From: Bdellovibrionota bacterium
GTDB taxonomy: Bacteria; Bdellovibrionota_C; UBA2361; JBIKWN01
DNA length: 30,587 nt
Reading direction: 5' to 3'
Assembly: GCA_044356295.1 (NCBI GenBank)
Contig: JBIKWN010000028.1
Span: forward strand, 1-30,587
Below are positions 1 through 30,587 of the stretch, in pieces (position 1 is the first letter of the stretch; each line of letters begins with the position of its first letter). Position numbers and translations under genes: made by a program. Under the pieces are notes generated by a model. It was not told the DNA's origin. It saw nothing but the letters and a program-made list of their open reading frames with translations, and did not search any database.

Positions 1-785
1 GCGGACTAAGCGGAGTATCTGGAGAGTCAGGAATATCCGGCGTATCAGGAATCACAGGAATAAGTGGATTGTCAGGAGTATCCGGAGTAACAGGTATTAG
101 CGGATTAAGCGGAGTATCTGGAGAGTCAGGATTATCTGGCGTATCAGGAATAACTGGAATAAGTGGATTTTCTGGAGTATCCGGAGTAACAGGTATTAGC
201 GGATTGTCCGGAGTCTCTGGAGTAACAGGAATAAGTGGATTATCAGGAGTATCCGGAGTAACAGGAGACAGCGGCTTATCAGGAGTGAGTGGACTATCAG
301 GAGTAAGTGGAATTACTGGAATAAGCGGCTTATCTGGAGTAAGTGGAGTCTTAGGATCAGGAATAAATCCATTAGGAGCATGGACGAATGGAGCAAACTA
401 CATATTAGGAGATGTAGTAAGTTTCAGTGGCTCATCATACATATTAATAACAGCGAGTTTAAATAATTCAATAGTAGATCCAGCGACAGATACAACGAAC
501 TGGTCAATCTTTGCATCGATTGGAGTAAGTGGAGTATCAGGAGTATCAGGAGTATCAGGAGTTACTGGAATCAGTGGCTTAAGTGGAGTATCCGGAGTCA
601 CTGGAGTTAGTGGATTAAGTGGAGTTTCAGGAGAGAGTGGATTATCAGGTGTCTCAGGAATCATCGGAGTAAGTGGACTATCAGGAGTATCCGGAGTAAC
701 AGGGATTAGTGGGCTGTCTGGAGTCTCAGGAGTAGCTGGTGTAAGTGGATTGTCAGGAGTAAGTGGAGTAACTGGGATCTCAGGT
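1..785 (+). repeat. Degenerate 9-bp-period coding repeat (GGN-NTN-WSN) with a higher-order GVSGVTGISGLS unit
   Basis: Recurrent ggagtatccggagtaacagg / ggattatcagga units in two blocks (about 1-353 and 522-785) separated by the non-repeat insert. Confidence 0.9.
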
Positions 786-1166
786 GGAGCAATGTACTCA
801 ATTCGAGCAAACGCAGTAAACGTAGCAAGTAGTGCAACAAGATTTATCGGAATAAATGGAGCCTCTGAGCCTAATGCAGCAACTTCAGGCGCAGTTGATC
901 AGTTAATTGTTAATACATGTACTGCCTCAACTTTAAGAGCTCGCGCAACAACAGCTATTGCAACGGGTGAATCGGTAACAATTACGATTCTTGAAAATGG
1001 ATCATCTACTGCTATTACATGTGCTATTACTGATTCACAAAATCCATGCTCTGATTTAATTAATACAGAATCAGTAACAGCAGGTGATAGGCTTTCAGTT
1101 CAACTAACTGGATCAGCAGGGGCTCCGTCATCAGTCGATATTCAAGTTGCATTCGTCTGTAACTAA
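3..1166 (+). CDS. Collagen-like surface protein (5'-partial): proline-free G-X-S/T repeats, internal CBM5/12-like module, C-terminal beta-rich domain
   Basis: The frame is open from base 3 (GGA CTA AGC GGA GTA TCT = GLSGVS...), so the TTG at 69 is not the true start. Gly occurs at every third residue with X mostly V/L/I and Y S/T. An insert at about 360-521 (GAWTNGANYILGDVVSFSGSSY...W) resembles CBM5/12. A non-repetitive Cys-containing C-terminal domain runs from about 783 to 1166. Confidence 0.85.
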   Translation, partial: GLSGVSGESGISGVSGITGISGLSGVSGVTGISGLSGVSGESGLSGVSGITGISGFSGVSGVTGISGLSGVSGVTGISGLSGVSGVTGDSGLSGVSGLSGVSGITGISGLSGVSGVLGSGINPLGAWTNGANYILGDVVSFSGSSYILITASLNNSIVDPATDTTNWSIFASIGVSGVSGVSGVSGVTGISGLSGVSGVTGVSGLSGVSGESGLSGVSGIIGVSGLSGVSGVTGISGLSGVSGVAGVSGLSGVSGVTGISGGAMYSIRANAVNVASSATRFIGINGASEPNAATSGAVDQLIVNTCTASTLRARATTAIATGESVTITILENGSSTAITCAITDSQNPCSDLINTESVTAGDRLSVQLTGSAGAPSSVDIQVAFVCN

Positions 1167-2854
1167 ACTAATTCATAAGGCCAATCAGGACGGAGCTGTT
1201 TAAAAGTTTTAAATGCTTCATTTGCAAAAGCAGTTTCATTTCGCTTGAGTCCGTATTGTGCGAGAAAATACCAAGCAGGAGCAAACTGCTGATGGCTTTG
1301 GATTATCTGTTTTAGTTCATTTTCAGTAGTATCTTTCGAGATTTTCCACCATGAAGTAGGAAGTGAGCCAAGGAGATGCTTAACAGATTCCAATGCGGAT
1401 ACGTCAAAGCGAGGTGCATAACTCAACTCAATACGCACTGATTGAAAAGGCTCTTTCTCCCCAAATAAAAGTAATTCATGAAAGAGCTTTGCTTTTTGAT
1501 AAGGATTAAAGAGCGCTGAGTTGATTTTGTCTCTTTCTATTACAGCATTTCTCACACCAGAATTCTTTTCGCCTGGTATTAACCATCCTTTAGCATTTGT
1601 TTTTAATAAAGTTTCAGAGAGGAAGTTAAATTGATTTTGCGCATGTAGGTCACCAATTTCAGGTAGTATTCCCTTACGTATACCAAAAGGGATAAATTCA
1701 AACGGATTATTAAGAAGTGCATTTGGATCAATGATACCGCTTTCAATATTACAGAGCCTTGAATAGGCATCACGGGAATCGTTGCTAAAATATACAATTG
1801 CACCATACACATCATGAGCAAACATATTCATGATGTGTGTCGAAAAATGATGCTCAACTGATGCAGTTGAAGGAAGTATACTGAGAATATTTCCAACTGC
1901 TTCAGTAAACCCAATTTTTAAAGCCTCTTCAAGTGTTGCACCGGATGCTTTTCTGTATCGAAGATTTATAAGAGTTGTTATTTCCTCAGTTTCCTCGATA
2001 ACATCTTTAATTGCGCTACTTTCCTGTGGATTAGTAAGTGTATCAATAACAGTAATATGGAAATTTTGAAGCGGCTGTTGAATCAGTTGATCTAAGAGAG
2101 CCCCGAATTCCTTAGTTAGTTTACAGACTGGTATAATGACTTCATGAGGACGCTCTGAAGGGAATCTGCGAGCATAGCTTTTGCGAAATGCTCTACCTAG
2201 TTCACGTTGAGGAGATGCGAAAGTTTTACCGGTTAAATTGTCACCATACACTCGAAAAGAAGAGAGCGTTTTTGGAATATAATTTAAGAAAGAATATTTT
2301 TCAGCTAGTCGAAGCCACAGATCAAAATCCATCGAATACTTAAACGTTTCGTCTAAGTATTCTCCATTTGGAAGTTTTACTGATTCAAGTGCTTTTCTAC
2401 TAAAGAACACACTTGGTTGTGAAAGCCATGCTTTAGGTACCCAGTATTTTTCAAGATCGAAAAGAGTTCTAGCTTTATTTGAAATAACTTTTATGGGATT
2501 ACCCTGTCTATCAGCTTCAAAAGAATCGCCTAAAACGATATCGTTATTCTTCATCGCTTCAGCGACTGAATGAAAAGCATCTGGTTGATAGAAATCATCG
2601 GAGTTAATCCATGCAATGATATCACCAGTGGCCTTCCTCATACCTTTATTGAGTGCATTGGAAAGCCCTGAATCTTTTTCAGAAACCCAATTGAGGTGAG
2701 GATACTTTTTTAGAATTTCAACTGTTCCATCAGTTGAGCCACCATCAATAATTATATGCTCAAAGTCTGGATATTTTTGATCAAGTACAGATGTTATCGT
2801 CTTTTCGATAAACTCTGCATGGTTAAATGAGATGGTTATAACTGAAAATTTCAT
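1163..2854 (-). CDS. GT2 family glycosyltransferase with a second degenerate GT-A-like domain and a C-terminal TPR-like helix pair
   Basis: MKFSVITISFNHAEFIEKTITSV, IIIDGGSTDGT, NALNKG and WINSDD (DxD) are typical GT2 motifs. A second EVIIPV...ITVID start follows. The C-terminal APAWYFLAQYGLKRNETAFANEAFKTFKQLRP is TPR-like. Confidence 0.9.
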   Translation of the reverse strand: MKFSVITISFNHAEFIEKTITSVLDQKYPDFEHIIIDGGSTDGTVEILKKYPHLNWVSEKDSGLSNALNKGMRKATGDIIAWINSDDFYQPDAFHSVAEAMKNNDIVLGDSFEADRQGNPIKVISNKARTLFDLEKYWVPKAWLSQPSVFFSRKALESVKLPNGEYLDETFKYSMDFDLWLRLAEKYSFLNYIPKTLSSFRVYGDNLTGKTFASPQRELGRAFRKSYARRFPSERPHEVIIPVCKLTKEFGALLDQLIQQPLQNFHITVIDTLTNPQESSAIKDVIEETEEITTLINLRYRKASGATLEEALKIGFTEAVGNILSILPSTASVEHHFSTHIMNMFAHDVYGAIVYFSNDSRDAYSRLCNIESGIIDPNALLNNPFEFIPFGIRKGILPEIGDLHAQNQFNFLSETLLKTNAKGWLIPGEKNSGVRNAVIERDKINSALFNPYQKAKLFHELLLFGEKEPFQSVRIELSYAPRFDVSALESVKHLLGSLPTSWWKISKDTTENELKQIIQSHQQFAPAWYFLAQYGLKRNETAFANEAFKTFKQLRPDWPYELV

Positions 2855-2878
2855 TAGTAGAGGTTTTCTGTGCCTCTC

Positions 2879-4408
2879 TTATCCTAACGATATTCGAGGA
2901 AACAAAATATCCTCTTTTTTAATCTCAAGCCCTTCTTTTAGCACTCCCCAAACCTGTGCATCAGAAAGAGTGGGCTTCTTTGAAATTCCAAACTGTAGAA
3001 GTATTTTTTCGCACTTTTCTGGCATTACAGGTGATAAGAGGACTGCAGCAATGCGAAGTACCTCAAGGCAAACGCTCAGGCATTCACCTGTTTTTTCTTT
3101 ATCTTCTTTGACCAGTTTCCAAGGGGCTATCTCATCTATGTATTTGTTTGTTGCAGTTAAAAGTTCAATAACTACTCCAATAGCAGCTTGAGGAGCCATT
3201 CGAAGAATTTCATCTTTTACCTTTGAAGCTGTTGATAAGGCTAACTCTTGAATTAACTTTGATTGAGGGAGTAAACCTTTCTCTGCTGGTTTTTTACAGT
3301 CGTAATATTTTTCAACAAGATTGGTAATTCGACTTAATAGGTTACCCAAGTTGTTTGATAATTCACTGTTAATCCGATTAACGACAATTTGTGGAGAAAA
3401 AGAAGCATCGTTTCCTAAAACTGTTTCTCTAATAAGAAAATAGCGAAACGGATCAGTACCAACAAGGTTTTGCATATCAAGAGGACTCACTACTTTACCC
3501 TCTGATTTACTCATTTTTCCACCATCATCATTGAGCCACCATCCATGTGCAAAAACTTGTTTTGGAAGTGGAAGACCAAGTGCCATGAGCATTGTCGTCC
3601 AATAAACGGTGTGTGTGATTAGGATATCTTTTCCGAGTAAATGAACTGTATGAGGCCATAAACGGTCAAAGTTCTTTTGCCGTTCCTCACCTTGCTTTAA
3701 ACCGATTGCGGAGCAGTAGTTAAGGAGTGCATCAAACCATACATAGGTAACAAAATCCTTATCAAAAGGAATTTCAATTCCCCAAGATAGCCTTGCTTTG
3801 GGGCGACTAATACACAGATCTTGAAGCGGCTGTCTTAAAAACCCAAGCACCTCGCTTCTTTTACCATCAGGTTGAATAAAAAGAGGGTTCTTATCAATGT
3901 AATCAATCAAAGCTGCTTGATACTTTGACATTTTAAAGAAGTAATTTTTTTCAGAGATCTTTGTTACATCTTTGCCCATTGGGCTTTTCCCGTTTACAAG
4001 ATCTTTTTCTGTATAGAAAATCTCTTCACTAACTGAATACCACCCTTCGTATTCATGGGCATAGATATCACCTTTATCAAAGAGCTCTTGCAGGCAGTCT
4101 TGAACTACCTTTGTGTGATATGGAAAAGTTGTTCTCATAAAAATATCATAATCGATATTTAATTCTTTCCATGCTTCTTGAAAACGAACGCAAAGTTCAT
4201 CGCAATGCACTTGTGGGGGAAGTCCTCTTTTTTCTGCTGCAGCTTGTACTTTTTGACCATGCTCATCTGTGCCAGTAAGAAAGAATGATTCTTCGTTGAA
4301 GAGCTTGTGATATCTGTGTAAGACGTCTGCGACAACGGTAGTATAAGCATGCCCAATGTGCGGCACATCATTTACATAATAGATTGGTGTTGTGACATAA
4401 AAAGTCAT
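2879..4408 (-). CDS. metG: Methionine--tRNA ligase (short form, Cys-less knuckle)
   Basis: FYVTTPIYYVNDVPHIGHAYT (HIGH), TGTDEHGQK, YVWFDALLNY, GKDI and KMSKS. Confidence 0.98.
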   Translation of the reverse strand: MTFYVTTPIYYVNDVPHIGHAYTTVVADVLHRYHKLFNEESFFLTGTDEHGQKVQAAAEKRGLPPQVHCDELCVRFQEAWKELNIDYDIFMRTTFPYHTKVVQDCLQELFDKGDIYAHEYEGWYSVSEEIFYTEKDLVNGKSPMGKDVTKISEKNYFFKMSKYQAALIDYIDKNPLFIQPDGKRSEVLGFLRQPLQDLCISRPKARLSWGIEIPFDKDFVTYVWFDALLNYCSAIGLKQGEERQKNFDRLWPHTVHLLGKDILITHTVYWTTMLMALGLPLPKQVFAHGWWLNDDGGKMSKSEGKVVSPLDMQNLVGTDPFRYFLIRETVLGNDASFSPQIVVNRINSELSNNLGNLLSRITNLVEKYYDCKKPAEKGLLPQSKLIQELALSTASKVKDEILRMAPQAAIGVVIELLTATNKYIDEIAPWKLVKEDKEKTGECLSVCLEVLRIAAVLLSPVMPEKCEKILLQFGISKKPTLSDAQVWGVLKEGLEIKKEDILFPRISLG

Positions 4409-5778
4409 CGTTTAAATAAACCTCCCAGATTTCCAATTCCCTTCATTCCGCCACCCATCATATTCATCATTCCACCGAGTCCCATCTTAGAGACCTGATT
4501 CATCATTTTTTTCATCTCGGTAAATTGTTTTAACAGAGTATTAATATCTTCAACTCTTGTGCCAGATCCTTTTGCAATACGTTTACGACGACTGCCATTT
4601 AAGATTTCGGGTGCTGCCCTTTCTTTTGGAGTCATTGAAAGAATGATAGCTTCAACTTTGCTCATTTCTTTCTCTGCTTTTTCAGGATCGACTTGTTTCA
4701 CGAGTTTATCCATTCCAGGAATCATTCCTGCAAGGCTTGTGATACTTCCCATTTTTTTTATCATTTTCATTTGATTGAGGAAGTCTTGTAGATCGAATGT
4801 ATTTTTCTTGAACTTTTTTTGAAGCGCCAACGTTTCTTCAATACTTACTTCTTTTGAAGCTTTTTCAATCAAGGTCAGAACATCGCCCATGCCAAGAATC
4901 CTCGAAGCGATTCTTTCTGGGTGAAATACTTCGAGACCATCTAATTTCTCAGCAACACCAATAAATTTAATTGGCTTGCCGGTTACAGCTCGCATTGATA
5001 AGGCGGCTCCACCTCGTGCATCACCATCAAATTTTGTCAGAATAAGGCCGTCGATTTCTAAAGCGGCATCGAACCCTTCTGCCACACGGACAGATTCTTG
5101 TCCAGTCATAGCATCAGCAACTAATAGGATTTCATGTGGCTCAATCGCGGCAGAGATCTCTTGAAGCTCTTTCATGAGATCCGTATCTATTTGAAGTCGA
5201 CCTGCAGTATCTATGATGACAGTATCGAGGCCATGATTTTTAGCGAACTGGACAGCGTTCTTTGCAATCTCAAGTGGATCTTGGTTTTCATTTGAATCAA
5301 ATACTTGCACACCAGCTTGAGCTCCAAGAGTTTTTAGCTGAGTTATAGCAGCAGCTCTGTAAACGTCTGCAGGTACTAATAAAGGAGATCGTCTTAGTTC
5401 TTGTTTAATGTACTTGGCAAGTTTAGCGCAGGTCGTGGTTTTTCCTGATCCTTGAAGTCCAACCAACATGATGATTGCAGGCGGAGCCACTTTAAGATCT
5501 AGTTCAGTCGATTGTGCTCCCATCATTTCAATGAGCTGTTCGTGGACAAGTTTAATAACTTGTTGAGCAGGAGATAAGCTTTTTAAAACTGATTCACCAA
5601 CAGCTAAGCTTTCAACTTTTTGGCAAAATTCTTTTGCAACTTTAAAATTTACATCAGCTTCCAAAAGAGCTACGCGAACTTCTTTGAGAGTTTCACTAAC
5701 GTCTTTTTCAGTGAGGGTTCCACGCCCTCTAATTTTATTAAAAGCTGCCTCGAGCTTGCCTTGGAGTGAATCAAACAT
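4405..5778 (-). CDS. ffh: Signal recognition particle protein Ffh
   Basis: ALLEADV, GLQGSGKTTT, DTAGRLQ, TKFDGDARGGAALS, ERIASRILGMGD and a Met-rich M domain. Its TGA overlaps the metG ATG (ATGA). Confidence 0.98.
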   Translation of the reverse strand: MFDSLQGKLEAAFNKIRGRGTLTEKDVSETLKEVRVALLEADVNFKVAKEFCQKVESLAVGESVLKSLSPAQQVIKLVHEQLIEMMGAQSTELDLKVAPPAIIMLVGLQGSGKTTTCAKLAKYIKQELRRSPLLVPADVYRAAAITQLKTLGAQAGVQVFDSNENQDPLEIAKNAVQFAKNHGLDTVIIDTAGRLQIDTDLMKELQEISAAIEPHEILLVADAMTGQESVRVAEGFDAALEIDGLILTKFDGDARGGAALSMRAVTGKPIKFIGVAEKLDGLEVFHPERIASRILGMGDVLTLIEKASKEVSIEETLALQKKFKKNTFDLQDFLNQMKMIKKMGSITSLAGMIPGMDKLVKQVDPEKAEKEMSKVEAIILSMTPKERAAPEILNGSRRKRIAKGSGTRVEDINTLLKQFTEMKKMMNQVSKMGLGGMMNMMGGGMKGIGNLGGLFKR

Positions 5779-5849
5779 AGCTATTATGGTAGCTTTTATT
5801 GCAATTTCTTACAAAACGAGCTCACCCTGAACGCCTAAATAACTTTCAG

Positions 5850-6590
5850 TTAAGAAAAATCCAAAGAAAGTGGAGAAGGCCCTTTTTGGGTCACAACACC
5901 AAGAGCAGTTGAGGGGTCTAAGTTTGCTTCTTTAGCAACACTGACTGAAACTCTGAAAGCGTCGTCTTCAGACCTTATAGCACTTGGTCTTTTTAAAGCT
6001 TCAGTTTCAACTTTAACGCCTTCAGTTGCACCCATAACCGATTCTCTAAGCGCGGCAAATTGAGCCTGAGCTTTTGCAACAATATTTCTTGTCATCAAAA
6101 CTCCAGCTCGCGTTGATAATACAAGACTTGGAGGTTGAGCCGGCGGTTCTGGTACGATTGTTTCAAGCGCTTGCTCTGAAGATGAAGAAACTGAAGTAGG
6201 TACTGATTTCGTAGAGACAGTAGTTCGTAATCCAGATCCAACTTTCTGAATTTCTGCCATAATCTCTGTAACTTCTTGTTGCAGTTTGTAAACTTGATCG
6301 CTTGATGCGTTGGTTACTTGACTTGTTATTCCTGCAACACTTCGAAGTAGTGCTGAGATCTTCTCTGCTTGCTCTGAAAGAACATTAATTGATCCTACAG
6401 AGATATTAGCTTTTTCAAGCTTCTGATTTCTGAGCGTTACAGCAACAGTTCTATCATCTGATAGATCTTTACTATCAACTATACTAACTTCTTGAGGAAT
6501 AGCTTCTTTGATTTTTTGTTCTGATTGAACTGGCACAGTTGAAGAAGCAGAAGCGCCATTTATATTATTTTGTACATCCTTTACATCCAT
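5850..6590 (-). CDS. Hypothetical protein, probable degenerate flagellin-like protein
   Basis: EKANISVGSINVLSEQAEKISALLRSVAGITSQVTNASSDQVYKLQQEVTEIMAEIQKV echoes the flagellin N-terminal D1 helices. LSTRAG...AQAQFAALRESVMGA...SAIRSEDDA...ANLDPSTALGVVTQKGPSPLSL echoes the flagellin C-terminus. A GGAGGT RBS (6594-6599) and a sigma-28-like promoter lie upstream. Alignment was by eye only. Confidence 0.6.
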   Translation of the reverse strand: MDVKDVQNNINGASASSTVPVQSEQKIKEAIPQEVSIVDSKDLSDDRTVAVTLRNQKLEKANISVGSINVLSEQAEKISALLRSVAGITSQVTNASSDQVYKLQQEVTEIMAEIQKVGSGLRTTVSTKSVPTSVSSSSEQALETIVPEPPAQPPSLVLSTRAGVLMTRNIVAKAQAQFAALRESVMGATEGVKVETEALKRPSAIRSEDDAFRVSVSVAKEANLDPSTALGVVTQKGPSPLSLDFS

Positions 6591-6650
6591 ACTACCTCCA
6601 TCACGTCCTTGTAATGGTACTTACACAACAAACTTGTCATGTAACAATAT

Positions 6651-6677
6651 TAGTCGGCAGAATTTTCCATAGCTTAA
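6651..6677 (-). promoter_or_regulatory. Sigma-28 (FliA)-type promoter
   Basis: The minus strand reads TTAAG-N14-GCCGACTA, versus consensus TAAAG-N14-GCCGATAA, 60 nt upstream of the flagellin-like ORF. Confidence 0.65.
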
Positions 6678-6735
6678 CAGATAGGCAAAGCGCCAAGTTG
6701 AAAATCTATATATTTCGTAGAAAAAATATCAGCTC

Positions 6736-7110
6736 TTACATGACGCCAATAAGCGATCTGATCATCGAGTAGGGGATTTTCTTACAAGTTATTCGAATTC
6801 CATCTTGGGTTTGCAGTATTGAAAAGCAGTCCCACCGTTCAGCACCAAGCTCATTGAGCCTTCCTTCAACCGTTTGCCCAGAGTAAGGGGTCTGTATGGT
6901 TTCAACTCTATATTCAATTTTAAATACTGCCTGGGCGCCATCAGTAGCTTTTTCAGAGATAGATCCTGCTATAGGAGCAATCTGACTTGATAAATTACTG
7001 ACCTTAGATTTCATTTCATCCAGAGATTGCTGATTGATTGGATCTTGGCATCCGCAAAGGTGAACTACTAGAAAAGTAAAGATAAAGAAGAAGCTTGATA
7101 CTTTGCTCAT
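6736..7110 (-). CDS. Lipoprotein with a C-terminal DUF4177-like domain
   Basis: Signal peptide with lipobox-like HLCGC. EYRVETI...VEGRLNELGAERWDCFSI matches the DUF4177 pattern EYKV...LNELGxxGWE. Confidence 0.65.
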   Translation of the reverse strand: MSKVSSFFFIFTFLVVHLCGCQDPINQQSLDEMKSKVSNLSSQIAPIAGSISEKATDGAQAVFKIEYRVETIQTPYSGQTVEGRLNELGAERWDCFSILQTQDGIRITCKKIPYSMIRSLIGVM

Positions 7111-7169
7111 GTACGATTTTTAGCGTACTTAGATAGAATTCACCAGCTTCTAATAGTTTTTTACACCAA

Positions 7170-7247
7170 CCCCGTGACCTTGAGCGTAGGCGTGAGCGTG
7201 ACCTAGATTGTTCGCTCACGCCTACGCTCAGGCTCACGGTCACGGGG
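7170..7247. repeat. GC-rich REP-like hairpin built from hexamer repeats (CGTGAC/CGTGAG/CGTAGG)
   Basis: The left arm ccccgtgacc-t-tgagcgtaggcgtgagcg (7170-7198) pairs with the right arm 7213-7247, which carries one extra hexamer. The loop is 14 nt. Confidence 0.9.
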
Positions 7248-7290
7248 AAAAGAAAACTTTATTTTATGATACTGGAATAAGACAGCAGAA

Positions 7291-7875
7291 TTACCAGTCA
7301 GGTAATTTATCAGATTGATATTTTTCTTTATTTAAAACATCCCTTAATTGTTCAAGAGAGTGAAGAGTTTTTCTTCTCACTACTTCCAGCTCTTGATTCG
7401 CTGTTGCTTGAGAAGTGATAATCCCAAGTTTAATCACGCAAGCAGTAATGTAGGTATTTGCCCGCTCCTTCCATTCATACAGGGAGTTAAGACGTGCATT
7501 TGTAAGAGATGTAATTTCTTTAAAAGGTTTTTTTCTTGGATTATCAATATATGATATTAATTTTTCTGCAGAAGCGTAGTTGTTATCATCAATAAATTTT
7601 TTGATGTCATCATTAGCTACTAAAAGTTGGTTCCTAATCTTAATTGCCTCAGGAAGTCCTGCTTCATTTAGTGTTTGAAAGTATTTACCAGCATTTTCTT
7701 CGAGTAGAGAAAGTTGATTAAAGAATGCCTGCTGTCTCCTACGGAGCTTCAAGAAGCTTGCTTCAACTTGCTCCTTAGTCGAGTTAGAACCAGACTTGCT
7801 GTGAAAGTAACAGGTGAGGGTATAGGCAGTACTCATTACGAGAATAACGTATGTAGAAAGTTCAAGATTCATCAC
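7291..7875 (-). CDS. Hypothetical protein with an N-terminal hydrophobic anchor and helical/coiled-coil body
   Basis: 194-codon ORF with hydrophobic YVILVMSTAYTLTCYF followed by amphipathic helices; no recognised motif. Confidence 0.65.
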   Translation of the reverse strand: MMNLELSTYVILVMSTAYTLTCYFHSKSGSNSTKEQVEASFLKLRRRQQAFFNQLSLLEENAGKYFQTLNEAGLPEAIKIRNQLLVANDDIKKFIDDNNYASAEKLISYIDNPRKKPFKEITSLTNARLNSLYEWKERANTYITACVIKLGIITSQATANQELEVVRRKTLHSLEQLRDVLNKEKYQSDKLPDW

Positions 7876-7915
7876 GAAGAATACCCTCAGTTTAGCTTTT
7901 CATTTTGTAAGATTA

Positions 7916-7943
7916 TTGTCGGAATTCGTCAGGATAAGCTAAA
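7916..7943 (-). promoter_or_regulatory. Possible sigma-28-type promoter
   Basis: The minus strand reads TTTAG-N15-TCCGACAA, 40 nt upstream of the 7875 start. Confidence 0.35.
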
Positions 7944-8058
7944 GTGAAAAATACAATCTTTAACAGAATATAGGAATTAAACTTAAGTCTTCTATATTTT
8001 ACTATAATTTACAGTGTTTTAAGTATAGATCTCTCGATAATTAACTTATGCTTTTAAT

Positions 8059-8244
8059 ATGTTACTAAATTTATCCCTATCTCGGTTTTTACCTTTATTT
8101 TTACTAACACTAGTAAGTTTGCTCGGTATTTTTCTGTCTGAACAATCAGTACCGGAGCTAGCCCTAGACCCTCGATTATTATCAGCGGGAGACACAGCCT
8201 GGATGCTAACAGCTACAGCTCTAGTTTTATTAATGACTCATTGA
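8059..8244 (+). pseudogene. amtB: 5' remnant of an ammonium transporter (signal-like segment plus first TM helix)
   Basis: LSAGDTAWMLTATALVLLMT is the conserved Amt TM1. It is followed by H-stop instead of the usual PGLALFYGG. Confidence 0.85.
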
Positions 8245-9953
8245 AAAGATTCATTCGCAAGATGCAAGACTTGCTCCGCACGTTCCTCAGGCTGACCAAA
8301 AGCTGCAGCGATTGGTGTTGGAATAACACCAAGTTTTTTCCATGAGGATTTAATTGACCATCGAAGTAGTGATCGAATTAGCTCGTTTTGTGGTCTTCCC
8401 GAACTTGTTACATAAGGTGGTAAATCTTCAAGCATAAGAACTTTTTGATAACGAATACTTTGACCCCACATCTTTAGAGTTTGGATGAGACGTTTAATCT
8501 CTTTTCTTTCAGCTCTCCAATCGCTGCACTGATTAGTATTGATATAGCGATCATCTTTGAGAATTTTTCTCATAAGAGATCTTATAAAGTTAGGTTGTGT
8601 CGATAAAAGAACCAGTTGAAGCATTCCAAGATAGTCGCCAATTCCCCTATCACAAATAATTGGAAGTATGGGTGCATGAATATCTTTATTCTTAATCTCT
8701 TCTTGAAGTGTTATGAGCTTTTGAATATGTCGTGATGCAGTAGTTTCGATGATTGGAACAACAAATCTTATGGCATCTTGTGAGGTAAAGCCTTTTTCAA
8801 GTGTATTACCAATAATATCTGGAATCATTTCGTCGATGATAGTTGCTTCCTTTGAAAGAATCGTAACTGTTGTAGTTTTACCCGCACTCGCATTTCCAGT
8901 AAGTACGGTTGCAGGAGTTAAAATAACGTTACCTTTTTTTGGTGGAAGTAATGATGAGGCTTGTGAATTAATAAAAAAGTAACGATTCTTTTCTTCTTTA
9001 TTTAGTGAAATATTTTTTTGGATTACTGGATATAAAGTTTCCTGTGCGAGCTGTCGTATTAATAATTCAAGTTCCATGGTGAGAAGGTTTTGAGCTACAC
9101 CATCTTCTTCTGCGTTATTTCTTGCTTTATGAAATGGACACCCTTTTCGAGCCGCTTGTAGCTCACTCCTTGGTATTTCGGCAGATAGTGAATCGGCGCT
9201 CAAGGTAATATCTTCGAACCAGTCGTCTCGAAGATCGAGTGTGTTTCCATTCCATTGAAGTGAAAGGTTCTGTGGATTTCCGATGATACCAAAGCTCATC
9301 AAGGAGCGGGTCGCTAACTTAGATATCATTCCATAAAAATTATTTGCATAAGCATCGATTTTTTCTGGTGACGTATCGATGCTTGGTCTGGAATCAGTAT
9401 CTGTTTTTAATAGTTGAGTAACTGGTGCTGATGCAGCCCATAAAAGAAAGATCAAACCTGTCTCGATTCCTTCTATAAGTCTTTTATCAAGCACAGAATC
9501 TGAGCCAGCACGAGCTACTCTAAAAGGAGATTCCTCATACATTTGACGAGTTTTATCAAAAAGTTCTGCAAATGATTTTTCTTGTTTAGCTTGAGCTAGT
9601 GCGATTGAATAGAAAGAGGTAAATAACTGTAAAGAGCCATCTCTCCACATTGAGCAAATTGATGTTGGTGATATATTTTCTAGATCGCTATCAGGATTGA
9701 GATATTCCCAGAGAAGTTTAGAATTAAATTTATCCTCAGTATGTAATTCAAATTCGGAATTAACACATGCCAAGAAATAGGGCCAAACTTTTTCAAGAAT
9801 ACGTGTAAGATTTTCATGGAGCTCACAATAATTTCCCCCTTCAACGGAGTCAGTTTTAGTAAATGTTAGATCACTTCGCTCGTAGTTAATGAGCAACTTT
9901 ACAAGTGCGTCAGAATTCGACGGAGTTCTAGAGTGATGCGTATGGAGAGTCAT
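8238..9953 (-). CDS. Orphan two-part protein: unknown N-terminal region with a GCPF motif plus a C-terminal P-loop NTPase/kinase (AAA_28/NadR-like)
   Basis: Walker A VLTGNASAGKTT, then IICDRGIGDYLG, YQKVLMLEDLPPY...SGR and PEERAEQVL, typical of AAA_28. RKGCPFH at 9129-9149. Confidence 0.75.
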   Translation of the reverse strand: MTLHTHHSRTPSNSDALVKLLINYERSDLTFTKTDSVEGGNYCELHENLTRILEKVWPYFLACVNSEFELHTEDKFNSKLLWEYLNPDSDLENISPTSICSMWRDGSLQLFTSFYSIALAQAKQEKSFAELFDKTRQMYEESPFRVARAGSDSVLDKRLIEGIETGLIFLLWAASAPVTQLLKTDTDSRPSIDTSPEKIDAYANNFYGMISKLATRSLMSFGIIGNPQNLSLQWNGNTLDLRDDWFEDITLSADSLSAEIPRSELQAARKGCPFHKARNNAEEDGVAQNLLTMELELLIRQLAQETLYPVIQKNISLNKEEKNRYFFINSQASSLLPPKKGNVILTPATVLTGNASAGKTTTVTILSKEATIIDEMIPDIIGNTLEKGFTSQDAIRFVVPIIETTASRHIQKLITLQEEIKNKDIHAPILPIICDRGIGDYLGMLQLVLLSTQPNFIRSLMRKILKDDRYINTNQCSDWRAERKEIKRLIQTLKMWGQSIRYQKVLMLEDLPPYVTSSGRPQNELIRSLLRWSIKSSWKKLGVIPTPIAAAFGQPEERAEQVLHLANESFQ

Positions 9954-10044
9954 TTATAATAATCATATAATTACTATAATTCTTACTCAAAAAACCCAGA
10001 AAGAATCTTTCATGAGAAGAAATAATCAGCACATTATATTGGAT

Positions 10045-11604
10045 TTAGACTTGATGAACGCCTATAACTGAGGGAATTTGGGCAATAATATCCGATGCGA
10101 TGATAGGCCCCTTATTCTTTTTTACTGCCCTTAATCCTGATTGAGCATGAATAAAAACACCAGTTTTTGCGGCTTCAATTGGTGAAAGACCTTGTGCCAT
10201 AAGACTTGCAACAATACCGGATAAGACATCTCCGCTTCCTGCGGTTGCAAGATAGGGTGATGAATCTTCATGTACAAAACCACCATGTTTATTTGCAATT
10301 ATAGTTGAGGCGCCTTTTAAGATAACGGTAGCTTCAGTTTTATTTGCTAACGCTAGAGCTGCAGTAAATCGATCCTTTTCAATTTTATTTGTAGTTGTTG
10401 AAAGTAATCGTGCAGCTTCACCTGGATGTGGAGTGAGTACGCAATTTTTAAGTGATATTTTTGATCTGATTGGGGCAATAGCATTTAATCCATCAGCATC
10501 AAGTACAAATTTTTTATTTTGCGAAATAAGATAGGCGATTAGTTTTTTTACTAATTGCGGTATCGGGTTCTTAGTAGAAAGACCAGGTCCAAGAACAATA
10601 GCAGATGAATTTTTAATAGATTGAAAAAGAAGCTCTCTATTTTTAAGTTGATAAACTCCATCACTATGCTCTAAGTGTCGTAGCATTATCTCTGCATTAC
10701 AGTCGTGCTCTTCTTCCTTGTTTAAAACTGTTTGAGTAACAGTTCCTGCACCTGAACGTAGTGCTGCAAATGCAGAAAGTTTTGGTGCTCCAGGCATATC
10801 AAGGCTTCCTCCGATAACAAATACAGAACCGTAAGAACCTTTATGACTATATGTTCTGCGTGTTGGAATTACAGTATCGATCTTCGGGTTAAAGGACGTA
10901 AATTGAGGTTTCTTGTTGGCATTAATTCCGATTGGAATTATGACTTGTTCTCCGCATATACCTTTCCCTGGATACTGCGACATCCCACTCTTTCTAAACT
11001 CAATAGCTAGTGAGAGAGAAGCTTCAAGATAAGAATTATATATTTCACCAGTTGAGCTGTTGACTCCAGTTGGTATGTCTATAGCTATAACTTTCTTTTT
11101 AACATTAAGTTTTGATTCGTTGATTAATGAGACGAACTTCTTAATTTCCCCATTTGCTGCTTTTGTTTGCCCATTTCCAAGAATTGCGTCGATGATCACA
11201 TCAGATTGCTTTATGAGATGAGATGCTTTTTCTCTGTTAATTGAAGGGATGTCATTTGAAGATTTTCCTTTCAAGCAGAAAAGTTTGCCTTTTATATCAA
11301 GAAATTTTTTGCAATTTTTAGAATTTTCAAAGCTATATCGTTTACTCAGTACAAGAAGAACGGAAACACGAAAACCTTTATTGTGAAGTTCTCGTGCGAT
11401 TACTAATCCATCTCCACCGTTATTTCCACTACCACAACAAATTACTATTCTAGAGGGTTTTGTAATGATTTTTTCTTTAATCAGATACTTTACACAAGCT
11501 GCCCCAGCACGCTCCATTAATTGAAGCCCAGATGTACCATTTGATATTGTATGCTGGTCAAATGATCTCATCTCTTCTGCATTTGGCAAATAATAAATGC
11601 TCAT
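10045..11604 (-). CDS. nnr: Bifunctional NAD(P)HX epimerase/dehydratase
   Basis: LMERAG, CGSGNNGGDG, IDAILG, IDIPTG, HKGSYG, LGPGL, DADGLN, LTPHPGEAARL and ATAGSGDVLSG. Confidence 0.97.
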   Translation of the reverse strand: MSIYYLPNAEEMRSFDQHTISNGTSGLQLMERAGAACVKYLIKEKIITKPSRIVICCGSGNNGGDGLVIARELHNKGFRVSVLLVLSKRYSFENSKNCKKFLDIKGKLFCLKGKSSNDIPSINREKASHLIKQSDVIIDAILGNGQTKAANGEIKKFVSLINESKLNVKKKVIAIDIPTGVNSSTGEIYNSYLEASLSLAIEFRKSGMSQYPGKGICGEQVIIPIGINANKKPQFTSFNPKIDTVIPTRRTYSHKGSYGSVFVIGGSLDMPGAPKLSAFAALRSGAGTVTQTVLNKEEEHDCNAEIMLRHLEHSDGVYQLKNRELLFQSIKNSSAIVLGPGLSTKNPIPQLVKKLIAYLISQNKKFVLDADGLNAIAPIRSKISLKNCVLTPHPGEAARLLSTTTNKIEKDRFTAALALANKTEATVILKGASTIIANKHGGFVHEDSSPYLATAGSGDVLSGIVASLMAQGLSPIEAAKTGVFIHAQSGLRAVKKNKGPIIASDIIAQIPSVIGVHQV

Positions 11605-11667
11605 ATAGAAACGATAAACTGATTAGGAGCTTAGTGATAGTCCTTCACGTTGTTACCGTGATGAGAT

Positions 11668-12570
11668 TTACTGTAGCATCAGATTGAAACGTATCGGGAC
11701 TTGAAAGGATACTGAACTACTTTTCATTGATTCTAAGAAAGCAGGGAAGGGGGCTGCATTTTGAATCATGGATTCAACGCCTTCGCTGAGCAAAGATGAA
11801 TCACTATTGAGAATAGAGAGCTTCTCTATTGATCCATTACTAAAAAGCGAAATAGATATCAAAACCTGTCCTTCAATACCTCGCTCTCTTGCTCTCTTTG
11901 GATATCTTTTATTTTTTGCAATATGAGCTGCGACCAATTGTTGGTAAGTAACCTCTGCCGTGCCACCGGTGCCTCCTACGGGACTCAGTGAACTACCTGC
12001 TTGTCCAGTAGAGGATTGCGCTTCTTGTGATGTTGTTTTTTTTGTTGCTTCTTCGGGAATAGTTTCTGATTTAGTTTTTTGTTTCTTTTTTTCTTGCTTT
12101 ACGGGCTTTGCTTGAACCACGCTTTTGCCGGTTTCAAACTGTTTCTCTTCAAGAATTAAGTTTTTATTTATAAGTTCCTGAGGATCTTGCTGTTCAGAAT
12201 TATCTTCAGCAGGAAAGTTTTCATCCTTTGAACCAACAATAGAAACCATAAAGATCTGATTATTTGTGTCAGAAGCTTTTGGTGCACTATTCATGTGAAT
12301 CAGTGCATGACCGATCCACCAAGCAAGACACAGGAAAGCTCCATGCACCAGAAAAGATGCAATCAGAGGTTTAGTAAAACCAATATCTTTTGCTTTAAGA
12401 AGTTTAGGTAACCCTTTTCCACCTTCAATAACTTTTAGATTTGCACGAAAAGAAGGCGTAGGAGTCTGATCCTCGATAGGTTCTATTGCATCGAACGAGA
12501 ATTTCGAGCGCCCACTCGCAGGTGGAAGAAAGTCTTTTTCTGGTAATAGATCAAACTTTAGTTTAACCAT
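11668..12570 (-). CDS. tonB: Energy transducer TonB with an N-terminal extension
   Basis: TM anchor IASFLVHGAFL (SxxxH), a low-complexity linker, and C-terminal KRYPKRARERGIEGQV...SS...L...AAPFP...VPIRF. Confidence 0.93.
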   Translation of the reverse strand: MVKLKFDLLPEKDFLPPASGRSKFSFDAIEPIEDQTPTPSFRANLKVIEGGKGLPKLLKAKDIGFTKPLIASFLVHGAFLCLAWWIGHALIHMNSAPKASDTNNQIFMVSIVGSKDENFPAEDNSEQQDPQELINKNLILEEKQFETGKSVVQAKPVKQEKKKQKTKSETIPEEATKKTTSQEAQSSTGQAGSSLSPVGGTGGTAEVTYQQLVAAHIAKNKRYPKRARERGIEGQVLISISLFSNGSIEKLSILNSDSSLLSEGVESMIQNAAPFPAFLESMKSSSVSFQVPIRFNLMLQ

Positions 12571-12595
12571 ATAAAGCAGGCGCTCTTGTTAAAAT

Positions 12596-14713
12596 TTATA
12601 GGTCAAAATTCAGACCCATATAATAGTTTCTTGGATTTCCAGGCTCTAAACCATTACTTCGAATCCGCGAAGTATATTGTTCATCAAAAATGTTATTTAC
12701 TCCACTAATGAGTGAAATATTTTTATATACTGGAATTTCAGCAGTTAAGTCCCAAATTGCGTAGTTATCGATAAATCGATTATCACTATTGCCGTCATCA
12801 GCAAAAACTGAATCAACAAAAGTACCTATAAACGCAAGTTTAAGTTTTTTATCCATTGAATATGTTAAACCGCTTCGAAGGAGTGTTTGAGGAGCAAACT
12901 GAGGAGTTTTTCCTTTTAATGGACCTTCCGTGAATTCGGCATCAAGCAAGCTAATATTCGAATACCAAGTAAGGGATTTGTCTTTAATAAGACTAACATC
13001 AACTGCAGCATCCATTCCTCTGTAACGTGCTTTTCCAACGTTTTTAATTTCGTTAGCAACTCTTCCAAATTGGTTTCTATATTCGGTCCAAAAGAGGCTT
13101 GTATCAAAAGTTGCCCATTTCGTGAGATCACCCTTTAATCCAACTTCAGAAGTTACACTTTTCCCAGCTTCAAGATCTCTGGAAATCGTATCACCAGATT
13201 GTAGAGGTAATGAGTCTTGGAATGTTACAGGCTTGTAACCCTGTGAAAAATTCATATAGCTTTGCAATGAATCATTCCATTTGTATGTAGCACCAACTCC
13301 ACCTAAAGGAATAGCGTCATATCGATTATCAGAGCGAAGAGCGGATCCATCAGTAACGGATGTGTTGACCTCTTCATCTATGCTTTGAAATATATTTTCG
13401 AAACGAACTCCAGGTGTTACTGAAAGGTCGCCGAATTGAAATTTATTTTCAGTAAAGACAGAAGCAATACCAGTACTTCGAGCAAATCTTTTTTCAAGCG
13501 CACCAGTTGTTGCAAAAGGTGTTTCTCCTTTTGATTGGTTGTAAGGAGAATCCGTATACGATCCAGAGACACCAAAGGTAAAAATATTTTTGTTATTGGT
13601 TCCCCAAGCATTTTGAAAACGATTATCCGTTCCTACTATCCTAAATGCTTGATTTTGAATTGTATTGGTTGTTCCAAGAGGAATACCTCCGAAACTTGGA
13701 GCTTCACCATAGCTTTGTCTATTAGATACTCGAGACGTGTAGCCTCCGTATGCTTTGGAAGTAAAAGATGAATTTGCATCAACAGTGTGTTCGAGTGAAA
13801 CAGTTGAAATATATCTTTTAATCTTTAATCGGTCATATTTTAAAGTACTAGCAAATCGATCGTCATGGATTGATACGAGCCCTTCTCCACTAACATTCGA
13901 AAGTCCGCCGGGCTCTCCATGATTTCCATCATAAACATCAATATCAACCATAACTTTATTATCGCTATTTAAAATATGAGTTGAACGAAGTGTTCCGTTA
14001 CTGACTTGGTAATCGCTATTGAATTCTCTGGTTCCATCGCTATTTCGGTGATGAAACGAAGCAAGGACTCCATTGTTTTCGTTGCCTTCAGAAAATTCGT
14101 TATAAGTAGAATAGAGTGAATTGGATCCAACGATTTGTTTTGTTTTAAAACTAAAAGGAGTATTAACCTGGGCTTTACGGGTTACAAAATTTAAAGCACC
14201 AGAAGGTTGAGGTCCGTACAGTAGTGAAGCTCCACCACGAATAAATTCCGTAGATGTAAGACTATCTGTTGGTGGTACATAGTAACTCGCTGGGTATCCA
14301 TAAGGATCTGGAGCAAGCGGTAATCCGTCTTTAAGTAATAATATATTAAATGATTCATGTGGATCCCCAATTCCACGGTAATTGATACTTGCAAAACTTT
14401 CGTTGTTTACTTCACTTGAGAGTAGTCCTGGTACTTGTGACAAAACCTGTCTGTAATTATTTGTAACAATTGGTGGAAGTGCTTCAATGTTTGTGATTGT
14501 TACTTTTTTATCAGAAAGAATTTTACCATCCTCTACAACAGGCGGGGTCAGGGTGAGTGAGCGAGCTGATGTATCCTCAATCGTTACAGTTTCAAATGAG
14601 CCAAGATTTTCCTGGTTTTTTCTATCTTCAGCATGGGAATTAGGTTGGATTAAAGATGAAAGAAGAATCAATACTAGAGTAAATCCTTCAAGTTTAAATT
14701 TCATAGTTTTCAT
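12596..14713 (-). CDS. TonB-dependent outer membrane receptor (FecA-like)
   Basis: Signal peptide, TonB-box-like ETVTI, plug motifs LSQVPG, RG, LKDGLP and EFIRGGASLLYGPQPSGALNFVT, and C-terminal GVNNIFDEQY...PRNYYMGLNFDL. Confidence 0.95.
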   Translation of the reverse strand: MKTMKFKLEGFTLVLILLSSLIQPNSHAEDRKNQENLGSFETVTIEDTSARSLTLTPPVVEDGKILSDKKVTITNIEALPPIVTNNYRQVLSQVPGLLSSEVNNESFASINYRGIGDPHESFNILLLKDGLPLAPDPYGYPASYYVPPTDSLTSTEFIRGGASLLYGPQPSGALNFVTRKAQVNTPFSFKTKQIVGSNSLYSTYNEFSEGNENNGVLASFHHRNSDGTREFNSDYQVSNGTLRSTHILNSDNKVMVDIDVYDGNHGEPGGLSNVSGEGLVSIHDDRFASTLKYDRLKIKRYISTVSLEHTVDANSSFTSKAYGGYTSRVSNRQSYGEAPSFGGIPLGTTNTIQNQAFRIVGTDNRFQNAWGTNNKNIFTFGVSGSYTDSPYNQSKGETPFATTGALEKRFARSTGIASVFTENKFQFGDLSVTPGVRFENIFQSIDEEVNTSVTDGSALRSDNRYDAIPLGGVGATYKWNDSLQSYMNFSQGYKPVTFQDSLPLQSGDTISRDLEAGKSVTSEVGLKGDLTKWATFDTSLFWTEYRNQFGRVANEIKNVGKARYRGMDAAVDVSLIKDKSLTWYSNISLLDAEFTEGPLKGKTPQFAPQTLLRSGLTYSMDKKLKLAFIGTFVDSVFADDGNSDNRFIDNYAIWDLTAEIPVYKNISLISGVNNIFDEQYTSRIRSNGLEPGNPRNYYMGLNFDL

Positions 14714-14823
14714 ATTTTTAATAATAATTTCAGTAAGTTATTAACATTATATTATCGATAGGTCTATCAACGCCATGATATTTACATGATTCGCTTGGTA
14801 TATCAAGCATTTGAAGTAAATTA

Positions 14824-15219
14824 TTATTTCGACGCAAATGTTGTGACGCACCCACCACCCATTCTATTAAGGTGGACATCTATCATTTTGATGATAATTC
14901 CCGATTTATTCTCATTTAAGCTTGAACATTCAACAGTGTAATTTCGAGTGAAATCTTTGTATGCGCGAGACCAGTACATAGTCTTGGTACCCTTAGGCAT
15001 AAGAGCGAACTCACCAGGTTTTAAGGTATAGGCTGCTCCTCCACCTGAAACTTTTACTATATTATAACGAGCATCTTGGATATCGTTTCGTATTCTTATG
15101 CGACCATTTGGAGGAGCTGATTCGCATCCGGTTATACATAGAAAAAAAGTAGGAATGAATAAGAGGTGAAATTTTGATAACCTCTTAAGTCTATAGTACA
15201 TTTCTCTCTTCCAACTCAT
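14824..15219 (-). CDS. Small beta-rich putative lipoprotein (true start may be the ATG at 15201)
   Basis: Basic N-region, hydrophobic stretch and lipobox-like ITGC; two further Cys. Only 10 bp separate the longest start from the divergent hpt start. Confidence 0.65.
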   Translation of the reverse strand: MSWKREMYYRLKRLSKFHLLFIPTFFLCITGCESAPPNGRIRIRNDIQDARYNIVKVSGGGAAYTLKPGEFALMPKGTKTMYWSRAYKDFTRNYTVECSSLNENKSGIIIKMIDVHLNRMGGGCVTTFASK

Positions 15220-15229
15220 TGAAAAGATT

Positions 15230-15766
15230 ATGATTCCAAAAAACTACCGATTGCAATTCAAAAGAGCACAAGTTCAAGAAGTTGTTTCTAAAATTGCAGA
15301 AAAATTAGAACCATGGGTTGATGAGCAATCAAAACTTACTGGGCAAGATGTTATAGCGATTCCGATTTTGCATGGAGGGATTTTTTTCTATGCTGATTTA
15401 TCACGAGAAATAAAGCACTCACTAACACTCTTTCCTCTTAAAGCTACGGCATACGCTGGCAATGAAACGCAAGCATCGGAATTAAAAATTGATTTTGATT
15501 TTTCGACTGTAAAAGGAAGAGCAGTGCTCCTTGCAGATGAAATTTGTGAAAGTGGAAGATCGCTCAGTGAAGTAACAAAAGCATGTTTGAATGCAGGTGC
15601 GACTGCTGTTGCCCAAGCAGTCTTAATACGACGTGAAGGCGCAGGAACATTTGAGCCAACATTTATCGGGTGGGATTATAATGGTCCCGAATGGTTTGTT
15701 GGATATGGAATGGATGATAATGGACGCCATCGTAACTTGGCTGATATTTATGTTATTGAAAAATAA
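15230..15766 (+). CDS. hpt: Hypoxanthine phosphoribosyltransferase-like protein (divergent)
   Basis: PILHGGIFFYADLSR, KGRAVLLADEICESGRSL (PRPP loop) and FVGYGMDDNGRHRNL (HPRT C-terminal signature). Confidence 0.85.
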   Translation: MIPKNYRLQFKRAQVQEVVSKIAEKLEPWVDEQSKLTGQDVIAIPILHGGIFFYADLSREIKHSLTLFPLKATAYAGNETQASELKIDFDFSTVKGRAVLLADEICESGRSLSEVTKACLNAGATAVAQAVLIRREGAGTFEPTFIGWDYNGPEWFVGYGMDDNGRHRNLADIYVIEK

Positions 15767-15789
15767 CAAAATTAAAATCTAATTACTGT

Positions 15790-17073
15790 ATGCATTCTGT
15801 CGATATAAAAAATCTTTCAAAATCGTTTCATCGGCAGACGGTACGTAAGGGATACACTACCATTAAGTCTGCTTTATTCTCCTTCAGGAAAACTAAGGAA
15901 GAAATCGCAGCAAATAAACATACTGTAATAAAAGATCTTACGATGCGTATTCCACAAGGCGCTTCGATGGGGGTTATTGGACGAAATGGATCAGGTAAAT
16001 CAACACTTTTAAAACTGATTACTGGAATTTATAAACCCGAGTCAGGTTCAATTGATCTTCGTGGACGAGTTGCAGCGCTTATTGAACTTGGCGCTGGCTT
16101 TCATCCAGATTTTACGGGTCGAGAAAATGTGTATCTTGGCGGAGTCATGCACGGGCTCTCTAAAAAAGAGATCACTGAACGTTTCGACGATATTGTTTCT
16201 TTTGCAGAACTAGAAGCAGTTATCGATGATCCTGTTCGAACCTATTCATCAGGTATGTTTATGCGTTTAGGCTTTAGCCTTGCAGTGCATACGAATCCAG
16301 ATGTCTTGATAGTAGACGAAGTACTCGCTGTTGGAGATGCTCGATTCGTAACGAAGTGTAAAGATAAAGTAAGTGAACTTCGTCGAGAGGGTAAAACGTT
16401 ATTGTTAGTGAGTCATGATTTAGAAGCAGTTGAAAGGTGGTGTGATGAGGTTGTGTGGCTCCATGAAGGGATTGTTAAAGATAGGGGTGATCCGAGAAGG
16501 GTAATTGATGCGTACCGAAGTTGGGTTGAGGGTGCAGAGGAAGAAGAATTGATAGAGGCGTCTCTAAGTATCGCTCATGAAAATCAGTTTGTAGATGCTT
16601 CGAAACCTGAAAAAGAATCACAACGATGGGGGTCAAGAGAAATTGAAATTACTCAAGTCGTTCTTCACGATTCAGTAACTAAGCAGCATGAAAAACGTTT
16701 ATTTCATTCGGATGATAATTTAGTTGTTGAAATTCATTATCAGCTCAATCAACCTGCTGTAGTTAGTAAAGATGATTTAGTTTTTGGAGTTGGTATTCAT
16801 CGCCATGATGGATTACAAGTTTTTGGAACCAACACTGATATCGAAAAAATTACACTTCCAGAATTGGGATTACGTGGAGTGATTACTTTTTCTCTTTTAC
16901 CTAATCAGCTCACCGATGCGCGCTATACGCTTGACATTGCGTGTCACAGAAAAGACGGTTATGCCTTTGATTATCAAAAACATGTCATCGAATTTGCTGT
17001 TCGGCAAAGAGGTGTATCAAGTGTTGGTATATTCATCCCCCAAAGTGATTGGAAGATTTCATCGTCATTGTAG
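15790..17073 (+). CDS. wzt: Polysaccharide ABC exporter ATPase with a Wzt_C carbohydrate-binding domain
   Basis: GRNGSGKST, ELGAGFHPDFTGREN, YSSGMFMRL and VDEVLAVGD; the C-terminal domain begins RWGSREIEITQV. Confidence 0.95.
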   Translation: MHSVDIKNLSKSFHRQTVRKGYTTIKSALFSFRKTKEEIAANKHTVIKDLTMRIPQGASMGVIGRNGSGKSTLLKLITGIYKPESGSIDLRGRVAALIELGAGFHPDFTGRENVYLGGVMHGLSKKEITERFDDIVSFAELEAVIDDPVRTYSSGMFMRLGFSLAVHTNPDVLIVDEVLAVGDARFVTKCKDKVSELRREGKTLLLVSHDLEAVERWCDEVVWLHEGIVKDRGDPRRVIDAYRSWVEGAEEEELIEASLSIAHENQFVDASKPEKESQRWGSREIEITQVVLHDSVTKQHEKRLFHSDDNLVVEIHYQLNQPAVVSKDDLVFGVGIHRHDGLQVFGTNTDIEKITLPELGLRGVITFSLLPNQLTDARYTLDIACHRKDGYAFDYQKHVIEFAVRQRGVSSVGIFIPQSDWKISSSL

Positions 17074-17179
17074 TAATAATGAGCACCCCTAAGATAATTT
17101 CTTACAGAAGAGGGTGGAATGTGGGTCGATACTCAACTAGCTTGAAGCAAAAAGTCACTAGACTCAGATTGTTATTACT

Positions 17180-17788
17180 ATGGCACTATTAGATTTTTTA
17201 GTTTTAAACGAAGTAAAAAGCCCATCAAGCGGCGCTCGTATTCCTTCTTCAAGTGTTCGCTTAGAGGTAAGAGAAAATCAAGTTTTTTTACTAAGCATTA
17301 CATAATGCTTAGAGAGTATTCTTGCTGAGCCGCTCAAGGCTGCTCCTGGCAAAGAATCAAATCCAGTTGCAAGAACTATTAAACAGTTAAATCCAAAGAA
17401 TCATTGTGATGGATATGCAAGCGTTAATGATATCCTCATTGATGGTAAGAGCTATACTAGTCTGCTTTCGGGATCTGATCAGCGAGATAAAAGTTATGCA
17501 ATATTACCTGGTAAGAAAAATATTGTTGTTCACTATGAGCGCGGTGAAAACTTTTGTATAAATCTTCCTTCTGGAAATCCATATAATCCAATTGCTGAAT
17601 CTTGTAGTCAGCGAAATAAAGTTTTTCTAAAATGCTCTATAACATTTGATGCAAAAGCTACTCAAGAATACGAAGTGAGTGTCACCACTGATTACTCAAG
17701 CAATGTGAACGGAAAGTCTCCTACGAGTGAACGGGGTCCTTTAAAATCGAGCCCTGATCAGAAACTTGCAACAGGAAAATGCATGTAA
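17180..17788 (+). pseudogene. Stop-interrupted gene for a Cys-containing, probably secreted beta-sandwich protein (absent from the ORF track)
   Basis: ATG at 17180 and 41 codons, TAA at 17303-17305, then 160 open codons in the same frame (CLESILAEPLK...ILIDGK...AILPGKKNIVVHYE...CSITFDAKATQEYEV...ATGKCM) to TAA at 17786-17788. There is no early ATG/GTG/TTG in the downstream part. Confidence 0.7.
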
Positions 17789-17972
17789 TCGAACCAAAGG
17801 CTATTCAAAAAAACCTGATTAAGGTGATTGTTTTTTAGTACCAGATTTTCCGGCGGGATGGTTGATAGACCTAAATGACAGCAGTAGTTCGGTCATTTTG
17901 TCTTAATTTGAATGCCCAAAGCATGAACTGGAAGCATTGAGGTTTCTGTACTAAGATTGTCGTCTCTATACG

Positions 17973-18749
17973 ATGTTAGACAATCTCATTGAACTTTATA
18001 AATTTCGCGCACTCCTTTCTGCGCTCGTAACTCGGCATCTGTATTCGCGGTACAGAGGATCTATGCTTGGGCTTTTTTGGACGTTATTAAACCCACTTTG
18101 TTTAATGGTCGTTTATACACTTGTGTTTCACTACTACTTACGGGGGAACAGTATTCCTCATTATGAAATATTTCTTTTCTGTGGACTGCTCCCTTGGATA
18201 TGGTTGACGAGTGCTCTTGCGGAAGGAACGAGTTCAATTGTGGCAAGTGGACACCTGATTACAAAATCAATGTTTCCTGCACACCTTTTACCCGCAGTTG
18301 CTATAACAACGAACTTTTGTAATTTTCTTTTTTCAATTCCACTCCTTTTTATCTTTATGTTCTTTCAAGGAGTAACATTTCACTGGTCGCTTTTAGCTCT
18401 ACCGCTCGTTTTTATTTTACAACTTTTTTTCTTAAATGGTCTTACCGTCCTTTTAAGTAGTGTGAATGTTTTATATAGAGATATTCAACACATTGTTGGA
18501 AATGTTATTACATTACTTTTTTTTCTAAATCCAATTGTTTATTCGTCATCAGTTATTCCTGAAAAGTATCAATGGACACTCTACGCTAATCCATTCTCAC
18601 TTTTTACGATTACATATCAACAGATTATACTGGAAGGTGTCGTGAGTACCTCAAAATTAGGACTCCTTTTAATATATGTTCTTATTGCACTCATCATAGG
18701 ACATAACGTATTTAATCGTCTTAGAGAAAGATTGGCAGAATATCTATGA
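17973..18749 (+). CDS. wzm: Polysaccharide ABC exporter permease
   Basis: RYRGSMLGLFWTLLNPL, GLLPW, LITKSMFP, YRDIQHI, PIVY and NPF. Confidence 0.95.
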   Translation: MLDNLIELYKFRALLSALVTRHLYSRYRGSMLGLFWTLLNPLCLMVVYTLVFHYYLRGNSIPHYEIFLFCGLLPWIWLTSALAEGTSSIVASGHLITKSMFPAHLLPAVAITTNFCNFLFSIPLLFIFMFFQGVTFHWSLLALPLVFILQLFFLNGLTVLLSSVNVLYRDIQHIVGNVITLLFFLNPIVYSSSVIPEKYQWTLYANPFSLFTITYQQIILEGVVSTSKLGLLLIYVLIALIIGHNVFNRLRERLAEYL

Positions 18750-19792
18750 TTCATCAGTTGGTTCATACCCTTAATTATGGTGATGCAATATCCGGTGAAG
18801 CATTAGCTCTGCAACGAGTGTTTCGAGCGCGTGGTATTGAAAGCGAGATTTATTCTATTAATACACATCCTAAATACAAAGGGATGACAATTGATTATCG
18901 TGATTTTAATCGCGGATTTATGGGTGAAGTTGTACTACACTATTCACTTGGTTCACCGCTTAATGAACTGTACCGAAACTTACCACTCGCAAAGCGCTCA
19001 ATGATTTATCACAACCTAACTCCATCGAAGTGGTTTAGGGGTATAAATCCAAGAATAGTTGCTGATATTGAAGAAGGTTTGGCGGAGCTTCCAGATCTAT
19101 TAAAAATCTCTGATAAAATTATTGCAGACTCTAAGTTTAATGCTGGTGAATTAAAAGTTTACGGAGTCGATGCAACTGTATTGGGCCTTCCCTTTGATCC
19201 TATACGGTGGCAGATAGAGCGAAACGAAGGATTTTATAACCTTCTTAAGAATGAAGGTGGCATTCATGTGCTGCATGTTGGCCGCGTTGCTCCTAATAAA
19301 TGTTTAGAAGATATTATTAAAGCGTTCTATTTTCTTCATCATAAAATAGATAAACGTTCTCGTTTGTGGCTTCCAGGTATTGATATTGATACTGAGCTCT
19401 ACTCATTTTCATTAAAACGAATGGTCCATGAATTTCAACTGACCGGAGTTGTCGAATTCTGTGGTGGAAGAAGTGATGACGAGTTGAAAGCTCTTTATGA
19501 AGCAGCTTCGGTATATGTTTGTACGAGTGAGCATGAAGGTTTTTGTTTGCCAGTCGTGGAAGCGATGAACTTTAATCTTCCTGTTATTGGTTATAACTCC
19601 TCTGCGCTGCCTGAAACGATTGGCAGCGGTGGTATTATCGTCAACGACAAGGATCCACATAAACTTGCGGAACTTATCTATCAAGTCTCTACTGATGCTA
19701 ATTTAAGACTCGCTTTAATTGAACGAGGACTTGAGCGTGTTAAAGATTTTACCTTTAAAGAATTTAACGACCAGGTTGATCTTCTTTTTTAA
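18746..19792 (+). CDS. GT4 glycosyltransferase
   Basis: YGDAIS, YHNLTP, HVGRVAPNK and SEHEGFCLPVVEAM (EX7E). Overlaps the wzm stop (ATGA). Confidence 0.93.
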   Translation: MIHQLVHTLNYGDAISGEALALQRVFRARGIESEIYSINTHPKYKGMTIDYRDFNRGFMGEVVLHYSLGSPLNELYRNLPLAKRSMIYHNLTPSKWFRGINPRIVADIEEGLAELPDLLKISDKIIADSKFNAGELKVYGVDATVLGLPFDPIRWQIERNEGFYNLLKNEGGIHVLHVGRVAPNKCLEDIIKAFYFLHHKIDKRSRLWLPGIDIDTELYSFSLKRMVHEFQLTGVVEFCGGRSDDELKALYEAASVYVCTSEHEGFCLPVVEAMNFNLPVIGYNSSALPETIGSGGIIVNDKDPHKLAELIYQVSTDANLRLALIERGLERVKDFTFKEFNDQVDLLF

Positions 19793-19801
19793 GATGTTTC
19801 T

Positions 19802-20977
19802 ATGCCAAACGTTGGAATCGATATTAGTGCCCTCAGCCCAGAGTTTAAAGAACATGCACTGCGTGGTATCGGACGTTACGCATTCGAATTACAAAAGTTT
19901 TTTGCAGAAGCTTCTTCAGAAAAAATAAAAGTAGACACCTTTCGCCACAGTGAAGTATCAGTTCCCAAGTGGATTGATTCTTTAATTACGATGTTACCTG
20001 CAGGTCAGCAAACAGTAAGACAGCAGATTTTTTTTCCGATTACATTGGGATTGCGGCTAAAGAAGCGTTTTGACCTACTTCATTTTCTTGCTCAAACAGA
20101 TGCGCCTTCTTGGTGTACTCAGCCTTATGCTTTAACGGTGCATGATGTCATTCCTCTTGCACTTCCAGATCTGTATAAAGCGAACAAGCCAAACTGGAGG
20201 TATAATCTTGCTAGGTATCTTGAGCAAAAAGCTATTCGTAACGCACACCATATTTTTACAGTGAGCAATCACAGTGCTCGTGACATTGAGCGATATCTAG
20301 GAATTCCGCCTGAAAAGATATCTGTTACTTATAATGGAATCTCTGAAATATTTTTCTCTGAGCCAACCAAATCTTCTGAAGATGTAAGGATGAATCTGAA
20401 ACTTCCATCAGAAAGAAAAATAATACTGTATGTCGGCGGCATTGATCCAAGAAAGAATATAGTGCGATTAATCGAAATATTTGAAGTGACATGCAGAAAA
20501 ATGCTCGATAAAGGTGAGTCACTTCCAATACTTGTCCTTGCTGGCAGGATTCGAAATGACCGAGAGTACCCACGGCTTTTTGAAGTTATCAAGGCTTCCG
20601 CATTTAGAAATGAAATTTTTGAAACCGATTTTATTGCCGATGAGGATCTTGTTTCGTTGTTTAAAACAGCCTCAGTCTTTGCTTTTCCTAGTCTTTATGA
20701 GGGTTTTGGGCTCACTCCGCTAGAAGCTGCGGCGAGTGGGCTTCCTGTGGTAAGCTCTAACCGCTCCTGTATGCCAGAGGTGCTCGAAGACGCAGCACTT
20801 CTTTGTGATCCTGATGATATCGATCGTTTCGCAACGCATCTTGTTGAAGTTTTATGCATGTCTGATCTTGCTGAATCTCTTCAAGTTCGTGGTCCTCTAC
20901 AGGCGCGAAAATTTAATTGGTATGAAACCGGTCAAAAGACCCTTGCTGTATACGAAAAGATCCTGTGCTCCAAATAA
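19802..20977 (+). CDS. GT4 glycosyltransferase (MtfB/WbdA-like)
   Basis: RGIGRY, TVHDVIP, YVGGIDPRKN and FPSLYEGFGLTPLEAAASG. Confidence 0.93.
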   Translation: MPNVGIDISALSPEFKEHALRGIGRYAFELQKFFAEASSEKIKVDTFRHSEVSVPKWIDSLITMLPAGQQTVRQQIFFPITLGLRLKKRFDLLHFLAQTDAPSWCTQPYALTVHDVIPLALPDLYKANKPNWRYNLARYLEQKAIRNAHHIFTVSNHSARDIERYLGIPPEKISVTYNGISEIFFSEPTKSSEDVRMNLKLPSERKIILYVGGIDPRKNIVRLIEIFEVTCRKMLDKGESLPILVLAGRIRNDREYPRLFEVIKASAFRNEIFETDFIADEDLVSLFKTASVFAFPSLYEGFGLTPLEAAASGLPVVSSNRSCMPEVLEDAALLCDPDDIDRFATHLVEVLCMSDLAESLQVRGPLQARKFNWYETGQKTLAVYEKILCSK

Positions 20978-22731
20978 GTAACCTCGTTAAACATTACGGA
21001 AACCAAACCATTTTTGATGGTGCATCACTCGTTCTTAATCAAGGAGATCGATTGGGGCTTATCGGAAGAAACGGTTCTGGGAAATCAACATTATTTAAAC
21101 TTATTCTCGATGAAGAGCATCCCGAGAGCGGATTAATTTCTGTTCCTAAAGGATATCGCATTGGAAGGTTGTCTCAACATTTAAAGTTTACTGAATCAAC
21201 AATTCTCGCAGAGACGGCATTGGGACTTCCTGTAGAAGAGAGAGATTTAACTTATAAAGCTGAGATTATTCTTAGTGGGTTAGGTTTTTCAGAAGCAGAT
21301 TTTTCCAGACACCCAGATGAATTTAGTGGTGGATTCCAGATTCGAGTTAACCTTGCAAAACTTATCTTATCAGAGCCTGATCTTTTATTACTTGATGAAC
21401 CGACAAACTATTTAGATATTTTGTCTGCTCGGTGGTTAAGAACCATGCTTCAAAGCTGGAAGCGAGAACTCATTATTATTACTCACGACCGCCATTTTAT
21501 GGATAGCGTGACAACGCACACTGCCCTTATTTACCGAGGAACGTTTCGAAAAATTCTTGGACCAACTCAAAAACTATACGACACAATTAGTATTGATGAG
21601 GAAGTATATGAGAAGACAAGAGTCAACGATGAAAAGAAACGAAAAGAACTTGAACAATTTATAAATCGATTTCGTGCCAAAGCTAGTAAAGCGGCTCTTG
21701 TACAATCAAGAGTGAAAGCATTAGAGAAAATGGAAGTTAAAGATGCTTTAACTGAAGAGGATTCTTTGGAGTTTGCATTTCGAACCGTTTCTTTTTTTGG
21801 AAAAACACTTCTTGAAGCAAAAGATGTTACGTTCGGTTATAAACCTAATCAGCTGCTCATATCAAAACTAACTTTCTCCATGGGAAAAAAGGATAGAGTA
21901 GGGATTATTGGTAAAAATGGTCAAGGAAAGTCGACGCTTCTTAGGCTTCTTGCAAATGATTTGGTGCCTCTGTCTGGTTCTGTTACTTATGCACAAGGTA
22001 CACGACTTGCTTATTTTGGTCAGACAAACGTCGATAGGCTTGATCCTAAAAAGACCGTTGAAGAAGAGATAACGAGTGTTGATGGTACGCTTCACCGAAC
22101 AAAGGTACGGGGAATCTGTGGAACAATGATGTTTGAAGGCGATGCTGCGTTAAAGAAAATTAATGTTCTTTCGGGTGGTGAAAAAGCACGTGTTTTATTA
22201 GGTAAAATCCTAGTTACTCCGTCAAACTTATTACTCCTTGATGAACCAACAAACCATCTTGATATGGACTCAGTGGAGGCGCTCACTAATGCGCTTGAGG
22301 ATTTTGATGGTGGAATGATTTTAGTAACTCACGATGAGGGGCTCTTGAGGTCACTTTGTACTCGACTTGTCGTATTTCAAGGAGAGAAACCATTTGTTTT
22401 TGAAGGAACCTATGATGATTTCCTCGAAAAAATTGGATGGGAAGAAGAGGGCGAAATGACGAGCTCTCGAACTCAAAAATCAGAAACGATACGACATGGA
22501 AAAGAAGCTCTCGAAGGGAAAGCTCAAAAAGTAAAAGATAAAAAGATTGCCCAACTTGAAAAAACAATGAATGGGCTTGAGGAAAAACAACGCCTTTTAG
22601 AAGGTCATCTAGAGGAAGCTTCATCTGCCCAAGATATAAAAAGGATTGAAGAGCTTTCAGTAAAGTTGTTTGATGTGATCGAACAGATCAATGCAACCTA
22701 TGCCTCACTAGAGAGTGTCTATGAAGAATAG
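20965..22731 (+). CDS. ABC-F family ATPase
   Basis: Two NBDs (GRNGSGKST/FSGG/LLLDEPTNYLD and GKNGQGKST/LSGGEK/LLLDEPTNHLD), linker FINRFRAKASKA and a C-terminal coiled coil; no TM segments. Confidence 0.95.
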   Translation: MLQISNLVKHYGNQTIFDGASLVLNQGDRLGLIGRNGSGKSTLFKLILDEEHPESGLISVPKGYRIGRLSQHLKFTESTILAETALGLPVEERDLTYKAEIILSGLGFSEADFSRHPDEFSGGFQIRVNLAKLILSEPDLLLLDEPTNYLDILSARWLRTMLQSWKRELIIITHDRHFMDSVTTHTALIYRGTFRKILGPTQKLYDTISIDEEVYEKTRVNDEKKRKELEQFINRFRAKASKAALVQSRVKALEKMEVKDALTEEDSLEFAFRTVSFFGKTLLEAKDVTFGYKPNQLLISKLTFSMGKKDRVGIIGKNGQGKSTLLRLLANDLVPLSGSVTYAQGTRLAYFGQTNVDRLDPKKTVEEEITSVDGTLHRTKVRGICGTMMFEGDAALKKINVLSGGEKARVLLGKILVTPSNLLLLDEPTNHLDMDSVEALTNALEDFDGGMILVTHDEGLLRSLCTRLVVFQGEKPFVFEGTYDDFLEKIGWEEEGEMTSSRTQKSETIRHGKEALEGKAQKVKDKKIAQLEKTMNGLEEKQRLLEGHLEEASSAQDIKRIEELSVKLFDVIEQINATYASLESVYEE

Positions 22732-24676
22732 TATGAAGCCCGCTGATTGGTGTTGGCTTTTAGGAGTAATTATCTTTGGCTGTGGGATGCGCTTTTTTTA
22801 CCTTTCTGCTTCTCATTTTATTATAGATTCTGATGAAGCAATCGTAGGGCTCATGGCAAAACACATATTAGAAACAGGAATTATTCCTGTTTTTTACTAT
22901 GGGCAGCATTATATGGGTTCACTCGAGCCGATTACCGCTGCATTTTTTTTTAGTATTTTTGGAAGCTCAAATACAACACTTCATGCAGCGCCGTTTTTCT
23001 GGTTTTTTTTAACTCAGATTGCATTTTTTAAACTTTGCTTTGAAAACATAAGTCGAATGAATGCTCGTATTTCGGGAGTTCTATTTGCTGTCGCACCAAT
23101 CGGGTTTATTGAATGGAGTACAAAAGCACGCGGTGGTTTTATAGAGATTGTTTTTCTTATTACTTTTGCATTTCTTTTTTTAATGAGGGCGGTCAGGGAA
23201 AATAGAATCAAACAAATTCGTTTTAATCTTTGCACTGCTGCATTTATTCTGGGAGTAGGGTGGTGGGTTAATAATCAGATAGTCTACCTGTTTCCTTTTG
23301 CTGGAATTGTTTTTCTTATTACTTTGATTCCATTTGGAATAAAAAACTTTTCTATTATTACGTTATTGAGTTTCTTTTGTTTTCTGTTTGGAGGCAGTCC
23401 GTATTGGATTTACAATATTATTCATAGCGGCGCATCGTTTGGGATGTTTCATTTAGCTTCTTTTTCTGAAGTAATCGATCATACAAAAGGAGCTTTCCAA
23501 CATGCCGTGCCAATTATTCTAGGCACACGTGGGTTTAATCAAAACCAAGATATTATTCCAGGTTCATGGATCGTTGCGAATCTTTTAATCCTTTATTCGC
23601 TTTACAAAGGGCTAAACGCGTTTCTTACCTCTCGTTTTTCGTTTCATCAAAGAATAATGATCGGTGGGTGTGTTATCTCTGTCATGACAATACTAATCGT
23701 ATTTGTCATAAGTATTTTTGGATCACTCTCTGTTGCTCCTCGGTACTTACTTCCTTTATATATTTTCTTTCTGCCATTAATTGCAGTTCATGCCGAACAT
23801 ACTAAAAACAAATACGTAAGATACTTTCCAGTCGTTGTTTTATTAGCGCTATCCTTGATTTCAAATTACTGGGGCGGGATGCGAATCTCTGGGCAGCCTA
23901 TTGTGCATAGTGGTGAGCGAGTTTCGAAAGATAATCAAGAACTCATATCGTGGCTTGCGTCAGAAAATATCCATCTTGTGAGAACGAACTATTGGATTGG
24001 ATACAGATTAGCATTCGAATCGAATGAAGCAGTTCGATTTCTGATTTTTCAACCTCCTCGTGAAACGAGAATTCGAGCATATGAAAAACTTGTTCAGTCG
24101 AAACAAGAGCTGCTTGAGACACCATTAGTAGTAACGACACTGCAAGCTCAATATATCCGCGAGGCATTGCAAACGTTAGATATTACATTCCGAGAAACTC
24201 AAAAATCTGGCTATTTTATTTTTGATAAACTCTCACTTCCTTGGCTTAGTGATCTAAAAGAAATTCAAAAGGTTCTCTATCAAGTTTCTACAGATCTTCA
24301 TCCGGAAGAAATTGTTAATATGACAGATGATGATCCTGAAACAAGATGGGCATCTCATAAGCCACAATCCGCAGGCATGGCATTTCAAATTACTTTTCAA
24401 AATCCACAGTTGATTCGTTTGATCGATCTTGATGTCGGAAAATTTACAAATGATTTCCCTCGTACTTTACAAGTTGAGGTTAAGACGGCTCATGACGCAT
24501 CGTTTAAAGAAATTTATTCCGACCGTGCAGCAAAAAGTATTCAGTATTTTCTTGATTCTCAAAATGACAGTGGAATTCTTTTTAAGCCAACAATCCTTAC
24601 AAACATTCAGGTGATTCAGACTGGTAAAGATTCTTTTTTTGACTGGTCTGTTGCGGAGTTGAAACTATTCCAGTAG
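22715..24676 (+). CDS. GT-C (ArnT/PMT-like) membrane glycosyltransferase with a C-terminal discoidin (F5/8 type C) domain
   Basis: First-loop DSDEAIVGLMAKHI and FYYGQHYMGSLE, many TM helices, and PRYLLP. C-terminal MTDDDPETRWAS...Q...DFPR...WSVAELKLF. The ATG at 22721 or 22733 is an alternative start. Confidence 0.88.
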   Translation: MSMKNSMKPADWCWLLGVIIFGCGMRFFYLSASHFIIDSDEAIVGLMAKHILETGIIPVFYYGQHYMGSLEPITAAFFFSIFGSSNTTLHAAPFFWFFLTQIAFFKLCFENISRMNARISGVLFAVAPIGFIEWSTKARGGFIEIVFLITFAFLFLMRAVRENRIKQIRFNLCTAAFILGVGWWVNNQIVYLFPFAGIVFLITLIPFGIKNFSIITLLSFFCFLFGGSPYWIYNIIHSGASFGMFHLASFSEVIDHTKGAFQHAVPIILGTRGFNQNQDIIPGSWIVANLLILYSLYKGLNAFLTSRFSFHQRIMIGGCVISVMTILIVFVISIFGSLSVAPRYLLPLYIFFLPLIAVHAEHTKNKYVRYFPVVVLLALSLISNYWGGMRISGQPIVHSGERVSKDNQELISWLASENIHLVRTNYWIGYRLAFESNEAVRFLIFQPPRETRIRAYEKLVQSKQELLETPLVVTTLQAQYIREALQTLDITFRETQKSGYFIFDKLSLPWLSDLKEIQKVLYQVSTDLHPEEIVNMTDDDPETRWASHKPQSAGMAFQITFQNPQLIRLIDLDVGKFTNDFPRTLQVEVKTAHDASFKEIYSDRAAKSIQYFLDSQNDSGILFKPTILTNIQVIQTGKDSFFDWSVAELKLFQ

Positions 24677-24784
24677 GTTGGCATCTGAGAGATGGTGAAT
24701 TTTCATTGTTTATAAACAGCGTTTCTGTTTTAAGCTATTGAATTTATTGGGTAATTTATATTTTTATAAAATGTGTATTGCCGG

Positions 24785-24813
24785 TTGAATAAAATCACAG
24801 GGATACTTACTAT
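24785..24813 (+). promoter_or_regulatory. Sigma-70-type promoter of the beta-barrel gene
   Basis: TTGAAT-N17-TACTAT with an AT-rich upstream tract; GGAG RBS at 24860-24863. Confidence 0.65.
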
Positions 24814-24872
24814 CCTCGGGCTCTAGATATATTTTGTAGAGTTTTAACTAGTTAACTTTGGAGATAATTATA

Positions 24873-25961
24873 ATGATGCAAGTAAGAAAGATTGCTGGCG
24901 TAGTTGCTGCTAGCGCGCTTCTTTTTGCTGGATCCGTGGTTGCAGATGGTCGTGAGGACTACTACACCCAAACGAGCCAGCTTAGCTACTTCAACACACC
25001 AGAAAACGCTCGTACTATCGGTATGGCGGGTTCAAGTGTTGCAACCTCTTCGGATTCATCAAGCGTCGTCGGAAACCCTGCTGGTCTAGGTTTCATGAAG
25101 GATGCTGACGTTTCTGTAACATATTCAAGAAATAACATCAGTGGTAACGACGCTGATACTTTCAATGGTGCGCAAGCTGAGATCGATGGCGGTCAAGCTT
25201 TGGTTGCTCTTCCAATCGTTCCAACTCTTGATGGTACACCTAAATACGGTACTTTCGGACTTGGTTGGACTGGATTCAAAGGTGATACAAATGATTCAGA
25301 TAATACTGAGTTAGATAACTATTCACTTAACCTAGCTTACGGTAAAGATCTTTCTGATCAACTTGCTGTTGGTTATGCACTTGCTTACAACCAAAATAAA
25401 ATCAAAGCTTTTGCTCCAGGTGGAAGCCTGACCGCAAAAATGGATGATGGTGTTCGTCAAGAAATCGGTGCTCAGTACAAAGCTTCAAAAGCTACAACGT
25501 ATGGTGTTTCAACTCATTACGGTTTTGGTAAATTTGATGCTGAAGGTGCATTAGCTGGTCAAGGTTCTTTCCCAGTTGATTCTGCTGATATCGGAAATTG
25601 GGGCTTGGATCTTGGAGTTGGACACACTTCTGGTGCAACTCTTTACACTGCGTCTGTTGATTACAATCGTTTCAACAATGAAAACGATGATTTCAACGCG
25701 TGGAGCTTCAGAACTGGTCTTGAGCATTCATTGAATAACTACCTTAAAGGACGTCTTGGTTATCGTTATACAGCGATCACTAATGCTGACTTTGGTTATG
25801 GAAACAATAACTCTAAGTTCAATGCAGTTTCACTAGGTCTTGGCGTACAACTCGCTAAATACCTAATGGCTGACTACGGCGCAGAGTACAGAGCTTCAGG
25901 TGATGGAGATTGGTTACATTCAGTAACTCTTTCTGTTCCTTTTAGCCTCTGCAACAACTAA
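24873..25961 (+). CDS. Outer membrane beta-barrel, FadL/OmpP1/PorV-like
   Basis: Signal peptide and hatch motif NARTIGMAGSSVATSSDSSSVVGNPAGLGF, followed by alternating beta strands. The start is moved to the ATG at 24873, which follows the RBS. Codons appear biased to GGT/GCT/ACT/AAC/TTC. Confidence 0.85.
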   Translation: MMQVRKIAGVVAASALLFAGSVVADGREDYYTQTSQLSYFNTPENARTIGMAGSSVATSSDSSSVVGNPAGLGFMKDADVSVTYSRNNISGNDADTFNGAQAEIDGGQALVALPIVPTLDGTPKYGTFGLGWTGFKGDTNDSDNTELDNYSLNLAYGKDLSDQLAVGYALAYNQNKIKAFAPGGSLTAKMDDGVRQEIGAQYKASKATTYGVSTHYGFGKFDAEGALAGQGSFPVDSADIGNWGLDLGVGHTSGATLYTASVDYNRFNNENDDFNAWSFRTGLEHSLNNYLKGRLGYRYTAITNADFGYGNNNSKFNAVSLGLGVQLAKYLMADYGAEYRASGDGDWLHSVTLSVPFSLCNN

Positions 25962-25986
25962 TTCTTTACGGATTTAGTTTAGTAGG

Positions 25987-26019
25987 ACGCCCGGCACGAA
26001 AGTGCTGGGCGTTTTTTTT
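25987..26019 (+). terminator. Rho-independent terminator
   Basis: ACGCCCGGCAC-GAAA-GTGCTGGGCGT followed by a T run. Confidence 0.92.
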
Positions 26020-26166
26020 AACGTGAAGGTCTCGAAGTACTCGAAGGTGTGATTAAACCTTTATCTCAACTCTAAACATCTATTCAATATGTCGCTTTCA
26101 TGAGCCAATTTCTACTTCTTGAATTTTTTTCCTTCGCGTACTTCGCGACCTTCGCGTTAAAAAAAA
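26012..26166. repeat. REP/MITE-like element: 36-bp imperfect inverted repeats made of 9-bp CGCGAAGNN units around an 83-bp AT-rich spacer
   Basis: The left arm T8-AACGTGAAGGTCTCGAAGTACTCGAAGG (26012-26047) matches the reverse complement of the right arm (26131-26166), T8-AACGCGAAGGTCGCGAAGTACGCGAAGG, with 3 mismatches. Confidence 0.85.
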
Positions 26167-26187
26167 TACCGCAATGAAAAGTAAGAA

Positions 26188-27669
26188 TCACAGCACAGGC
26201 GAAGAAAGTGACCAACGAAAAATACCCAACTTCCCACCAAAACTCTTACCAGCAGCAATAATATCCAACGCCCCATCTGTATCTACATCAACGACTTTTA
26301 CACTATTAAGAAGAATATCAGCAGTTCTTAATGAGGAAGAACCAAGCCCACTGGAAGGGCACGTTGCACTTTCACAAGTTATAGCTTCACCCGTTACCGC
26401 ATTATAGACACCAACACCACTTGCAACAGGAATGATGACTTGCTTGCCACCATCATTGAAAAGATCTGTAACGACTGGCGAAATAAAGTTTCCACCCCAC
26501 TGATAATTTCTTCCGCGAAACGATGGAATGATTGACCAAAGTAGTGCACCAGTGGCACCGTCAAAAGCTTTTAATCTGCTTGAGCCGTCTCCACCCACCG
26601 AAGTGGAACCATTTACTGATACAAACACTTCGGACTGACCATCATTGTTAATATCGGAAAGAGCGACTCGTGAACTGGAACACGCCTCTATGCGTAGTGT
26701 CCGCAGGAGCTTTCCTGTTTTTCCACTAAAGATTCTGCTCCACTTACCAACTTTATTATTTGTACGTTGCGGGAAAAAACATCCAGAATTAATGACAACT
26801 TCTGGTCCTGCATTTGTTGGTATGACTTCTCCAACTACTGGTGAAGAAAATAATACTTGTTCAACTGGCTTCATCCATACAAATGCTTTCGGATCTCTAA
26901 AATTAAATTTCTTATTTTTACTTTTAATGGTTTTAAAAGCATAAAGAATTCCACCATTTTTTGTTATCGGTCGAATTTTGCTATTTCCCGAAATATCAGT
27001 TCCAAGAATCATTTCAAGATTTGGTGTGTTATCAATATTAGCAAATGTTGGGGACGACCAAATAGTATCAGCAGCGTTATAATACCAACGCACTGTTCCA
27101 TCGTTGTTTAAAAGATATACGTTCCTATCAAAGCTTCCAAAACCAACCTCCATTTTTCCATCTCCGTCGACATCAGCAATTGCTGGAGATGAAAAAACGG
27201 CATGAAGAACTGCCCAGAACTTTTCTTTTTTAGCAAAATCTTTTGTACTAAATTTCCAAGCTGTTTCTCCGGTTCTGCCGTTGATTGCAACAACACCTCC
27301 TTGGCATCTTTTTGCAAATGGACCGTATCCAATCACAACGTATGGAACACCGTCTCCATATAATGCACCTATCGCAGGACTTGAATTTATTCTTGAAGGT
27401 CCTCCACACCCAGAATCAGGAGTACGTGCTTCCCAAAAAATAGTTCCATCCGCACGTACTGCGGTAATGGTTCCATTAATGCTCGCAGCGACTATTTCTT
27501 TTCCGTTCCCCTTATTACCATCGAGTTCTGCAACTGCAGGTGAACTATAGCCTGCTCGGTCCCCGGTACCTTCAGCTTCTTGATCCCATGATTTGTCGAT
27601 TGATGGTGCTGCTAAAACTGCCTGAGAAGTAATCAAAACTAAATAGAGGAGTGCAAAAAGCCATTTCAT
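26188..27669 (-). CDS. Secreted FG-GAP/VCBS-repeat beta-propeller protein
   Basis: Signal peptide (AVLA) and repeats SSPAVAELDG, SSPAIGAL, SSPAIADVDGDGKMEV, SSPTFANID, SSPVVGEV, SDINNDGQSEV and DVDTDGALDII. Confidence 0.9.
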   Translation of the reverse strand: MKWLFALLYLVLITSQAVLAAPSIDKSWDQEAEGTGDRAGYSSPAVAELDGNKGNGKEIVAASINGTITAVRADGTIFWEARTPDSGCGGPSRINSSPAIGALYGDGVPYVVIGYGPFAKRCQGGVVAINGRTGETAWKFSTKDFAKKEKFWAVLHAVFSSPAIADVDGDGKMEVGFGSFDRNVYLLNNDGTVRWYYNAADTIWSSPTFANIDNTPNLEMILGTDISGNSKIRPITKNGGILYAFKTIKSKNKKFNFRDPKAFVWMKPVEQVLFSSPVVGEVIPTNAGPEVVINSGCFFPQRTNNKVGKWSRIFSGKTGKLLRTLRIEACSSSRVALSDINNDGQSEVFVSVNGSTSVGGDGSSRLKAFDGATGALLWSIIPSFRGRNYQWGGNFISPVVTDLFNDGGKQVIIPVASGVGVYNAVTGEAITCESATCPSSGLGSSSLRTADILLNSVKVVDVDTDGALDIIAAGKSFGGKLGIFRWSLSSPVL

Positions 27670-27736
27670 TGTCTGTATTCTGGTCGGGTGATCCGGTATT
27701 CTTCTTATCGTTTTTACGTTCTTTTCTGATCTGCTT

Positions 27737-28708
27737 GTGCAAAAAATAAGAAAAATTCTTAATTTTCTCCTCCCTTTAGCTGCAGTTTTGCTGCTTTACC
27801 ATGCTGTCGACGTAAACGCGCTTATTAAACTTTTTAGTCAATTGTCATTTAAAACAATAGCGTGGCTCATGTGTATCAGCTTTATGCTTGTTCTGGTGAG
27901 CTCCATAAAGTGGAAAATTTTTATAAGTTTTCTTGGCGGAAAAACTTCCCTCCATGAACTATATCGATTGTATCTTGTTGGATATTTTATAAACTTAATT
28001 TTGCCATCATATCTTGGAGGTGATGCAGTTCGAAGTTTTAAAATTGGAAAATCTGTTGGACAACATCGAGCTGCGGCAGCAACAATCTTGGAACGATATA
28101 CAGGATTTACAGCAATGCTCTTCCTTGGGCTTGTCGCATCTATTTTTACTTCGTTAGCTACATGGCAAATGGAGGCGATATTAATTATTCTTTTCCTTGG
28201 TGTATGTATTTTTACAACTTTATCGCTCAGTTATACATTAAGATCTTATTTTACTTTCATTCCATACTTTTCAAAGATTGAAGTTCATTTAAATAAGATT
28301 TCTGAAGCTTTTCATCTTGTTAAAGGTAACGGTAGGGTTTTATTGCAAACGTATCTTCTGTCGTTTCTCTATCATTCATTGACGGTCTTAAATACTTGGG
28401 CGTGTGCTTCTGCCGTAGGATGGTCTAGTCCAAGCATTGGGTCGCTGTTTGTTGTTCTCCCAATTATTTTAACAATTGGAGCTGTTCCTATTTCCCCTCA
28501 AGGATTAGGCATTCAAGAGGGAGCGTTTTATTTTTTTCTTACAAGGCTTGGTGCAACACCAGAGCAGGCTTTGGGAATTGCACTCATTTTAAGAGCGAAG
28601 GGTTATGTCCTCGCCTTAATTGGAGGACTTCTCTACAGGTTCCCAGTTTCTACCTCTTACCAGCAGAACGTATCATCTGATAAGGAAAAGCAGGCTCTGG
28701 AGGAGTAG
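27737..28708 (+). CDS. Lysylphosphatidylglycerol synthase TM-domain / flippase-like protein (UPF0104)
   Basis: KWKI, GYFINLILPSYLGGDAVRS, ILERYTG and VPISPQGLGIQEGA; polytopic. Confidence 0.92.
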   Translation: MQKIRKILNFLLPLAAVLLLYHAVDVNALIKLFSQLSFKTIAWLMCISFMLVLVSSIKWKIFISFLGGKTSLHELYRLYLVGYFINLILPSYLGGDAVRSFKIGKSVGQHRAAAATILERYTGFTAMLFLGLVASIFTSLATWQMEAILIILFLGVCIFTTLSLSYTLRSYFTFIPYFSKIEVHLNKISEAFHLVKGNGRVLLQTYLLSFLYHSLTVLNTWACASAVGWSSPSIGSLFVVLPIILTIGAVPISPQGLGIQEGAFYFFLTRLGATPEQALGIALILRAKGYVLALIGGLLYRFPVSTSYQQNVSSDKEKQALEE

Positions 28709-29123
28709 GGTCTTGATCGTTTGCGTTTTCACGACGAGTCTTTGGACTAAAATCAGGGCATATTTCTTTAACGACGCTATCTTTTCGAGACTCAGACTGA
28801 GCGCGCCATAACAAGGAAGCATTCACATCACCGCTACAACCTCGACAGGTAAAATTATCCCAGTTCAGAGCAGCTGCCATATTCAAGCATGTTTCATAGT
28901 GAGAACAACTATATCTTCTTTTTGGAGCATCACTTGGCAGGTCTAGGGTTTCTGATTCTATAATTTGAAAAGGACCAGGTTTACCAAAAGAGTAAGGGGA
29001 ATCTGTTAATGTCTGATTTGAAACTATATGACGATTTGAAGAATAGTTTGAAGGTAAAGAAGTTTTTAATTCCACATCAGTGGACAATTTTTTTAGAGGA
29101 TTCAAATCGATCTTCTTAACCAT
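28650..29123 (-). CDS. Hypothetical protein with a four-Cys putative metal-binding motif
   Basis: RRYSCSHYETCLNMAAALNWDNFTCRGC (Cx5C...CxxC). Overlaps the flippase gene tail-to-tail by 59 bp. Confidence 0.7.
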   Translation of the reverse strand: MVKKIDLNPLKKLSTDVELKTSLPSNYSSNRHIVSNQTLTDSPYSFGKPGPFQIIESETLDLPSDAPKRRYSCSHYETCLNMAAALNWDNFTCRGCSGDVNASLLWRAQSESRKDSVVKEICPDFSPKTRRENANDQDPTPPEPAFPYQMIRSAGKR

Positions 29124-29467
29124 TATTATTCACAAGAGCATCTCATGAAGTGAGTCCTTGAGCAAATCGAGGTAGAAAAAAAATTAAATTAGATTATAAA
29201 TCCTATCCAAGGCGCAGTGAATTCAAAATATCTAAGGATTAAACAATGATATTGGTCGTAGGAACAGAATACCCCTTCCGCTGCACTTGATTTTCTTACA
29301 TTTTTTTTGTGAGATTATAGATTGCCCGGGGGAATCATGCCTCTAGCCGACATGATACATATCATACTCCCGCCCCCTCACTTGCAGAAATTAGTCTGAT
29401 TTACCCAGCGTTCGGATTCATTCATAATGAACCGGAAAGTATTACTTTTATTTCTAGCGCCAATAAG

Positions 29468-30121
29468 ATGTCTTCTGGTGACCACGTAAATATTATTTCC
29501 TCTCAAGGTACAGGACGAAATTTTGTAATTTTGTTTGAGAGAAGTTCACTCTACCAACAAAATTCTGAACAGCTTTTAGAAAAACTTTCTTTGACCGCAA
29601 AAGTTTTTTTACTAGAAGTGCCAATTGTTACGGCATCAAATTGGAATGCAACTACTATTGAAATTGAAAAACAGATTGAAGCTCAAAAAATTCGCCAAGC
29701 TTCATTTGTGACATTCGGGGACACTGGAGTTCTTGCTCAAAATATTTATCTAAGATCTCCAAAATCTGTCCGCTCGCTCTTATTGATTGATGCAACAAGC
29801 AGTCCCCACCCAACGTTGTGGAGTAGGTGTGTCGATAGTCTTGAAGCTCATTTTCCGCTTGGCCTTCCGCTTCGCAATGAAGATAAAAATTTTAATGCGA
29901 GAGCCCATCTACAACGAATTCGGTGCCCGGTACTGAGGGTAACGACAGCTCATGCTAGCCAACTTATGAAATTGCAGGCAATCGAAGATGCTTATGCAAT
30001 GCCGACAGCATGGAATTGCGATCTTCCAACAGAGTATTTTGGTGAAAATGAGTCGTCTGTATTAGCAGTTATCGCTGAACAGTTTCAGGAGATCCCTGCG
30101 AAGTGCCCTCAAGGTTCGTAG
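29468..30121 (+). CDS. Degenerate alpha/beta-hydrolase fold protein
   Basis: SQGTGRNFVIL, ASFVTFGDTGVLAQ at the nucleophile-elbow position without GxSxG, PKSVRSLLLIDA and LQRIRCPVL. Confidence 0.75.
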   Translation: MSSGDHVNIISSQGTGRNFVILFERSSLYQQNSEQLLEKLSLTAKVFLLEVPIVTASNWNATTIEIEKQIEAQKIRQASFVTFGDTGVLAQNIYLRSPKSVRSLLLIDATSSPHPTLWSRCVDSLEAHFPLGLPLRNEDKNFNARAHLQRIRCPVLRVTTAHASQLMKLQAIEDAYAMPTAWNCDLPTEYFGENESSVLAVIAEQFQEIPAKCPQGS

Positions 30122-30587
30122 CAGATTCATCAGTGGATGCAAATTCAATTTTTGTTTTGTTTTTCAAAAAAGCTTTTGTCTCATTGTACCCAAGCTCCAT
30201 AAGTCCAAGTATGTAATCTTCATCAAGGGCTACGTAGCTCATTGCTTCATATGCCACTTCTTCACCGACTTTATTTTTTAAAAGAGTAAATACAGGCCAA
30301 ATTGGTCCAACAGATTTTATAAATTGTGCTGTTGAGCGAGATACAGAACTTTTTAAAACAGACCCAAGTGACCCCTTAGGACGAAGAGTAAATGTTTCAG
30401 GTGGACGTAAACAAAATGTTGAATGTGCAGACTCTACTTCCCATGTCGGTCTTGTATCGTGTGATTCACCTGTACGGTCCAGCCACCAACTTCTTCCCGA
30501 GATATCAATAACGATAACTTTTTCTGCTCCGAGACGTACTGCTGGATCAACAGGTACATTAATTGAGATTCCACCATCAACGAGTCG
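30069..30587 (-). CDS. Patatin-like phospholipase, 3' part (5'-truncated by the window)
   Basis: The minus frame is open from the window end: RLVDGGISINVPVDPAVRLGAEKVIVID (DGG motif)...YILGLMELGYNET. It continues into the track ORF 30069..30257. Confidence 0.88.
   Translation of the reverse strand, partial: RLVDGGISINVPVDPAVRLGAEKVIVIDISGRSWWLDRTGESHDTRPTWEVESAHSTFCLRPPETFTLRPKGSLGSVLKSSVSRSTAQFIKSVGPIWPVFTLLKNKVGEEVAYEAMSYVALDEDYILGLMELGYNETKAFLKNKTKIEFASTDESATNLEGTSQGSPETVQR

Follow-up and report, generated by a model that had tools for sequence, protein, structure and literature searches.

A flagellin-derived protein family behind a sigma-28-type promoter in one order of Bdellovibrionota

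The gene, its neighbours and its relatives

The window, as we call the whole 30,587-nt stretch of Bdellovibrionota DNA analysed here, which stems from a lake-water assembly of uncultured origin, encodes on its minus strand a 246-residue protein (positions 5850-6590, stop codon 5850-5852), a coding sequence taken from the list of open reading frames and backed by orthologues and by profile homology. The protein opens with a conserved M-D-V-K-D-V peptide and continues with a variable polar segment in the place of the flagellin N-terminal D0 domain (ND0), as judged from alignments and a model confidence (pLDDT) below 50 (residues 1-43, 6462-6590). Two N-terminal D1-like helices follow (residues 43-127, 6210-6464; model helices 43-92 and 97-127), aligned by hhalign and carrying the patterns RN..KAN.SVGS.. 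and KLQQEVTEIMAEIQKV, and then, in both alignments and model, a short Ser/Pro-rich linker with a conserved PEPP that replaces flagellin D2 and D3 (residues 128-160, 6111-6209, or about 121-160 with wider bounds), which is the short Ser/Pro centre that an earlier note on this DNA had described. The rest of the chain consists of a C-terminal D1-like helix with a degenerate C-terminal D0 (CD0) remnant (IRSEDDAF...DPSTALG; residues 161-234, 5889-6110; model helices 161-200 and 208-234), colinear with flagellin CD1 and CD0, and a Pro/Gly-rich tail (KGPSPLSLDFS; residues 235-246, 5853-5888) that is modelled as disordered and that hhalign places on the C-terminal end of flagellin.

What is conserved at the start of the protein, peptide or RNA? 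The M-D-V-K-D-V N-terminus is kept throughout the family, with M1 invariant in the alignments, and is unique among the open reading frames of the genome. Its codons differ synonymously between loci, so it is the peptide that is conserved, and we dropped an RNA motif as the cause for the same reason.

Downstream, on the same strand and after a gap of 71 nt, lies ffh (SRP54 by Pfam; 4405-5778, minus strand), a neighbour found downstream on the same strand at 20 of 28 loci. For the minus strand, a terminator scan of positions 5600-7300, which include the gap, listed no site resembling a terminator, and none of the 23 neighbouring open reading frames matched a flagellar family in Pfam. The gene does therefore stand apart from flagellar genes, as the earlier note had said, but it is not an isolated case: of the 91 genomes of one Bdellovibrionota order, 49 carry a member of its family, with the reading frame undamaged and the architecture retained, and usually in synteny with ffh. 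The family is single-copy and limited to that order, and a metagenome scan with a four-sequence alignment added one near-duplicate locus. It evolves fast: within the genus its members share 30-40% identity, where a true flagellin keeps 87-88% and Ffh 92%. Nearly all sources label its members 'hypothetical protein', one source calls one cluster member 'flagellin-like hook-associated protein FlgL', and in Bdellovibrio-directed literature we found no published description of the family. Upstream of ffh (Bd2123), Bdellovibrio bacteriovorus HD100 has Bd2124, which encodes 90 residues (PMC3627812), so that, as far as the available part of that source goes, HD100 has no syntenic orthologue.

The earlier note had also proposed looking in the genome for fliA and canonical flagellins, and both are there: fliA (C128:27689-28357) is accompanied by fliS, fliW and csrA, by about 19 flagellin genes, and by a separate FlgL gene (C98:9429-10424) that adjoins csrA and fliW. 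None of the grounds on which that note would have given up its reading came to light. Four FlgM-like open reading frames are present as well, and the idea that the window protein replaces FlgM was dropped.

Homology to flagellin and loss of a recognisable N-terminal D0

Searched alone, the window protein does not reveal its relatives. Pfam and NCBIfam returned no flagellin match (in Pfam, none at E<=10, with the protein below every gathering cut-off for flagellin), none of the flagellins came up when all 8,963 open reading frames of its own genome were searched by BLASTP and phmmer, and a weak match to FspA with E 0.21 was noise, its score being 12 bits where the cut-off is 120. An hhalign comparison built on only four sequences was marginal, aligning flagellin residues 53-128 with a probability of 47.9% in local and 0.4% in global mode.

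Family profiles gave a different picture. With 14 sequences, 43 of the 52 matches in the PDB were flagellins (best E 1.8e-7), and in the best match the N-terminal part (25-155) aligned with residues 29-161 and the C-terminal part (177-248) with FliC residues 411-482. With 38 sequences, hhalign aligned 209 columns with six flagellins of the same genome at a probability of 97.05% and an E-value of 7.8e-11, pairing positions 56-265 of 272 with flagellin 60-286 of 287, from the N-terminal D1 to the last residue; here IRSEDDAF falls on SRIRDVDVA and the PLSLDF end on LALTLLR. The family profile also finds true flagellins in the scanned genomes, including one at C45:1069-1392 in the window's own genome (E 1.5e-8). 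The flagellin-like N- and C-terminal patterns that had been read by eye from the window sequence are thus real, although invisible to single-sequence searches.

Recognition through Pfam and structure comparison, which the earlier note had recommended, came mainly through relatives of the window protein. Of 14 family members, three score with Flagellin_N in Pfam, at best with E 9.5e-6, and one with Flagellin_C (E 0.034). In Foldseek, the window model had no match at E<=0.001, flagellins being top-ranked nonetheless, whereas for the model of a typical relative, P0011, all 12 matches at E<=1e-3 were flagellar-filament flagellins or a flagellin homologue, with no unrelated fold among them. That model shows a small beta-hairpin in the linker region; a modelled D1 beta-hairpin is a point in common with flagellin. 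In VIA-align, too, flagellin filaments head the list: 157 residues of the window model fit the flagellin D1 of 9lah at Z 14.2 and an rmsd of 2.5, although a de novo helical bundle also reaches Z 14.1; the FlgL structures 2d4x and 7c7z gave Z 13.1 and 12.7.

The two ends of the protein have fared differently. The first 50 family residues show no similarity to a flagellin ND0 profile (P 0.72, with 0.75 for the reversed control), and by the same figures a remnant of RLSSG.RIN in typical members is a visual impression without significance. Low pLDDT extends over residues 1-46 in P0011, much as over residues 1-43 of the window protein, and the N-terminal 43 residues carry no Sec signal. The C-terminal D0 region is colinear with flagellin to the last residue in the profile, yet in the window protein it carries Pro and Gly and ends in the disordered residues 235-246; the P0011 model retains a C-terminal helix at 244-264.

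By profile comparison, then, the window gene codes for a flagellin paralogue that has diverged strongly: the D1 helical core is kept, a recognisable N-terminal D0 is lost, and the C-terminal D0 is degenerate, interrupted by Pro and Gly. This agrees with the flagellin derivation first proposed for it, including the replacement of the canonical N-terminal D0. Both D0 helices are required of axial proteins and for filament assembly, and so the protein is presumably not an ordinary filament subunit.

A conserved sigma-28-type promoter and a possibly flagellin-like leader

Sigma-28 recognises, by the E. coli consensus, a -35 element TAAA/TTAAG and a -10 element (G)CCGATA(A). Upstream of the window gene, on the minus strand, lie a sigma-28-type -35 element, TTAAG (6673-6677), conserved in orthologues, and a -10 element, GCCGACTAA (6650-6658), whose site ranks 74th of 5.9 million positions by a position weight matrix (PWM). 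The string TTAAG-N15-CCGAC (6677-6653) is the sole match to THAAG-N15-CCGAY on either strand of the 30.6-kb window, where 0.24 are expected. Of the 28 orthologues, 23 have the motif upstream, and of 1019 control windows, 21 contain it; this enrichment is generous, the search expression having been written after the sequences had been viewed. Only 0.76% of 2,119 other open reading frames have as good a PWM match within 250 nt upstream. The spacer is one base shorter than in the published Bdellovibrio FliA motif, given as TTAAG-N16-CCGATA in the available part of PMC3627812. The sigma-28-type promoter noticed by the earlier note is, on this sequence evidence, real and conserved in orthologues. 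Among the 19 listed sequencing runs that contain this DNA, none is recorded as RNA.

What such a promoter says about function is another matter. In B. bacteriovorus the FliA motif occurs at 92 of 140 attack-phase promoters, many of them of non-flagellar genes (PMC3627812, available part), so that in this phylum a sigma-28 promoter says less for a flagellar role than the earlier note took it to, and by itself proves none. Moreover, flagellin genes of the same genome have low scores under the PWM built from the orthologues (4.5 for the best true flagellin, and no such site at the short flagellins), which speaks against taking co-regulation with them as established; genome-wide, most top-scoring sites lie inside long open reading frames or have no downstream open reading frame of at least 80 residues, and they did not add up to a list of the regulon.

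Between promoter and start codon, the leader is predicted to fold into two hairpins (6621-6644 and 6598-6617, minus strand; dG -16.6, z -2.61, with 2 of 200 shuffles as stable). The second, CCAUUAC/GUGAUGG, presents the loop AAGGAC (6610-6605), and its 3' arm overlaps the Shine-Dalgarno sequence GGAGG (6599-6595). Hairpins with a GGA loop lie upstream of 14 of 18 flagellin genes of the same genome and of 205 of 2182 other open reading frames (9.4%), an enrichment that is again generous, the hairpin having been defined after the sequences were seen. The leader of the window gene, with its predicted GGA-loop hairpin adjoining the Shine-Dalgarno sequence, resembles those of most flagellins in its genome; in the closest relative (L009) the loop reads AGGTAG and the GGA is absent. 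We infer that the gene is probably expressed together with late flagellar and attack-phase genes, under a CsrA-type translational control that it would share with flagellins.

The leaders of most relatives are of an unusual build, with the sole strong Shine-Dalgarno sequence 40-83 nt upstream and a sequence-variable hairpin predicted to bring the start codon close to it. Such a bridge from a distant Shine-Dalgarno site to the start would be a translational control element open to testing. Neither the window nor the loci of four relatives gave a match to any Rfam family.

Possible functions

The product is very probably a flagellin-derived, non-filament protein under sigma-28 control. The roles suggested by the earlier note, a FliS/FliW titrator, a minor filament or sheath component or an exported protein, are hypothetical. 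What might a flagellin that presumably builds no filament do? Our preferred explanation, a tentative one whose mechanism is speculative, is a non-polymerising regulatory or 'sensor' paralogue. Flagellin partners would still recognise its D1 core, the sites bound by FliW on the flagellin of Bacillus being D1N and D1C (PMC6070490); the disordered N-terminus may be a flagellar type III export signal; and the cytoplasmic level of the protein would signal whether the cell is able to export and would adjust flagellin translation, serving a cell that manages about 19 flagellin genes by a logic akin to that of the Caulobacter regulatory flagellin paralogue. We count in favour of this that FliW, CsrA and FliS are all encoded in the genome. 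Against it stand the 30-40% identity within the genus, since a surface conserved for binding a partner should diverge at a lower rate, the non-flagellar nature of the conserved neighbour ffh, and the missing GGA in the leader loop of the closest relative. Co-folding of residues 40-236 with FliW (29-row alignment) scored 0.12 (mark 0.32) and carries no weight for or against binding. A more specific form of the regulatory explanation is, as a whole, unlikely: an export sensor of the CsrA-FliW circuit, in which a D1-only mimic would keep a flagellin partner, FliW or another, in the cytoplasm for as long as the export gate is shut and, once it opens, would leave by way of its disordered N-terminus, freeing translation of the ~19 structural flagellins; in most relatives the leader hairpin would put a further gate on translation of the mimic itself.

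The same disordered, polar and variable N-terminus, with its conserved start peptide and no Sec signal, would also suit a secreted non-filament flagellin, exported through the type III route in attack phase and acting extracellularly, for instance on the surface of prey, instead of regulating the synthesis of flagellin. This is conceivable, if on the unlikely side. Very fast evolution within a genus is often seen in exposed or secreted proteins, the Bdellovibrio sigma-28 regulon is the attack-phase regulon (PMC3627812, available part), and FlaC provides a precedent as a flagellin that is secreted and has no part in motility (PMC4863622, available part). The termini argue the other way: the C-terminal D0, which FliS wraps (PMC6070490), is degenerate in the window's clade, and FlaC retains both conserved termini, whereas the family has no recognisable ND0. 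Rapid divergence also fits a non-flagellar attack-phase protein, a helical bundle of flagellin descent whose promoter would reflect the global role of FliA and which may be co-transcribed with ffh; the FliA sites before non-flagellar attack-phase genes, the conservation of ffh downstream and the empty minus-strand terminator scan all fit. We nevertheless regard it as unlikely, because the predicted leader fold resembles those of the genome's own flagellins, and the full D1 architecture, with colinearity to the flagellin C-terminus, has been kept across the order.

A minor structural flagellin, or an FlgL-like protein of the hook-filament junction, at some special position of the flagellum or sheath, seems improbable. 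The D1 fold is common to the protein, flagellin and FlgL, the FlgL label has been given to one cluster member, and typical members have the modelled C-terminal helix of P0011; but the ND0 that axial proteins need along with its C-terminal partner is unrecognisable and modelled as disordered, the genome has its own FlgL beside csrA and fliW, and the 43 flagellar matches in the PDB are all named flagellin or flagellin homologue, none FlgL. Low sequence conservation, together with the failure of the single sequence to match any flagellin model, might finally suggest a decaying pseudogene or a functionless helical open reading frame arisen by chance. This we consider very improbable indeed, as it is contradicted by the intact frame, the conserved start, the architecture and promoter in an order where 49 of 91 genomes carry the gene, and by flagellin profile E-values far below chance.

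Across an order of predatory bacteria we thus find an uncharacterised family that has kept a sigma-28 promoter, lost its ND0 and evolved several times faster than true flagellins. Were it regulatory or secreted, it would reveal how a very large set of flagellin genes is coordinated in one cell or, alternatively, would add a flagellar-export cargo to the predators' attack-phase toolkit. Flagellin ranks with the most intensively studied proteins of bacteria, yet few of its paralogues are known to have left filament building for a different role, the main examples being FlaC and the Caulobacter regulatory flagellin.

Set beside the known systems, the protein is closest to flagellin itself (FliC/Hag; PF00669, PF00700), with which it shares colinear homology from ND1 to the C-terminus and the D1 helical fold; it differs in its unrecognisable ND0, degenerate CD0 and missing D2 and D3, and its gene is a single copy adjoining ffh, outside any flagellar cluster. 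With most flagellin genes of its own genome it shares a predicted GGA-hairpin leader, in addition to having the sigma-28-type promoter. Campylobacter jejuni FlaC is likewise a short flagellin relative without central domains and, in the available part of PMC4863622, not a subunit of the motility filament, but both termini of FlaC are flagellin-like and its secretion has been demonstrated experimentally, whereas the window protein has lost ND0 and is a candidate for secretion at most. FlgL has the D1 fold in common with it, yet the profiles match flagellins and not FlgL, and ND0 is absent. Two Sphingomonas proteins, each titled 'bacterial cell-surface flagellin' in the PDB (2ZBI and 3K8V), are matched by the family profile (E 2.6e-4 and 3.2e-4) and by Foldseek with P0011; they are near-canonical flagellins, unlike the window protein. 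The regulatory flagellin paralogue FljJ of Caulobacter crescentus offers a parallel in that the genome studied here, with its about 19 genes, is likewise multi-flagellin. FljJ, however, is a near-canonical flagellin, as the window protein is not, and the Caulobacter system works with FlbT and FlaF, in whose stead the genome studied here has CsrA and FliW.

A flagellin-derived protein missed by single-sequence searches

As a single sequence, the 246-aa protein encoded at 5850-6590 (minus strand) has no detectable kinship with flagellins. Pfam and NCBIfam returned only sub-threshold, unrelated families, the ORF is not among the 22 places (21 above cut-off) found by a Flagellin_N scan of its genome, and BLASTP and phmmer searches against all 8,963 genome ORFs returned no flagellin. 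Among 1.84 billion representatives, searched exhaustively with phmmer, only 14 relatives came up at E<=1e-3; three of these match Pfam Flagellin_N (best E 9.5e-6), and one matches Flagellin_C (E 0.034). The 14-sequence profile matches 52 PDB sequences at E<=10; flagellins and flagellin homologues account for 43 of them, and the first 13 ranks are all flagellins (best 9atl, E 1.8e-7); the matches are colinear, with profile positions 25-155 corresponding to chain residues 29-161 in the N-terminal part and 177-248 to FliC 411-482 in the C-terminal part. Profile-profile comparison of a 38-sequence alignment with six own-genome flagellins gave 97.05% probability (E 7.8e-11, 209 columns), columns 56-265 of 272 aligning with flagellin 60-286 of 287, from ND1 to the very last residues. 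Flagellin ND0 is not recognisable in the family's N-terminal 50 residues (P 0.72, against 0.75 for the reversed control).

Structure predictions agree with a flagellin-like reading. The window protein model (pLDDT 70.7) has helices at 43-92, 97-127, 132-145, 161-200 and 208-234, with pLDDT below 50 at residues 1-43 and 235-246. In VIA-align, the top ranks go to D1 domains of flagellin and FlgL (9lah, Z 14.2, rmsd 2.5, 157 residues). A de novo helical bundle scores almost as high (Z 14.1), and fold similarity by itself would therefore not be decisive. Foldseek finds nothing for this model at E<=0.001, and ranks 1-5 are nonetheless flagellar filaments. The model of P0011, a typical member (pLDDT 76.4), comprises D1 helices, a small beta-hairpin and a C-terminal helix at 244-264; its 12 Foldseek matches at E<=1e-3 are all flagellar-filament flagellins or a flagellin homologue, with no unrelated folds. 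Given the profile matches, these predictions and the ND0 null result, the earlier note read the residues correctly: D1 is kept around a short central linker, a variable polar segment replaces ND0, and the C-terminus is a degenerate flagellin end, yet colinear to its last residues.

The 14-sequence profile was run against 124 genomes from the phylum, 91 from the window's order and 33 from other orders. Full-length matches (best E<=6e-15) occur in 49 of the 91, the window's genome included, as a rule one per genome, and matches of this strength in none of the 33. Weaker matches, in other orders and elsewhere, are cross-matches to flagellins, including C45:1069-1392 in the window's own genome (E 1.5e-8). 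Source databases name the proteins 'hypothetical protein', apart from one cluster member called 'flagellin-like hook-associated protein FlgL' and one protein with a precomputed PF00669. Literature searches directed at Bdellovibrio gave no account of the family, and B. bacteriovorus HD100 offers no syntenic orthologue, because the 90-aa ORF Bd2124 holds the place upstream of ffh (Bd2123) in supplement file 2 of PMC3627812. We class it as a family derived from flagellin that falls outside the curated models for flagellins.

The family evolves fast. Identity between the window protein and its counterparts in two other genomes of the genus is 40% and 30%, against 88% and 87% for a true flagellin in the same genomes; Ffh is 92% identical to its copy at relative locus L009. 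The 38-sequence alignment places the window protein with those of L009, P0003 and P0004 in a more degenerate clade, marked by an eight-residue deletion before IRSEDDAF and lacking the terminal L.LL of typical members. Members begin with M-[DE]-[VI]-K-D-V, six residues that hardly vary and whose codons differ at synonymous sites; the motif is unique among the ORFs of the window's genome.

Locus and sigma-28-type promoter

The gene is followed on the same strand by ffh (4405-5778) and metG. Of 28 loci with distinct proteins, 20 have ffh downstream in the same orientation; the window and the near-duplicates L009 and L017 are part of that count. The window's flagellin-like gene is preceded by minus-strand ORFs at 6736-7110 (124 aa, lipoprotein-like N-terminus, with relatives in the corresponding upstream place in 12 of the 28 loci) and 7291-7875 (unknown function). 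The latter is one of five window ORFs of 131-571 aa without a Pfam family at E<=0.001, the others lying at 8238-9953, 14824-15219 and 28650-29123 (minus) and 29468-30121 (plus); an ORF open at the window start (3-1166, plus) carries collagen triple-helix repeats (E 7.3e-28). The assembly comprises 2.96 Mb in 128 contigs (G+C 38.6%), and the DNA runs containing the window stretch are lake-water metagenomes.

The earlier note had proposed a sigma-28 promoter for a gene with no flagellar genes nearby, and both points hold: none of 23 neighbouring ORFs scanned carries a flagellar Pfam family, and 60 nt upstream of the ATG lie the elements TTAAG (6677-6673) and GCCGACTAA (6658-6650, both minus), the only match to THAAG-N15-CCGAY on either strand of the window (0.24 expected). 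Searching the 200 nt before each of 28 orthologues with a slightly looser motif gave a site in 23, at -73 to -155, versus 21 of 1019 other windows of that length from the same loci, a contrast somewhat inflated because the motif was written after the sequences were seen. With a weight matrix from 21 distinct orthologue sites, the window's own left out, the window site ranks 74th of 5.9 million genome positions, and only 0.76% of 2,119 other ORFs of at least 150 aa have an equally good match within 250 nt upstream. The genome also encodes FliA (247.7 bits, above cut-off). In B. bacteriovorus, Karunker et al. mapped 140 attack-phase promoters, 92 of them with TTAAG-N16-CCGATA, a spacer one longer than the 15 of the window site and orthologue consensus, and concluded that FliA is now a global attack-phase regulator that drives many non-flagellar genes too (PMC3627812); a sigma-28 promoter alone therefore does not show a flagellar role in this phylum. 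No sigma-70-like or terminator-like site is listed on the minus strand of the scanned interval 5600-7300; that interval includes the gap before ffh, so transcription may read through into ffh.

About 19 flagellin genes are spread over many contigs of the genome (e.g., C45:970-1830, C74:38081-42080, C38:28835-30636) in two size classes, ~286 and ~610-630 aa, several in tandem. They score poorly with the orthologue-derived matrix; long ones have TAAC-N15-GTCGAT-like sites and short ones none. A 689-aa ORF adjoining two flagellin genes (C38:25619-27688, minus), itself a weak Flagellin_N match (E 1.6e-6), has a sigma-28-like site scoring 11.8, exactly as the window gene's. Four top-scoring sites have no ORF of at least 80 aa in the 300 nt downstream (C63:47299 and C62:3161, plus; C98:11417 and C11:7846, minus), one of them just past fliW and directed back at it; such sites may drive small genes or small RNAs, and B. 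bacteriovorus is reported to have small RNAs driven by FliA (PMC3627812). Four FlgM-like ORFs exceed the Pfam cut-off (C18:32240-32398, C4:405-536, C70:69659-69742, C68:3587-3745).

Leader hairpins and CsrA

Two hairpins form in the modelled fold of the predicted 5' leader, which is ~52 nt long (dG -16.6, z -2.61; 2 of 200 shuffles fold as well). In the second (6617-6598, minus; CCAUUAC/GUGAUGG), the predicted loop contains AAGGAC and the 3' arm enters the Shine-Dalgarno GGAGG (6599-6595). Fourteen of 18 own-genome flagellin genes are preceded, within 50 nt, by a hairpin whose 4-8 nt loop contains GGA, versus 205 of 2182 other ORFs; GGA motifs are bound by CsrA-type regulators (PMC4894983), and the genome has csrA and fliW beside flgL. 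CsrA control may thus be common to the window gene and the flagellins, a suggestion weakened by the loop of the closest relative, which reads AGGTAG. The flgL, csrA and fliW genes adjoin on contig C98 (L013:1059-1415 and 1417-1884), where CsrA has 118 aa, only the first ~52 matching the 53-position Pfam model.

Typical orthologues are arranged differently in the region inspected, 40-130 nt upstream of their start codons (loci L024-L046). Nineteen have GGAG(G) 40-83 nt upstream of the ATG; in 18 a stem follows directly, its 3' arm ending 6-9 nt short of the start codon. Duplex energies average -13.1 kcal/mol for own partners versus -7.3 for mismatched ones, and in 15 of 19 cases the own partner is among the best three. 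Thirteen lack GGAG, GAGG or AGGA at -18 to -7, several of these having GGAAG in the 3' arm. The arrangement resembles a sequence-variable hairpin that would bring the Shine-Dalgarno to the start codon, or else an anti-SD stem; it is absent from the window's own gene.

Possible roles of a flagellin without ND0

Our analysis demonstrates that the window gene descends from flagellin, has lost ND0, is conserved and carries a sigma-28-type promoter. Axial assembly uses both D0 helices, and we infer that the protein cannot be a normal filament subunit. What, then, might it do? FliW binds Bacillus flagellin at the N-terminal part of D1N and at a region of D1C; the part wrapped by FliS is D0-C (PMC6070490). 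The parts that the window protein retains are thus the FliW-type surface and not the FliS one. We tentatively prefer, at somewhat under even chances, a regulatory flagellin that is unable to polymerise and would act within the CsrA-FliW circuit, its disordered N-terminus possibly serving export.

Fast evolution counts against this regulatory reading, because it better suits a secreted or non-flagellar protein than one with a conserved partner. Secretion in the manner of FlaC, for which that protein is the precedent (PMC4863622), seems to us unlikely, and a non-flagellar attack-phase protein merely descended from flagellin rather unlikely. We regard a minor structural or FlgL-like component as improbable and simple decay as very improbable. 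For the regulatory flagellin that we prefer, Caulobacter offers an analogous logic, with a regulatory paralogue among its six flagellins (PMC7591256).
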